From a virus (taxonomy: Duplodnaviria > Caudoviricetes): a stretch of DNA of 64,000 nucleotides. The stretch covers positions 24,117-88,116 of the IMG/VR virus record IMGVR_UViG_2519899649_000001. The stretch is one strand, 5' to 3'. Below the pieces are notes generated by a model. It was not told the origin of the DNA. It saw nothing but the letters and a program-made list of their open reading frames with translations, and ran no database searches. The stretch's first letter is position 1, and each line of letters opens with the position of its first letter. The position numbers were made by a program, and so were the translations under genes. This document shows, in pieces, positions 1 through 64,000 of the stretch.

Positions 1-221
1 TGCTGGAACTGGGGCCACTGCGCTACTACGGCTACATCCTGAATTTTTCGGTCAGCTACACGCACTTCACTGCTTACTTGGTGCCCAACCGGTGCGTGAT
101 CAGTACCAACATCACGCTGTTGCCGCCCCCGAACTACCGCCTTCAGGAACAGCAGCAAAGCACCGACGGTGGCAGCGGCGATGACGCGGGCGGCCGTGCC
201 GGGCGAGCAGGAGGCAACTGA
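1..221 (+). CDS. 3' end of a tail/baseplate gene (tube-initiator-like), truncated by window edge
   Basis: Open frame from base 3 (LELGPLRYYGYILNFSVSYTHF...VPNRCVI) ending in TGA 219-221, which overlaps the next ATG. Function inferred from context. Confidence 0.45.
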   Translation, partial: LELGPLRYYGYILNFSVSYTHFTAYLVPNRCVISTNITLLPPPNYRLQEQQQSTDGGSGDDAGGRAGRAGGN

Positions 222-493
222 TGGCTATTCCGGCGTCTTCGCGCTACTACGGCGCCAATGTCGTGCCCGTCGAGGTCAACGGACAGGTCCGCAACACCAT
301 GTACCCCGGCGAGCAGGGCCCGTTCGTCTTCTCCTACACCAAGGTGCTCTTGGGGCCGCGCCGTCTCGACCAGCTGGCGTACGAGGTCTACGGCGACGAC
401 CAGCAGTGGTGGCGCATCGCCGACGCCAACCCCGAGATCGTCGACTTCTTCGACCTGCCGCCCGACACCGAGTTGCGGGTGCCCCGTGACTAG
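221..493 (+). CDS. LysM-like / P2 gpX-like baseplate-tail protein
   Basis: RLDQLAYEVYGDDQQWWRIADANP...LRVP motif typical of tail X/LysM-like proteins; lies upstream of the hub gene. Confidence 0.7.
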   Translation: MAIPASSRYYGANVVPVEVNGQVRNTMYPGEQGPFVFSYTKVLLGPRRLDQLAYEVYGDDQQWWRIADANPEIVDFFDLPPDTELRVPRD

Positions 494-1691
494 CACTCCC
501 GACAGCCAATGGTCGCTTCCGGTCACCCAGCTGCTGCGCCCGCCCGACGGGGTGACCAACCCCGGCGCCATCCACAGCTTGGAGATTCGGCAGGAATTCG
601 GCAGGCACACCCTGGCTTTCGTCCAGCTGACCGGCCAGCTAGCGGGCAACCGCAACCGGCAGACCTGGCCTGAAGGCTCCCCGGTGGCGCTGGGCTACGG
701 CAGCACCGGCGACACCGACCGCTGGTACGGATACGTGCATCACGCCGAGTTCCTGCGCGACCGGTCGGCGGGCACCCCACAGGCCCAGACGTTCTCCTAC
801 GTCCTGATCGGCACCTCCTGGCCGCTGAACTGTGGGCACGTGCGGTCCTGGCGCAGCGTCACCGACTCCTACATCACCCGCAGGATCGCCTTGGGCGCGG
901 GCCTGTCGCCAGTCACCGACACCACCCCGATCCGGCACCGGTACCTGGCCCAATCCGCCGACCAGAGCGATTGGCAGTTCCTGCTCGACCGCGCCGCCGA
1001 GAACGGCTACCGGCTGCACATCGACGGCCCCGACGCGACCCTGCTGCACCCGCGGACCTATCTGGCTGGCGGGCTCAGCAATGACATCCCCACCTACTGG
1101 TTCGGCCACCAGGTCGCCGACGTCACCCGCTTTGAGATGATCGCCGGCACCCAGACCCCCGTGGGCGGCGTGAAGGCCACCCGCACCGTGTACGGCCTGG
1201 ACCGCACCACCGGCCGCACCGTGGCTGCCACCTCCGGCACGGGCACCCTCAAACAGATCAAGAACCCACGCCCGGCCGCGTCCTTCGGAGAGGCCCGTGC
1301 GCTGGCCCGAGCCGAATCGGCCGCCAACGCCGACTGGCTGGTGGCCGAAGCCGACCTGCGAGGGTCACCGCGGCTGCGTCCCGGGCGGCTGATCCGGCTG
1401 GTCGGCCAAGCGCTGCCCCGGCACGCGGAGGGAACCTGGCTGATCACCGCCGCCCGGCACCGCCTGGGGACCCCCCAACTCGGTGACCCGCTCACTGGCT
1501 TCTACAACACCCAGGTCCGCCTGGTCCGCAACCGCAACACCGGCTACACCACCGCCGACGTCCACAACGCCTCCACCGGCGGCGGCATGCACTTGGTGCC
1601 TGACCCCGACACCGGCGTCCAACGCTGGATCGCCAACATCCAGCGACCCTCCATCCACCATCCGCACACCGCCCACCAGGACCACCCATGA
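486..1691 (+). CDS. Baseplate hub protein (gp27/gpD/VgrG-like)
   Basis: GTG at 486 overlaps the previous stop. YLAQ...SDWQFLLDRAAENGY and G.P.LRPG...G.WLIT.ARH motifs; position in baseplate operon. Confidence 0.65.
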   Translation: MTSTPDSQWSLPVTQLLRPPDGVTNPGAIHSLEIRQEFGRHTLAFVQLTGQLAGNRNRQTWPEGSPVALGYGSTGDTDRWYGYVHHAEFLRDRSAGTPQAQTFSYVLIGTSWPLNCGHVRSWRSVTDSYITRRIALGAGLSPVTDTTPIRHRYLAQSADQSDWQFLLDRAAENGYRLHIDGPDATLLHPRTYLAGGLSNDIPTYWFGHQVADVTRFEMIAGTQTPVGGVKATRTVYGLDRTTGRTVAATSGTGTLKQIKNPRPAASFGEARALARAESAANADWLVAEADLRGSPRLRPGRLIRLVGQALPRHAEGTWLITAARHRLGTPQLGDPLTGFYNTQVRLVRNRNTGYTTADVHNASTGGGMHLVPDPDTGVQRWIANIQRPSIHHPHTAHQDHP

Positions 1692-1936
1692 CCCAGCACT
1701 GCGGCATCTACCCCGCCACGGTCACCGCCGTACACAACACACGCATCCGCGCCCGCGTCCCGCACGTGCTGGGCAGCGCAGTCTGCCAGTGGGCCTCACC
1801 GATGATCATCCCTGTGGCGATGCCCGCCCCCGGCGACCAAGTGCTGGTGATGTTCCTGGGGGGAGACATCCGCCAACCGGTCTGGATCGGCGGCAGCGCC
1901 GCAACACCACCACCCGTCCCGCCGCCGGGGCCGTGA
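1688..1936 (+). CDS. Baseplate spike N-terminal OB-fold (gp5/gpV-like)
   Basis: GIYPATV...RIRARVP...WA...P.PGDQVLVMFLGGDIRQPVWIG motif. Confidence 0.7.
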   Translation: MTQHCGIYPATVTAVHNTRIRARVPHVLGSAVCQWASPMIIPVAMPAPGDQVLVMFLGGDIRQPVWIGGSAATPPPVPPPGP

Positions 1937-1946
1937 GGAGACCACC

Positions 1947-2357
1947 ATGCCCAAAGAGATCGCCGTTCCGTTCCGGCTGGACAGCACTGGCCGCGTCGCC
2001 GTCCAGGAAGACCCCGACCGCCAGATCAACGCCCACGCCATGGGCTTGGCCGCCACCACCAACGGTGAGCGCGTCATGATGACGCCCTACGGCTGCTCGC
2101 TGATCGAGCTGGTGTTTGAAAACAACACCCAAGAAGTCAGCGGAGAAATCGTCGACCGTGTCGCCACGGGCCTGGGGAAATGGGAGCCGGGCATCAAACT
2201 CCGCGGAGTGCGCCCGACCTACAACGACCAGGGCCTAGCCAAGGTCGAACTCGACATCGCCACCGTCGACAGCCCCGGCACCCACGCCGGCGACTCCTAC
2301 GTCAACACGGCCACCGTTCACGTCGGCGGCCGAGTCACCGAGGTTATACGCGGCTGA
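1947..2357 (+). CDS. Baseplate wedge protein gp25/gpW-like
   Basis: T..GERVM.P.YGC.L..LVFE...I...L.KWEP.I motif. Confidence 0.8.
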   Translation: MPKEIAVPFRLDSTGRVAVQEDPDRQINAHAMGLAATTNGERVMMTPYGCSLIELVFENNTQEVSGEIVDRVATGLGKWEPGIKLRGVRPTYNDQGLAKVELDIATVDSPGTHAGDSYVNTATVHVGGRVTEVIRG

Positions 2358-2465
2358 TATTCGGTATCCGGCACACGTCCGGGCGACAATAAAACCAACC
2401 GACTTGCTTTCGCGCCAGCGGAGAACTGACACGGGATAGGCCGAAGCCCTGCTTCGAGGTGTCCC

Positions 2466-3935
2466 GTGGCTGACCCGCTGATTGATTACACCGCGCGTGA
2501 CTACCAGATGGCCAAAACTGCCCTTCTGGAGTACGCGCGGCAGGTTTTTCCAGAATGGACCTCCAGGTCTGAAGGCGACTTCGGCGTCTTGATGACGGAA
2601 CTGTTCTCCTACATCACCGACCTGCTCAGCTATAACTGCGACCGCGCGGCGATGGAAGCATTCCTGCCGACGGCCACCCAACGCATGAGCGTGCTGGCCA
2701 TCGCCGACATGCTGGGATATCTGCCGCACAACGGCGCACCCGCACAAGGCGCAGTATGGGTCAAGACCGAAGACGACGCCCCCGCCGCGGTGATCCTCAA
2801 GGCAGGAACCCAGTTCGCCGCCGAACTCGACATCGAGTCCGACGAAGTGATCATCTTCGAGTCCGACGCCGACGTGACGATCCCCGCCGACCACAGCCCG
2901 ACCGAAATCAAGGTCACCCAAGGCGAGACGGTCCGCGACCAACTGGTGGGCACATCCACCGGCGAGGCCGGGCAACGCTTCCGGCTCCCACGCACCGGCG
3001 TTCTCCACGACACCGTGAAGATCGAGGTCGTCGAAGCCTACGGACCCTCCCCGTGGGCCCGCGTGGACCACATCGTGGACGCCGACCCCAGCGACAAAGC
3101 GTTCACCGTCCGCACCGACTCCAACGGTGTCACCTGGGTGCGGTTCGGCGACGGCATCACCGGCGCCATTCCCAGCAGAGACCAGCAGATCCGCGCCACG
3201 TTCCGGGTCGCCGACGGGATCAAGGGCAACCTGGACTCCGGCAAGATCGTCATGATCGCGTCGGAGAACATCTACGGCGTCGAACTGGCGCCCGACGGCG
3301 GCGGCCAGCCGCGCTCCACCGAAATGCGCGGCGGAGCCGACCCCGAATCCACCGAGTCGATCCGCGGCACCGCCCCGCTCCAGTACCGCACCCAGGACCG
3401 GTGCGTGTCGATCGACGATTACAAGCAGGAAGCCTTGAGCGTGCCGGGCGTGGTCAAGGCCACCGCCATCGCCGAGCACTTCTCGTCGGTGAACGTGTTC
3501 GTCGCCGGGCCGGGCGGCAGCTCTCCCAACGCCCGGATGATCGAGCGGATCTATGAGCACCTGCGCGGACGCATCCAGGCGGGCATCACTGTGTCGGTGG
3601 CCGGGCCCAAACTGGTCCCGATCGACGTAGGGGTCACCCTGTGGCTGGAACCGCGCACCGACGTGGCGCACGCGAAGTTCCGCGCCAAGGAAGCCGTCAG
3701 CCGACTCCTGAGCCCCGACCGCACTGAATTCGGCATGTGCATCAGCGTCTCGGCGATCGTCGCCGAGCTGATGCGGCTGGAAGGCGTCTACTCGGCGCGC
3801 GTCACCAAGCTCATGCGCAAGGGCGGCACCGACAAGAACCCCGAGCTGCGCGACCTGGGCCTGAGGCCCATCGAGCTGCCCACCGCCGGGACCATCAACG
3901 TCGCCGTCGGCGACCGCACCACGATCTGTAAGTGA
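2466..3935 (+). CDS. Baseplate J-like wedge protein
   Basis: IDYTARDY...PEWT..SEGDFG, VRFGDG..G.IP, GGADPES.E.IR and RCVSIDDY motifs. Confidence 0.85.
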   Translation: MADPLIDYTARDYQMAKTALLEYARQVFPEWTSRSEGDFGVLMTELFSYITDLLSYNCDRAAMEAFLPTATQRMSVLAIADMLGYLPHNGAPAQGAVWVKTEDDAPAAVILKAGTQFAAELDIESDEVIIFESDADVTIPADHSPTEIKVTQGETVRDQLVGTSTGEAGQRFRLPRTGVLHDTVKIEVVEAYGPSPWARVDHIVDADPSDKAFTVRTDSNGVTWVRFGDGITGAIPSRDQQIRATFRVADGIKGNLDSGKIVMIASENIYGVELAPDGGGQPRSTEMRGGADPESTESIRGTAPLQYRTQDRCVSIDDYKQEALSVPGVVKATAIAEHFSSVNVFVAGPGGSSPNARMIERIYEHLRGRIQAGITVSVAGPKLVPIDVGVTLWLEPRTDVAHAKFRAKEAVSRLLSPDRTEFGMCISVSAIVAELMRLEGVYSARVTKLMRKGGTDKNPELRDLGLRPIELPTAGTINVAVGDRTTICK

Positions 3936-3942
3936 GGCCGCC

Positions 3943-4623
3943 ATGGCGACATACCCCAAAGGCGTCAAGACCTTCGAGCCCAAGAAGGACTACGTCGATG
4001 ACGTGCTGGCCGCGCACGTCAACCTCCTGCAAGACGAGATCCGGGCGATCCAACAGACGATCGGTATCGAGCCGACGCTGCTGGGGCCCAAGGTCAACCC
4101 GTCACGTGACCCACGGCCGACCGGCGGCACCCGCACCTACAAGGACATCCGCGACAGGTTGAGGGGCCTGACGTGGAACGAGGAACGACCGGCGATCGTC
4201 ACCAGCATCAAGCCCCAGTGGGTGCGCTCCAACCCCTACCTGGTGGACGACTGGCCACTGAAGGTGACCAACTTCAGCGCGCCGATGGGCGGGTTCGACA
4301 AGGGCGGTCGCGGCATCTTGATCCCTGAGAGCGGGCTATGGCTGCTGACGGGTTATGTGTACTGGTACCCCACCTCGCGGACGGTCGGACACCGGCTGCT
4401 CAAGATCACCCGCGCCGACCCCAAGACCGGCCGTCACATGTACGAGCTGACGTGCGACGCGGGCCTGCCGCACCTGCGTAAGTCCCGCGGTGTCCGTCAG
4501 AGCGTGGCGTGCGTGCTGCCGCTGAACAAGGGGTGGCTGATCCGCGCGCTGGTGTCCCAGCACTCGGGCCGCCGCATGCAGATCAGGGGCAATCTTTCCG
4601 CGGTCTGGCTCCGAAAGAAGTGA
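3943..4623 (+). CDS. Virion structural protein (tail/baseplate associated)
   Basis: Coupled within the structural operon; helical N-terminus and beta-rich C-terminus. Confidence 0.5.
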   Translation: MATYPKGVKTFEPKKDYVDDVLAAHVNLLQDEIRAIQQTIGIEPTLLGPKVNPSRDPRPTGGTRTYKDIRDRLRGLTWNEERPAIVTSIKPQWVRSNPYLVDDWPLKVTNFSAPMGGFDKGGRGILIPESGLWLLTGYVYWYPTSRTVGHRLLKITRADPKTGRHMYELTCDAGLPHLRKSRGVRQSVACVLPLNKGWLIRALVSQHSGRRMQIRGNLSAVWLRKK

Positions 4624-4636
4624 AAGGGGGGAGGGC

Positions 4637-6757
4637 ATGGCGACTTACGCACTCGACTACTACGGGCTGACGAAATACGGGCAGCGCCGCGTCGTGGACT
4701 ACTCGGTGCAGCCGTTCGTGGTCACCCAGACCGACTACGAACACCTGGCGATCTCCTGGACGCTGCCGGTCGCTGACTGGGAGCGGCTGCGTCTGGTCAG
4801 GTCGGTCGCCGGATACCCTGCGGGCCCCGGTGACGGTCAGGTCATCATCGACGCCACCCCCGACGAGCCGCAGACCGCCACCAGCGACACCACCATCACC
4901 CCCGGCGGCTACCAGTACTACGCCATCTTCGTGCTGGACCCGGTCGACAAGCGCTGGCAACGCGCGGGCGGCGCGAGCGTGCTGGTCGTCGCCGACAAGG
5001 ACTCGCACAACTGGCTGCTCGAACGCGTGCCCATCTGGCACCGGTACCTGGGCGGCGAGCTGACCACGCTGCTCACCCAACCCGAGAACGAAGACCTCAA
5101 GAAGTTCCTGGCGATGTTCGCCGCCGGAGTCGACCACCTGCGCTCGATGCACGAGCCGCTGCTGCGCCTCAACGACATCGGCTTCACCCACCACCGCAAC
5201 CTCATCAACGCCGCGCTCCAACTGGGCTGTTACGCCGATCCGCGCGACTCGGCCACCCTGCTGCGCCGCCGTCTGATGGCCTACTCCCACGTGATCCGCG
5301 AGAAGGGGACCGTGGAGGGGCTGCGGCACTGGATTCGCATCATGACCGGCTGGGACATCTCCGTCCGCGTGACCGGCAACCTGATGCTGACCATGGACGA
5401 GTCGTCGTTCGTGCACCCGCAGTACGAGATGTGGTCGCCGCTGGTCTACTACCCCAAGGGCACCCGCGTACAGCACGACCAAGGGGTGGGCGCCTGGTAC
5501 GAGGCCAAGCGCGACGCCTACGGCTGCGCTGACATCCCCGACCCCACCAAGGACACCGACGCCTGGAAACGCCTGGGCGACACCCTGGCCGCTGACCCCA
5601 CCGTGCGCAACAAGCTCACCGGCGGCCCGTTCACCTGGGAAGTGATCGTTGTCGGGGTATCCAAGGACACGGGGGACTGGTGGGAGGTCCAGTACAGCCC
5701 GCAGGGCCCAGGCTCTACCGCCGCGACGCGTCCGGATCTTGGTGGCTTTGAGACCGCTAATCTGTTGAACGTCCGGAACAAGGACACCGCTTCCCGCTCA
5801 GTCGTCCTCAAGTCGGTCTCTCGACGGTTCAAGGACCCCGCCGCCCCCGCCTCTGGCCGCGAACCATCGCTCGACCCGATGCAGGTCATCGCCGACGGCG
5901 TCCCCCTTCCGCGCGCTACCCAGCCCTGGCTACCCAGCCGCGAATACCAGGTGGGGGAGCTGGTGGAATGGAACCGCCGCGTGTACCAGGCGGTACGCCG
6001 CAGCCAGGGCGTCATCCCCGACCGGGCGGGCTCGACCTCCTGGTGGACACAAGCCTCACGCGCTGATGACCGCCTGGCCATCACCATCGCCGGATATCTG
6101 CGTCATGCGACCGGCGGCGCGCTTCCGGTCAAGGTCGGCGTGGCCTGGTTCGACGAGCACGGCGAACCGATCGGTATGCCCGCCAACGCCACGTGGACCC
6201 CTGCCGCCGCCAGCACCGCCCTGTTCGACTCCTTCACCAGCGACTCCCCGGCCACCGGCCGCCGTCCGGTCGAGGTCGGGGCCGCCACCTGGAAGGACGT
6301 CAAGGGCGCGTTCACCACCACCATGGGGGCATTGCCACCCGGGTCGGTGATCCCCAGCGGGGGAGTCTGGCACCCGGTCGATATGGGAGCGCCTTCGGTC
6401 AGCGTCGTCGACACCGGACTGAACGGCGCCGAGAACCTGCGCGTCGCCGCCACCATCCGCACGACCAACCCCAGCGCAGACACCGCAGCGCCGCAGGCGA
6501 TCGTCGCCCGCTACGACACCACCAACAACTCCCACATCCGCGCCACGCGCACCGCCCTTGAACAGGTGGCCGCCGACGGCAAGGTGACCCAGCTGGGCAC
6601 CTACGGCGGCAAGGTCGTGCGCGACGGGGACCGGCTGATGGTGGAGCTCACCGGCTCCACCACGGCCACGGTCTACATCAACGGGACCAAGGTGCTCACG
6701 GTGCCCGGCGTGACCCTCAATCCCAAAAACGGCAACGTGGGGGTGTCCTACCGATGA
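4637..6757 (+). CDS. Baseplate/tail protein (gpI-like region plus carbohydrate-binding-like modules)
   Basis: IREKGTVEGLRHWIRIMTGW resembles gpI-like proteins; W...Y..G.LV...Y chitin-binding-like repeats; 706 aa. Confidence 0.55.
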   Translation: MATYALDYYGLTKYGQRRVVDYSVQPFVVTQTDYEHLAISWTLPVADWERLRLVRSVAGYPAGPGDGQVIIDATPDEPQTATSDTTITPGGYQYYAIFVLDPVDKRWQRAGGASVLVVADKDSHNWLLERVPIWHRYLGGELTTLLTQPENEDLKKFLAMFAAGVDHLRSMHEPLLRLNDIGFTHHRNLINAALQLGCYADPRDSATLLRRRLMAYSHVIREKGTVEGLRHWIRIMTGWDISVRVTGNLMLTMDESSFVHPQYEMWSPLVYYPKGTRVQHDQGVGAWYEAKRDAYGCADIPDPTKDTDAWKRLGDTLAADPTVRNKLTGGPFTWEVIVVGVSKDTGDWWEVQYSPQGPGSTAATRPDLGGFETANLLNVRNKDTASRSVVLKSVSRRFKDPAAPASGREPSLDPMQVIADGVPLPRATQPWLPSREYQVGELVEWNRRVYQAVRRSQGVIPDRAGSTSWWTQASRADDRLAITIAGYLRHATGGALPVKVGVAWFDEHGEPIGMPANATWTPAAASTALFDSFTSDSPATGRRPVEVGAATWKDVKGAFTTTMGALPPGSVIPSGGVWHPVDMGAPSVSVVDTGLNGAENLRVAATIRTTNPSADTAAPQAIVARYDTTNNSHIRATRTALEQVAADGKVTQLGTYGGKVVRDGDRLMVELTGSTTATVYINGTKVLTVPGVTLNPKNGNVGVSYR

Positions 6758-9027
6758 GCGCGACCGCCAAGGACCTGACCCGAAACTGGGTGCTGAACCC
6801 AAGCTTCGAGGCAGGGATCGACGGGACCGCTGCCGGCGATGCCCGCCTGGTGCAGCTCTCCGCAGGAGCCGAAACCGATCCGGTCCCGCCGATCGGCGGC
6901 GTCGAGCAGGGCGAGACCACCCTGCAAGTGATGCTCCCCGCCACCGGCCAAGCCCCGCCCGTACAGGGGTGGGTCAGCCCGACGGCCCGGGTCAGCGCCA
7001 CCTCCGCCGACGGCATCACCGCCTCGCTGTACCTGCGCGGCAAGACCGATGCTCTGCCGGTGTCGATTCGGCTCTACCGGATCGGCCAGGTCGAACCCCT
7101 GGCAGAGATCAGCCCCACCCTTACCCGCGACTGGCAGCGCCACCACCTCACTCACCCCGAACCGGTGGACGCGGGCACGGAGGTGTTCGTCGTCGTCCAC
7201 GCCGCACCGGCCATCGACACCTTCATCCAGATCGACTGCTGGCAGGTGGAGTCGGGCGAGCTGTCGGCATATGTCGACGGCGACCAGTACGGCGCGGTGT
7301 GGGAGGGCGAACCCAACGCCTCCACCTCGGTCCGCGACAACCGGCACCTGCCGGTCGAGGCATACGCCGACATCACCTGCGCCGACATGATCTGCCGCGA
7401 CGTCGCCGACCCAGCGACCGGGGAGATCACCACCGTGTGCACCGGCCGGGTGGCGGCGGCGATCGTGCCGCAGCAGGCACTGGCCATGTCGGCGTCGGCA
7501 TGGGGGCGCTGCGACGGGAACGCCGGCCTGGCCGTGGCGGTCCCCGAGATCAGCTTCGATGACTTCGCCGCCTGGGCACCCACCGACTCCGACCCCGCCA
7601 TGACCTACGCCGTGGCGGTGGGCACCAACAACAAGACCGGCGTCAAAGACGGGAAGTTCGAGCGTCCCTGGACCACGCTGGTGGCTCCCGGCGACTACCT
7701 GGTGCGCGGCGACCGGCCCGGGGAGACCAAGCCGTTGTGGAAGCGCGCCGCCTACGCGCAGGTGGCTTTCCAGATCGACAACGTTCCCGCCGACGGCCTG
7801 ATCCAGCTGGACGGGGTGTCGGTCGACATTCAGACCGCCGCCCAACCCAGCCCGCCGCCGTACACCGCGCCCCGCAAACACATCATCACCCTGCTCCCGG
7901 CCCGGCTGAACCTGATCCCCAACCCCTCCTTCGAGGTGTCGACCAAGCACTGGCGGCCGTCAGGTGTCGCGAAGCTGACGCAGAGCGCCAGCATCCCCGA
8001 CCCGATCACTCCCACCGAAGCCGAGAAAGAGAACCTCACGCCTGAGGAGATCGCCGAGCTGGCCCGCAACACCATCGGGCCGAAGTTCGGGACCTCGTTC
8101 GGGGCGCTCACCTTCACCGGACTGGGCCAGGCCAGCGCGGCGATCAACGTCACCGGCACCGAACCGGGCGACCTGTACTCGCTGTCGGGCTACGTCTACC
8201 TCAAGCCGCCGGTCACCAACCTCCAGGTCACCATGGCCGGATTCGACCAGGTCGGGATGGTGGAGATCGAGGGAGCCCTGAACTACCCGTACGGCACCGG
8301 CCAATACGGCGACACCCCCTACGGCGGCGGGACCAACGAGATCCCCTACCCAGACGAGGACGACACGGTCGTCCCCTACGGGGGCTGCCCCCACACCTTC
8401 GGGTCCCGCGCCGAAGCCGCTTGGCGCGGGCCACGTTCGACGTATGCCGACTCGTCGTGGGGTGTGGACGTACAGCCCGCTGACGACACCGGCGACATCA
8501 CCATGCGCTACAACCGTCGCGGCCATACCAGTTGGCACGCCGCGTCCGAGACTCCGCCCAGCGTGGTACGCCCGCACACCCTCGACTGCGTCCCCTACGG
8601 GGGAGGCGAGGACAGCCCCTACCCGCAGCACCGGTGGGCGCGGTTCTGGGTGACTGGCCGCGCTATCGCCCGCACCGGAACCATCACGATCTCGGCCAAT
8701 GGCGACGACGGGGGAGTGCTGGCGATCGACGGGGTGTTGCTGGAGACCGGCACGATCTTGCAGCCCTACTTCGACGGCGACGGCTTCCAGCCGCCGGTCC
8801 CCGACGCCGACCCCACCTACGAGTCCAACCCGACCGACTACCGGTGGGAGTACGTCGGCGGCAAGTACGCCCGCGGCGAGAGCCGCAGCTTCTTTTATCC
8901 CGGTTTGGGCAGCAGGCGCGTTGACAAAGCCGGGGGATCAGTCCAAGGCGTAAGGGAGATCATTCTTGAGTACTTGCCCTTTGCTCTTCCCGTCGAGGTA
9001 GATCGAATCACCACCTTGCCCAAATAA
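6754..9027 (+). CDS. Tail fibre / minor tail protein with repeated CBM-like domains
   Basis: Two N.I.NPSFE domain starts (NWVLNPSFE, NLIPNPSFE) and matching IDCWQVE / IDGVLLE ends; last gene of the structural block. Confidence 0.6.
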   Translation: MSATAKDLTRNWVLNPSFEAGIDGTAAGDARLVQLSAGAETDPVPPIGGVEQGETTLQVMLPATGQAPPVQGWVSPTARVSATSADGITASLYLRGKTDALPVSIRLYRIGQVEPLAEISPTLTRDWQRHHLTHPEPVDAGTEVFVVVHAAPAIDTFIQIDCWQVESGELSAYVDGDQYGAVWEGEPNASTSVRDNRHLPVEAYADITCADMICRDVADPATGEITTVCTGRVAAAIVPQQALAMSASAWGRCDGNAGLAVAVPEISFDDFAAWAPTDSDPAMTYAVAVGTNNKTGVKDGKFERPWTTLVAPGDYLVRGDRPGETKPLWKRAAYAQVAFQIDNVPADGLIQLDGVSVDIQTAAQPSPPPYTAPRKHIITLLPARLNLIPNPSFEVSTKHWRPSGVAKLTQSASIPDPITPTEAEKENLTPEEIAELARNTIGPKFGTSFGALTFTGLGQASAAINVTGTEPGDLYSLSGYVYLKPPVTNLQVTMAGFDQVGMVEIEGALNYPYGTGQYGDTPYGGGTNEIPYPDEDDTVVPYGGCPHTFGSRAEAAWRGPRSTYADSSWGVDVQPADDTGDITMRYNRRGHTSWHAASETPPSVVRPHTLDCVPYGGGEDSPYPQHRWARFWVTGRAIARTGTITISANGDDGGVLAIDGVLLETGTILQPYFDGDGFQPPVPDADPTYESNPTDYRWEYVGGKYARGESRSFFYPGLGSRRVDKAGGSVQGVREIILEYLPFALPVEVDRITTLPK

Positions 9028-9081
9028 GGGGAGATCGTTAAGGGTTTGACGAAGATCATTAGTCAAGCAAAGAAGATCGTT
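8957..9081. repeat. Helically phased AGATCRTT direct repeats (iteron/operator-like)
   Basis: AGATCATT 8957, AGATCGAA 9000, AGATCGTT 9032, AGATCATT 9053, AGATCGTT 9074; spacings 43, 32, 21, 21 bp; AT-richer than flanks. Confidence 0.55.
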
Positions 9082-9140
9082 GACAAAGGCGTGCGCGTGC
9101 CCTGCGTCTTCCGGGATCTCCTTCCCCGTATAACCCCGGC

Positions 9141-9911
9141 ATGCAAAAAATGATCTTGATCGCGGGCACCGCCGAGGTGAACACTCGCTACCTGCACGAC
9201 GTGCTGACCGACCTGGCCGACGGTGGCCCGGCGCACCTTCTGCTGGCGGTCCTGCCCGACCAGGCCGGCCGCGCCCTGGCCACCGTCAACGAGGCCGCAG
9301 GCTGGGCCGTCAAGAACGACGTCCAGCTCCAGCTCATCCACCCCGCAGGGCAGCCGCTGACGGGCCTGCCCACCTCAGCCGAGCTGGTGCAGGCCGAGGA
9401 CGTGGTCGAGGAGGTGCTGACCCAGCTGGACGTCTTCGCCAGCCGTCACCCCGAGCACGTCATCCACGCGCTGGCCGCCTTCGACGAGAGCCACGACCCC
9501 ACCGGGGACCTGGTCTACACCCTGCTGGAACAGGGCCACGGCGTGCGTAGCCTCACCGACGGCCTGGACGACTTCAGGCTGGAGCACGACCCCAACGAAT
9601 CGACGCCCGACGAACCGGTGGAACGCGTCACCGCCGACCACGCGATCCCCGCCGCCCGCCAGGCGCCGGTGCCCACAGCCCTGGCGGGCGTACTTGCCGG
9701 CGAAACCCTGGCCAACATCCACGAAGGCATCAAGGAAGCCATCCGCATCATCGAGACACTCGGTGCCTGGGCCAACGAGCTGGACGCCGCGGTCGGCCAC
9801 TACAAGGCCGCCGCCGAGCGCACCGAACCGAGTAAGGGCGAGCCCAAGCGGGCTGCCGTCGAGGAAAAGGTTCCGGCTGCGCCACTGTCTGATGACGTCC
9901 CGCCTTTCTAA
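9141..9911 (+). CDS. Hypothetical protein (alpha/beta N-terminus)
   Basis: Long ORF with strong GC3 bias; TATAAC lies 6 nt upstream of the ATG, so it may be leaderless. Confidence 0.6.
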   Translation: MQKMILIAGTAEVNTRYLHDVLTDLADGGPAHLLLAVLPDQAGRALATVNEAAGWAVKNDVQLQLIHPAGQPLTGLPTSAELVQAEDVVEEVLTQLDVFASRHPEHVIHALAAFDESHDPTGDLVYTLLEQGHGVRSLTDGLDDFRLEHDPNESTPDEPVERVTADHAIPAARQAPVPTALAGVLAGETLANIHEGIKEAIRIIETLGAWANELDAAVGHYKAAAERTEPSKGEPKRAAVEEKVPAAPLSDDVPPF

Positions 9912-10770
9912 AGCGCAGGCGACAGTGGCGCGGGTCCTGCAAATACAGCCTGGTGCCACGCTCAAAGAAGTCATGCAAGCAACCGATATGCCCCAAACAA
10001 CCGCTCTCCGCGCGCTCCGGAAAGTCGCGGTGAGAGATATCGGCGGAGGATGGGTGATAACACCCCAAGGTGACCGCAAGGCTGCGATGGGACCAGTTAC
10101 TAGTCCCGAATCCGATTCGGAGCGACACCAGTTGATAGACGAGGCGAATCCCAACCCCGATTTTGACACCCAGCCGTGCTCGGCGCAGATTTCTTCTGTG
10201 CTTGTCGGTCCTCCACCGCAGGTGGAGGACGTTAAGAACCTCTTCGGTAGTACGACTACGTCGTCCTACCTCAGACCGGGCCAGGGCCCGGAACCGGAGG
10301 GCACGCCTGACATGAAACACCCACGCGGACTCCCAGACCCCGACGCGGCGCTCGATCCGATGAACGTCGTCGAGATCTCCGGGGCGCTTGCCGAGCACCC
10401 CGCGGCCCAGTCCGCAGGACGGCACTCCCGCCGCCGTTCACCGGGCTACAACCTGGCCGAGAAGTTCGCCCAGGCCCTGCCCGACTGCAACCTGTACATG
10501 TCCAAGCCCGAGACCATCAAGCTCGCCTCCGCGCTCAACGCCTGGATCAACGGAGGCATCGCCGAGCACGAGATCAGCGCGATGATCGACCGCTACCTGG
10601 CCGACCCGGGCCTGCGCCGCCCCGAACGCGGAGCACGCATGGACCTGCTGTCGCAGCGCGACAAGCTGCTGGCCATCGTGCGCCGCCCCACCGCCCAGAC
10701 CGGCGACACCTGGGCATGGGACCAGCCCACCGGTTCCAGCAACAGCAACCCCGGATGGGAGTGGGAATGA
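9892..10770 (+). CDS. Putative replication initiator (N-terminal HTH)
   Basis: TLKEVMQATDMPQTTALRAL HTH; directly upstream of and overlapping a DnaC-like loader, as in O/P-type modules. Confidence 0.5.
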   Translation: MTSRLSKAQATVARVLQIQPGATLKEVMQATDMPQTTALRALRKVAVRDIGGGWVITPQGDRKAAMGPVTSPESDSERHQLIDEANPNPDFDTQPCSAQISSVLVGPPPQVEDVKNLFGSTTTSSYLRPGQGPEPEGTPDMKHPRGLPDPDAALDPMNVVEISGALAEHPAAQSAGRHSRRRSPGYNLAEKFAQALPDCNLYMSKPETIKLASALNAWINGGIAEHEISAMIDRYLADPGLRRPERGARMDLLSQRDKLLAIVRRPTAQTGDTWAWDQPTGSSNSNPGWEWE

Positions 10771-11417
10771 GCGCCGTCACCGACCTGAGGGTGCGCACCA
10801 GAAGCGAAGCCGACCTGCGCCGCATGCGCGCCAGTGACACCGTTCGCAAGAAGTACGGCGTTCCCCGGCACCTGTGGGGCCACCGCCTGAGCCACTACGT
10901 AGCCCGCGACGCCGACCAGCGCAACGCCGCCGACATCCTGCTACAGCACTTGCGCGAGTGGGGCAGCCGCAACGGCTCAGCACGTGGGGTCCTGCTGGCC
11001 GGACCCCACGGCACCGGCAAGTCCCACCTGGCCTGCGCGGCGCTCTACGAGCTGGCCTACCAGTCCCGGGAGAAGCAGCTGTGCCGCTTCGTCTCCGCGC
11101 ACGACTACGTGGCCGCCAAACAAACCATCCTCGGAAGATTCGATACCGATGTTTCCGAACGTATCAGCGAGTACCAGGACGCCGACCTGCTGGTGCTGGA
11201 CCAGCTGGGAGGCGAACACCGCACCGCCACCGGCTACGCCGAGAGCACCCTGTACCAGCTGGTGTCGGATCGCTACAACGACGGCCGCCCCACAGTCGTC
11301 ACCACCTGGCTGGGCAAACGTCAGCTGACCGAGATCCACCCGGCGCTGATGAACCTGCTGGAGCGCGAGGCCGCCACGCTGGTGCCGATGACCGGAGGCA
11401 CCGATGCAAGGGGGTGA
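10767..11417 (+). CDS. DnaC/IstB-like AAA+ helicase loader
   Basis: Walker A GPHGTGKSHLA, Walker B LLVLDQLG, RY..GRPTVVTT. Confidence 0.8.
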   Translation: MSAVTDLRVRTRSEADLRRMRASDTVRKKYGVPRHLWGHRLSHYVARDADQRNAADILLQHLREWGSRNGSARGVLLAGPHGTGKSHLACAALYELAYQSREKQLCRFVSAHDYVAAKQTILGRFDTDVSERISEYQDADLLVLDQLGGEHRTATGYAESTLYQLVSDRYNDGRPTVVTTWLGKRQLTEIHPALMNLLEREAATLVPMTGGTDARG

Positions 11418-11844
11418 CATCTCCAACGAGATCGTCCCCCGCATCCATCTGGTGTTCGAGGGACTGGTGGGGTTGCCGCCCAAGCGCACCACCCACCGCT
11501 GGTGGCGTGGCCTGGGCTGCCGCTCGTTCACCGACCCGCGCAGGTGGGAGATCAACCCGGCCGCCACCAAAGTGATCTGGCACCTGTGGGGCCACGACTG
11601 GGGCGTAGACGTGGTCACCCACCTGCTGGACGCCGAAGCGCTGGCCGAACGCCTGTCAGACCTGCCGATCGGCCAGGTGTACGCCACCACACCGAGTCAG
11701 CACGGCCGCGAGCTGTCGTGCCAGCCGCACGTAGTGGCCGTACTCGATCCCGAACCGGGCAGGCAGTTTTCCTACCCAGCCGGTCGAGGCGTGGTCGTCG
11801 ACCCCGACAATCCCGCCGCCAGCCTGGCCGCACTTGGCTTGTAA
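11404..11844 (+). CDS. Hypothetical protein, possibly degenerate HAD fold
   Basis: IHLVFEGLVG sits where a HAD DxDG motif would be; gene is coupled to its neighbours. Confidence 0.45.
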   Translation: MQGGDISNEIVPRIHLVFEGLVGLPPKRTTHRWWRGLGCRSFTDPRRWEINPAATKVIWHLWGHDWGVDVVTHLLDAEALAERLSDLPIGQVYATTPSQHGRELSCQPHVVAVLDPEPGRQFSYPAGRGVVVDPDNPAASLAALGL

Positions 11845-11877
11845 CCAGGCCACCGCGCAGACACAAGGAGATCCCTC

Positions 11878-13446
11878 ATGAGCTGGTCGCAGTACCTGCT
11901 GGCGCGCGACAACATCCGCACCGGCTTCGCCCTGGAGGAGATCCTTGGCCTGCTGGAGGACGTACGTCCCAGTGGGCAGGGCTGGATGGCGCGCTGCCCT
12001 GCCCACGACGACGGCAAAGCCTCCCTGTCGATCAAAGAAGGCGACACCCAGCCGGTCGTGCTCTACTGCCACACCGGCTGCACCCCACGCAGCATCCTCG
12101 AAGCGCTCGGCCTGAGTTTCGGTGCCGTGTGCGACCGCGCGGCGGCCGACTACATCTACACCGACGAGCTGGGCGCCGGCCTGTTCATGAAGCGCCGCAA
12201 GCCCGGCAAGGACTTCACGATCCTGCACTACACCGAGGGTGGCCTTGCCCCGGGTCTCGGCGATGCCCGCAAGGTGCTGTACAACCTGCCTCAGGTGCGC
12301 CGCGCTGTCGCCGCGGGCGAGACCGTGTACATCGTCGAAGGCGAGAAGGACGTCGAGTCCGCCCGCAAGATGGGCCAGGTCGCCACGACAAACCACGAGG
12401 GTGCCAGCAAGGACAGCCAGTCCACCAAGTGGCTGCCCGAGTACACCCAACAGCTCGCTGGTGTCCACGCGGTCATCATCGCCGACCACGACGAAGCAGG
12501 GCTCGCCCACGCCCGCGCCGTCTACAAGGCCCTCAAACCGGTCGCAGCCTCCCTCAAGGTCGTACGGGGCCGCGCCACCGGTAAGGGCGCCGACCTGACC
12601 GACCACCTGGAAGCGGGCTACGGCTTCGACCAGCTCAAAGAGATCTCGGTCGAGCCACACCTGAACTGGTCCAGCTTCCTGGCCACCGACTTCGGCGAGG
12701 TTCCTTGGCTGGCCGGACGCCTCATGGCCAAAGGCGAACACGTCGCGCTGGTCGGCGACGCCAAGGCCGGCAAGTCGCTGTTCTCCCAGGAGTGGGCCTG
12801 GCGCATGGCCGCGGGCCTGCCGTTTCTGGGCTGGGACAAGACCGAGCCGGTGCGCGTGGCCTACCTGGACAAGGAGAACGGCCTGCGCGTCATCCAGGAA
12901 CGCTTCCACGCCTTCGGCGCCGAACCTGGCCAGCTGGAGAACCTGCTGTACGTCCCGTTCCCCGAGATATCTCCGCTCAACTCGGCAGCAGGCGGAGCCC
13001 AGATGGTCGACCTGGTCCTGGAGTACGGGGCCCAGGTGGTGTTCATCGACACCGTCAGCCGCTTCGTCCAAGGCAAAGAGAACGAATCGAGCACCTGGCA
13101 CGGCCTCTACACCTGCACACTCATGCCGCTCAAGAGCGAAGGGATCGCCACGGTCCGCCTGGACCACTTCGGCAAGGACCGTGGCCAGGGCGCACGAGGC
13201 CACTCCTCCAAGAGCGACGACGTCGATCACGTGTGGGAGCTGCGCGCCGACGGGGACCTGCTCAAACTGATCCGCACCCACACCCGCACTGGCCACGGCC
13301 CCGACGAGTTCATGATCCTGCGCCACGGCACCCGCACCGCCGAGGGGCACTGGGAGCGCGGCCAGACCCGGCACGTGGTGGCCGCCGACTGGACCGGCAC
13401 CGTCTGGGAGGACGACGAGGAACTCCAGGGTGCCCCCGGATATTGA
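11878..13446 (+). CDS. Primase-helicase (Zn finger + TOPRIM + RepA/AAA_25-type ATPase)
   Basis: ARCPAHDD...YCHTGC, VYIVEGEKDV, IIADHDEAG, GDAKAGKS, VAYLDKEN, VFIDTVS, ARGHS. Confidence 0.85.
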   Translation: MSWSQYLLARDNIRTGFALEEILGLLEDVRPSGQGWMARCPAHDDGKASLSIKEGDTQPVVLYCHTGCTPRSILEALGLSFGAVCDRAAADYIYTDELGAGLFMKRRKPGKDFTILHYTEGGLAPGLGDARKVLYNLPQVRRAVAAGETVYIVEGEKDVESARKMGQVATTNHEGASKDSQSTKWLPEYTQQLAGVHAVIIADHDEAGLAHARAVYKALKPVAASLKVVRGRATGKGADLTDHLEAGYGFDQLKEISVEPHLNWSSFLATDFGEVPWLAGRLMAKGEHVALVGDAKAGKSLFSQEWAWRMAAGLPFLGWDKTEPVRVAYLDKENGLRVIQERFHAFGAEPGQLENLLYVPFPEISPLNSAAGGAQMVDLVLEYGAQVVFIDTVSRFVQGKENESSTWHGLYTCTLMPLKSEGIATVRLDHFGKDRGQGARGHSSKSDDVDHVWELRADGDLLKLIRTHTRTGHGPDEFMILRHGTRTAEGHWERGQTRHVVAADWTGTVWEDDEELQGAPGY

Positions 13447-13730
13447 ACGTCAAGCCATTCAAAACCGATCCGATGATTTCGGCCAGGTCGCCCCGGCTTG
13501 AATAGCAACACGAGTCGGACAATGTGAAGCGACCGCACTTTGAAAGTTCCGAAGGAGCACTTTGGTCGGTGGGCCCGCCCGCCGCCATTGCGTAAATCGG
13601 GCCACGCCAGTGGTCAAGAATTAATGCCGCCCGATATGTCCGTTACCCCAGGGGTACCTTAATAGCAACTCGACGTGCCGGAAACCGGACGACGAGTTTC
13701 TACCTCGGGTACTCAAACAAGGGGACAGCC

Positions 13731-14177
13731 ATGTCTGAAACGGCGGCGCCAGCCTGCCCGGAAGACGTTATTGCTCATCGCCTCGCCGCCCAGTACTTCA
13801 TGCTGAAGCGCGAGGCTGCGGCCCTGAAGAACCGCATGGATCTGGTGCGCGGCGACTTGGCCGGCATCATCTACAAGCACGGCGAACGAGATGACCGGGG
13901 GTCGGTGTATCTGCCCCTGAAGGATGCCATCGAAAACGGCGACAAGTCCATCACCTCGCTGAAGATGGAACGTCGTGTCTCCTCGCGCGTGAACGAGCAG
14001 ATCGCCGAAGACATCCTGAAGGAAAAGGGCCTGTGGGGCGAGGCCGCCCAGGTCATCACCGTCATCAACCCAGAAGCAATCTTCGCGTTGTACGCCGAAG
14101 ACAAGCTCACCGATGACGAGCTGGACAAGATCCTGGAGCAGTCCGAGTCCTTCGCATTGAAGGACGTGGCGGCATGA
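13731..14177 (+). CDS. Hypothetical protein (helical N-terminus)
   Basis: RBS AAGGGGA before the ATG; stop overlaps the next ATG. Confidence 0.65.
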   Translation: MSETAAPACPEDVIAHRLAAQYFMLKREAAALKNRMDLVRGDLAGIIYKHGERDDRGSVYLPLKDAIENGDKSITSLKMERRVSSRVNEQIAEDILKEKGLWGEAAQVITVINPEAIFALYAEDKLTDDELDKILEQSESFALKDVAA

Positions 14178-14632
14178 CCGAGTATTACCCGGGCTCTCGC
14201 ACGCCGATCAACCGCAACGGCCGCCACCTTCGCCCGGCCACCTCCAACGCGGTCCCGGAAATCCCCGACCACATCCGCCCGCAGCCCTGGCGCTGCCAGG
14301 GCGAGGTGATCGACCTCTACACGGTCGGGCAGCTGGCCGACATCCTCGGGCGCAAAGCCGTCACCCTGCGCAAGTGGGAAGCCGAGGGTGTCATCCCGCC
14401 GACCCGGCTGCGCTCGCCGTCCCAGGACCCGCGCGCCCGCAAGCGGCTCTACACCCGCGAGCAGGTGCAGGGGATTCTGAAGATCGCCCACGAGGAAGGC
14501 ATCCTCAACTCCTCGCGCCGCCCCTTGGGCCAGACCCGCTTCAAGACCCGCGTCGCCGAGCTGTTCACCGGCCTGGAAGAGGCCGCCCGCGCCCGCGCCG
14601 CCCGCACCGACACCCACCAGGAGGCGGCGTAA
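14174..14632 (+). CDS. MerR-like HTH DNA-binding protein
   Basis: YTVGQLADILGRKAVTLRKWEAEGVIP...RLYTREQV. Confidence 0.8.
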   Translation: MTEYYPGSRTPINRNGRHLRPATSNAVPEIPDHIRPQPWRCQGEVIDLYTVGQLADILGRKAVTLRKWEAEGVIPPTRLRSPSQDPRARKRLYTREQVQGILKIAHEEGILNSSRRPLGQTRFKTRVAELFTGLEEAARARAARTDTHQEAA

Positions 14633-14922
14633 TGCTGCACAGCGAACCCCACCCCAACGCAGGCCAGACCGTGACCATCGCCGCCACCGGCGACTCCTAC
14701 GTCATCGAGGACTGGTGGGACCGCGTCGGCGGACAGTCCTGGATGTCCAGCGGAGGCACCATCGCCTGCCTGGACTACGCGATCCACTCCTTCAACGCGG
14801 GCCTGCCCTTGGACGACGAGGTGGTCTACGGCAAGACCGACGGCCTGGGCTACCTGCACCACGTCTCCGAACTCGACTTGGCCACCAGCAACGACACCAG
14901 CCAGGGAGCCCAGGCCGCATGA
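14632..14922 (+). CDS. Hypothetical protein
   Basis: TAATG coupling upstream and ATGA coupling downstream. Confidence 0.65.
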   Translation: MLHSEPHPNAGQTVTIAATGDSYVIEDWWDRVGGQSWMSSGGTIACLDYAIHSFNAGLPLDDEVVYGKTDGLGYLHHVSELDLATSNDTSQGAQAA

Positions 14923-15179
14923 AGATCACCCGCAGCATCCGGCACCACATCGCCATGGGCAAGTACGAGTGGCTCGAAGTCGGCGCGGAGGTCGAGCTGA
15001 CCAGCGACGACAACCACGAGCTGGCCCAGCGCCCCGAGGAGTTCTTCGACCAGCTCGGTGAGCTGCTGGAGAAGGCCACCTCCGTCGAGCTGATCGACGC
15101 CGCCGCCACCACCGGCGAGAGCGGCTCCTACGTCCTGCGCCACCCACTGGTCACCCAGAACACCCACGACGAAGAGTAA
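14919..15179 (+). CDS. Hypothetical protein
   Basis: ATGA overlap; GC3-biased codons. Confidence 0.6.
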   Translation: MKITRSIRHHIAMGKYEWLEVGAEVELTSDDNHELAQRPEEFFDQLGELLEKATSVELIDAAATTGESGSYVLRHPLVTQNTHDEE

Positions 15180-15191
15180 GGACACCCACCC

Positions 15192-16097
15192 GTGCCGCGC
15201 ACCATCTCCCGTCGCCCTGCCGCGACGACCAACGCATCCACCGCTCGCGACCTGCCTGAGCCCACCGAGAACGACATCGAGGTCGACAACAAGCGCCGGG
15301 CACGCACCGCCGAGACCGCCGAGAAGATCGTCACCAGCCTGGACGAACGCCGTGCCCGCAAGGCGGCCGAGGCTGAGGAGATCACCCGCGAGGAGATCGA
15401 CGAGATCCAGGACCAGATCGCCGAGTCCAAGCGCAACCACCCCTCCAACGCCGCCCGCAAGGCGTTCGACCGTGGCGCCAGCGAGGGCAAGGCCCCGGCC
15501 ACCTCGGGCACAGGCTGGGGGTCCTACAAGACCCTGCGTGCCGAGTCGGGCGGCTTCGCCTCCAACCTGAAGATCGAGGAGGACACCGACACCGTCATCA
15601 AGATCTTGGATGACGAGCCGGTCGCCGCCTACTACCAGCACTGGCTGGACCGCACCGAGGGCCAGCGCGGCTTCGTCTGCCTGCGCGAGAACTGCCCGCT
15701 GTGCGACGAGCTGGGCAACGACCCCAGATTGCAGGTCTCTTTCAACGTCGTCCTGATGAACGCCGACGGCGACTCTTCGGCCGAGCCCGAGCTGAAGGTT
15801 TGGACGGTCGGGCCGATGGTGGCGGACCTGCTGGTCGAGTTCGCCGCCAAGGACCGCACCAGCCCGATCAACCGCGACGACCTCTACTTCCTGGTCACCC
15901 GCACTGGCAGCGGCTTGAAGACCAAGTACCGGGTCGACGCGGTCAAGCTGCGCGATCTGGAGGAGGACCACGGCATCACGCCGCTCACCGACGCCGAGCT
16001 GAAGCAGTTCAAGGTCGAGCGGTGGAAGCACGACGACCTGGTGGAGCGCAAGACCCGCGCCGAGCTGCGCGAGGTCGTCGAAGCGGTCGCCGCCTGA
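15192..16097 (+). CDS. gp32-like single-stranded DNA-binding protein
   Basis: IKILDDEP...YYQHW...FVCLRENCPLCD...SFNVV...LKVW...TRTGSGLKTKY; acidic composition; precedes the polymerase. Confidence 0.7.
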   Translation: MPRTISRRPAATTNASTARDLPEPTENDIEVDNKRRARTAETAEKIVTSLDERRARKAAEAEEITREEIDEIQDQIAESKRNHPSNAARKAFDRGASEGKAPATSGTGWGSYKTLRAESGGFASNLKIEEDTDTVIKILDDEPVAAYYQHWLDRTEGQRGFVCLRENCPLCDELGNDPRLQVSFNVVLMNADGDSSAEPELKVWTVGPMVADLLVEFAAKDRTSPINRDDLYFLVTRTGSGLKTKYRVDAVKLRDLEEDHGITPLTDAELKQFKVERWKHDDLVERKTRAELREVVEAVAA

Positions 16098-16113
16098 CAC
16101 CCACCCCGCGCCG

Positions 16114-16148
16114 GGGGCGTCGACTCCGGGAAGAGGAGTCGACGCCCC
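16114..16148 (+). terminator. Perfect 14-bp hairpin between SSB and polymerase
   Basis: GGGGCGTCGACTCC-gggaaga-GGAGTCGACGCCCC. Confidence 0.55.
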
Positions 16149-16178
16149 TTGGCCCCGCCCTACCAGAAAGGACACGCA

Positions 16179-18113
16179 ATGCGGTTCACACGCCGAGTGG
16201 TCACCACCCCTGACCACCTCGCCCACGTGGCCGCCGTGCTGTCCACCCGCAACGCGTTCGCCTTCGACATCGAGGCGGCGGGAGCCCACCGCGGCGTCCC
16301 GGCCCGCTGCAATGTGACCTGGTTGTCGATCGCCACCGGCGGCGGCAACGCCTGGACCATCCCGATGGGGCACCCGATCGGGGACACCGTCGTCGGCGAG
16401 CGCATCGTCCCCACCCCCGACAAGAACGGCAAGATGATCAACCGGCGTCATCCGGTCTGGGAGCAGCCCCCGGCCCAGCTGGATCGCCGCCAAGTCTTCG
16501 ACACCCTCGCCCCGATCTTCATGTCCGACCGGATCAAGGTCGCCCACTCCATGCCCACCGACGCGGTCGCGGTCTCCCAGCACCTGCCCGGCGGACAGAT
16601 CCCCCCGCCCCCCTACTTCGACACCATCGTGGCCGGGTGGCTGCTCAACGAGAACGTGCAGAAGGGTCTCAAGCCGACCGTCAAGCGCCTGTACGGCCAC
16701 GCCTACGACACCGAAGACGTCGGCAAGTGCGTGGAGAAGCACCCCTTCTCCAAGGTCACGACCTACTCCTACCTGGACTCCCACTACACCTGGCTTCTGT
16801 ACCGGCGCTACCGCCGCATGATCGCCGAGCGCGACCTGACCGGCGTGATGGACCTGGAGATGGGTGTGCTGGAGCAGCTGCTGCCGGCGTTCAAGGCGGG
16901 CACCATGCTGGACGCCGACGCGCTGAGCAAGCTCAAGGTCGAGCTGACCGACGAGACCGCGCGCCGCCTGGCCGCCTGCCACACCGTCGCCGGTCGCGAG
17001 TTCAACGTCGCCTCCACCCAACAAAAGCAACGCCTGCTGTTCGCACCCAAGTCCGAGGGCGGCCGGGGCCTGAAGGTTCTCCAGCTCACCGACACCGGGC
17101 AGCCCTCCACCAGCGCCGAAGCCCTGGAGCCTCACCGCGGCGACGCCGTGGTGGACGCGCTGCTGGACTACGCCGAGACCAGCAAGCTGCTGTCGACATA
17201 TGTGGACGGCTACCTGGGCGACCCGGAAAAGGACCGCGAGCCCATCGTGTTCGACGACCAGGTCCCTGGCCGCCTCACCGTGCACACCAACCTGTGCCAG
17301 TACGGGACCGTCACCGGAAGGTTCTCCTCCTTCCAGCCCAACCTCCAGAACATCCCCAGGCCGGACACCGTGTGGGGCAAGCCGATCCGGTCGCTGTTCG
17401 TCGCGCCGCCCGTCCACAAGCTGGTGGTCGCCGACTACGGCCAGGTCGAACTGGTGATCTTGGCCCACTACCTGGGCGAGGGCGCCCTGTACGAGGGCAT
17501 CCTGCGCGGCATCGACCCCCACACCGCCACCGCCGCCACGGTCTTCGGCGTCACCCCCCTCCAGGTCACCAAAGCCCAGAGGCAGTGCGCCAAGGGATTG
17601 AACTTCGCCGTGGTCTACGGGGCCGGACCCGGGAAGGTCGCGCAGATGGCGGGCATCACCGTCGCCGAGGCCAAGAAGTTCATGCGCAAGCACGAGCAGC
17701 TGTTCCCCGAGATCTACCGGTTCAAAAAGCGCGTGATCGCCGAGGCCCGCCGCCGCAAGCCCCCGCACGTGCGCACGCTGCTGGGCCGCTACCGGCGCGT
17801 GCCCGAGCTGTGCGCCCGCGAGGACGGCATCAGGAAGAAGGCCGAACGGCAGATCTTCAACAGCTTGATCCAAGGCAGCGGCGCGGACCTGATGAAGCTG
17901 GCGATCACCCGGCTTCCCGATGCGCTTCCGGCCGGGGCGCGCATGGCGCTGACGATCCACGACGAGCTGGTGTGCGTGGCTCCCGAGGAGATCGCCGAGC
18001 AGTGCGCCAAGGGCTTGGAGCAGGCGATGGTCGGACCCGGCATCGCCGACCTTTTGAAGGTCCCGCTCACCACCGACGTCAAGATCGTCGACTGCTGGGC
18101 GGAGGCCAAGTGA
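16179..18113 (+). CDS. DNA polymerase I-like (family A) with 3'-5' exonuclease
   Basis: FDIE exonuclease I, TGRFSS.QPNLQNIP, motif A ADYGQVELVILAH, motif B KGLNFAVVYG, motif C IHDELV. Confidence 0.95.
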   Translation: MRFTRRVVTTPDHLAHVAAVLSTRNAFAFDIEAAGAHRGVPARCNVTWLSIATGGGNAWTIPMGHPIGDTVVGERIVPTPDKNGKMINRRHPVWEQPPAQLDRRQVFDTLAPIFMSDRIKVAHSMPTDAVAVSQHLPGGQIPPPPYFDTIVAGWLLNENVQKGLKPTVKRLYGHAYDTEDVGKCVEKHPFSKVTTYSYLDSHYTWLLYRRYRRMIAERDLTGVMDLEMGVLEQLLPAFKAGTMLDADALSKLKVELTDETARRLAACHTVAGREFNVASTQQKQRLLFAPKSEGGRGLKVLQLTDTGQPSTSAEALEPHRGDAVVDALLDYAETSKLLSTYVDGYLGDPEKDREPIVFDDQVPGRLTVHTNLCQYGTVTGRFSSFQPNLQNIPRPDTVWGKPIRSLFVAPPVHKLVVADYGQVELVILAHYLGEGALYEGILRGIDPHTATAATVFGVTPLQVTKAQRQCAKGLNFAVVYGAGPGKVAQMAGITVAEAKKFMRKHEQLFPEIYRFKKRVIAEARRRKPPHVRTLLGRYRRVPELCAREDGIRKKAERQIFNSLIQGSGADLMKLAITRLPDALPAGARMALTIHDELVCVAPEEIAEQCAKGLEQAMVGPGIADLLKVPLTTDVKIVDCWAEAK

Positions 18114-18607
18114 TGCAGACGCCCGCGCAGCAGCACGCCGACTGGAACCGCTTCTGGGCGCTGGTCGACAAGGACCCTGACCACCCCGACGGCTGCTGGG
18201 AGTGGATGGGAAACGTCAACCGCGACGGCTACGGCGAATTCTCCTTGCAGTACCGCAACACCGGGTCGGGCTGGCGGTCCACGAACGTCCGGGCCCACCG
18301 CCAGGCGTACGAGTGGCTGGTCGGACCGATCCCGCCGGAGATGACGATCGAGCACGAGTGCGTCAACCGCACCTGTGTTCGCCCGGCGGTCGGTCACTGC
18401 ATCGTGCTCAGCCGGGGGGAGAACGCGTTGCGCGGCACTGGCCCGGCCGCGCAGAACAAGCGCAAGACCCACTGCATTCGCGGTCACGAGCTTGCCGGCG
18501 ACAACCTCACCACTCGCGCTGGGCGTCGCGAATGCCGCACCTGCACCAACGCCGCGCGCCGTGCCCGCCGCGCCGAGACGAAGGGTGCCGATGATGCTGC
18601 CGCCTGA
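18113..18607 (+). CDS. HNH endonuclease
   Basis: GCWEWMG...GYG...AHRQAYEWLVGPIP...C.NRTCVRP...EN..RG, KTHCIRGH, RECRTC. Confidence 0.85.
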   Translation: MQTPAQQHADWNRFWALVDKDPDHPDGCWEWMGNVNRDGYGEFSLQYRNTGSGWRSTNVRAHRQAYEWLVGPIPPEMTIEHECVNRTCVRPAVGHCIVLSRGENALRGTGPAAQNKRKTHCIRGHELAGDNLTTRAGRRECRTCTNAARRARRAETKGADDAAA

Positions 18608-18950
18608 GATGACACTGCCGATCACCCGCCAGCTGGCCTGGGACACCCTGCCGTGCGACCAGGTCGAGCGAGTGCTGGCCAGCATCGGGCTGGTCCCGCC
18701 CGGCCCCGAGGTGTCCGAAGCCGAGCACTACGCCTCCCACCAGCGCCTGGCCGCCACCGCGCCGGTCGAGCCCGTCATCGCGCGTTACGCCCCGCAGTTG
18801 GCCCGCCTGATCGTCACCGCCTCCCTGGTCGAGGGAGTGGAGACCGAGCCCGAGGTCGCCGAAGCGCTGGTCGCCCAGTATGCCGCGCTGATCGCCGCCA
18901 CCACCAAAACGATCGTCGCGCACCTGATCGACGAAGGCCACTTGGGTTAG
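18591..18950 (+). CDS. Hypothetical protein
   Basis: Overlaps the HNH stop; codon bias. Confidence 0.6.
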   Translation: MMLPPEMTLPITRQLAWDTLPCDQVERVLASIGLVPPGPEVSEAEHYASHQRLAATAPVEPVIARYAPQLARLIVTASLVEGVETEPEVAEALVAQYAALIAATTKTIVAHLIDEGHLG

Positions 18951-18961
18951 AGGAGCAACAG

Positions 18962-19375
18962 ATGTCTGGATTCTGGGACAACAAACTCGGCAACCCCCGC
19001 CCGGCGCCCCCGGCCGCGCCGGTGCAGCAGACTCCGGCCGGTCAGCAGCTTCCGTGGTGGGCCTACCCCTCTACCCCGCACACCCCGCAGCCGCTCGCCT
19101 CGCAGGACGAGCAGAGCCATGCCCAGGTCGCCGCCAGCAAGGCCGCCTCCGCCCGGCAGAACCTGCGCTGCCCCGACTGCCACTCGGGCAACTACTTCAC
19201 CGTCGCCGGCCTGGGCGGCGGCGCCCGCTGCTTCGACTGCGGCTACCCGGTGCGCCACTCCACCTCCGGTGCCTCCCTGCCCTCCCACCTGACCTCCGAG
19301 CAGCCCACCCGGGCGGCCCGGCAACTGCCGACCGAGGGCTTCCAGCCCACCAAGGTCGTCGACCGCATCGCATAA
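18962..19375 (+). CDS. Zn-ribbon hypothetical protein
   Basis: CPDC...CFDC; RBS GAGGAG. Confidence 0.65.
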   Translation: MSGFWDNKLGNPRPAPPAAPVQQTPAGQQLPWWAYPSTPHTPQPLASQDEQSHAQVAASKAASARQNLRCPDCHSGNYFTVAGLGGGARCFDCGYPVRHSTSGASLPSHLTSEQPTRAARQLPTEGFQPTKVVDRIA

Positions 19376-19387
19376 CCAGGGGGCACC

Positions 19388-21013
19388 ATGACCACCACTG
19401 TTGTCGCCGACGGCCAGATGAGCCGCTTCGCCGCCGACATCTACCGCGTCCGCTACGCCCAGGACGGCGAGACCTGGCCCGATACCGTCCGCCGCGTCGT
19501 CGACACCGTGATGCGCCCGTTGCTGCCCGACCTGGCCGACCAGGCGGCCGAGTTCATGGGAGCCCGCAAGTTCATCCCCGGCGGCCGGTACTTGTACGCC
19601 GCAGGTCGCAAGGTCAACCAGGTCAACAACTGTTTCCTGGTCCGCGCCGCCGACTCCCGGGAAGGGTGGGCGGACCTGACCCGCAAGGCGGTGCTCACCC
19701 TGGGTACCGGCGGCGGGTTGGGCGTGGTCTACTCCGACATCCGCCCGGCGGGCGCGCGGGTGAAGGGGACCGGTGGGCTGGCGACCGGGCCCATCTCCCT
19801 CATGAAGATGATCAACGACACCGGGCGGTACATCCGCGGCGGCGGGTCGCGCAGGTCGGCACTGTGGGCTGGCTTGCACTGGGATCACGACGACATCGAG
19901 GAATTCATCACCGCCAAGCAGTGGAACTCCCTGGAGAAGCAGGCCGCCTCCCAGGGCATGGGCGCCCCGCTCGACCAGACCAACATCTCGGTGATCTTGG
20001 ACAACGCGTTCTTCGCCGCCTACCACAACGCCGACGACGACTCCCACGAGAAGGCCCACCGCATCTACGAGACCGCCGTGGAGCAGATGCTGCTGACCGG
20101 CGAACCGGGCTTGAGCATCGACTGCGGCGAACACGAAGGCGAGAACCTGCGCAACCCCTGCTGCGAGGTCACCTCCCACGACTCCGATGACGTTTGCAAC
20201 CTCGGGTCGATCAACCTGCCGCGCATCAAGGACCTGGACGAACTGGAACGCGTCGTCGAGGTCGCCACCGCATTCCTTCTGTGCGGCACTATCTACTCGG
20301 CGCTCCCGTACCCCGAGGTCGAGGACGTGCGCGAGCGCAACCGCCGGATCGGCCTGGGGCTGATGGGCATCCACGAGTGGCTGATCCGCCGCGGCAAGCG
20401 GTACGCCCCAGACGTCGAGCTGGCCCGCTGGCTGGACGTGTATGCCGGAGTCTCGGATTCCGCCGCGATCAAGTACGCCGACCGGCTGAAGGTGTCGCGC
20501 CCGGTGGCCAAGCGCGCCATCGCCCCCACCGGGACGATCGCGATCCTGGGGGAGACCTCCTCGGGCATCGAGCCGCTGTACAGCCTGGCCTACAAGCGCC
20601 GCTACTTCGCCGACGGCCAGCCCCGCTACCAGTACGTGGTGGACGAGGCCGCGCGCCGCCTGATCGCCGCGGGCATCAACCCCGAGGACATCGAGACCGC
20701 CGTCGATCTGGCCGCCGTCCCCGAACGCCGGATCGGGATGCAGGCGTGGCTCCAGACCTGGATCGACATGGGGATCAGCAGCACCCTCAACTTGCCCGCG
20801 TTCGGCGGCCAGGCCATGGGGCCTGCTGAGTTCGGCGACATGCTCGCCAAATACCTGCCGCTGTTGCGCGGGCTGACGGTCTTCCCTGACGGTGCGCGAG
20901 GCCGACAGCCTCTGACCGCCGTCCCCTATAGCGAGGCCGTGGGCCGCGAGGGCGTGGAGTACTTCGAGGAGTCGGCCGAACGCTCCTGCTCGACCGGTGT
21001 GTGCGGCATCTGA
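19388..21013 (+). CDS. nrdJ: Class II (B12-dependent) ribonucleotide reductase
   Basis: NNCF, TNISV, NPCCE catalytic loop, CNLGSIN, IAPTGT and C-terminal SCSTGVC Cys pair; no small subunit in the window. Confidence 0.85.
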   Translation: MTTTVVADGQMSRFAADIYRVRYAQDGETWPDTVRRVVDTVMRPLLPDLADQAAEFMGARKFIPGGRYLYAAGRKVNQVNNCFLVRAADSREGWADLTRKAVLTLGTGGGLGVVYSDIRPAGARVKGTGGLATGPISLMKMINDTGRYIRGGGSRRSALWAGLHWDHDDIEEFITAKQWNSLEKQAASQGMGAPLDQTNISVILDNAFFAAYHNADDDSHEKAHRIYETAVEQMLLTGEPGLSIDCGEHEGENLRNPCCEVTSHDSDDVCNLGSINLPRIKDLDELERVVEVATAFLLCGTIYSALPYPEVEDVRERNRRIGLGLMGIHEWLIRRGKRYAPDVELARWLDVYAGVSDSAAIKYADRLKVSRPVAKRAIAPTGTIAILGETSSGIEPLYSLAYKRRYFADGQPRYQYVVDEAARRLIAAGINPEDIETAVDLAAVPERRIGMQAWLQTWIDMGISSTLNLPAFGGQAMGPAEFGDMLAKYLPLLRGLTVFPDGARGRQPLTAVPYSEAVGREGVEYFEESAERSCSTGVCGI

Positions 21014-21040
21014 CCAGCTCGACGATTCGGGGGGATCGAC

Positions 21041-22135
21041 ATGCCTGTCAACGAACAAGCTCTCGCCTTGGCCGCGAGCATCAACAAGAAAGCCGGAGAC
21101 AACGCGGTCGTGTTGGCCAGTGAGATCGTGCCGCCGCCGCGGTTCACTTCCGGAAGCCTGGCCCTGGACCTGACGCTCGGGGGAGGGTTCCCCGGCAACC
21201 AGTGGACCGAGGTCATCGGGCGAGAGTCCCACGGCAAGACCGCGATCGTGCAGAAGACGATCGCCGCCAATCAGCGCCGTGACCCTGACTTTGTCACCGT
21301 GTGGGTCGCGGCCGAGCACTTCGACTCGGAGCAGGCTCAGCGCCTGGGCATCGACCTGGACCGCGTCATCGTGGTCCCGACCCAGGACATGGAGTACGCC
21401 TACGACACCATGCTCAAGTTCGCCGAGTCCCGTTCGGTGGACGCCATCGTGCTCGACTCCTACCCCGCGCTGATCGCTGGGGAAGAGGCCAACAAGAGCA
21501 TGGAGGATTTGGTCGTCGCGCTGGGCGCCCGGCTGACGGGGAAGTTTTGCCGCAAGGCGGGCCGCGCCTCCAAGCGCGCGATGAACGGCGAAGAGAAGCC
21601 CCTGCTGGGCATCATCATCAACCAATACAGGGAGAAGATCGGCGGGTTTTCACCGCACGGCCCCGCATTGACCACGCCCGGCGGAAATGCGAAGAATTAT
21701 TTCTACTGGACGCGCCTGGAAGTCCGGCGTGATGAATGGATCGACGAGGCCCGTCCCGGAAAGGGCACCATTCGGGTCGGTCAGACGATCAAGGCCAAAA
21801 CCATCAAGAACAAGGGCGCCAGCCCGCACCAGATCGCGACCCTGACGTACTTCTTCCGCGACGCTCCCGTGCTGGGTTTCGCCGCCGGGGATTATGACAC
21901 CGTCAAAGAGATCGTCGCGATGGGCATCCTGTTCGACGTCATCACCGGCGCGGGCGGATGGTTCTCGGCCGAGGGGCACCGCTGGCACGGCAAGGAAGCC
22001 ATGGCCACCGCGCTGCGCAGCGAACCCGAGCTTCAGCAGCTGCTGACCGACGCCATCCTGGCCCGCGCCGCCGCACAGTCCTTCCGGGCGGCCGGGCGCG
22101 AGGCTGCCGAAGTCGAGCACCTGGCGGCGGCCTGA
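21041..22135 (+). CDS. recA: RecA/UvsX recombinase
   Basis: FTSGSLALDLTLGGG.P, GRESHGKT, AIVLDS, IINQYREKIG, TTPGGNA. Confidence 0.92.
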   Translation: MPVNEQALALAASINKKAGDNAVVLASEIVPPPRFTSGSLALDLTLGGGFPGNQWTEVIGRESHGKTAIVQKTIAANQRRDPDFVTVWVAAEHFDSEQAQRLGIDLDRVIVVPTQDMEYAYDTMLKFAESRSVDAIVLDSYPALIAGEEANKSMEDLVVALGARLTGKFCRKAGRASKRAMNGEEKPLLGIIINQYREKIGGFSPHGPALTTPGGNAKNYFYWTRLEVRRDEWIDEARPGKGTIRVGQTIKAKTIKNKGASPHQIATLTYFFRDAPVLGFAAGDYDTVKEIVAMGILFDVITGAGGWFSAEGHRWHGKEAMATALRSEPELQQLLTDAILARAAAQSFRAAGREAAEVEHLAAA

Positions 22136-22136
22136 C

Positions 22137-22472
22137 ATGTGGGTCTCGACCGAACACACGCTGGTGGTGCCGCGCTTCAACCTGCCGTTCCGGGTGGTCG
22201 ACGCGCGGCACCCCCGCGACTGCCCTCAGCGCGGGCACCGCGCCCCCGTCTGGACCGACGACGGCGACTACGCCTGCCATGTCCAGAACGTGTTGGACAT
22301 GCACGGCACCGACGACTTCTACCGCCGCGGCGAGCAGCCGCCGTTCGCCTGGTCGCAGCTGGTACGGCCCGGCAAGCACCCGGTGGCCGCGTGGTGGGAC
22401 GAGCACACCTACCGCTTCTCGCTGCGCCTGCTCGATGTGGGCGACGACATCGACGAGGACAGCTACACATGA
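22137..22472 (+). CDS. Hypothetical protein
   Basis: Tightly packed between recA and the PAPS-reductase-like gene. Confidence 0.6.
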   Translation: MWVSTEHTLVVPRFNLPFRVVDARHPRDCPQRGHRAPVWTDDGDYACHVQNVLDMHGTDDFYRRGEQPPFAWSQLVRPGKHPVAAWWDEHTYRFSLRLLDVGDDIDEDSYT

Positions 22473-23398
22473 GCATCCACGACAAGATCGCCCAGTCCCA
22501 CGAAATTCTGGACCGGGCCATCGCCGACATCGGAGCTGACGGCAAGAGCCTCCAGGGCATCCTGTGCCTCTACTCCGGCGGCAACGACTCCACCGTGTTG
22601 ACGCACCTGATGCGCAAGCGCGCCACCCACGTGGTGCACATCAACACCGGCATCGGCGTGGAGGAGACCCGCGAGTTCGTCCGCGCGACGACCTTCAGCT
22701 ACCGGCTGCCACTGATTGAGGAGCACCCCGACGACTCCTACGACGACCTGGTCCTGGGAAATGTGCACGCCAAGATGGGCAAGCATGCCGGGGAGGCCGT
22801 CTGGCGCGGCTTCCCGGGGCCCGCAGGCCACCAGTTCATGTACACCCGCCTCAAAGAGCGCGCCCTGCGCAAGGTCCGCCGCCGCTTCATCGACCAGCCC
22901 AGAAGGCAGCGCCTGATCTTCCTGGCGGGGATGCGGCTGGACGAGTCCGAGCGCCGGATGCGCAACGCGAACGAGATCGACCGCGAGGGCTCGGTGGTGT
23001 GGGTCAGCCCGATCGTGCACTGGACCGACGCCGACATGAACGCCTACCGCAAGCACTTCGCCGATGCCGGCGACCCCGTTCCCCGCAACGAGGTGTCCGA
23101 CCTGCTGCACATGAGCGGGGAGTGCTTGTGCGGGAGCTTCGCCCGGCCCGGCGAGCTGGACGAGATCGACATGTGGTTCCCCGAGACAGCCGACCGCATC
23201 CGGGACCTGGAGCGCCGCGCCAAGGAGGCGGGCATCGTCGCCTGCAAGTGGGGCGAGCGCCCGCCCAAGAAGAGCGCCCCGGCCGCCGGTCGCCTGTGCA
23301 GCAGCTGCACCGTCCCCGACGAAGACCACGAGGCCGATGTCATCGCCATGTGCGCTGACCCTGCCTACACCCGCGCGCCCGAGCAGGAGGCGGCATGA
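22469..23398 (+). CDS. PAPS reductase-family (PP-loop) protein
   Basis: YSGGNDS, INTG, GMRLDES..R, SPIVHWT, SGECLCG. Confidence 0.85.
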   Translation: MSIHDKIAQSHEILDRAIADIGADGKSLQGILCLYSGGNDSTVLTHLMRKRATHVVHINTGIGVEETREFVRATTFSYRLPLIEEHPDDSYDDLVLGNVHAKMGKHAGEAVWRGFPGPAGHQFMYTRLKERALRKVRRRFIDQPRRQRLIFLAGMRLDESERRMRNANEIDREGSVVWVSPIVHWTDADMNAYRKHFADAGDPVPRNEVSDLLHMSGECLCGSFARPGELDEIDMWFPETADRIRDLERRAKEAGIVACKWGERPPKKSAPAAGRLCSSCTVPDEDHEADVIAMCADPAYTRAPEQEAA

Positions 23399-23694
23399 AC
23401 TGGCAGACGGGTGAGGAGCCAAGCAGGCAGGACGACCGCCCGTACCCGATGCTGGATCGCTACCACGATCACCGCGAGCAGTGGATGGCCGTCGAAGAGT
23501 TCCTTGACTGGGTCGAGGACGAGAAGGGCCTGAAGCTGTGTGACTGGCAGATTCCGTTGCTGGCTGAGTGGCTGGGCATCGACCTGGACCAGTTGGAGAT
23601 CGAGCGCAACCAGATGTTCGCCGACTTCCAGGCGGCGTACGAGCTGACGCAGCAGCGGATCCAGCACCAGCTCCAGCAGCGGGCGGGCCAATGA
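23395..23694 (+). CDS. Hypothetical protein
   Basis: ATGA coupling at both ends. Confidence 0.6.
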   Translation: MNWQTGEEPSRQDDRPYPMLDRYHDHREQWMAVEEFLDWVEDEKGLKLCDWQIPLLAEWLGIDLDQLEIERNQMFADFQAAYELTQQRIQHQLQQRAGQ

Positions 23695-23870
23695 TCTGGG
23701 CGTGCAGGCTGACGCTGGTGCTGCTGCTGATGGTCGGGATGCTGTACCGGCCACAGGTCATCCACCTCAACATGGTCCGCGACCCGCACCCCCCGGCACC
23801 GGACTACCCGGTGCACACAGTGCCTCCCGCCGACCCCGCATACACCAGCGACACGGGGGAGGCGTGGTGA
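23691..23870 (+). CDS. Small membrane-anchored protein
   Basis: Hydrophobic LTLVLLLMVGML; coupled to neighbours. Confidence 0.5.
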   Translation: MIWACRLTLVLLLMVGMLYRPQVIHLNMVRDPHPPAPDYPVHTVPPADPAYTSDTGEAW

Positions 23871-24184
23871 AGACCCCGCAGCAGAAAGCCTCGCTGCGGC
23901 AGGAGAAGGCGGGTGCGGCCCTGCACGGCGGGCGTCGCACCCCCGGCTCGGGGAACGGCTGGGCGGTCAAGAACGACGTCCGCACCGCCAAGTGGTCGAT
24001 CGAGTACAAGACCACCGCCAAGAAGTCGTACACGCTCAAGCTCGACGAGCTGCTGCTGGCCGAACGCCACGCGCTGCTGGACGGCCGCGAGATGGCGTTC
24101 GGCATCCAGATGGGCCACCGCAGCTGGGTGGTCCTGGACGAGAACACCTTCCACCAGTTCACCAATCACGATCGGGGGAACTGA
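23867..24184 (+). CDS. PD-(D/E)XK Holliday junction resolvase (Hjc-like)
   Basis: QEK...GGRRTPGSG...KNDVR...IEYKTT. Confidence 0.75.
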   Translation: MKTPQQKASLRQEKAGAALHGGRRTPGSGNGWAVKNDVRTAKWSIEYKTTAKKSYTLKLDELLLAERHALLDGREMAFGIQMGHRSWVVLDENTFHQFTNHDRGN

Positions 24185-24188
24185 AATC

Positions 24189-24572
24189 ATGGTCATGCAC
24201 CTTCGGATCAACGCACCCCAATGGGTCGGCGACCGCGACGACAACACCCGCACCGCCAAGTGCGTCTCGTTCGCCGTCAGCCGCTACTACGACCCCTGGT
24301 TCGACACCGGCGAAGCCGACGAGGCGATCAGGATCTGCAACGGCGACGACGACGGCGCCGTGTGCCCGCTGCGCACCGAATGCCTGCTGTTCGCCCTGGT
24401 GAACAACGAGTCCAACGGCGTGTGGGGCGGGATGCATGAGCGCGACAGAAAGTACCTGCGGGCCCACTACAAGCGCGACAACTGGCGATGGTTCCCTCCC
24501 GGGCAGCTCACTCCGTTGCCGGTCATCCCCGAGGTGATCGTGGACGACGAGCTGTGGCTGGAGGCGGCGTGA
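24189..24572 (+). CDS. whiB: WhiB-family transcription factor
   Basis: Four Cys (KC...IC...CPLRTEC) plus GVWGG. Confidence 0.85.
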   Translation: MVMHLRINAPQWVGDRDDNTRTAKCVSFAVSRYYDPWFDTGEADEAIRICNGDDDGAVCPLRTECLLFALVNNESNGVWGGMHERDRKYLRAHYKRDNWRWFPPGQLTPLPVIPEVIVDDELWLEAA

Positions 24573-24769
24573 GTCTCCAGGACCGTGCCGAAGCGCTGAG
24601 TACCGCTCGCCAGCACGTCACCGCCGCGGCTACTAACGCGCGCGGTTACACCGACGGGGCCCCGTTCAAGGCACGGATGGACGCCATCGAGCAGTTCGCG
24701 CGGTTCCTGATGGGGGACCCGGTGAGCTGCGAGGCGTGCGGCAAGGAGGCGTTCGGTGCCCCGGAGTAA
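24569..24769 (+). CDS. Small hypothetical protein
   Basis: GTGA overlap; CEAC near the C-terminus. Confidence 0.5.
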   Translation: MSLQDRAEALSTARQHVTAAATNARGYTDGAPFKARMDAIEQFARFLMGDPVSCEACGKEAFGAPE

Positions 24770-24785
24770 GCCGACCGGCGGCCAC

Positions 24786-25760
24786 GTGAAGCTGACCGGC
24801 CGTCTCAAAGATCTCGCCGAGATCCGCAAGAAGCCGACCGTGCTGCTGGGGGATGTGCAGGCGCACCTGCTGAAGAAGGCCGACGCTCCCTCTGACCGGC
24901 GTAGCGACTGCCTGCATCCATCGGAGATGAGCCACGACGACTGGTGCCCGCGCCGGTCCTACTTCACGATCACCGGAGCGCCGGCCACCGAGGACGGCAA
25001 ACCCGCCTTCTCCTTCGTCCGGGAGAACATCTTCGAGCAGGGCCACGACATCCACGCCCGCTGGCAGGGCTGGCTCCGCGACATGGGCGTGCTGTGGGGC
25101 AAGTGGCACTGCGACGGGTGTGGCGTGCACTACCTCGGACTGGAGGCCGACTTCCCACATGACGGCTGTGACTACGTCGGCTCGAAGGTCGGTGGACACA
25201 CCAACATCGTCTACCGGGAGGTGCCGTTGGAGGTCGGGCTGATCGCCGGTCACGCCGACGGGGCCGTGCCTGACAAGGGCGCCCTGATCGAGATCAAGAG
25301 CATCGGGCTGGGGACGGTGCGGTTCGAGAACCCCGAGCTGCTGGCCCGCTACGAGATCGTCGCCGGGGGGCGCAAGCTGGTCGACTTCGACGGGCTGTGG
25401 AAGGAGTTGCGCACCCCGTTCCCCAGCCACCTGCGCCAGGCCAACCTCTACCTGTGGCTCGCGGCGCAGATGGGCCTGCCCTTCACGCAGATGATCTTCA
25501 TCTACGAAAGCAAGATGAACCAGCAGGTCAAAGAATTCGTGGTGAAAGCCTCGCCGCGGATCGTGGAACGCAAGCTAGAGCTGGCGGGCGAGGTCGAGCG
25601 CGCCGTGGAACGCAAGGTGCCACCTGCCCGCCCGCGTGATGTGTCTCCAGACAGTGGCATCTGCAAGGGCTGCCCGTTCAACGCCGTGTGCTGGGGCCAC
25701 CCGGCCGCCGCCGCTCTGACCGCTCCGATCGACGCCGAGGACGTGCCCGATGCCGCCTAA
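24786..25760 (+). CDS. Cas4-like / RecB-family exonuclease
   Basis: HPSE...WCPRR, G.DIH, GHADG, IEIKS, H.RQ..Y and C-terminal CKGCPF..VC (1+3 Fe-S cysteines). Confidence 0.8.
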   Translation: MKLTGRLKDLAEIRKKPTVLLGDVQAHLLKKADAPSDRRSDCLHPSEMSHDDWCPRRSYFTITGAPATEDGKPAFSFVRENIFEQGHDIHARWQGWLRDMGVLWGKWHCDGCGVHYLGLEADFPHDGCDYVGSKVGGHTNIVYREVPLEVGLIAGHADGAVPDKGALIEIKSIGLGTVRFENPELLARYEIVAGGRKLVDFDGLWKELRTPFPSHLRQANLYLWLAAQMGLPFTQMIFIYESKMNQQVKEFVVKASPRIVERKLELAGEVERAVERKVPPARPRDVSPDSGICKGCPFNAVCWGHPAAAALTAPIDAEDVPDAA

Positions 25761-26244
25761 CCTGCGTCTGCGCCGTGCCTCGCGCCGCGCGGCCAACGCC
25801 GCCATGGGCCAGGGCATGTGGTTGCCCGCCCGGCCCGGCGACGAGATGCCCGACCTACCCCACGACGTTACCGAGTTGGACGACAGTGCCTTGATGACGC
25901 TGTTCGGCCAGTACACCCAGTGGCTGGAGTTCGTCGGCGTCCAGCTGGCCGCCGCCGAGATCGACGAGGCAGCCGCCCGCGACGCCCTGGAGCGGTACAA
26001 GTCCATCGGGCTGCTGAACCACAGCGAGGGCAGCAAGACGGTGACGGCGGCCAAGGCCAAGGCGTTGAGCAGCCCCGAGTACGAGGAGCTGTCGGACAAG
26101 TACAACGAGGCCCACGCCTACCGGAAGATCATCACTGCGATGTACGAGTCCACCGAGCACAAGCAGAGGTTCGTCTCCCGGGAGCTGTCTCGGCGGATCG
26201 GCCGCGCCGACACCGACCGGCGAGAAGGAAGGTGGGCTGCATGA
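25750..26244 (+). CDS. Helical protein, possibly UvsY-like recombination mediator
   Basis: All-helical; TVTAAKAKALSSPEYEEL segment; recombination context. Function is inference. Confidence 0.4.
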   Translation: MPPNLRLRRASRRAANAAMGQGMWLPARPGDEMPDLPHDVTELDDSALMTLFGQYTQWLEFVGVQLAAAEIDEAAARDALERYKSIGLLNHSEGSKTVTAAKAKALSSPEYEELSDKYNEAHAYRKIITAMYESTEHKQRFVSRELSRRIGRADTDRREGRWAA

Positions 26245-26629
26245 CCGGCCATCAGGATGGCCATCGCGATGGTGGGGACGGCATCGTGCTGCCAGACCAG
26301 GTGTTCAAGGAGATCGGACGGATGCTGGTCGGTCGGCGGGTGTGGGTGCGTGACGGGCTGTTGCACACCCATGACCCCGACCAGTGCTGGGAGCACACCT
26401 GCTGCCTGCACCATCCGTCCGACCACCACATGCGCGACTGTCGCTGCGGTTTCGAGCTGACCGCGGCTGGCTGGCTGAGCGGATCTGCCCGCACGGCACC
26501 GGCCATCCCGACCCCGACGACCTGGCGTGGCGGATGCTGCGCGACGGGTCCGAGGAAGGGTGGGCGTGGGGTGTGCATGGCTGCGACGGCTGCTGCCGCC
26601 CGCCCGAGCAGACGCAGGAGGCAGCGTGA
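26241..26629 (+). pseudogene. Cys/His-rich conserved phage protein split by a frameshift near 26440
   Basis: Frame 1 reads CCLHHPSDHHMRD; another frame continues SLRFRADRG...ERICPHG.GHPDPDD...HGCDGCC. One G after 26440 restores a single ORF. Confidence 0.6.
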
Positions 26630-26766
26630 GAATGCTGGGGCGGACGATGTGGCGGTGGGCGACGCCGACGTATGCCTACTGCGTGGACCGGCGCACCGCC
26701 AAGCGCCGCGACTTGCACGCCGCGATGCGACTGGAGCGGGCGGCCGAGCACGGGAGCCGACGATGA
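26626..26766 (+). CDS. Small hypothetical protein
   Basis: GTGA/ATGA coupling on both sides. Confidence 0.4.
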   Translation: MRMLGRTMWRWATPTYAYCVDRRTAKRRDLHAAMRLERAAEHGSRR

Positions 26767-27191
26767 CGCGCAACGGGATGCGACGCTGCGCCAAGTGCGA
26801 ACGCAACCGGCAGGCCAAGTTCTATTCGGGGCCGCGAGCACGGGTGTGCGCGTCCTGCCGGAAGAAGGCACGGTCGGCGGGACGGCATGAGCGCCGCGTC
26901 CAGCTCACCTACGGGCTGGGTCCGGGGGAGTACGAGGCGTTGCTGGCCGCCCAGGGCGGGCGGTGCGCGATCTGCAAGGGCACCCGCCGCCAACGCCTGA
27001 GCGTGGACCACGATCACAAGACCGGCGTGGTCCGCGGCCTTTTGTGCAGGCTCTGTAACGGCAGGCTGTTGACGGCTGCCCGCGACAGCGCCGAGATCCT
27101 GCGGGCAGCGGCCGACTACCTGGACAACCCGCCCGCCCTGATCCACATCGGCCAGCGAATAGCTCCCGACCATATGAAGAAGGCCAGTTAA
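26763..27191 (+). CDS. Recombination endonuclease VII
   Basis: QGGRCAIC...LSVDHDHKTGVVRGLLCRLCN. Confidence 0.88.
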   Translation: MTRNGMRRCAKCERNRQAKFYSGPRARVCASCRKKARSAGRHERRVQLTYGLGPGEYEALLAAQGGRCAICKGTRRQRLSVDHDHKTGVVRGLLCRLCNGRLLTAARDSAEILRAAADYLDNPPALIHIGQRIAPDHMKKAS

Positions 27192-27250
27192 CAAATTCCA
27201 TGTGCTTTCCCCCACTCTTGAAGAAAAGGCAAGGGTTTCGGGGGAAGCAC

Positions 27251-27553
27251 ATGGAATCTGGGACGGTCGAGGAGAACAAGGTCAGCAGCGTTGACGCTTT
27301 GCTTCGCGTGAAGGCATCCAGCAACTCCAACAAACTGGCCGCGGCCATCTCCAACGGCATCTACGACGGAAAGAGCGTGGCGCTTCGGTGCGTGGGCGCG
27401 GGTGCGGTCAACCAGGCCATGAAGGCGATTGCGATCTCCCGAGGGTTCGTCGCACCCAGAGGCATCGACCTTGTCTGCTGTCCGGGATTCTGCACGGTCG
27501 ACATGCCTGACGGGCAGGTCACCGCACTCATGATCAAGATCCTTGTGACGTGA
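27251..27553 (+). CDS. spoVS: SpoVS-like (Alba-fold) protein
   Basis: LRVKASSNSNKLAAAI...VGAGAVNQAMKAIAISRGFVAPRGIDLVCCPGF matches the SpoVS signature. Confidence 0.85.
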   Translation: MESGTVEENKVSSVDALLRVKASSNSNKLAAAISNGIYDGKSVALRCVGAGAVNQAMKAIAISRGFVAPRGIDLVCCPGFCTVDMPDGQVTALMIKILVT

Positions 27554-27563
27554 GGAGCCAGTC

Positions 27564-27740
27564 GTGCCAGCTATGATGAACGCCACCCCCGCCGCCGGAA
27601 CCCCACCGGCGCAGAATCTGGCCGCCAGCGAAAAGACCACTCTGGGGCAGGGTGCCCGCCTGGGCGACTTCTCCCAAGGCATCAGCGGGGCCGCCGGAAA
27701 CACACAAACCTCGCCCTCCCCGTCGCAAAAGGCGTTCTAA
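27564..27740 (+). CDS. Small hypothetical protein (not in ORF track)
   Basis: GAGGAG RBS then GTG; 58 codons ending TAA 27738-27740. Confidence 0.45.
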   Translation: MPAMMNATPAAGTPPAQNLAASEKTTLGQGARLGDFSQGISGAAGNTQTSPSPSQKAF

Positions 27741-27852
27741 CATTTGCCTGGCACCTGTTCCTATCATGGAAAGTGAAACAGCGGCGCCACAAAACGGGAC
27801 CCCTTCCGGCGAACTTCTCCGGCCGCAGACAGTACCTATCGGGGGAGTTCCC

Positions 27853-28167
27853 GTGGCAGACAAGACCACCACCTCGTTCCCGCGCATGGGCGACCAGGCC
27901 CACCGCTGGAATGTCGCGCCGCGCACGCCGGACCGCTCCATCACCGTGCCCAAGAAGCACGGCAAGGGCTCGTTCATGGAGGCCGCGACCGCCAAGCACC
28001 GCAAGAGCGTGCACGAGCGCCACGGTGCCAGCTTCGCCCCGCAGATGACCATGCACTACAGCAACGCTCCCGAGGCGTCGGCGAACCTGCGCAACACCAA
28101 GCTCATGCCCAGTGCGGTCGGCGCCCGTGACTTCTACACCCGCCGCGCCTACGGCCAGGGAATGTGA
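27853..28167 (+). CDS. Small basic hypothetical protein
   Basis: GGGGAG RBS then GTG. Confidence 0.6.
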   Translation: MADKTTTSFPRMGDQAHRWNVAPRTPDRSITVPKKHGKGSFMEAATAKHRKSVHERHGASFAPQMTMHYSNAPEASANLRNTKLMPSAVGARDFYTRRAYGQGM

Positions 28168-28171
28168 TCGC

Positions 28172-28441
28172 GTGCTCCCGCTGATCCTGGCCGCCGCCCG
28201 CGTCGCCGGACCCATGGTCGCCCGCGCCGCCGCCTCCACCGCCGCCCGCGGCGCAGCCGGTCAGGCAGCGGGCCAGGCCGGTCGCTCGATGGCCTTCAAC
28301 GCCGGCATCAACGCCGCCTCCTCCATGGTCGGCGGCGGTAAGCCCGACAACAGCTCCGGCGGCGATGGCCAGCAGCAGAGCGAAGGCATCGACCTGGCCG
28401 CCGCAGCTCAGAACGCCTCCGAGGCCACGCGCCCCCACTGA
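28172..28441 (+). CDS. Ala/Gly-rich hypothetical protein
   Basis: GTG start 4 nt after the previous stop. Confidence 0.55.
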   Translation: MLPLILAAARVAGPMVARAAASTAARGAAGQAAGQAGRSMAFNAGINAASSMVGGGKPDNSSGGDGQQQSEGIDLAAAAQNASEATRPH

Positions 28442-28537
28442 GGGGTCGTAAAGATCTCGCCGACCTCGCGCCAAGGGTGAACGAGTAGCAACTACTGCCG
28501 TGTTCGCCCGGCCCAGCCCGAAGGGAACCCCACCTGC

Positions 28538-29068
28538 ATGCCCGCACCCGGCTCCAACTGGCAACTCCTGCCCCCCTTCGGGCAGGGGGTGCCCGGTGCG
28601 CCGGTGCAGCAGGGAGGCGGCGGAACCCCGTCGTTCCGTAACTGGCTGGACGAATCCCGTTCCCGGCAGACCCCAAGGATCGGGCAGGCCGAATATCCCG
28701 ACGGGTACCTGGGCACGATCGTGACCCGCCGCGGGGACCGGGTGTTGTCCAGCGTGCAGGACCGCGTGAGCGCCGCCAACACCCAGCGCGGCGTTCACAA
28801 GGGCGAGATCATCGACCCGGCCGACTACAAGTGGCCTGCCGACTTCAACCCCGCCACCGGCCTGGAGTACCAGGCGCGCGGCCTGAAGTGGACCGCCCGC
28901 GGCAACGAGCCGGTGCACCTGGCTCACATGGGCAAGGTCAACGCTCCCTCGCCCGAGCAGGCGATGGCGATGCAGCGCCGCTACGGCTACGTGCCCTCGA
29001 TGCGGCACGACGGCATCGATCCCATCCGCGCCGACCGGATGCGACGTTTCCTACCGAGCTGGAGATGA
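28538..29068 (+). CDS. Hypothetical protein (probable virion component)
   Basis: AEYPDGYLGTI...RGVHKGE; strong codon bias. Confidence 0.6.
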   Translation: MPAPGSNWQLLPPFGQGVPGAPVQQGGGGTPSFRNWLDESRSRQTPRIGQAEYPDGYLGTIVTRRGDRVLSSVQDRVSAANTQRGVHKGEIIDPADYKWPADFNPATGLEYQARGLKWTARGNEPVHLAHMGKVNAPSPEQAMAMQRRYGYVPSMRHDGIDPIRADRMRRFLPSWR

Positions 29069-29253
29069 CCATGCGTTCTCCTCACCTGCTGCGCTGCGAA
29101 CCCGCCACCCAGCCCAACCCGCTGGAGCTGGAGCTGCGCCGCCTGGTTTACGGCCGCGGCCTGTCACGCGCCGCCGCAGGTCTGGTGATTCCGATGGTGT
29201 GGACCTTCGACGTGATCCTGGCGGCCATGTACTTCTCGGGAACGGCAGGCTGA
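29065..29253 (+). CDS. Small membrane protein
   Basis: ATGA overlap; hydrophobic C-terminus. Confidence 0.45.
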   Translation: MTMRSPHLLRCEPATQPNPLELELRRLVYGRGLSRAAAGLVIPMVWTFDVILAAMYFSGTAG

Positions 29254-29254
29254 G

Positions 29255-29626
29255 ATGGCCAGCCGCACGGTGATCCGGCCGCCCCGCCCGGCCGACCAGC
29301 TCGGCCGCCGCCCGATCGCCACCTCCGGCGCACCCGGGCCTACCCCGCGCGACCCCGACACCGTCTACGCCCCCAAACCGTGGGCCAGCAACGAGGAGCG
29401 CCTGGTCGACGACGCCCTCGCCACCTGGACCCTCCCGGCACAGATGCTCCGCGACATCCGCCCCCTGTACCCGCAGAAGCTGTTCCGCCCGCGTTTCGGC
29501 TACGAGAACCGCGCACTCGGCATCGACGACATCGCACGCGTGGACGAGCTGTACCAGCGCGTGGACTTCTCGGGGCGACGCTCGGGCTACCAGGGCACTT
29601 CGTTTCCGGCGCTGGGGATTTTCTGA
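29255..29626 (+). CDS. Hypothetical protein
   Basis: Adjacent packing; codon bias. Confidence 0.6.
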   Translation: MASRTVIRPPRPADQLGRRPIATSGAPGPTPRDPDTVYAPKPWASNEERLVDDALATWTLPAQMLRDIRPLYPQKLFRPRFGYENRALGIDDIARVDELYQRVDFSGRRSGYQGTSFPALGIF

Positions 29627-29679
29627 CCCATTTACCGGAGCTTGATCAAAAGCATCAGACCCTGAAACAGGAGGCGATC

Positions 29680-29946
29680 ATGGCGATAGGTGAAGGCAAG
29701 AGCCACAAGCGGCCGATGGCGGCAGGTGACCGGCGACGCGCCGGACACTCGGGCCGCGTGGTGCGCACCGTCGAAAGCTTCGACGGTGACCGCCGCGAGA
29801 AGCTCGGCGTGACCGCCGACATCCTCAACAAGGTCTTCGCCACCGGCGCCAAGGGAGCCAGCAAGGGCAAGACCAAGGTCTCCAAGGGCGCCGGGGGCGC
29901 TTCGGGAGCCAAGGGCAAGGGCAGCCGAGCCGGGAAGAAGGACTGA
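29680..29946 (+). CDS. Small Lys/Gly-rich basic protein
   Basis: AGGAGG RBS; KGASKGKTKVSKG tail. Confidence 0.6.
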   Translation: MAIGEGKSHKRPMAAGDRRRAGHSGRVVRTVESFDGDRREKLGVTADILNKVFATGAKGASKGKTKVSKGAGGASGAKGKGSRAGKKD

Positions 29947-29949
29947 GCC

Positions 29950-30204
29950 ATGGCCTACCCCGAGTGCCGCAGCATGAACGCCGACCTGTGGGCGGGCGCG
30001 ACCGACGGCCGCTACAAGAAGGTCATCCGCGACCGCGGCGGTTTCCCCGAACCCCTCACGCCGGTCATGCGCCAGGACCTGTACCCCACCTGGTACGGCA
30101 TCGTCGAAGCGCCGAAGAAGGTCGGCGTCTGCGGCAAGGAGTTCGAGACGCCCGGCTACATGCCGTCCTGGCCGTACAAGCCGCCCATGCCTTACCAGGG
30201 CTGA
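29950..30204 (+). CDS. Hypothetical protein
   Basis: Packed ORF; codon bias. Confidence 0.6.
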   Translation: MAYPECRSMNADLWAGATDGRYKKVIRDRGGFPEPLTPVMRQDLYPTWYGIVEAPKKVGVCGKEFETPGYMPSWPYKPPMPYQG

Positions 30205-30208
30205 ACCG

Positions 30209-30445
30209 ATGGCCTTGTTTCCTGTCTACGTCGTTGACGACGAGGGCAACCGCAAACCCATGGAATGTCCCGACTGGGTGCGCCGCCTTCACACCCAGCA
30301 GAAGGCCGACGAAGCCTTCGACAGCTTTCTGCGGGAACAGATGCGCGCACGCTACGCCGCGGAGCTGGCCGCCGACGGCATCGTGCCCCTCACTGATGAA
30401 GAATTCGACGCCCGCTACCCGAACCCTGTGAGGACTAAGCCATGA
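30209..30445 (+). CDS. Hypothetical protein
   Basis: Packed ORF. Confidence 0.55.
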   Translation: MALFPVYVVDDEGNRKPMECPDWVRRLHTQQKADEAFDSFLREQMRARYAAELAADGIVPLTDEEFDARYPNPVRTKP

Positions 30446-30615
30446 GCATCAGCGGCGACAGCCACAACGGCCACCTCATCGACCACGAGGGGAAGCGAAC
30501 GTCCCTGTCGGTGCAGGACTGGGTTGATCAGCAAAAGAAGTTCGCAGAGCTTGAACACTTCTTCTACAAGAAGTGCGTGGAGGAACTGGGCAAGAGCTTC
30601 AATTCCCAGCCCTGA
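30442..30615 (+). CDS. Small hypothetical protein (not in ORF track)
   Basis: ATGA overlap; 57 aa MSISGDSHNGHL... Confidence 0.45.
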   Translation: MSISGDSHNGHLIDHEGKRTSLSVQDWVDQQKKFAELEHFFYKKCVEELGKSFNSQP

Positions 30616-30707
30616 CGGCCTGAGCCTCCACCTGCCACTACCCCCCGACTCGAACGCGCCACCAGGCAGTGCCCCAACACCGGGCACGAACCACCATCGG
30701 GGGAATC

Positions 30708-31190
30708 GTGAGCGACACCATTCGGCTCCTGGAATGCCGCATCTGCAACACCGTTGAGGAGCTGCCCGCCTACGGCGGCCCCACCCAGTACGACGACACC
30801 CTCGAATACGCTGCCGCGCGTCACCGCCACCCCGAGGGCGAGAACGGCCAGCTGTACGTCGGCATCCCCGCCGCCGCGTGGCGGCAGCCATCCGAGCGCA
30901 CCAAGATCCTGGAGCTGCTGCGCGACAAGTCCGGCAAGGGCTTGGGCGATGACTTCTACAACGTCTCCAACACGCTGCGCGAAGACGCCCTGGCATGCTT
31001 CACCGCCCACCGCCGTCCCACTTTGTGCATCGACTACCGCGACGACTCCAAGCGCCTGCTCCCCGACACCGCCGCCCTGCGCAAGGAAGCCGGGCTCGCC
31101 AAACCCAAGGACCTCCCCGCCACCCGCTTTTTGTGCGACTTCTGCCCCGTGCAGAGCACTGTCAGCACCGCCCGCGACAAGGCGGCCTGA
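30708..31190 (+). CDS. Cys-containing hypothetical protein
   Basis: CRIC at the N-terminus and CDFC at the C-terminus; GGGGGA RBS. Confidence 0.65.
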   Translation: MSDTIRLLECRICNTVEELPAYGGPTQYDDTLEYAAARHRHPEGENGQLYVGIPAAAWRQPSERTKILELLRDKSGKGLGDDFYNVSNTLREDALACFTAHRRPTLCIDYRDDSKRLLPDTAALRKEAGLAKPKDLPATRFLCDFCPVQSTVSTARDKAA

Positions 31191-31222
31191 CGAGTCCTTG
31201 TCACCGATTGAGGGAGCCCGAA

Positions 31223-31828
31223 TTGGTAATTTCTGCGAGCCTGGCTGCTGCGGCTGTGTTGACCTTCAGTCCCGCCGCGCCATACAGACCCGCCGAACAG
31301 GGCGTGCGTCCGCATTCTGAACAGGCCGTCACTATGCGCGTGGCGGCCGAGAAAAACCGCAAGAACCGCATCAGCTACAACCGCACCAAGGCCACACGAA
31401 TGAACCGTGTGGCCTTTGCTTATTCCCGCTGGCAGCAATCAGCCGAAATCGCCGTGCGCTACGCCTTGGCCCAACGCGGCAAGCCGTACGCGTGGGGAGC
31501 AACCGGACCGCGCGCCTACGACTGCTCGGGTCTGGTCCAGCGCGCTTGGCGCGTGGCCGGCGTCACCATGCCGCGCGTCACCTACGACCAGTACCGCCGC
31601 ATTCCCCGCAAGGTGTCGCGCCGCAACCTGGCACCCGGTGACCTGGTGTTCTTCCACGGCCGTGGCCACGTGGGCATGTACATCGGCCGTTCCCGCTACG
31701 TGCACTCGCCCAAGACCGGCGACCACGTCCGCGTCGTGGTACTACGCGCCCGCCGCGATTTCGCCGGGGCCGTGCGCCCAGCCTGGCCGCTGTGGCTGAC
31801 CGACGCCGTCAGGCTCCGCCGCCGCTAA
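31223..31828 (+). CDS. Secreted NlpC/P60 peptidoglycan endopeptidase
   Basis: GKPYAWGATGP..YDCSGLV...PGDLVFF...HVGMY. The TTG start after GAGGGA gives a signal-peptide-like N-terminus. Confidence 0.85.
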   Translation: MVISASLAAAAVLTFSPAAPYRPAEQGVRPHSEQAVTMRVAAEKNRKNRISYNRTKATRMNRVAFAYSRWQQSAEIAVRYALAQRGKPYAWGATGPRAYDCSGLVQRAWRVAGVTMPRVTYDQYRRIPRKVSRRNLAPGDLVFFHGRGHVGMYIGRSRYVHSPKTGDHVRVVVLRARRDFAGAVRPAWPLWLTDAVRLRRR

Positions 31829-31934
31829 AGACCGATATGGCACCCCCGGGGGTTGAGGTCTATGCGGACTCACCTTTAACAAGGAAAGAGCACAGTCCCC
31901 CAGGGGTGCCTTCTTGAAAGACTACTACGTCCCG

Positions 31935-31998
31935 TAGATCAATGAGCGCCCCGGCTCGCACTAACAACGGCGAAAGCGCCGCGCTCACAATTGATCTA
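31935..31998 (+). promoter_or_regulatory. Long hairpin reaching the NTase start codon
   Basis: TAGATCAAT-GAGCGC pairs with GCGCTC-(ACA)-ATTGATCTA; the final A is the A of ATG 31998. Confidence 0.5.
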
Positions 31999-33005
31999 TG
32001 GACCAGTCCGTATATCTGGCGCGTGCCGCAGATCCTGCCATCGCCGTGACCGACGGAGCGTCGGGCTACTTCTCCGCGCCCGCCGACACGCTCGACCCCG
32101 CCTTGTTCTACGACCGGGTCGGCGGCGACGAGCTGCCGCGCATCAAATCCGGGGTCCGCTCGCAGATCATCTCGACGCTCATGGACTACTGGCGCGTCCA
32201 TTACAGCCAGCCCGACAAGTGGGCCACGCTGTGGATCGCCGGGTCCGGGGTCACCTACCAATGGGCGGGACCACGCGCCGCCGGTGACGCCCCCGGCGAC
32301 CTGGACGTGCTGATCGGCGTTGACTGGCCGTGCTTCTTCGAGCACAACCCCGACTATCAGGGCGTGGGCGCGCAGCTCACGGCCGCCGAGATGACCGAGC
32401 GCCTCAAGGCCGAGGTGTGGCCCTACACCGCCGACCAGCGCTTCGGCGAACGCCACTACGAGGTCACCTACTTCGTCAACCCCACCGGCAGCGACATCCG
32501 CGACATCAACGCCTACGCCGCCTACAACCTCACCAGCGACTCCTGGACGATCACCCCGCCCGCCCTGCCGTCCAATCCGCGCTCGATGTACCCGGCCGAG
32601 TGGGCGAACCAGATCCTGCGCGAGGCCGAGACCGCCCGCGAACTGATCGACCGCTACCGCGCCTCGGCGCGCGAGGTCAACGCGCTGCCCGAACGCTCGC
32701 CCGGGTGGGTCAACGCCTCTTCCCGTCTGCGCGTGGTCGTTGCCCAGGCCCAAGCCATGTTCGACGACGTTCACGGCGGCCGACGCGCCGCGTTCGCCCA
32801 GGGCGGCAAGGGCTACTTCGACTGGGCCAACTACCGGTGGCAGGCGCACAAAGAGTCGGGCGTGGTGTCCGCGTTGCGCGAGCTGGCCGCCCAGAACAAG
32901 GCCGCCACCACCTCCGTGCAGCAAGACCGCTACGGAGCCCAACTGTCGTCGGTGGACCAGCTGGTGACGCGCGCCGCCCTGTGGAGCCGAAGGGGACCGG
33001 CATGA
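31998..33005 (+). CDS. Pol-beta superfamily nucleotidyltransferase
   Basis: IAGSG...GDLDVLIGVD and a third acidic residue in YEVTYF. Confidence 0.75.
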   Translation: MDQSVYLARAADPAIAVTDGASGYFSAPADTLDPALFYDRVGGDELPRIKSGVRSQIISTLMDYWRVHYSQPDKWATLWIAGSGVTYQWAGPRAAGDAPGDLDVLIGVDWPCFFEHNPDYQGVGAQLTAAEMTERLKAEVWPYTADQRFGERHYEVTYFVNPTGSDIRDINAYAAYNLTSDSWTITPPALPSNPRSMYPAEWANQILREAETARELIDRYRASAREVNALPERSPGWVNASSRLRVVVAQAQAMFDDVHGGRRAAFAQGGKGYFDWANYRWQAHKESGVVSALRELAAQNKAATTSVQQDRYGAQLSSVDQLVTRAALWSRRGPA

Positions 33006-33493
33006 TCCGCTTCGCCCTCACCCTGGAAGGGGTGCTGCGCGCCGAAGGTGGCGAGAAGGTCATCGGTCACGGCGCGGCCCTGTTCGCCGGGCTGCAAGTC
33101 GAGGCGTGCGTGGCCGTCATCAGCGCTGTCTACCCCGAGCACGAGGCCGCCCGCTGGCTGCACGTGGAGAACTTCCGCGGCCACACCCACCTGATGTGCC
33201 GCATCGCCACCGACCCCGCCCCGAGCCCGGCCTGCTACGTGCGCCAAGTCCAGCGCCTGCGCCACACCGGCTGCCCGATCGACGTACTGGTGACCGCCGA
33301 CCCCGGGGCCGCAGCGCTCGCTCTGTCCAAGGGGATCACGACCGTCACCTTCTGTGAACCCGCCTACACGGTGCCCGAGCACCGCCCCGACTACGACGGC
33401 ACGGTCCGGCCGTGGTCAGCGCTGACCGCCGAGCTGCACCGGCAGCGCGAGCTGAAGGCAGGCGACCGCCGCCTGTCCGACGACCCCCACTGA
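33002..33493 (+). CDS. HAD-like fold protein, motif I degenerate
   Basis: FALTLEGVL in place of DxDGVL; LVTADP at motif IV; ATGA-coupled to the NTase. Confidence 0.5.
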   Translation: MIRFALTLEGVLRAEGGEKVIGHGAALFAGLQVEACVAVISAVYPEHEAARWLHVENFRGHTHLMCRIATDPAPSPACYVRQVQRLRHTGCPIDVLVTADPGAAALALSKGITTVTFCEPAYTVPEHRPDYDGTVRPWSALTAELHRQRELKAGDRRLSDDPH

Positions 33494-33505
33494 CGGGAGA
33501 CCACC

Positions 33506-34351
33506 GTGATCAACCTCGACATGATCAACAATCTGGCAGGCGACACCACCCGAGGCGGAGGCGCCCTGTCGTGGGGCGCCAACAAGCTCCAGAAGGTCGG
33601 CGAACGCAACATCAAGAACCAGCGCGCCAACCGCGCCGCCGAGGTCGCCGCCTTCAAGGACCGCCGCCGCCAAGCCGACCGCGCGTTCGATGAGAACACC
33701 CGCTGGCAGTCCTCGCCCGAGGGCAAGCAGTACATGCAGGACGTGCTGATCCGCCAGCAGGCACGCCAAGCCGAAGCGCGTCAGAACACCGGTGCCGGCA
33801 ACGGCACCGCCAACCGCAACGGCGCCGCCCAGCCCGCCGGACGCAAGGGCATGGCCTGGCCGCAGGGACAGGCCACCGGCACCAGCACAGGCTCGGGCAA
33901 CAGTTCGAGCAGCATGCGGAGCGCCCCCACCGAGACCGACCGCGCCCAGGCCGCCGAGCAGATGGTCAACCGACGCATCGGCGCGATGGAACGCATCGAG
34001 TCCCAGCAGGCAGCCTCCCGCAACGTCCAGGCCGAGATGACCGCCCGCTCCCGCGCCTACGGCGACCAGATGCGCGCCGACATCGCCGCACGCCGCGAAG
34101 CCGGAGCCTACGGCAACGCCATGTCGGGCATCGGCCGTGGCAGATCATCCACTGGCACCCCTGTGAGCGGCGGCATCCCCAGCGGGGACCCCCAAGTCGT
34201 CAACCGCGTCCAGGCGCAGTGGGCCAATGCCGCCGCCCGCCGCGAGCAGGTCCAGCAATCCACCGGCGGTAACGGCAACGCGCTACGCGCCGCCTCGACC
34301 GGCGACACCGACGCCCGCGCCCGTCTGCGTAACCAGATCCTCGGGGGCTGA
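33506..34351 (+). CDS. Low-complexity Q/A/R/G-rich protein (possible internal virion protein)
   Basis: Composition and codon bias. Confidence 0.55.
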   Translation: MINLDMINNLAGDTTRGGGALSWGANKLQKVGERNIKNQRANRAAEVAAFKDRRRQADRAFDENTRWQSSPEGKQYMQDVLIRQQARQAEARQNTGAGNGTANRNGAAQPAGRKGMAWPQGQATGTSTGSGNSSSSMRSAPTETDRAQAAEQMVNRRIGAMERIESQQAASRNVQAEMTARSRAYGDQMRADIAARREAGAYGNAMSGIGRGRSSTGTPVSGGIPSGDPQVVNRVQAQWANAAARREQVQQSTGGNGNALRAASTGDTDARARLRNQILGG

Positions 34352-34353
34352 CC

Positions 34354-35910
34354 ATGCGCTTGTACTTCACCGGCGGGGAAGTCCCCGGCTGGCGCAAACT
34401 GCTGCACAGCCGGGGCGCCCACGACATCGAGCTGTCCTACCACGGAATGCGCCGCCGCCGCGTCACCCCGGCCCGCATCAACGAACACCACCCCACCGAC
34501 CTACCCGACGGCGCCACCGAGTCGGTGCTGCTCAACAGCGGCGGCTTCTCCTTCAACAAGAACGAAGAGGACTACTCGCGCGAACAGCTGCTGGAGATCG
34601 CCGCCGACTACGTCACCTACGTGTCCGACAACCTCGACGACCTCGACCTGTTCATCGAGTTCGACGCCGCCCGCCTGGGCCCCGACTGGATCAATGCCCA
34701 ACGCCGCCAGGTCTGGGACCACATCGCGCCCGACAAGCTGGTGGTGGTGTGGAGAGCCGAAGACGGCTTGGGCGAACTCCAGCGCCTGTGCGACACCTAC
34801 TCCAACGTCGCCATCACCCAGACCGCCTTGACCTCCGAGCAGGGCGCGATGGACATCACCCCGCACCTGCCGCGCATCGTCGACACCACCGGCGTCCGGC
34901 TTCACGGATCGGGCATCACCCGCCCCGAGGTGATCGAACGAGTTCCCTTCGCCTCGGTGTCCTCGACCTCGTGGCTGAGCCCGTCCCACTACGGCGACAC
35001 CATCATCTGGGCCAACGGGCAGCTCAAGCGCTACCCCAAGAAGTACAAGGACCGCTCCCGCACCCGGCACCGGCAGATCTTCATCGACGCCGGACTCGAC
35101 GCCGAGGCGATCTGCGCCGACGACTCCACCGAAGTCCTGAAACTGTCCATCTGGTCGTGGCTGGCCTGGCGAGACCACCTCAACGCCGGGCAAGGAGTTA
35201 CTCGACCATGGAATGAGGGTTCCGCGCTGAACACGGAAAACACCCCCCAGGCAGTTGATACTCCGCCCGACCAGATGCGGAACTCCCAGTTGCCACTCGT
35301 GGGGGACTTTCCCGCCCCACCGGCCGCCCATCCGATCGCCCGCCGCCCGGCCCCGCGCAACCGCGAACGCCGGATGCTGCCGGTCGCCGCGATCGAGCAC
35401 GTCACCGACACCGCCGTAGACGTCGACGGCAACACCACCTCCCACACCCGCACCGAACTGCGCAGTGTGGGGGAGTCCCTGCGCGCCTGCGACTCCTGTT
35501 TTCTGGCCGCCCGCGGTTGCCCCGGGTTCGAGCCCGGCGCCGCATGCGTGTACGAGTTCCCCGCCCAGATCCGCGAAGCCCGCCAAGAGCTGGCCGCCGC
35601 CTACACGCTGCTGGAAATGCAGCTCCAACGCATCGCGATCGGCAAGATGGCCGAAGACCTGGCCGGAGGCTACCCCGACGCCAACCTGTCAGCGGAGATG
35701 GACCGCTACATGCGCATGGCCAAGGCAGTGCGCGAACGCGAGCAGACCGGCGTCTCCCTGAAGATCGAGGCCCACGGCGACGCCCCCGCCGCCGGGATCT
35801 TCTCCCGCATCTTCTCCCCAGCCGCCGCCCAGCAAGCGGGCCAGCTGGAACGGCCCCGTGCCACCGATGACGTCCTGCACCAGGTCCTCCAAGGAGAGAC
35901 CGCCGTCTGA
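34354..35910 (+). CDS. TGT/DpdA-like TIM-barrel protein with a C-terminal Cys-rich/helical domain
   Basis: LLNSGGFS (cf. DSGGFS), FIEFD, RLHGSG and PFASVSSTSW (cf. SVDSTSW); C-terminal CDSC...C...C. Confidence 0.6.
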   Translation: MRLYFTGGEVPGWRKLLHSRGAHDIELSYHGMRRRRVTPARINEHHPTDLPDGATESVLLNSGGFSFNKNEEDYSREQLLEIAADYVTYVSDNLDDLDLFIEFDAARLGPDWINAQRRQVWDHIAPDKLVVVWRAEDGLGELQRLCDTYSNVAITQTALTSEQGAMDITPHLPRIVDTTGVRLHGSGITRPEVIERVPFASVSSTSWLSPSHYGDTIIWANGQLKRYPKKYKDRSRTRHRQIFIDAGLDAEAICADDSTEVLKLSIWSWLAWRDHLNAGQGVTRPWNEGSALNTENTPQAVDTPPDQMRNSQLPLVGDFPAPPAAHPIARRPAPRNRERRMLPVAAIEHVTDTAVDVDGNTTSHTRTELRSVGESLRACDSCFLAARGCPGFEPGAACVYEFPAQIREARQELAAAYTLLEMQLQRIAIGKMAEDLAGGYPDANLSAEMDRYMRMAKAVREREQTGVSLKIEAHGDAPAAGIFSRIFSPAAAQQAGQLERPRATDDVLHQVLQGETAV

Positions 35911-35952
35911 TCCGTGGAGTAACTCCACGCCGCTTCGACCGAGAGGGAAACC

Positions 35953-36318
35953 ATGATCACCGATATCGGCCGCGTCATCGCCGCGGTCCTGGCCGTCGCC
36001 ACCCTGGGCGGCGGCCTGTTCGTCAGCCGCTCAGCCAGGGTCTTCAACGACGGACTCAACGCCTGGTGGGACCTGGCCGCCATCGTGCTGACCCTGCTGG
36101 TGCTGGCCGCCCTGCTCACCCGTGCCGTCACCGGCACCGCCCGCGGCTGCGCCCTGTTGCTGGGCGGTGCCTACATGGGCGGGCTGACCATCGCCCACCC
36201 GCTGGCCACCGGCGCCTACGGCATCGGATTCTTCGGCCTCACCCTGGTCTTCGCCGCCTGCGCCGGGCTGGGCATAGCGTCCTGGCGCATCCTGGACCGG
36301 GGAGCCCGCCATGCATAA
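35953..36318 (+). CDS. Multi-pass membrane protein (holin-like candidate)
   Basis: Three to four hydrophobic segments. Confidence 0.55.
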   Translation: MITDIGRVIAAVLAVATLGGGLFVSRSARVFNDGLNAWWDLAAIVLTLLVLAALLTRAVTGTARGCALLLGGAYMGGLTIAHPLATGAYGIGFFGLTLVFAACAGLGIASWRILDRGARHA

Positions 36319-36406
36319 CGCCGAGATCGCTGCGACTATCTCCACCATCATCATCACCGTGCTGGGCTGGCTCCTGGACCGCTACTTCCCGTCCAGCAAG
36401 CCCTGA
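36311..36406 (+). CDS. 31-aa membrane peptide
   Basis: MHNAEIAATISTIIITVLGWLLDRYFPSSKP, overlapping the previous gene. Confidence 0.4.
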   Translation: MHNAEIAATISTIIITVLGWLLDRYFPSSKP

Positions 36407-36415
36407 AATCGACAA

Positions 36416-36446
36416 CGCCCCCGAAGAACCGGTGTCTTCGGGGGCG
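36416..36446. terminator. Hairpin at the convergence of the + and - gene blocks
   Basis: CGCCCCCGAAGA-accggtg-TCTTCGGGGGCG, 12-bp perfect stem. Confidence 0.7.
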
Positions 36447-36463
36447 AGATCCATCCCAGGGGA

Positions 36464-36958
36464 CTACGACTCACCCTTGCGCAGTTGAGTCAACCGAACG
36501 TGCGACACACCGAGCTTGCGTCCCAGCGGACGCAACGCCACCTTTCCCTGCGCTTCCTGCAAGAACTGGACCACACGCTGCTTGCTCTCCGCGCGGGCCT
36601 CGATCGCCGCGCGCCAGTCACCCCACGCCGCCGCGGCGGCATCGGACAGCGCCGACTCGTCCTTCAGCAACTCCAGCGCGTCATCGGCACTCAGCTTTGC
36701 GGCCTTCAGCCAGTCCAGCTGCGTGCCCTTGACCCGGTCGCGCATGTCGAACAGCGTCTGGTGGACCGCCCCCAGCCGCCCGGCCAGCGCATGCACCACC
36801 AGTACATCCTGCCCCAGCTTCAGCAGAGCCGAAAAACGAGCGAGCGCCTGGTCTTCGGCCTCCCCGGCGGCCTTGTATTCTCGCCACGCGGTGATGATCT
36901 TGGCTTCCAGCGCCGTGATGTCGGCCTCAGTTTCGGCGGTGTTGTTCATGTCCCCCAT
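36464..36958 (-). CDS. Protein with an internally duplicated helix/HTH module
   Basis: AW..(Y/W).AA...L...LG..H..L occurs twice. Confidence 0.55.
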   Translation of the reverse strand: MGDMNNTAETEADITALEAKIITAWREYKAAGEAEDQALARFSALLKLGQDVLVVHALAGRLGAVHQTLFDMRDRVKGTQLDWLKAAKLSADDALELLKDESALSDAAAAAWGDWRAAIEARAESKQRVVQFLQEAQGKVALRPLGRKLGVSHVRLTQLRKGES

Positions 36959-36971
36959 ATCTTTCAGGATC

Positions 36972-37358
36972 TCACGCCTGCCCGGACGGCTCGCCCGCAC
37001 CCAGCTCCTCCAGCCGGAACTCGGGCAGGTCACCCCACTTCTCGCGGGCCTCCTCCAACGTCAGCAGCGACCCTTGCTCGCAGGTGGAGACTCTGCCCGG
37101 TGCGTAGTAGCCGTTCCCGTAGGACATGGCTGTCGGGTCCTCGGCGACGATCTTCGCTTCGACCAGCCCCGCCAGCTCGCCTGTCCCCTTGCCGGGCTCG
37201 TCGCCCGGCTTCTGGAACCGCACATGCCTGGTGATCCGCACCACCAGGTAGTTCTCGTAGACCAGTCCCGGATCGTTCTTCTTACAGTCGAGCACCATGA
37301 CCGTCCCCACCGGGAAGGTCTCGGCGAACCGCGTCTCGCTCATCCTCTTGGTCGGCAT
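36972..37358 (-). CDS. Hypothetical protein
   Basis: GGAGCG RBS; codon bias. Confidence 0.6.
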   Translation of the reverse strand: MPTKRMSETRFAETFPVGTVMVLDCKKNDPGLVYENYLVVRITRHVRFQKPGDEPGKGTGELAGLVEAKIVAEDPTAMSYGNGYYAPGRVSTCEQGSLLTLEEAREKWGDLPEFRLEELGAGEPSGQA

Positions 37359-37369
37359 CAGGGCCGCTC

Positions 37370-37621
37370 CTACTCGTAAGTGTGGGTCTTCCAGACCCGC
37401 TCGAACATCTCCGCCGGCAGCCGGTCATCGGGGCCGAGGCCGCGGGCGGACAGCTGCACGTCCGCGTCGGCCTCGTACCAGGTAGTGGCGAGCCCGTGAT
37501 ACTTCTCGACCACCACCCTGCGGCCGACGACTGTCGCGCGGCGGACCAGCACGAAGTTCGTGCTGACCCCCACACGCAGCAGGTCACCCCGGCGCAGCTT
37601 CCACGCCTTGGTGTGGATCAC
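37370..37621 (-). CDS. Hypothetical protein
   Basis: GTGA overlap with the upstream gene. Confidence 0.55.
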   Translation of the reverse strand: MIHTKAWKLRRGDLLRVGVSTNFVLVRRATVVGRRVVVEKYHGLATTWYEADADVQLSARGLGPDDRLPAEMFERVWKTHTYE

Positions 37622-39162
37622 GCCGCCACCTCCTTCTCGGCGGTGTTGTCGGCGTGGCGCTTCTCCGCCCACGCCACCACCAGGTTGTGGACGTCCTCGA
37701 CCCACCGGATATTGGCCACTGGGATCTCAGCGACCAGCTCACCGCGCTTGCGGTAGAACCCGTCAGGGCCCGCGTCGGCGTACACCTTGATCGGCTCGGC
37801 GGCCTCGATCACCGTCGGCGGGGCGTACCACTGGCCGTACTCGGGCATCTTCCACGCCGCCTCGAACCGCTCGTCACCGACCTGCACGTCCCACCACTGC
37901 AACTCGCTGCCCTGCCGCCCCTCGATCTTGATGGGGAGCGCCTTCTTGGGTCGCTTGGCCGAGGTGTGCTTGGGCAGCGGCTCCCCTTTCAGCAGCACGG
38001 CGAACTCGGCCGGATACCTCCGCTCGGCCTCTTCGCGGGACAGCTTCCCGGTGATCTTGTCGAAGGGCACGGTGTCGGTGCGGGGGTGACGGGTTGCTGC
38101 CCGTACCGCATCGACCGTGACGATCTCCCGCTCGCGGAAGGAGCCCAGATAGCTGGCCGAGATGATGGTCACCGACTTCTGGCTGACCCTGGTGACCTCA
38201 TATGCCTTCTTGCCGTAGACGGCGAAGTCGCCCTTGGCGAAGTCCTCCTTGCGCCACACCTTCTTCCCCGAGGCCGCGATCAGGTCCTCCCAATAGCCGA
38301 TCTCCTCCACCAGTTCGACGGTTTCGGCGATCAGCTCAGCCCGGAAGCCGTCGGAGATCCCCACCCAGATCTCGAACAGCGTCAGCTTCTTCGGCTCGGC
38401 GCCGTACTGCGGCACCTGCATCTCAACGAACGTGCCGGTCCGCTTGGCGGGGATGCCCCGGTCGCTGCACTCGGCGAGCCTGGCTTCCAAGTCCTTCTCC
38501 GACAGGAACTCGGTTTTGCCTTCCATGCGCCGCTCGATGTCGCGCAACCGCTTCTCCTTGCGCTGGATGCGCCGCAGCGTGGTGCCGTGCGCCTCGCGCC
38601 GCCCCTGGAAGTCGCGAGCGGCCTCCGCTCGCCCCATCAGCTCCCCGGCCTGATGCCACAGGTCCCACGCCTTGCCTTCGCGCTTCCACAGCCGCTCCAG
38701 CAGGTTCTTGTGCCGGTTGTAGCTGTAGTGGTCCACCAGCAGAGGTGTGCCGTTGAGCATGTCGTAGGTCTGCTTGTTGCGAGCCCGGATGTCCTCGGAG
38801 ATGGTCGCGGCGTTCGCCGAGCGGTCCTCCAGTCGGTCGGCGCGGTAGCTGGCGTGCTCGTATTTGCGAGCCTCCAGCTCGGCGAACCCGTACGCCGGGG
38901 TGACGTTGTCGATGACCAGTTCGGCGACCTCGAACCCGGCCTCCTCCAGCTGCTGCTTGGCCCGATTCAACTTCCACCGGTCGGCGCTGGAACGCTGGCT
39001 GTGCGGCAGGTACCAGTACGGGTCACCCAGCTCCTCATCAATCGGCAGCCATTCGCTCCCGGAGAAGTTCAGCGGGGACAGGATCTTCCCGGCCCCGTCG
39101 CCGCGGACCGTCCCGTACACCAGCGTGCCGTGCTGACGGGTGTGCTTGATCGTGATTGTCAT
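37618..39162 (-). CDS. DUF3560-like protein
   Basis: RADRLE...NGTPLLVDHYS..RH...LER...A...A...RREAHGTTLRRI resembles the DUF3560 GQPILVGHHSE core. Confidence 0.6.
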   Translation of the reverse strand: MTITIKHTRQHGTLVYGTVRGDGAGKILSPLNFSGSEWLPIDEELGDPYWYLPHSQRSSADRWKLNRAKQQLEEAGFEVAELVIDNVTPAYGFAELEARKYEHASYRADRLEDRSANAATISEDIRARNKQTYDMLNGTPLLVDHYSYNRHKNLLERLWKREGKAWDLWHQAGELMGRAEAARDFQGRREAHGTTLRRIQRKEKRLRDIERRMEGKTEFLSEKDLEARLAECSDRGIPAKRTGTFVEMQVPQYGAEPKKLTLFEIWVGISDGFRAELIAETVELVEEIGYWEDLIAASGKKVWRKEDFAKGDFAVYGKKAYEVTRVSQKSVTIISASYLGSFREREIVTVDAVRAATRHPRTDTVPFDKITGKLSREEAERRYPAEFAVLLKGEPLPKHTSAKRPKKALPIKIEGRQGSELQWWDVQVGDERFEAAWKMPEYGQWYAPPTVIEAAEPIKVYADAGPDGFYRKRGELVAEIPVANIRWVEDVHNLVVAWAEKRHADNTAEKEVAA

Positions 39163-39188
39163 GTATCTCCCCCGAGAATGCAGAAGAC

Positions 39189-39214
39189 GCCCCCGGGAAC
39201 GATCTCCCGGGGGC
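39189..39214 (-). terminator. Intrinsic terminator-like hairpin
   Basis: GCCCCCGGGA-acgatc-TCCCGGGGGC. Confidence 0.6.
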
Positions 39215-39248
39215 CTCGTGTGTTTGGTCTGTGAGTTGCTATCTAGAG

Positions 39249-39623
39249 TCACCGGCAGGCGGACGGAAGCCAGTCCGCCCGGTCCCATAGCAGCGGTAGC
39301 CGGTTCGCGCCGTTGACGTAGTACCGGGGGAGCGCCCCGGTCTGCGCCCACTCATCGCGCATATATCGCGGCGGCGGAACCTCGTCGCAGCGTCCGCCGC
39401 CCTCCCAACGCACCGTCCACCAGATCGCATACGTCTCGCGGTCATCCTGTGCGGGCTTGGCGCCGGGTTCCAGGGGGCGCTTGCGGTACCTCAGAAGCGC
39501 GTGGTTCACCGCTCGCCGAACGTCCTCGTCACTGCCGTCCCAGCGCAACCGCTCGTAGAACAAATCGGGCTCAACAGAGAATTTGCGGGAGTGGTACTTC
39601 CTTCCCAGCGCACTGCGTCCCAT
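39249..39623 (-). CDS. Hypothetical protein
   Basis: GGGGGG RBS; ORF lies between two hairpins. Confidence 0.5.
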   Translation of the reverse strand: MGRSALGRKYHSRKFSVEPDLFYERLRWDGSDEDVRRAVNHALLRYRKRPLEPGAKPAQDDRETYAIWWTVRWEGGGRCDEVPPPRYMRDEWAQTGALPRYYVNGANRLPLLWDRADWLPSACR

Positions 39624-39639
39624 CAGCCCCCCATGCAGC

Positions 39640-39663
39640 AAAAAAGGCGGCACAGTGGCCGCC
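39640..39663 (-). terminator. Intrinsic terminator
   Basis: GGCGGC/GCCGCC stem followed by T6 on the minus strand (TTTT shortly after it on plus). Confidence 0.7.
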
Positions 39664-39690
39664 CTGTTTTAATCCGTCCGCTGATCTCGT

Positions 39691-39963
39691 CTACGACTGC
39701 ATCTCGGTGAGTTCCGGCTCGTACTTGGCGACGAACTCCGCCAGCTTCAGATACAGCTCGTAGACATCACCCAGATCCAGCTCCACACCCAAGCGCTGGT
39801 GGGTTATGTGCACGCCCACCGCGTCCAGCCCAAGGGCCTGGGCCACCAGCAGCAGGCCAGGCCGCTCGGGCAGTTCGACGAGCGTCACGTCGGAGCGCCG
39901 CTCCCTGTCTTCGGGAGCCCCCGACAGAGACAGCGGTGCGATCTTGTTCTTCACAGCAGGCAT
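39691..39963 (-). CDS. Hypothetical protein
   Basis: RBS then ATG. Confidence 0.55.
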   Translation of the reverse strand: MPAVKNKIAPLSLSGAPEDRERRSDVTLVELPERPGLLLVAQALGLDAVGVHITHQRLGVELDLGDVYELYLKLAEFVAKYEPELTEMQS

Positions 39964-39987
39964 CCCTACCTCTTTCTTGTTGGTTTT

Positions 39988-41178
39988 TCATGCGGCCAAC
40001 GCCCAGGCGGCGCGCTTGCCCGCCCACTGTCCGACCGGGACCGGGACCGCGTTGCCGGCCAAGGTCCCGCCCATGTCCCGCACCTTCTTGGCCTTGTCGG
40101 CGGGCGACACCTTGTCCCAGAACTTCCAGTCCGGGGAGAACCCCTGGAGCGCGGCCTTCTCTGCGGTGCCCAGCATCCGCAAGCGGCACCCGTCCACCGT
40201 GGCATCGGGGCCGGGCGCGATCAACATGTGGTGATTACCAGCCGCGGTCACCGTCGCCAGTGGACCGTCCAAGCTCTCGACCGTCTTGTTCTTGCGGCAG
40301 ATCACGACGAACGGCTTGCCGTCGAACTTCTCCAACCCGATCGCGATCTTGCGCTTGGTCTCGTCGGCGTACGCAGTGAAGGTGTTCTTGTACCGCCCCT
40401 GCCACACGTAACGCATCGGCAGCGTCCAGTCGATGTGCGGGGCCGCGGACTGCACGACCGGCTCCACCCGCCGCCCACACCCCGGATGCGGACACACGTA
40501 GCAGTACGCGCCGCGCCCGCCGTGGTCGTACTCACCGATCGGCCACCCGGCCACCATGATCCGCTTCTTCGATGGCTTCCACTGCCGGGTGCCCAGCACC
40601 TTCCCGTGCAGCTGGCACCGGGCCTCGGGCCAGATGTCCAAGTCGAACTTGATCCCCGGCTGGGCGAAGAAGAACAGCATCCGCTCCCGCGACTGCGCGA
40701 CCGGCCGCTGCCCGAACGGCGCCACGTGCATCGCGTTCAGCGCCACGAAGTGCGGCTCGTACCCCAGCTGCGCGAAGTCGTCGATCCACTGATCGATGCC
40801 CTTCCAGCGGGCGAAACCGAGCACGTTCTCGCCGGTCACGATCTCGGGCCGGTGGATACGGGCGTAGTCGACCAGCGCCTGGGCGGTGATGCGCGTCTCC
40901 TCCCACGGCTCATCGTCCTGGGATCGGGTGGAATTGCCTCCCGCCGGGGCGGCTTCGGTGCAGATCGGCGACCCGACCCCGATCTGCACCGACGGCAGCG
41001 CTCGCATGTCCAGCTCGGCCACGTCCCCCACCTGCGTGGTGATGTGCGGCCGGTTCAGCTCGATCGTGGCGATGGCGCCGTCCAGGTGGTTGCCCGCCCA
41101 CACCGGATCGTGCCCGGCGGCCTCGAACCCGCTCACATCGCCCCCGCCACCGGCCATGAAGTGCAGGGTTTTCGCCAA
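39988..41178 (-). CDS. DNA cytosine-5 methyltransferase (orphan)
   Basis: FMAGGGG (motif I), GSPIC (IV), ENV (VI), QSRER (VIII), GNAVP (X). Confidence 0.9.
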   Translation of the reverse strand: MAKTLHFMAGGGGDVSGFEAAGHDPVWAGNHLDGAIATIELNRPHITTQVGDVAELDMRALPSVQIGVGSPICTEAAPAGGNSTRSQDDEPWEETRITAQALVDYARIHRPEIVTGENVLGFARWKGIDQWIDDFAQLGYEPHFVALNAMHVAPFGQRPVAQSRERMLFFFAQPGIKFDLDIWPEARCQLHGKVLGTRQWKPSKKRIMVAGWPIGEYDHGGRGAYCYVCPHPGCGRRVEPVVQSAAPHIDWTLPMRYVWQGRYKNTFTAYADETKRKIAIGLEKFDGKPFVVICRKNKTVESLDGPLATVTAAGNHHMLIAPGPDATVDGCRLRMLGTAEKAALQGFSPDWKFWDKVSPADKAKKVRDMGGTLAGNAVPVPVGQWAGKRAAWALAA

Positions 41179-41199
41179 CGCTGTCTCCTTTCAGGCACG

Positions 41200-41227
41200 A
41201 AAAAACCCCGCACCACCTGGTGCGGGG
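41200..41227 (-). terminator. Intrinsic terminator
   Basis: CCCCGCACCA/TGGTGCGGGG stem followed by T6 on the minus strand. Confidence 0.75.
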
Positions 41228-41246
41228 CTGGACGAGAACCGGTGAT

Positions 41247-41486
41247 TTACTTCGGGGGCAGCCGGTCCAAGACCTGGTTCAGCAGGTCCTCGATGCGGTC
41301 CAGGCGACCGGTGTGGTCGGCCTGCGTGGCGGCGATCGTGTCCAGCTTCTTCTCGTGACGCTGCCCGAACGAGGCCACCAGGCCGTCGATACTGCCCACG
41401 GTTTGCCTGATGTCGGCCAGGTCGGAGCCTGTGCGGAACGCATGGGCCTCCAGCTTGATGATGCGGTCTTCCATGGTCGTCAACAT
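41247..41486 (-). CDS. Small coiled-coil protein
   Basis: Heptad pattern LDRIEDLL. Confidence 0.55.
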   Translation of the reverse strand: MLTTMEDRIIKLEAHAFRTGSDLADIRQTVGSIDGLVASFGQRHEKKLDTIAATQADHTGRLDRIEDLLNQVLDRLPPK

Positions 41487-41797
41487 ACCTCCCTGAGGAT
41501 CTGTGTCGCCTTGCGGATCTCGCGCGGGTGGATGCCCGCTTCGCGGATGGACATGATGCCGCCGGTGATCAGGTCGGCCAGCCCGTCGCAGTATCCCGCC
41601 AGCTCCTCCACGGCCGCGGTGTCACCGGCCAGCCGCGGCAGGTAAACAGTCACGCCCCGGCCCTGCTTGACGCTGCGCGAGGCCCGCAGTGCCTGGTGCA
41701 CGCGCGCCTCGACCTCAGTCCGGTTCTGGTTGGTGAACGCTTCCCGGTCCATCAGCAGATCGAACAGCTTGCCGGGAATCCTCGGTTCTTCGGTCAC
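41480..41797 (-). CDS. Hypothetical protein
   Basis: GTGA overlap. Confidence 0.55.
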   Translation of the reverse strand: MTEEPRIPGKLFDLLMDREAFTNQNRTEVEARVHQALRASRSVKQGRGVTVYLPRLAGDTAAVEELAGYCDGLADLITGGIMSIREAGIHPREIRKATQILREVC

Positions 41798-42216
41798 AGC
41801 CCCAGCCTCTTCTCGCACTGTGCCTTGATCGCTTCGGCTCGCTTGATCACGTCGGCGTTGTCGCGCTCGATACCCGGCGGCAGGTCCTGGCCGGCGGTGG
41901 CCTGGGCCAGGTTGTCCAGGAAGTCAGCCGCCATACCCCGGATCAGCTGGAGATCCTGCGAATCCAGCCCCTCCAACGCCTGATTCTTCACCTGCGCCGC
42001 CACCCTTCCCTGCGTCCAAGCGGGCTCGTCCTCCACCCAGACCAGCTCCGCGCCCGGGTGAATGACCTTCGTTTGCTTGCCGTCGGCGAACGCCTCGTGG
42101 AGATTGTCGCCGTCCAGCATCGTGAAGCGATGCCCGATGTCATGATCACCGGTCTCGCTGATCAGCGACCAGCGCTTGTCGCCCTCGTAGACCAGGAACA
42201 TTCGGTAGTGCTTCAC
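41794..42216 (-). CDS. Hypothetical protein
   Basis: Coupled to neighbours; GAGGAG RBS. Confidence 0.6.
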   Translation of the reverse strand: MKHYRMFLVYEGDKRWSLISETGDHDIGHRFTMLDGDNLHEAFADGKQTKVIHPGAELVWVEDEPAWTQGRVAAQVKNQALEGLDSQDLQLIRGMAADFLDNLAQATAGQDLPPGIERDNADVIKRAEAIKAQCEKRLGL

Positions 42217-42641
42217 GAGGTCTCCTCGGTGTAGAACTCACACATCTTGGCGTGCTGTCCACGGGTGCGCTCCAACTTGCACGCGCACACCGGCAGCGTG
42301 ACGATCACGGGTTGCGGTGCCGAGTCGATCGGTCCGGCGTCATCCGGCGACTCGAAGACTTCGATGAACTTGGGATCGGTGTTCAGCCAGCGAGCAACCT
42401 CGCCGCCGTTGGTCAGGTTGGCGTGCACCCGCACCACGATGGCATCAGCGTCAGGGCCACCGGCGAAGTCGATGATGTACCGGGGTCCACGCCTTGAGGG
42501 ATTGGCGTCCACCCTGCCAACCTCCACGTTGACAGCCCCAGCCTCCACCAGGCCGCGCAGCACGGCCGTCGCGATGTTGGGACGGGCGTGATCCCAGGCT
42601 GGCAGCCCGTTTCGCAGGGTCAGGTCATCAATCTGCATCAT
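42213..42641 (-). CDS. Hypothetical protein
   Basis: Coupled to neighbours. Confidence 0.6.
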   Translation of the reverse strand: MMQIDDLTLRNGLPAWDHARPNIATAVLRGLVEAGAVNVEVGRVDANPSRRGPRYIIDFAGGPDADAIVVRVHANLTNGGEVARWLNTDPKFIEVFESPDDAGPIDSAPQPVIVTLPVCACKLERTRGQHAKMCEFYTEETS

Positions 42642-42645
42642 CGTG

Positions 42646-43509
42646 TTACTTCTCCTCCATCGGCTTAGGGATCGGAACCGCGTCGCGGTACTTCGGCTTG
42701 TGCCCCAGGGACATCCACAGCTCGCCGGGCTCGTTGAACGGGCCGCGAACCTCGTGGATCTTGTAGGCGTACAGGCTCTTGTCGATCCTCTTGCGGATCT
42801 CCGCCACCACCTGCTGCCGGGTCAGCAGCCCGTCCAACGGAACGAAGATCATCTGCTCCATGCGGGCCCCCAACCCGAAGGTCGGGTTGATCGCCACGAA
42901 CGCGACCCACAAAGGGATCAGCCGCAGGCTCGAACCGTGGTAGACGCGCCGGTAATCGCCGACGCTGCCCAGGTCGAGGTGAGCATGGTCGGGCCAGCGG
43001 TCCTTGTCGATCTCCACCACCCAGTTGCTGCTGTTGTACACAAAGCCGCGGTTCACCAGCCTGCAACGCTCGATGACGGTCGCCGGGTACCGGGTGCCCT
43101 GCCGGTCGGTGTCTCGATCCTCGATCAGCTCGACCGACACCCGCTCGCCGTCTCGCCAGTCCCACCCCCACCAACGGCCATCGGTGCGGACGGTCGCCTC
43201 GGCCTTGGCCAGAGCTTCCGCGCGCCAGCTGCACATCAGCTTCCACGCCTGCTCGCTGGTGGTGACGTGCTGCTGGGTGACCTCGGTCTGGAAGCCGCCG
43301 TCGTTGCGCTGCCAGGTCCCGTCGTCGCGCTGCGTCTGGGTCTGGACGCGTCGGATCAGCTCCATCGTGCCGTCGGCGGGCGTCCAGATCGCCCGGAACT
43401 CATCGCTGCGGCCCGGCTGGGAGGTCTCGAACCACCACACCTCGCTGGCCTTGGCGTTCGGCTCGGAGTAGTAGGGGATCGGGTCGTTGCGCCAGTGCTG
43501 CACGTCCAT
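42646..43509 (-). CDS. Trp-rich hypothetical protein
   Basis: Long ORF with GC3 bias. Confidence 0.6.
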   Translation of the reverse strand: MDVQHWRNDPIPYYSEPNAKASEVWWFETSQPGRSDEFRAIWTPADGTMELIRRVQTQTQRDDGTWQRNDGGFQTEVTQQHVTTSEQAWKLMCSWRAEALAKAEATVRTDGRWWGWDWRDGERVSVELIEDRDTDRQGTRYPATVIERCRLVNRGFVYNSSNWVVEIDKDRWPDHAHLDLGSVGDYRRVYHGSSLRLIPLWVAFVAINPTFGLGARMEQMIFVPLDGLLTRQQVVAEIRKRIDKSLYAYKIHEVRGPFNEPGELWMSLGHKPKYRDAVPIPKPMEEK

Positions 43510-43511
43510 CT

Positions 43512-43886
43512 TCAGGCCACCCACTTGCTGCCCCTCCACGCCTCCCAGAGGTTCACGGTCGTCTCGGGCTCCACGTGCCCGCCAGCCACCGAGAACGCCA
43601 GTTGATCGCGGTGTCCCCTGAGTGCCTCGTCCAGGGCCTGCTTCAGCTCGGCGTCACTGATACCGACGCTGTTGGCGTAGTGGATCATGTTCGCGACCGT
43701 CGCGCCCCAGTTCCACAACAGCCGCTTCTTCTCCTTCTCGTCCTCCAGCGGGACATCCGGGGCCGGGGGCTCGTCGTGGTTGTCCATCGCCCACCCCGGC
43801 TCCAAGAACGTGTGCCCCAACTCCTCGGGGCTCATCTTGAGCAGGTGGGGAAGAAGCTCCTTGAGATGCTCTTTGTGCACGCACAT
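43512..43886 (-). CDS. Hypothetical protein
   Basis: AGGAGG RBS. Confidence 0.6.
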   Translation of the reverse strand: MCVHKEHLKELLPHLLKMSPEELGHTFLEPGWAMDNHDEPPAPDVPLEDEKEKKRLLWNWGATVANMIHYANSVGISDAELKQALDEALRGHRDQLAFSVAGGHVEPETTVNLWEAWRGSKWVA

Positions 43887-43902
43887 ACCTCCTGTAGATC
43901 GA

Positions 43903-44181
43903 TCAGAAGTCGTTGCCGGTCGCCTTACGCCAGGCGTCCATGCACCCGGCGACGAACTCTTTGCGCCACTGGTCGTCGACGCCCTCGCCCTTCTTGTAGG
44001 CGGCCGACTGCCGGCAGGTGCGCTCGGCTTCCTGCTCGGTCCGGTCGTTGGAGTCGTAGAAGACCTTTCCGTACTTGTAGGCGGGGGAGTTGGTGTCGAT
44101 ATCGCTGTCAGTCCCGCCGCAAGCCCCCGCACCGACCGCCAATGCCAACGCGATCGTGCCCAGCGTCAGAATGTTCTTCAT
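43903..44181 (-). CDS. Lipoprotein
   Basis: MKNILTLGTIALALAVGAGAC lipobox. Confidence 0.7.
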   Translation of the reverse strand: MKNILTLGTIALALAVGAGACGGTDSDIDTNSPAYKYGKVFYDSNDRTEQEAERTCRQSAAYKKGEGVDDQWRKEFVAGCMDAWRKATGNDF

Positions 44182-44257
44182 GAAATCCCCCGAATTGTTC
44201 ACAGTGGCCGCCCTTTCTGGCGCCGCTCCTTTCCCTGGTAGATCCCCCAGAAAACAC

Positions 44258-44286
44258 AAAACCCCGGCGACGCTTGGTCACCGGGG
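44258..44286 (-). terminator. Intrinsic terminator
   Basis: CCCCGG.GAC/GTC.CCGGGG stem followed by a T-rich tail on the minus strand. Confidence 0.65.
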
Positions 44287-44303
44287 AGGAAAACCCTCCG
44301 GAA

Positions 44304-47300
44304 CTACCCCTGCTCCAGCACCCGCTCGAACTCCTCAAGCGCGATCCACAGCGCCGAGAACCCCCGCTGCCCAGTCAGGGACGTGCGCCACACCCAGTGG
44401 TTGCCGTCGTAAGAGATTTCGCCGCCGTCGAAGTGCCGGTAATGCTTGGACTTCACCTGCTCCCACGCCCCCGAAGCCAGCATCTCCCTGCCGGTGTTCC
44501 CGCGCCTCACAGGCCAGCCTTCTTATCCACCAGGTGACGCACCAACCAGTCCGTCAACTCCTTCCCGATCTCCTCGACCAGCTTCTCGTCCAGCTCGCCC
44601 GACTCCTCCAGGTCTTCGCGCAGATCTTCCTTCAGCCACGTCCACAGACGCGACGCGGTCTCGTTCTCGCTGTTGGCCAGCAGCTCGATCCCGTCATCGG
44701 CCGCCTTGTTGGCCGCCGTCAGGTTCCGCGCGATCTCGTCCGCGCGCCGCACCAGCACCGACACAAACATCACTCGTCCTCCTCTTCCATAAGCCGTGTG
44801 GTCGCCAGACCGTGAAGTCTCGGGTACTCGAACTTGATCCAGTCGCAGACCGCCTTCACCAGTGGTCCCAGCGACATGTTGTTCTCAGCGCTGTAGATCA
44901 GCTCACCGTCGCACCCGTCGGCGCTCCATCCGGTCTGACCGGCGTCGTGGGAGTAGGTCGGCCACGGTCCGCCGTGGGTGCCGATGAAGATGGTCCAAGT
45001 CGTGGACGGGTCACCGTCGAGGTTGATCGACAGGTACGAACCGGCAGAGTCGCCGTCGTGACCGCACGACAGGTTTGGGTCCAGGATCTTCTGACCGCTG
45101 GGGAAGAAAGCGACGACCTCGGGCAGTGCTGCGTTCAACGCTTGCCGGGCCGCCTCAGCACGCTCGAACCAGTTGGTGCGTTGGGGGTTGATCCACTGCG
45201 TCACCTTCTGATCGGCGGCGAAGTAGTGCGGATTGTCGGGCTCGCCGCGGTGGTAGAGCACCACTTCCTCGCCGTTGACCTCCGGGTCCTTGGCCAGCCA
45301 CTTCACCGGAACGTTCTGGCTGGTGAACGAGGGACGGTAGCCGTCGCCCTCGCGCAGCTCGGTTACATCCGCCATGCCGTCTTCGTAACTGCTCACGCTG
45401 CCTCCTTGGCCGCTTGCTTCAACGCCTGCGCCCCGTCCGTGGGCAGCTGCCACCGCGACATCCAGACTCTGCCATCCTCGCGCCGCTCGTAGATCACGCT
45501 GTAGAACGCCGTGTCGAACTCGTGCAGCTCCCGCTCCAACACCTGGCCCTCGGGTTCGGCACCGTGCACGGGCTCAGCGTCCAACGGCACCCCGACCGCC
45601 AGCACGCCCTCGTTGTACTGGCGGGCACGTTCGGTGGCCTTACGTCGATCCTCGGCTGTGCGGGCACGCATCCGGCTCTCGTGCCGGTCGTACTTGGTGT
45701 CGTGCACCTCCCAGTAGTGGTGCCCGTCATCGATCATGGGCCGGACGATGTACCTCGGCTCGCTCACGCCGCCTCCACTTCCTCGATCTCTGACTCCTCG
45801 CACCCGTCAGGGCAGCGGTCAGCGCCGATCAGACCGGCCAGCTCTTCATCGACGTCCTCCTCAGACCAGCCGCACCACGCCTCATCGCGGTTGCGGTGGT
45901 GGTTCCAGCGGCGGGTCTTGCTCACGCGGCCTCCTGACCTTCCAGACTGTCGATCGTGCTGACGTTCAACTCCGCCACCCGCACCTTCTCCACCGGTGAA
46001 CCGTCGGCGTAGGTGCCCTGACGCAGCTTCAGCGGCTTGTCTTGGGCGGGCAGAAACATCAACGTGTCGTCGGTGTTGAAGTTCACGCCCTGGTGCTTCA
46101 TCAGTGCTCGCCGGGCCGCCGCCTCGTCGTAGGCATCGACATAGAACGTCGCCGTACACGTGGCGTCGAACGTGAACCGCTGCATGGAGATCTCCTCGTA
46201 CACTTCGCCCACCTGAGCCACCGAGTACTCGGTGAACCGCACTCCCTCGTAAGCCTCCTGACCGGGAGTCAGCGCTTGAAGCTCCTCCAGACGTCCCCGC
46301 GCTGAAGCCTCACAGCAGGCCGTCACGCGCATCGCGCCGTGGATGTTGACGTCGAACGCGAATTCATTCATGTTCAAATTCCTTTCGTTGCAGCAGTGCC
46401 CGCCCGTGCTCGCGCCGATCACACGGCCAACCGCACGCCCTGGCCGTCGTTCTCCTCGGCCTCCTGCGCCGCCCAGATCTTCCGGATTGCGTCCCGGCTC
46501 AACGGACCGAGCGGGCCGCGCGGGGTCATGTCGATGTCGTTCTCGTTGACCAGCTCGGCCGCCGCCCGTGCCGCAGCCCACAGCTCCTCGATGCTGATCT
46601 CGATTGCCGGGCCGTCGCCGGTCTTGCCGGCGCAGTCGTGCTCGAACAACCCCCACCGGATCAGCTGATCCAGGTCCGTGCCGTCCTCCACCAGCGCATT
46701 CTCGGTGAACTCGCCTTCATTGATGTACTTCTGGCATTTCGTGCAGCACAGCACCATGTCGTGATCGTCCTTGCGGAGATCGACACGCTCCAGAGCCGCA
46801 CGAGAAACGATGTAGATCATGTTCAGGTCCTCCGTTAGATCCAGGCGTAGCCGTGCTTGTCGGCGGGGTCGAGCTTGGCGAACACCATCCGATCGGCCTG
46901 TTCGATCGGCTTGCCGTTGTCGGGCGAACGCGCATCACGGATCTTGAACGTACGGTCACCGCGATCACGCGGGTTGTAGGAGACGCAGGTCAGCACCTCC
47001 AGATCGGGGGAGGTGTTCACCTCCGCCACCCGTCCGATGCCCCACGCGTGCACGGTGCGCTTACCGCCGTTGCGCAGCGACTCGTTCTTGTTCGGATTGA
47101 CGTGGAACCTCATGCCCATCAGCGTGATGTCGTCCACGTTGGCGATCACTCGCCCGGCCATCTCGCCTTTGCGGGCCGTCACCGACCAGCACCATTTGGT
47201 CAGGTTGAAGTGGACCTTGACGTCCATACCGACCAGCTCGCTTGCGTCCATGCCATCCCCCGATGTGTTCGTGGACCGTTCCAGCCCTGGTTAGCGCCGG

Positions 47301-48745
47301 ACGCGCCCGCCGTACTCGCGCACGCTTCCGTCCGAGCGCACTTCCACGCGCCCCCCGCCTGGCAGGTCGATGATGACCTTGCCCGAGCCCTCCAAAGTGC
47401 CCTCGGCCTGGGCGATCACCACGCTGTTGTCGTTGATCAGCGACATGGTGACCCAGCCCTGCGCGTCTTCCATCTCGTCCATCAGTTCTCCTCTGCCTTG
47501 AATCGGTAGACGTAGTCGGGCAGGCCCAGAACCCATGCCACCTCGCCGTCCCGGTATGGAGTGCCGGGCACGTGTAGGTCGTACACGTACCCGAGTTCTC
47601 CCTTGTCGCCGACGCGCACCAGGGCGTCGAAAATGCTCCAGCGGTCCCAGACCGGCTGGCCGTCTCCGTCCTCGATCGTGTACCGGTCGCCGTGTTCCAG
47701 GTCGGTGACCTTTACACGCTGGAAGCGCCGCACCATCGCGCATGAGTCGTAGATGCCGGGAGACTCGCCGTCGTCGGCGGCGTGTGCGATCTCGATTTCG
47801 TCGCCGACCTTGCGCGGCTTGTCCATGACCTGCTGCCACGCGCCGGGGCCGCAGGTGTTCTCGTCGGCGTACCAGTCGCCGTCCTTCAGATCGCTGACGA
47901 ACACCAGCTCGCCGATGATCACACTGCCTCCTGTTCGCTAGTGATGTGCTCTACATGGGTGACTCGGCGGCCGGTGACCTCGAACTCGATCTCGTTGGCC
48001 GCCTGTTCGGCCTCGGGCAACGCCCCTTGCGTCAACAGCCGGGCCACCTCGATCAGCCCGTTCTGGCTGGCCGCCTCAGCGGCCAGCTCCTCAACGGTGT
48101 AGGCCGGATCAAACTGATCCATGATCTCGGCGACGGTGAACCGTTTCCGGTAGCTCACCACCGCCGGTGTCTTCCAGACGATCTCGATCTCGTCGTGCTC
48201 GTTCACTCCGCCTCCATCTGCTTCTCGATGGCCTTGACGACCTTGCGCCGGATCGACATCAGCGGCTGGCGTGGGTAGCCACGGCTGGGCATCGGCTTGG
48301 ACAGCGCCTTGTCCACGACGTCCAGCGGATCGCTCCAGTTGAACGTGATCGTGGTCCGGGTGATCTCCAGGTTCTTGTCTTCCAGGTACTCGGTAGCAGC
48401 GCGGTGCTGGTCGATAGTCAGACCGGTGATCTTCAGAGCCATGGATGGTCCTTTCGTTGGTGGATCTGGCAGTGGCCGCCGTGGATTGCGCCGGACTCAG
48501 GTCCGCCACGGCTTGGCGACGGTCACCAGCAGGTCCAGCAGCTCCTTGCGCGTGGTGAGGAGGAACGGGTCCTGGTCGTCGTCGCCCACCGCCTTGCGGT
48601 AGGCGTGGAACTCTCCCGCTGGCGCAGCCGCGTAGCGCGTCTCGTCGTGGGCTGTGATCACGATGCCGTCCTCCAGCTGCATCACCGCGTCCAGTAGTTC
48701 GGCGTTGATCTCGTCGTGCCAGGTCAGTTCGTCAACGAAGTACAT
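44304..48745 (-). other. Run of about 14 coupled short hypothetical ORFs (44304-44510, 44507-44773, 44770-45396, 45393-45767, 45764-45925, 45922-46371, 46419-46820, 46835-47251, 47291-47482, 47482-47922, 47919-48206, 48203-48442, 48497-48745)
   Basis: Repeated GTGA/ATGA overlaps, GGGGGA/GGAGG RBSs and EAA C-termini; typical of phage early/host-takeover genes. Confidence 0.65.
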
Positions 48746-48768
48746 GAGGGTTCCTTTCGTGGATCAGG

Positions 48769-49794
48769 TCAGGCGGCCAGGTCGTGATCGGACTGCTGTC
48801 GGTTCTCCATACGCTCCAGCACCGCCTGGACCTGGGCCGTGGTCGGCTCGTTCTCGTCGGCGACCGGTTCGCGGTAGCGCTCCACCGCCGCGTCGGTCAC
48901 GCGGATCGGCATGAACAGCGCCTTGAACTCCGTCCCGACGTGCGCAATGACCGGCTTGACGTTGCTGGTGCCAAAGACGAACTCCGACGGCAGCACACCC
49001 GCCTTGTAACCGGCCGGAACGACCTTGGCCAGCAGCGCCAGGTACTTGGGGTTGAACGCGATACCGTCCACCGTTCCGGAGGCGAAGTTGCCCTCACCCG
49101 CCCACTCGCGGCCGAAGAACTTGTCGAACTTCAGGGCAGGCATGTCCAGACCGCGCAGGGTGAAGTTCTGCTGCCCGCCATCAGACATCGCGGTGATCTT
49201 GACGTCGGTGTGGCGGACCTCCTCCTCACTGGCGGGCACCCATCCCGTGTGGTTGGGGTCCACCGGGATGTAGGTGACCTCGCGGACCTCCTCGCGGACC
49301 TCGACCGACGTCGAGTAGAAACCCGCCAGCATCCCGCGCGTCATCTTCGGCAGCGCCTTGGTCAGGTTCTTGGCGTCGTCCAGCGAGATCATGAACTTGC
49401 CCGGCGCCACGCCGATCTTCACCGGGCCGGGCAGGTCATCCTGGCTAGGAAGCGTCGGGGTCTCCCTGGACATCACGTACCGGTCGGTCGCGTGGACCTT
49501 CAGCTCGTGCCGACCCGGAACCGGCTCAGACACCTCGAACGCCACCGAGCTGATCCCCGGAAGGGTCTCGTCGGTGGACGCGAACGGGATCGCGTTCTTC
49601 AGCACGCGCAGCAGCTCACCGCCGTGCAGGGTGAACCGGGCTCCCGTCCGTACGTAGGTGGCCGACACCTTGTAGAAGTAGGCGTCATCGTTGCTGAAGT
49701 CGCCGTGAGTACGCCGGGTCTCGCTGACGTGGTACTCGACCGGGCCGCCGTAGCTGGAAACGAAAGCGTCCATGATCTCGGTGATGTCGCGCAT
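48769..49794 (-). CDS. Beta sliding clamp (DnaN)-like protein, two-domain form
   Basis: LLRVLKNAIPFASTDETLPGISSV...VHATDRY (domain II) and IAFNPKYL...KPV...ALFMPIRV (domain III). Confidence 0.7.
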   Translation of the reverse strand: MRDITEIMDAFVSSYGGPVEYHVSETRRTHGDFSNDDAYFYKVSATYVRTGARFTLHGGELLRVLKNAIPFASTDETLPGISSVAFEVSEPVPGRHELKVHATDRYVMSRETPTLPSQDDLPGPVKIGVAPGKFMISLDDAKNLTKALPKMTRGMLAGFYSTSVEVREEVREVTYIPVDPNHTGWVPASEEEVRHTDVKITAMSDGGQQNFTLRGLDMPALKFDKFFGREWAGEGNFASGTVDGIAFNPKYLALLAKVVPAGYKAGVLPSEFVFGTSNVKPVIAHVGTEFKALFMPIRVTDAAVERYREPVADENEPTTAQVQAVLERMENRQQSDHDLAA

Positions 49795-49870
49795 GGTGAA
49801 GCTCCTCTATTGAGATGTCGCTGATCAGTGGGGGGGGGTAGTGGCAGCCCGGTGTCGCGCCGGACGCCGG

Positions 49871-52800
49871 TCAGGCCGCGTACTGGTGGGCGGTCACGTC
49901 CTGACCGTCCTCGACGACCTGGACGTGGTATCCGTACTCAGACATCACGCCGACCGGCGGCTCACCGAAACGGTCGGTGGCGTCGGCGACGGCCTGCCCC
50001 AGGTATTCCTCGGCCAGTTCCCGGGCCGCGGTGAATGCGTCGCCCTCGGATGCTCGCCAGCTCGGTTCGTCGGACTCAGCCGAGTCGAACGGATGAGGCC
50101 ACACCAGGTAGCCATGCCGGCCCGACTCATGCCCGCCCGTGGTGACCTCCGCGCCGCCGACGTAGTCGCCGGTCTCGCACCAGACCCGGTACTCACGCAA
50201 CGTCTGCACGCTCATGCCGCCGCCCGGTTGTTGTCGATCAGGGTGCGGGTCATGTCTTGGGCGTACTCGCGCAGGAACTCGCGTGGCAGGGCGTCCAACG
50301 TGTCGTAGACCCCGGTCAGGTCCGCGTCGTCCACGCAGCCGCCGATCGTTTCCCAGTCCACGGTGTGGGGGCAGTCCGGACCGTGCTCGTGCTCGCAGGG
50401 AATGTAGGCCCACAGGATGTAGGGCTCCCACTCACCGGAGTTGATCTTCTTCGTCTCCAGCTCCTTGATCCCGTCGTCGCCCCACGGCTGGTAGTCCTCG
50501 TCGAGAGTCACCGCGTACCGGACCGTCATCACGCTGCCTCACACATGTCGTAGGCGAATTCGGACAGGGTGTCTTCGTGGGCGTTACCGAACGCTCGCTC
50601 GTGGTCGGACCGGGACTCACCAGCGGTCAGCCATCCCGCGACGATCGCCGCCGCCTGGGCGTGCGTGATCGGCATCCCGGTCTCCAGGTCCTGGCCGCGC
50701 ATGACCTCACCTGCCCCGTGGGCGTGGGTGTTGGTGACGATGTAGCGCCACGTGCCGTCGTACGCCTCGCCCGGTGTGCCACCGCCGAGCTTCTCGATCT
50801 CGATTCGGATTCCGTCGCCCGGCTCGAAGACGGCTTCGGCCTCGAAGTCGCGCAGGTCGGTGTAGCTCATCAACCCCCCGATCAGAAGAGGTAGCCGCAG
50901 TCGCCACAGACGCCGCAGTCCATCCAGATACCGCCGTCGTCGAGCCACAGCACGACGCCGTCCACGTCACGGGCACCGCAGTTGCCGCACCTCTTGCTGT
51001 GGTTGTCGATCCGTCTGCTCACATCGCCCCCAGAAACGCGAAAGCCGCACCCCCGATCCCATCTGTTGGAGCGTGCGGCGTCGGACTTGTAGTTGCTCGA
51101 CTGCTAGGCGGCGAGCATCAGATCGATGATCTTCTGGTTGCGGTCACTCGTGAACGCGGCGGTCTTGAGCTTGGCTTGGATGGCCTCCAGCTCGCGGATC
51201 ACCTGTGCCGTGTGAGCGCTGGTCTCGAATGCTCGGTAGGTGCTCAGCTCGTAGTCCAGAGCGATCTCAAGCCGGACCAGTTCGAGCGTGCTCAGCTGCA
51301 CCAAGTACATGTGTTTCTCCGTTCGGTAGGTCAGTAGCAGCCCTGCCTTGCGCCGGACGCCGGGCCGCAGCTCACCCGGTGATGTTGTCGATCTCGCCAG
51401 CTACATCGGACATCAGATCCGCGCACGAGAAGTCGGGGGAACTCAGCGGCGTCACGTCCAGGTCCGCGCCGATCTCCTGACCGTCCACCGTTCCGCTGAT
51501 GTGCGCGTTCCAGATCTCGCCGTCCCACGTGACTTCGATCTTGATGTCGGCGTTCACAGGTCGTACCCCTCCTCACGCGCCAGTTCGGCGATCAGCACGC
51601 CGGCCACGTCGTAGATGGTCCCGACCGCCGCATCATGCGGAGTCTCCGCGCATCCGGCCAGATCGGAGTCGTACTCGTATAGACACAGGTCGGTCCACAC
51701 CTCCCAGATCCGATGCGTGCCGATCGGAACCAGCCCGTCGGCCAGCTCCGAGACCCGGTCCTGCGGGTAGGCGTCGTCCACGATCGCGTCCCGGTTGTCG
51801 GTCCACGTGCCGTACACGTGGTCCAGCCAGTCGGCGCCGGGGGAGTCGGGGGAGTCGGGCGCGGTGATACCGACCATGCGCGCCAGCTCCCAGGCGGCCG
51901 GGCGCTCGATGACGTTGGTTGGACGGTCGAGAAGCACAGTCATGTGAAGTCCCTTCAGATACCAGCCACGCCCAGGCGGCGGGCGTAGGCGATCAGTTCG
52001 GTGAAGTGTGCGCGTTCGTCGTCGGTCAGATCCCGACGACCCCGAAGCGCCTCGATCTCGTAGAACACGCGCGTGCATTCGGACTGCCACGCGTCGCGTT
52101 CATGCCGGGCCGCGTCATCTCTGGCCTGCCGCCCGGACAACCGGGAGATCAGGCCACGGATCATGCGTCCAACCAGACCAGCCGCCCACGTGCCAACTGG
52201 GTCCGGGTCGGCGTACATCGCGATGTTCTCCATGCGCCGCTGTTCCTCGCGGCGCTGGTGTTCGGCCTGCATCTGACGTTGCGTGTCGATGTAGCGCCAC
52301 ATCTCGGCCTGCTGCTGCATGTCCTGTAGCTGCCGGACGGTCGGATCGGTGGTGTTCGGGTCGTACATCAGACATCCCATTCCTTAGGCACCTCGACCCC
52401 CTCGGGGATAGGGAGCGGGCCACAGCCGCGCAGTACGTAGACGACGTCCTCGGCGTGACGCTTGGCTTGTTGGCGGGTGCGGAAGGGTCCGGCCTGCGTC
52501 GTTTCGCCGGGCACTTGGACCGCGTACCCAATGCCGGTCTCGACCGTGTGCACCCGGCCGATCGGTGTCTGCCAGGAATCGACGGTGTTGAAGATCATGT
52601 ATTTGCCCCCAGATACAGCAGTGGCCGCCCGCGTTCGCGCCGGACGGCCTTCTCATCGCAAGTCAGATTCAGAACGGAGGCGGGCACGGCATCCCGCTGG
52701 TCTTCTCCACCAGTCGCAGCCACTCGCCCAGGTCAAAGTCAGGCCGACGCTCCTTGATCTTCCTGTAGGCGTTGACGATCAGACTCGCGGCCTCGGTCAA

Positions 52801-54728
52801 GGGCATCGACGGCACCGCACGCCCGATGATCTCCGCCCAGTCACGCACGTCGAACAGCGTCACGCTCGCTCCCTCCTGTAGTTCTCCACGCGGACCCGCG
52901 CGGCCTCCACCGTCTTGTCGTTGCGCATCGCCAGCGACATCACCAAGCGGAACCGGTCGGTCTCCCGCTCGTAGACCAGGACCTGACCACGCCGCGCGCC
53001 TGGCTTCTCATCCCAGTTCGCCCGGAACTCACGGTCACCCTCGAACCAGACCCAGACCCACGTCTGGTCCGGGTTGTCGATCTCTAGCATCTGATTCACG
53101 CGTCAGCCCCTGATCGGATCGATACGCAGAGCCATACCGGTCCGCGCGTACTCGTTCTTGTGGTGCTCGCAGTAGATCCGCGCGCCGAACGCGAACTCAC
53201 GGCTGTACACCTCGAACTGCGCACGGTCGTCGCAGTACTCGAACAGGTTTGCTTCGCAGCCCATCAGTTCTCTCCGATCTTGCGGATCTTGAGTCCGTTC
53301 TGGTCGATCTCCGCGCGGAAGTCCTCTGCCGACTCTGCTTCGATCGGAAGGTTCTCGATCAGGTCGGCCGCGAATGGGATGATTTTGTTGATCTCCGCCA
53401 GCATCAGCTGTTCGATCTCGCCGCCGCCTTCCAGTTCCTGCGTGGCGTATGTCAACACCTCGTTCAGTTGGGTCCACACGATGTGACCGGTGACAGCCAT
53501 ACGTCCCTGTACGTCCATGATCAGTTCCCCCTGTAGTACGCCGAGTGACGATCCCACTCGGCTCGCAGCTCACGCCCGGTCGGACAGATGCGCGTCGTCG
53601 GCTGCCACGACGCGTCAGCCTCATTCCAGTAGTCGGCCTCGGGCGCTCCGCACGTGTCGCACTCGGCGTCGTGGTCGTAATAGCGGTAGAACGCGTTCAG
53701 GTGTTCTTGTGAGCGGAACCCCTGGCGTCTTCGCGCCTTGGTGAGCGTTCTGGACATGGTGATCCCCCTAGGTAGTGCCCGCCCGGCCTCGCGCCGGACT
53801 TGATCAGTCGTTGGCGAACCGGTCCAGCACGTTCCCGCGCGGACCGATCAGCGTCCACGTGAAGCCGGACATCTTGGCGTTGTCTTCCCACTGCTCACGC
53901 AGCCGCTCGAAGTAGTCGCGCGCCGACGTCTCATCGACGTAGCGCAGCCGGTTACGCCAGCCGCCGCCGTTGCGCTCGATGATGATCTTCCACTCGTTGG
54001 TGATCATTGGTCGTCCCCGTTCGCCCACTGGATCTGTACTTCGTATCCACCCACTTCCAGCGCCGTACGCAGCGCACGGGCGGCGGGCAGATCCATGACC
54101 TGCGAGGTCCACGGACGATCATCGATCTTGCAGTGGACGCGCACCTTGCCCGAGTTGATCGACTCCACCCGGACACGGGCGGCGGGCACGTTCGGCTTGC
54201 GTGTGTAGGTGTCGTACCGAGTCATGTCATCCCCCTCAGTCGCCGGCAACAGGGCAGTCTTCACCTGTCGCCGGGCCGCGTTCGTTTTGATCTAGCTCAG
54301 TCGTCGTGACTGGCGATCATCTGTGCCATCGGGTAGGCGAGCTTGCGCACCTCACCCGGTTCAAGGTCCTCGTTGACGATCTCGGCGTAGTCCACCTGTC
54401 GGAAGTCCGCGCCCTGGTCGAGCTGCGCGTGGTTGCGGTGAATCCAGCGGGGAGCGCCACCGTTGCGCACCCGCTCTTGCGCCGCCGCCGCCCGCCGAGC
54501 CTTCCGCCGATCCTTGGCGTTCATGCGAGCGCCGATCATGTCGACTTCAGCCGCGACGTGACCCGCGCCCTTTGGCCGGTCACTGGTGACGTAGCCCTTG
54601 CCCGACCGCGCACCCTTGACCCGGTGCCGCGTGTCGTTGCCGCTCCCGCTGGTGCGGAGTCGTTCACCCTGCCGGATGCCCATGGTGCGAGCCGTTGCCC
54701 ACGGAGCATCGTTCTTACGTTCCTTCAC
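49871..54728 (-). other. Run of about 17 coupled short hypothetical ORFs (49871-50215, 50212-50532, 50529-50870, 50882-51022, 51104-51310, 51372-51557, 51554-51943, 51955-52368, 52368-52598, 52669-52863, 52860-53099, 53103-53264, 53264-53518, 53521-53757, 53804-54007, 54004-54225, 54297-54728)
   Basis: Translational coupling and G-rich RBSs; first genes downstream of the 55.4-55.75 kb repeat array. Confidence 0.6.
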
Positions 54729-54729
54729 T

Positions 54730-55440
54730 GCGATCCCCCTTGATCAAGCGACCCGCACGGCCATCGTGCGGATTGTTCAACCGAGGGAGAGAGAACCCGC
54801 CCGCCGCTTTCGCGACGGGCGGGGAAGCCTCCTCTTTCTCAAAGATCAGCGCCCCTCACATTCCGTGTCGGAACCTCCCCGACGCTGATCACCGGAACTC
54901 CACACACGGCTACGCGCGCTTCTCTGTTCCAGTTCAGTGGCTCTTGTGGTTATCACGCGCGGTCGCCCGCTCTAAGGCCATAGCTATGGCCACGTTTCAG
55001 TCCCTAACATTCGCTGCCCGCGTGGATTTCTCCACAGCACACGTTCCATCCCGCACCGGTACTCCGGCTCGCGTCACCCCCGACCTGATGCCACACCCGC
55101 TACCGGCGCGATTTTTAACCGCCGCGCTTTCGCCATGCACGTTCAAGATCAGGGGACAGCAGACACACTCCTCCTGGGAGCGGTATGGACAAGCATTGAT
55201 CTCACAAGCAACCGAGGGTCCGAGAACCGAGGGTTGCAGGGTCTTGATCTAGACTCCGTGCCCATAACTGCGCTTTGCGGATGCATCACTTCACACTCAC
55301 CCTGCGTTCCGCGCTTTATCAGCGCGGGTCGCCTCACTGGCGACATTCTGTTGTCAAGAAGCGAGCGCCCATCCCGCTGCCCGTGCGACGAGTCGCCCGT
55401 GCGTTGGGAGGCTTTAAGCCTCTATGCAATTCCTGCGTTC
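54730..55440 (-). ncRNA. Candidate long structured leader / ncRNA
   Basis: No credible ORF; at least 6 perfect hairpins; GCGAAAGC GNRA loops read on the minus strand. Confidence 0.35.
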
Positions 55441-55444
55441 CGCC

Positions 55445-55750
55445 GGTCTTGCAGTTCCACCTTACCAAGTGGTTCGGAGTGCTCCGTCCCGCCCGTCTGG
55501 CCGAATTGCTCGACTCGCGTTCCCGCTGGTCTTGCAGTTCCACCTTACCATCCTGTCCGGAGTGCTCCGTCCCGTGTGGCTTGGGGATGCTTGACTCCGT
55601 GAGGCTTGCGCCCCTCGGTGTCTTGCAGTTCCACCTTACCACACCTTCCGGTGTGCTCCGTCCCCGTGGTCCGGTGCCCCATCCTTCCCGCCGCTTTCGC
55701 GCCGTTCCGTTTGGTGCAGTTCCACCTTACCGCACGTTTCGGCGTGCTCG
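55445..55750 (-). repeat. Four-copy bipartite repeat (probable tandem promoters/operators)
   Basis: Plus strand TGCAGTTCCACCTTACC-N8-CGGNGTGCTC at 55450, 55533, 55624, 55715 (periods 83, 91, 91). The minus strand contains GGTAAGGT, read as extended -10 TGGTAAGGT in three of four copies. Confidence 0.85.
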
Positions 55751-56830
55751 CACCACATGCGCCAACCCATTCCCACCGCCGTCCTCACGGGGCGGAATGC
55801 GCCCGTCCGTGCGCTACCACACGCGGCGCAATGCTCGGTACGCCAAAACGCCCCAAAACTCCCACGCCCCGCAATCGCCCACGCCATAAGGCATCGCGCG
55901 CCCTCCGTGCGTTTTTGATGTTGCGCGTAACAGCCAAACACCCTCACCCGCGATAGGCGACACCCCGAAGGGGGTCTAGGCGCTCAGTGGCCATTTCAGC
56001 GCGTTCTAGCAGGGGTGCCGAAAACGGCGGGCTCGGCATGATCACGTCCCCGCGCGTCCCGTTTTCGTCTGATGCAAGCGCGCCCTTACGCCCGCGCGCC
56101 CCCGTAGCAAGTGCTCACTTGCCGGCGAGTGTGGCCGCGACCACTGATCATCGCGTGCCCCGGCGACCGCGCGCCCGCGCTGCGTGTGGCGCGGCTCACA
56201 GGCCGGGGAGGCTGCCCACGCGCGCCCGCCCGACCATGATCACGAAAAAGGGCCGCGTTTTTTCGGAGCGTCACCACACCACTACACATAGCTACGTGAC
56301 CCACGCCACGTGCGGAGCATCCCCGCGCCACGTGTAGCGTGCATCACAGCACGTCCGCGCGTGCCCGCCGCCCCCGTGGTCACGATGCGTCGCGTGTGCT
56401 CACACTGCGTGGTGTGACTGTGCGTAGCAACTCCTCACGCTGCGTCACTTGACCTAGTCTTGGCCTTTGTGACGTCGCGTAGCTGCGTGAGCACTCTCTG
56501 CACAGTGACCGCGATCACGCGAGCGAACGCTTGGTCTTCCATAAGGGACATTATGGTAAAAGCAGATACTTTCTGCATTCCGCAATGTCCGAGATCATCC
56601 GTGAATGGCGGAATTGTAATTCACATGATCAGCTCGGATTTGCCGGCGGAAAATGGCACAAGATCAGCTAAAGAATGGCTGAATTAACCACTACCCACCG
56701 TTAAGTCGCATTTACGAAGAGTAATTGGACCAGATCACTCACGAGCCGGGGGTCTGCTGGCCTGCGGGACAGTGTCGCCCCAGCCACCCGGGCCGCCGGT
56801 CAGACTGTGCAGTTGTTGTAATTCGGCACT

Positions 56831-56893
56831 CTATGCAAGACCTGCACTCCCTGCACAATCATCACTCTCTGCAATCTATGCAATACATGCAGT
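56831..56893. repeat. 9-bp period TGCA tandem array (7 units)
   Basis: TGCA at 56834, 56843, 56852, (56861 degenerate), 56870, 56879, 56888. Confidence 0.65.
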
Positions 56894-56916
56894 ATGGGCC
56901 TGATGCGGGGGCGTGG

Positions 56917-57261
56917 TCAGTTCACGTCGCGCTTGCCGTTGCCGTAGTCGACGATCACCCTCTTGTAGGTGTTCTTGCTCGCCTTCACCACCTGGTCCAG
57001 GCCGCCCGCGCACTGCACGAACGTCGCCGCCTTCCCCGGCTCGGTGAGCGCGGGGGAGTCGAGCTTGCCGAAGTAGGTGATGGCGTCCCCGTCGACCTCG
57101 GCGCGCGTGAGTTCCATGACCGTGCAGCCGTTGTTCTTCAAGACCTTGTTCGCCGTACCCAGCGCCCGTTCCAGCGCCTCCTCCTGCGAACTGCCGCCGC
57201 CGCAGGCCGCTGCCAGGGCCGCGGAGGCGGCAATGACGATCCCGATTCTGATGTTCCCCAT
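56917..57261 (-). CDS. Lipoprotein
   Basis: MGNIRIGIVIAASAALAAAC lipobox. Confidence 0.7.
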   Translation of the reverse strand: MGNIRIGIVIAASAALAAACGGGSSQEEALERALGTANKVLKNNGCTVMELTRAEVDGDAITYFGKLDSPALTEPGKAATFVQCAGGLDQVVKASKNTYKRVIVDYGNGKRDVN

Positions 57262-57339
57262 GATTCCCCCCCGACCCGTGTGTACCCAGGTCAGCGAGGT
57301 TTCTTACGCGTCTCGGGACCGACCGTTAACCTGATCTGC

Positions 57340-57636
57340 GTGATCACCGTGTATGCCGTAGCCCCCGCCGACGACCCTGCGTATCAGGGGAAGGCTCCGG
57401 GCACTCAGATCCTGCTGGGTAAGCGGGACTGCGCGACGGTCGAGCTGGCCCGACAGGCGGTGGAGGAGCTGCGCGAGCAGTATCCGGGCCTGGAGATCGC
57501 CGGGGACATCGGTCCGGCCGGGATGCGGGTCCCACTCAACATCGACCGCCTCTTCCAGGAGCACCCGGGCGGCGTCCAGGACACGAACGGCAACTGGGGA
57601 GATCAGGGCTGGACCTGGTACGCGGGCAAGAACTAG
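57340..57636 (+). CDS. Hypothetical protein (probably leaderless)
   Basis: TAACCT -10 lies 7 nt upstream of the GTG. Confidence 0.55.
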   Translation: MITVYAVAPADDPAYQGKAPGTQILLGKRDCATVELARQAVEELREQYPGLEIAGDIGPAGMRVPLNIDRLFQEHPGGVQDTNGNWGDQGWTWYAGKN

Positions 57637-57758
57637 ACGCGTGTCCAGAAGTTCTGGGACCTGTCAGGCGTTGCCGGTATCGCGGGCCGCCCCTGCATGG
57701 CAACTGCTGGCCTGCTCCGTGACTCGACGGATGCCTAGCTGGTGCCCTAGCCGTAGTC

Positions 57759-58241
57759 TTGGCCGCTGTGAACGAGCTAGAGGCGGTAACGGTCAACTGG
57801 CGGTGGAGTCCGATCGGTGACGACCCGTGGGAGAGCCTTCTTGGCCTGGATCGGGCGGGGAAGCTCGTTTTTCCTTCAGTTCGGAGCAAGCAACCGGGTG
57901 TGTACCGCCTCCTGTTTCTGAACCACTCCAGGTATGACGCATACATCGGGGAGTCCGCTGACCTGCGGCGACGGTTCCAGGGTTACCGGACGCCGCACGC
58001 TTCGCAGAGCACGAACATCAAGGTCAACAAGGCGCTGGTGGAGCACCTGATCGTCGGCGGTGCAGTCGAGGTGGAGATCGCTGTGGGCTGCCATGCCGCC
58101 CTGTCTTTCGCTGGAAGAGATCATCTCCCGCTACCGCTGGATAAAAAGGCCAACCGGGTCCTGTTCGAGCGCGCGGCGGAAGCCAGCGCCGCCTCGGCGC
58201 ATCACCGCCTGCTGAACTGGTCCGAGCCGTTCGACCTGTGA
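57759..58241 (+). CDS. GIY-YIG nuclease-like protein
   Basis: PGVYRL...AYIGESADLRRRF..Y. Confidence 0.75.
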   Translation: MAAVNELEAVTVNWRWSPIGDDPWESLLGLDRAGKLVFPSVRSKQPGVYRLLFLNHSRYDAYIGESADLRRRFQGYRTPHASQSTNIKVNKALVEHLIVGGAVEVEIAVGCHAALSFAGRDHLPLPLDKKANRVLFERAAEASAASAHHRLLNWSEPFDL

Positions 58242-58270
58242 GCTAGAGGCCCGCGCTGCAACACCGGTGA

Positions 58271-58558
58271 TCAGGACAGCCCGGCCGAGCCGGGGTGGGG
58301 TTCGCCCCAGATGAGCCGGTAGACCGCCGAGACCGTGGTGGCCAGGTCGGTGACGTTCTCGTTCTCGGGCAGGACGCGGCGCAGCTCGTCGACCAAGCCG
58401 TGGGCGGCGTCGCGTTCGCGGTGAAGCAGGCTCACCTCGGACTCGATCAGGTCGAGGAACGCGTCGACCTCGGTCTCGTCGTAGCCGGGCCGCAGGCGGG
58501 TCGTGCTGAACTGTTTCCCCCGGACGTCCTCGGGGGTCAGCCGGTAGTCGTCGCTCAT
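58271..58558 (-). CDS. DivIVA-domain protein
   Basis: LTPEDVRGKQFSTTRLRPGYDETEVDAFLD followed by coiled coil. Confidence 0.85.
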   Translation of the reverse strand: MSDDYRLTPEDVRGKQFSTTRLRPGYDETEVDAFLDLIESEVSLLHRERDAAHGLVDELRRVLPENENVTDLATTVSAVYRLIWGEPHPGSAGLS

Positions 58559-58635
58559 GGAGGCGTTGTAACACGCCCGTTGGTTTGGCGCGCGGAGTTC
58601 CAGCTAGGTCCGCCCACGGGCGCTAGCGTGGATGG

Positions 58636-58941
58636 ATGGACGAGGTTCCCATCCCCGCGGATGTGCGTGAGCGACTGTTGCCGACAGGCGCCCGAGCCCG
58701 GCGGGTGAACGCCGAGCTGATCGAAGTGGTCGACGAGGCTGGCGACGTCCTGGGCCAGGTGCGCGGGCAGGGCCCGTTCCTCCCGGTGTTCAACCATCCC
58801 GAGCACGGGCTGCCCACCGAGACTTGGGGCTTTGGAAGCATGGGCCTCATTGACACTGAGGATGCGGCGCTGCGCCTGGTCGGGTACGGCCACTTCACCC
58901 ATCAGGTGGTGAAGCGGTCCCGCTCGGAAGGCGCGAGCTGA
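58636..58941 (+). CDS. Hypothetical protein (probably leaderless)
   Basis: TAGCGT lies 6 nt upstream of the ATG. Confidence 0.55.
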   Translation: MDEVPIPADVRERLLPTGARARRVNAELIEVVDEAGDVLGQVRGQGPFLPVFNHPEHGLPTETWGFGSMGLIDTEDAALRLVGYGHFTHQVVKRSRSEGAS

Positions 58942-58942
58942 C

Positions 58943-59772
58943 GTGGTGGCAGGTCGCAGGGTGTCGGTGGTGGCGGACTGGTGCGCCGCCGACGCGACGG
59001 AAGAACAAGCCGCGCAGATCCGTGAGCGCTTGGTCGTCGCGCTGGAGCAGACCGGCCTGCCTTTGAAGATCACTACGTACATCGAGGAGAACCCGCCTGT
59101 CGACGAGGTGGATGGGTGACCGGCGACCCGATTGCGGAGCTGAACCGCGAGGAGTGGAAGGACGTTCCGTACTCGCTGGAGCTGCGGGGTGGCCATAAGG
59201 ATGGGGAGCGGATCGAGTGGCATGAGCTGCCAACGGTGTTTCGCGTCCCGATGTCGACCGAACGTCCCGAGGTATCCCGTTTTCCTTTGTGGATGCTTCC
59301 GCCACTCGACCCAACCCGGCCGCACGCGTACCTGCCGGACATTCAGGTCGCCGACTACCGCCGTACCTATCAGGTCACCGACGACGGCGCCCACGTATAT
59401 GAGCTGTGGGACTGATCGCGGCTGTTCGCTGTTGGTGCGTCTTGTTCGTAAGTGTTCGTTTCGCGGACCTGGGAGGGCCAGGTTCGTAGCGTCCCGGGCA
59501 TGAAGGTGAAACCGATACCAGGTACGCCGTTCGGGATCGTTCTGGGTGCGGGGCGAGCGTGGCTGATGTGTGCCGTGTGTGGGGGGGACCAGCAGGCGGT
59601 TCTCGCTGGCGCAGGCCGACAGGAGCAGGCGGTTGCCTGTGTCGTGGGGTTGGTTGCGGTACCACCGGTTCACGCGGAAGCATCACGCGTGTGCGGTGGC
59701 GACACGGCAGTTGGATTAGCCGCCCAGATGGAGCGAATGGTGGAGGAGCACGGTGACCTGTCCGAGGTGTGA
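58943..59772 (+). other. Short hypothetical ORFs 58943-59119, 59116-59415 and about 59500-59772
   Basis: GTGA coupling; modest codon bias. Confidence 0.45.
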
Positions 59773-59922
59773 AGGCGAGCTGGGGGAGCACCCGGCCCGG
59801 TCGCGGATGAGCGTGGAGCGTGAGGAGCGGATCTGCGCGGACTGCGGATTGGACGAGGCCGTGCGGGAGAGTTCGGAGCTGGCGCCGATCCCGCCGAACG
59901 AGTGGCCGGTGCGGCGTTCTGC

Positions 59923-59951
59923 TTGAAACTGTCAGACCCCGGGGATAGCGT
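59923..59951 (+). promoter_or_regulatory. Sigma-A/HrdB-type promoter for the CRISPR mini-array
   Basis: TTGAAA (59923-28), 17 bp, TAGCGT (59946-51); ends 17 nt before repeat 1. Confidence 0.7.
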
Positions 59952-59968
59952 CGGAGACGTGAGGTTGA

Positions 59969-60058
59969 GTGTTCCCCGCGCATGCGGGGATGATCCTCAG
60001 GCTGTGTAAGGCTTACCGGTCTTACCGATGTGCTCCCCGCGTATGCGGGGATGCAACG
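59969..60058 (+). CRISPR. Type I-E CRISPR mini-array (repeat-spacer-repeat), no cas genes in the window
   Basis: R1 GTGTTCCCCGCGCATGCGGGGATGATCCT (29 nt); spacer CAGGCTGTGTAAGGCTTACCGGTCTTACCGAT (32 nt); R2 GTGCTCCCCGCGTATGCGGGGATGCAACG; period 61. Confidence 0.9.
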
Positions 60059-60230
60059 ACCCGGCCGCCAGCCGGGGACGTCTTCATTGAGGAGTGAGCC
60101 GTCAAGGCACACAAAGCAAGACCTCGCAAACGCCTTTGGGCGTCTTCGCTTCATCGAGGTGCGAGCTATCACTGGATAGCGTGGCTGATCCTCAACTGTC
60201 GCGGGGGCTTCGGTTCCCGCCCTTCATCGC
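60059..60230 (+). ncRNA. Candidate structured RNA co-transcribed with the mini-array
   Basis: Nested stems TTGAGGA/TCCTCAA, AGCC/GGCT, ACCTCG/CGAGGT, ACGCC/GGCGT, GCTATC/GATAGC, plus a C-UUCG-G hairpin. Confidence 0.55.
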
Positions 60231-60263
60231 AAGAGCCCCGCTTCGGCGGGGCTTTTTGCTTTT
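60231..60263 (+). terminator. Intrinsic terminator
   Basis: AGCCCCGC-TTCG-GCGGGGCT-TTTTGCTTTT. Confidence 0.9.
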
Positions 60264-60340
60264 GGCTCGATCGGTATTGGCTCGGCGCTTTTGGCCTCGT
60301 GCGGCCCCACTTCCCTCTTGGCCGGCGGTAGCGTGGTGGA

Positions 60341-60784
60341 GTGGATGACGAGCTGCTGCACGAGTTGGTCACGGGCCTGATGCGCGAGGTCCGCAGCGAG
60401 GCGGTCGGCAGACACGAGGTGGACGAACGTGTCCTGGTGGCTTGGGCGACCGAGCGTCCGGTCGTTTTCTGTGGGGAGCCACTGGTCGCTTCGGCGCGGT
60501 CTGTGCTGTCGCTGGTGAACGACTCGGGCATCCCGTTTCGCGAGCAGCAGCTGGACGAGACCCTGCTGAAGGGGTCCGATCCCGATGCCGTGCTGCTGGC
60601 GGGCACCGCGCTTACGAGCAAGGGCAGGCGCCTGGTGGTGGAGGCGTTCATCCCCGAGGGCAACAGCTTGTGGATGGCGTGGATTGAAGGCGACCCGATC
60701 GAGTGGGTGGGGGAATTCCGTCAGGCCCGGCTGCCTGCGATACCGAAGTGGATCGGGCGTCTGTTGGGCGTGCTGGAGCGGTAG
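60341..60784 (+). CDS. Hypothetical protein (probably leaderless)
   Basis: TAGCGT lies 6 nt upstream of the GTG. Confidence 0.55.
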   Translation: MDDELLHELVTGLMREVRSEAVGRHEVDERVLVAWATERPVVFCGEPLVASARSVLSLVNDSGIPFREQQLDETLLKGSDPDAVLLAGTALTSKGRRLVVEAFIPEGNSLWMAWIEGDPIEWVGEFRQARLPAIPKWIGRLLGVLER

Positions 60785-60925
60785 GTTCGATCTCGTTCTC
60801 CCCGGCATGGTGCGGGAGGACGGGCCGCGTGGTGGCTTTTCATCAGGCTGGTTGGGATGCTGCTGCGCGGCCACCGAGCAACTCTTTCTACAGTTCGGGC
60901 CTGTCACTCGATCACCGTGGCTCGC

Positions 60926-61288
60926 ATGGAATGCACACTGACTGACCTTCGTCAGCGGGGCCGCGAGATCGTGTCGTCGCTGCCCTACACCGGGCCCATC
61001 ACCGTCACCTCCCACGGCAAGCCGATCGCCCAGCTGGTTGCGCACGAGGCGACCGACCACCTGTGCCCGGAGTGCCACTGCATCAAGGGACACAAGATGG
61101 ACTGCTCGCGTTCGCGAATGCCTGCCCGACCCGAGCCGGACGAGCCGATCGGACAGCCGGTTCCCGGGCAGTTGTCGATCGACGACATTGAGACCGCAGG
61201 CGTGGTGTATGTCAAGGACGACTCCGACGCCACTGACCGGATGCGTGCGCAGATTGCTAGGCAGTGGATGCGCGGGCTGGAGATCTAG
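60926..61288 (+). CDS. Phd/YefM antitoxin-like domain with a CxxC-containing extension
   Basis: TLTDLRQRGREIV...PITVTSHGKPIAQLV; CPECHC. Confidence 0.65.
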   Translation: MECTLTDLRQRGREIVSSLPYTGPITVTSHGKPIAQLVAHEATDHLCPECHCIKGHKMDCSRSRMPARPEPDEPIGQPVPGQLSIDDIETAGVVYVKDDSDATDRMRAQIARQWMRGLEI

Positions 61289-61314
61289 GGGTTGAGCGAC
61301 AGGGTTTGGGCTGG

Positions 61315-61614
61315 TCAGCCGCGGCAGGTGAACTTACGGCACCGGCGGCAGTAGCCGTTGCGGACGTCGACGATCCGCTCGGAGAAGAAGCCGCATGCGG
61401 GGCACTTGATGGCTGGGGGCTGGTCTATGACCTCGCCGTCGCCGTAGGTGACTCGCGCCCGCATCACGCGCGGCCAGGCGGGCGGGATCTTGAGCGCGCC
61501 GGGCTCTGGCAGGGTCTCTTCGCGCCAGAGTTCGTCCGTGTCGTAGTCGATCAGTTCGATCTTGATGGGGAACTGCTCGGGGCGAAGGTCGAGGAAGGCG
61601 GTTGGTGAGGCCAC
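61315..61614 (-). CDS. Hypothetical protein with a C-terminal Zn ribbon
   Basis: CPAC...CRRC. Confidence 0.5.
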   Translation of the reverse strand: MASPTAFLDLRPEQFPIKIELIDYDTDELWREETLPEPGALKIPPAWPRVMRARVTYGDGEVIDQPPAIKCPACGFFSERIVDVRNGYCRRCRKFTCRG

Positions 61615-61697
61615 CGCACCACGTTAACGCTGCGGCTTGGCAGCTGGTAGTAACTCGCACATGGGGAACTGCCCGACGTCCTACAAGGCTGGCGGGC

Positions 61698-61928
61698 ATG
61701 ATCACCGAGAACGAGGCGACCGGCCGACCGGTCGAGCTGGACGAGAACACCCGGCGTGAGATCCACAAGCTGTGGAGCGTGCTGGAGCTGATCGAACGGC
61801 ACCTGTGGCACAAAGCCAACAGCAACGCGATCTTGCACTGCGCGTCTGACGTGCTGTACCCGCCGCTGTATACGCGTGTGCAGCACGCCCTGGCCACAGC
61901 CAAGCGGCTGATGGGGGACCAGCGGTGA
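61698..61928 (+). CDS. Hypothetical protein
   Basis: GTGA-coupled to the next gene. Confidence 0.5.
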   Translation: MITENEATGRPVELDENTRREIHKLWSVLELIERHLWHKANSNAILHCASDVLYPPLYTRVQHALATAKRLMGDQR

Positions 61929-62371
61929 CGGCCGCCGACGACGCCAAGGAAGGCTGCCTGCTCGCCGGGTTGGCCGCGGTGGCGCTGGTGGGTCTGCTGG
62001 TCCTGGGCGCGGGCGGCTGGGCCGGGCTGAAGGCGTTCAACCGGTACCAGGCGCGCGAGGAAGCCCACAACGCCGCGACGATCGCCCGGGTGCAAGCCGA
62101 GAACGAGCAGCACGTCAACAAGCTGCGGATCGCCGCCCAGGAGCAGAAGGTCCAGATCGCCAAGCAGGATGCCCAGATCCGCTTCGAGCAGGCCAAGGGC
62201 GTCCGGGCCGCTCAGGACGAGATCTCCCGCACGCTCACTCCGCTGTACGTCCAGATGGAGATGATCAACGCGCTGGAGGAGATCGCCAAGTCCGGCAAGA
62301 ACAACACCGTGGTCTACCTGCCCTCGCAGAACGGGCTGCCGCTGACTGCACAGGCGGGAGCGGGCAAGTGA
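61925..62371 (+). CDS. Membrane-anchored coiled-coil protein (band-7 C-terminus-like)
   Basis: One TM segment, then A..IR..QAKG...AQ..I...LTP.Y...NNTVVYLP. Confidence 0.55.
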   Translation: MTAADDAKEGCLLAGLAAVALVGLLVLGAGGWAGLKAFNRYQAREEAHNAATIARVQAENEQHVNKLRIAAQEQKVQIAKQDAQIRFEQAKGVRAAQDEISRTLTPLYVQMEMINALEEIAKSGKNNTVVYLPSQNGLPLTAQAGAGK

Positions 62372-63237
62372 GCCAGGTGACGAACGTGATGCTGTCGATC
62401 AGCATCCTGGAGGACCGCGAGCTGGTCGACGTGCTGAACGCGCGGGCCAAGGAACTCCACGAGGCCAAGTTGCTTTACCAGTACGGGCTGCACTCGCTGA
62501 CCGAAGGTGTGCTCGGGGGCTTGTGGGGTGGCACCAAGGTCCCCGCATGCACGCTGTTCGGCGGCGCGTTCAACTACCTGAAGCTTGAGGAGTACCTGAA
62601 GCTGATCGCGCAGATCGAGTGGATATTTCCGCGCAGCGTCCAGGTCTTCTACATGGACGAGGGCGACGATGGGTGGCACGTGTACTGGCCGCACCAGGGA
62701 GCCCGCTCCGGGGGGCGATCAAGGTGACCCGCAAGCACTTCGCGGCGGTCGCCGACGTGATCGCCGGCATTGAGGACGAACAGATCCGCCGCCAGGTGGC
62801 GCGCGAGATGGCCTATGCCGTCGGCCGGTTCAACAGCCTTTTCAACCGGTCGCGGTTCCTGGAGGCGTGCAATGCCGCCGAGTAAGCACGCCGCGCGCAT
62901 CGCCGAGCTGGAGGCCGCGCTGGACAGCGTGTACACCGAAAGGGCCCGCCTGGTGGCGTTCTTGGCTGCCTCGTACGATTCGGTGATCATCAACCGTGAT
63001 GACGCCTGGCCGCTGGTCTACGTCAAGAGCCCGTTCGGCCAGTTGAGTTGGCACCTGAGCGAGGACGACGTCGAGTTGTTCGAGCACGTGCCTGACGGGG
63101 GCGCCGACTGGGACGGGCACGGTACCGCTGAGAAGTACGAGCGGCTTCGCGCGTTGACCAACCTCACCGCGGCCCGGCGGCGGCTGGCCTCCGCGCGTTC
63201 TAGCCGTTCGCGTCGGAGACCAGTGCGATCTGTCTGA
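62368..63237 (+). other. Three coupled hypothetical ORFs: 62368-62727, 62724-62885, 62872-63237 (the last with a WDGH motif)
   Basis: Overlapping start/stop codons; GQLSWH...WDGH conserved phage motif. Confidence 0.6.
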
Positions 63238-63288
63238 GCTGTGTCCGCACCAGCGTGTCCCGCTGGTGCGGACAAGAAAGGAATCACC

Positions 63289-63636
63289 ATGGCGATCGGC
63301 CTAGACTTCGACGGCCCCGTGCACCGGTATAGCCGTGGTTGGGATGACGGCACGATCTACGACCCGCCTGCCGAGGGCGCCGTCGAAGGCGTCCATGAGC
63401 TGATGAAGCGCGACGCGGTGTTCATCTTCACCGCTCGGACCAGCCTCTTGCTGGTCGGCGCGTGGCTGATCCAGCACGGCATCCCGGCCCTCCTCGACAA
63501 CGGGCGTCATCAGTTCTGGAATCGCCGCGAGTTGGTGCTGGTCACCAACCGCAAGCTCCCGGCCCGTGTATACATCGATGACCGTGCCTACCGGTTCACC
63601 AGTTGGGCGCAGGCGTTCGAGGAGCTAGCGTTCTAG
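63289..63636 (+). CDS. HAD-family phosphatase/nucleotidase-like protein
   Basis: IGLDFDG, FIFTAR, KLPARVYIDDRA; AGAAAGGA RBS. Confidence 0.8.
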   Translation: MAIGLDFDGPVHRYSRGWDDGTIYDPPAEGAVEGVHELMKRDAVFIFTARTSLLLVGAWLIQHGIPALLDNGRHQFWNRRELVLVTNRKLPARVYIDDRAYRFTSWAQAFEELAF

Positions 63637-63697
63637 TTTGCTCAGCCCAGCAGCAAGGTCCGCCGGGTCCAGCTCAGCACTGGGCTCGGTGAATGTT

Positions 63698-64000
63698 TCA
63701 GCGTTCGGGGCTCATCGGTCGCTCTGTGACATACCGCAATCGCTTCTCGAAGAGTTTCTTTGCTGCCGACACGTCGCCGTTGGCCACACCCACCATCGCC
63801 ACTGCGGCGGTGAGAATGACGTCCGCCAACTCGTTCAGGACGTCTTCCTGGGAGTGGCATATGCCTTTGCGGGGGTTCAGGCCGCGTTCGCCGAAGTGCG
63901 CTTCGATTGCCTCGCCATATTCCTCACCGATCTTGAGGATCATGACCTGGGGGTCCAGATGGTCCAAGCGCCCGTGAAGGAAGCCGACATCGTTCCACAT
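63698..64000 (-). CDS. MazG-like nucleotide pyrophosphohydrolase (start may lie beyond the window)
   Basis: LKIGEEYGEAIEA...ELADV. Confidence 0.8.
   Translation of the reverse strand: MWNDVGFLHGRLDHLDPQVMILKIGEEYGEAIEAHFGERGLNPRKGICHSQEDVLNELADVILTAAVAMVGVANGDVSAAKKLFEKRLRYVTERPMSPER

Follow-up and report, generated by a model that had tools for sequence, protein, structure and literature searches.

A pair of CRISPR repeats lies within a stretch of virus DNA of 64,000 nucleotides (the window, by which we mean that whole stretch). Is this a genuine array, where did it come from, and what could a virus use it for? The preliminary description, made from the sequence alone, read the locus as a phage-borne type I-E mini-array with a promoter of its own, through which the phage would programme host Cascade to silence a promoter, for example that of the host cas operon, or to attack a competing element.

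The unit has one 32-nt spacer between two 29-nt repeats, and its features are listed in Table 1. A repeat finder pairs the two repeats at a spacing of 61 nt, which is the period of the host's own I-E arrays. Both keep the same 7-bp stem (TCCCCGC/GCGGGGA) with a tetraloop, and the only differences of Repeat 2 from Repeat 1 are position 4, one base of the loop and the last five nucleotides. The hairpin pattern was matched 23 times per strand across the 6.7-Mb genome, nearly always within CRISPR arrays, whereas the reversed control gave 0 and 1 matches, and the repeat pair is therefore not a product of chance. Cas6e cuts at the base of the repeat hairpin, and since only the 3' end of Repeat 1 is usable as a handle, one canonical crRNA of 61 nt is possible; its predicted ends assume a cut at the 3' base of each hairpin. 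The mini-array is thus a genuine type I-E unit with one guide, and the two repeats, the intact hairpins, the 29+32 geometry and the single canonical crRNA left by a degenerate second repeat are all as the preliminary description had given them. It is not an adaptive CRISPR array, as it keeps only a 7-nt remnant of a leader end and the assembly has no I-E cas1 or cas2.

A third, degenerate repeat was considered at 60164-60192 and rejected, as it lacks a hairpin half and is out of register. A coding reading of 59969-60348 was also rejected; the open reading frames there begin within the repeats or directly on GAGGA without spacing.

Table 1. Features of the mini-array and its immediate surroundings, with positions in the window
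Feature	Position	Strand	Remarks
Upstream neighbour, 57-aa ORF	59753..59926	+	CxxC...CxxC, zinc-ribbon-like; ORF list, GC3 filter
Putative -35 hexamer, TTGAAA	59923..59928	+	Read from the sequence
Putative -10 hexamer, TAGCGT	59946..59951	+	17 nt after the -35 hexamer; inferred start near 59958
GTTGAGT	59962..59968	+	Likely CRISPR leader-end remnant
Repeat 1 (R1), GTGTTCCCCGCGCATGCGGGGATGATCCT	59969..59997	+	Type I-E, 29 nt, hairpin intact
crRNA 5' handle, AUGAUCCU		+	Last 8 nt of Repeat 1; predicted
Predicted mature crRNA	59990..60050	+	61 nt: 8-nt handle, 32-nt spacer, 21-nt hairpin
Spacer, CAGGCTGTGTAAGGCTTACCGGTCTTACCGAT	59998..60029	+	32 nt, 53% GC, internal 8-bp hairpin
Repeat 2 (R2), terminal repeat, GTGCTCCCCGCGTATGCGGGGATGCAACG	60030..60058	+	Hairpin intact, last 5 nt degenerate (CAACG)
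Stretch without coding, probably co-transcribed	60059..60230	+	No credible ORF; hairpin at 60060-60076
Intrinsic terminator	60231..60266	+	11-bp GC-rich stem, then T run; strong; terminator scan
Downstream neighbour, 147-aa ORFan	60341..60784	+	No Pfam or PHROG family

The array is indeed phage-borne. The whole window falls inside an integrated prophage of 113.2 kb (C1:600578-713785) in the genome of a high-GC actinomycete, in an island whose GC content, 66%, is below the 73.7% of the genome as a whole. An imperfect direct repeat of about 50 bp marks the two ends of this island (C1:600578-600625 and C1:713738-713785, both outside the window). By translation this repeat is the 3' end, encoding the C-terminal end, of an acyl-CoA-dehydrogenase-like gene, which suggests that the phage integrates there and restores the gene. 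A tyrosine integrase adjoins the right-hand copy. The prophage encodes a large terminase, portal, tail sheath, baseplate J, DnaB-like helicase, PolA, ribonucleotide reductase and RecA, together with DNA methylases and two tyrosine integrases, and by this gene content it is a temperate myovirus in the integrated state. Among known phages the nearest to it are LuckySocke, BRock and pSt2308, which are Streptomyces phages of about 113 kb with a PolA identity of 43-44%, and two IMG/VR contigs are about as distant. None of these five nearest relatives carries a I-E repeat, suggesting that the array is a lineage-specific gain, which could be neutral. No related prophage was found at the DNA level among 400 genomes of the family.

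Neither the window nor the prophage gave a match to Cse1, Cas6e, Cas3-core, Cas1 or Cas2e. The absence of cas1, cas2, cas3 and Cascade genes first reported for the window thus extends over the entire prophage (C1:600578-713785), a viral genome without cas genes. Mimics of the host's I-C or I-B repeats were likewise not found in the prophage. The array fills a 414-nt intergenic gap between the two neighbours listed in Table 1. The stop codon of the 57-aa ORF overlaps the -35 hexamer, and its family matches are weak only. The 147-aa ORFan matched nothing but its own sequence among 5.8 billion protein clusters and belongs to no Pfam or PHROG family. The flanking ORFs gave no family match and no Acr or Aca signal.

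The dedicated promoter of the preliminary description can be kept as a putative one. Its two hexamers, TTGAAA and TAGCGT separated by 17 nt, fit the Streptomyces-type consensus TTGACN/TAGRRT, whose -10 element TAGRRT is well established, whereas a scan for E. coli-type promoters reported none at the array. A relaxed motif (TTGANN-N16-18-TAGNNT) occurs once on the two strands of the 119-kb prophage region, exactly here, and shuffled sequences contain 1.7 on average. The probability of finding it within 46 nt of Repeat 1 is roughly 4 in 10,000 (60-nt window, right strand), under a definition that was chosen post hoc. Judged from the sequence, the position of this promoter-like motif directly before Repeat 1 is notable. 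At the other end, the terminator lies about 170 nt downstream of the array. The predicted transcript of 309 nt keeps both repeat hairpins intact in its fold (z = -3.9), and the spacer forms its own hairpin of 8 bp there.

The roughly 170 nt between Repeat 2 and the terminator appear to be a structured, non-coding RNA, for which no homologue and no Rfam family were found; an Rfam search of 60059-60230 gave sub-threshold matches only, driven by the terminator. Cas6e cleavage would free this RNA with a degenerate 5' handle.

Any use of the guide would depend on the Cas proteins of the host. The host does encode type I-E Cascade and Cas6e, in an intact cse1-cse2-cas7-cas5-cas6e operon at about C1:480.5-485.6 kb (locus L024), though I-E cas3, cas1 and cas2 were not found in the assembly by profile searches reading through stop codons. 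No gap in the assembly exceeds 586 nt, so that none could conceal a cas3 gene, and the Cas3 and Cas1 matches of the host fall in two loci of other types, one I-C and one I-B-like. The I-E operon has no adjoining array. It is the nearest cas operon to the mini-array, 200 kb away and outside the prophage, so that none lies just beyond the window. This potential effector of the spacer is divergent, its Cse1 scoring 220 bits where relatives reach about 400, and several of its genes falling below the NCBIfam cut-offs. The host's own I-E arrays are located on contigs C24, C2 and C6. Repeat 1 is identical to the nearest host repeat, in the array of contig C24, at 25 of 29 positions, including the entire stem and six of the eight handle positions. 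The host can probably process and load the mini-array RNA. Cleavage of a target by the I-E system is doubtful in the present strain, because the host assembly lacks I-E cas3. No spacer of the host, of any type, matches the prophage.

Several other CRISPR features of the host were observed. The 3.9 kb upstream of the I-E operon hold a 1317-aa ORF without a Pfam match. The host further possesses a type I-C locus that looks complete and has a 17-repeat array, as well as a type I-B-like locus accompanied by two arrays (C6:259500-260720 and C8:64640-67860). A I-E spacer on contig C2 (C2:508200-508231) matches a chromosomal site (C10:191685-191716) with two mismatches and a TCC flank. The repeat that precedes this spacer ends in C instead of G, which is as expected if the last base of the repeat is copied from the PAM. 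Two one-spacer mini-arrays with degenerate I-E-like repeats (CTSYGCCCCGC...GCGGGGATG) are located on the minus strand at C3:592503-592592 and C3:597205-597294 (locus L026), each preceded, at a distance of about 20 nt, by a -10-like hexamer. The surrounding island is lower in GC, contains DUF397 and HTH_31/DUF5753 genes and is not part of a phage. A three-repeat unit (C6:104737-104860) and a solitary repeat (C3:102253) are also present. Such degenerate units in non-phage DNA of the host indicate that mini-arrays can also arise as debris.

The repeats closest to Repeat 1 belong to another genus of the family. A one-spacer array in the chromosome of a related genus (G059:C42:70319-70408, in locus L014 at 1501-1590) shares the repeat pair of the phage unit but not its spacer. 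Its first repeat is identical to Repeat 1 at 28 of 29 positions, the first 22 nucleotides of its second repeat are all identical to those of Repeat 2, and the spacer is 32 nt long in both. The phage unit therefore appears to descend from a working type of array. In the chromosomal array the leader is complete and conserved, and a T run directly follows the hairpin of the second repeat, whereas the phage unit has a 7-nt leader remnant and its own promoter-like motif. This remnant, GTTGAGT, resembles the GTTCAGT or GTTTAGT that stands before the first repeat in chromosomal arrays of that genus. Taken together with the shared repeat pair, the leader-like heptamer means that the phage unit is, from its sequence, best read as a whole small array that was captured and has lost its leader. 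In the L014 array, the terminal repeat and the T run may double as a terminator.

The layout itself is found elsewhere among viruses. Three unrelated high-GC IMG/VR contigs (L048, L056 and L046) carry a repeat, a 32-nt spacer and a 3'-degenerate repeat, with an AT-rich -10-like site upstream. The closest single repeat is on a further IMG/VR contig (L054). Another unrelated high-GC contig (L049) has a I-E mini-array of like build whose repeats are only about 50 nt apart, implying spacers of about 21 nt.

What the guide may be aimed at was addressed by searches of the host, of its relatives and of virus, plasmid and metagenome collections. The spacer has no match within eight mismatches in the host genome and no seed match inside the prophage, on which grounds self-targeting was rejected; the lack of a match in the window, first seen by eye, was thereby confirmed. 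A genome-wide search for seed and PAM gave matches at chance level only. One of these, on contig C24 near the array there, lies within an ORF and at 10 of 12 positions is at chance level as well. Matches in INPHARED phages and PLSDB plasmids were at most 22 nt long, with E-values of 0.7 or higher. There was no match in IMG/VR, searched with three patterns in which every sixth base was free, nor in 400 genomes of the same family with up to three mismatches. The spacers of the IMG/VR mini-arrays did not match the present genome either. A scan of JGI metagenomes returned six matches from three independent sequences, 21-23 of 32 positions being identical overall. These were rejected as targets, as they agree with the spacer at the 20 specified bases only and differ at all three free positions. 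In none of the collections searched, then, was a match to another virus or mobile element found, and the phage group to which this prophage belongs is barely sampled. The proposed attack on a competing element accordingly found no full match among the phages, plasmids, genomes and metagenomes searched.

The cas loci were compared with the spacer separately. For its first 14 positions, the best match to the host's I-E, I-C and I-B loci was 10 of 12, a score that random 12-kb windows give more often than any other, and twelve I-E cas loci from seven related genomes, scanned over 13.8-18 kb around each cse1, gave nothing above chance. Silencing of a cas promoter, as put forward in the preliminary description, is therefore without support from these loci.

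The same description had taken the spacer for non-coding operator or promoter DNA, on account of a GTAAG-G-CTTAC dyad and a doubled CTTACCG. Both elements are present, but the conclusion is not borne out. The spacer's GC content equals that of the PolA genes of the BRock-like relatives (52.7-53.0%), which are coding, and its reverse strand holds one open frame, IGKTGKPYTA. The six metagenome matches are coding and share TGKPYTA with the reverse strand of the spacer, agreeing with it only at non-wobble positions of this frame. The peptide GKTGKPYT was not found in five related phage records, and the BRock-like phages gave no match to the spacer at the DNA level either. These features are a weak hint that the spacer comes from coding DNA of a lower-GC phage, which is at least as likely as an operator.

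We tentatively favour, at a little short of an even chance, the explanation that the captured array supplies one crRNA to host Cascade, aimed at a competing element not yet sampled. An ancestor of the temperate myovirus would have captured a one-spacer I-E array, consisting of leader end, first repeat, spacer and terminal repeat, which, together with a promoter-like site of sigma-70 type and a terminator, would now form a moron-like unit. In the lysogen or early in infection, a transcript of about 300 nt would be cut by host Cas6e at both hairpins, and the single 61-nt crRNA would be loaded into host Cascade and direct it to a site of 32 bp on another mobile element, a lower-GC competing phage being the likeliest. 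The competitor would be excluded, by cleavage in hosts with a I-E Cas3 and by binding only in the present host, which seemingly has none. We infer that the array is transcribed and its RNA processed and loaded, and likewise what kind of target it has. In support of a functional guide, we count the canonical geometry, with intact hairpins and a degeneracy limited to the unused 3' end of Repeat 2; a promoter-like motif unique in 119 kb, a strong terminator and the folding of both hairpins; the host's cse1-cse2-cas7-cas5-cas6e genes, the repeat pair shared with the chromosomal array and the recurrent layout in IMG/VR; the 414-nt gap in a prophage with direct repeats and structural, PolA and integrase genes; and the agreement in GC between the spacer and BRock-like relatives. 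It has also been reported that most spacers of viral mini-arrays target related viruses (PMC11656645, PMC6858448). Against it count the missing protospacer and the relatives without a I-E repeat, the divergent host Cascade without I-E cas3, cas1 or cas2, the four mismatches of Repeat 1 to the nearest host repeat, two of them in the 8-nt handle, and the scattered degenerate mini-arrays in non-phage DNA of the host.

The unit may instead be an inert passenger, a CRISPR fragment gained by illegitimate recombination and not yet decayed, with a fortuitous promoter motif or irrelevant read-through from the upstream operon. Consistent with this, no known relative has the array, the searches gave no target, the present host has neither the nuclease nor the adaptation genes of type I-E, similar orphan mini-arrays exist in its non-phage DNA, and the leader-end remnant would follow from simple capture of a chromosomal unit; the 1.7 relaxed promoter motifs expected by chance are also close to the one observed. 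We nevertheless hold this to be rather unlikely, since both hairpins and the functional handle have stayed intact between flanks that match no genome searched, the promoter-like motif and the terminator bracket the unit precisely, and the same layout recurs in unrelated viral contigs. Alternatively, the unit might act as an RNA anti-CRISPR that shields the phage from I-E immunity, either by soaking up Cas6e or Cascade, as Racrs do, or by reprogramming Cascade on a cas or defence promoter in the manner of Cracr or CreR. A promoter directly before repeat-like units in a phage without cas genes is what Racr and Cracr loci show (PMC10651486; 10.1101/2024.10.29.618823; PMC10120712), experimental validation exists for both Cracr arrays and Racrs of type I-E (PMC10651486; bioRxiv 10.1101/2024.10.29.618823; PMC10120712), and any repeat RNA that is processed takes up Cas proteins in competition with the crRNAs of the host. 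This role appears improbable to us, however, as neither the cas loci of the host nor the twelve I-E loci of its relatives were matched above chance, the spacer is not shortened, there are two repeats instead of a solitary one, the flanking ORFans carry no Acr or Aca signal, and no host spacer of any type targets the prophage.

Beyond exclusion of a competitor, if the divergent Cascade and Cas6e operon truly has no I-E nuclease, adaptation genes or adjoining array to go with it, the crRNA from the prophage could make this Cascade a programmable repressor for the phage, phage guide and host effector forming a composite silencing system, although we consider this a long shot. Guides for it might also come from the orphan mini-arrays of the chromosome, which have -10-like sites of their own.

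As a virus-borne CRISPR mini-array, the locus is of a kind already known. Such mini-arrays have been described from the Saccharolobus portogloboviruses SPV1 and SPV2 and from prophages (Medvedeva et al. 2019, PMC6858448; review PMC11656645). Those arrays have one or two spacers between host-type repeats, and the present array, with its single spacer, shares with them a promoter of its own, putative here, and a virus that lacks cas genes and would depend on host Cas proteins. Unlike them, it has type I-E repeats that are near to those of the host but not identical, resides in the prophage of an actinomycete myovirus, and is accompanied by no matching virus found here and by a host seemingly without a I-E nuclease. 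The repeat-spacer-repeat layout with a degenerate distal repeat is shared with Cracr and CreR (Liu et al., bioRxiv 10.1101/2024.10.29.618823; Shmakov et al. 2023, PMC10120712), which are also phage- or prophage-borne and of which type I-E examples are known; acr or aca genes are frequently, though not always, linked to them. Their spacers, some of them shortened, form partial pairing with cas or creT promoters at sites beside a PAM, whereas the present spacer has full length, without an above-chance match to the cas loci tested and hence no such pairing of its 5' part. With Racrs (Camara-Wilpert et al. 2023, PMC10651486) the unit shares repeat mimicry, a cas-less phage and an upstream promoter, here again putative. 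Racrs are single repeats, often beside acr genes, whereas this unit has two repeats and a full spacer between ORFan neighbours, and is not a solitary repeat of that type.

The present array adds an actinomycete example, from a large temperate myovirus, to the known phage-borne mini-arrays. It also offers a rare view of the origin of such a unit, as its repeat pair is also present in a chromosomal array of a related genus, and the phage still has a short piece of the leader. Furthermore, a host with Cascade but apparently without Cas3 is a simple system, in which a phage guide may act via cleavage, via binding alone, or not at all.
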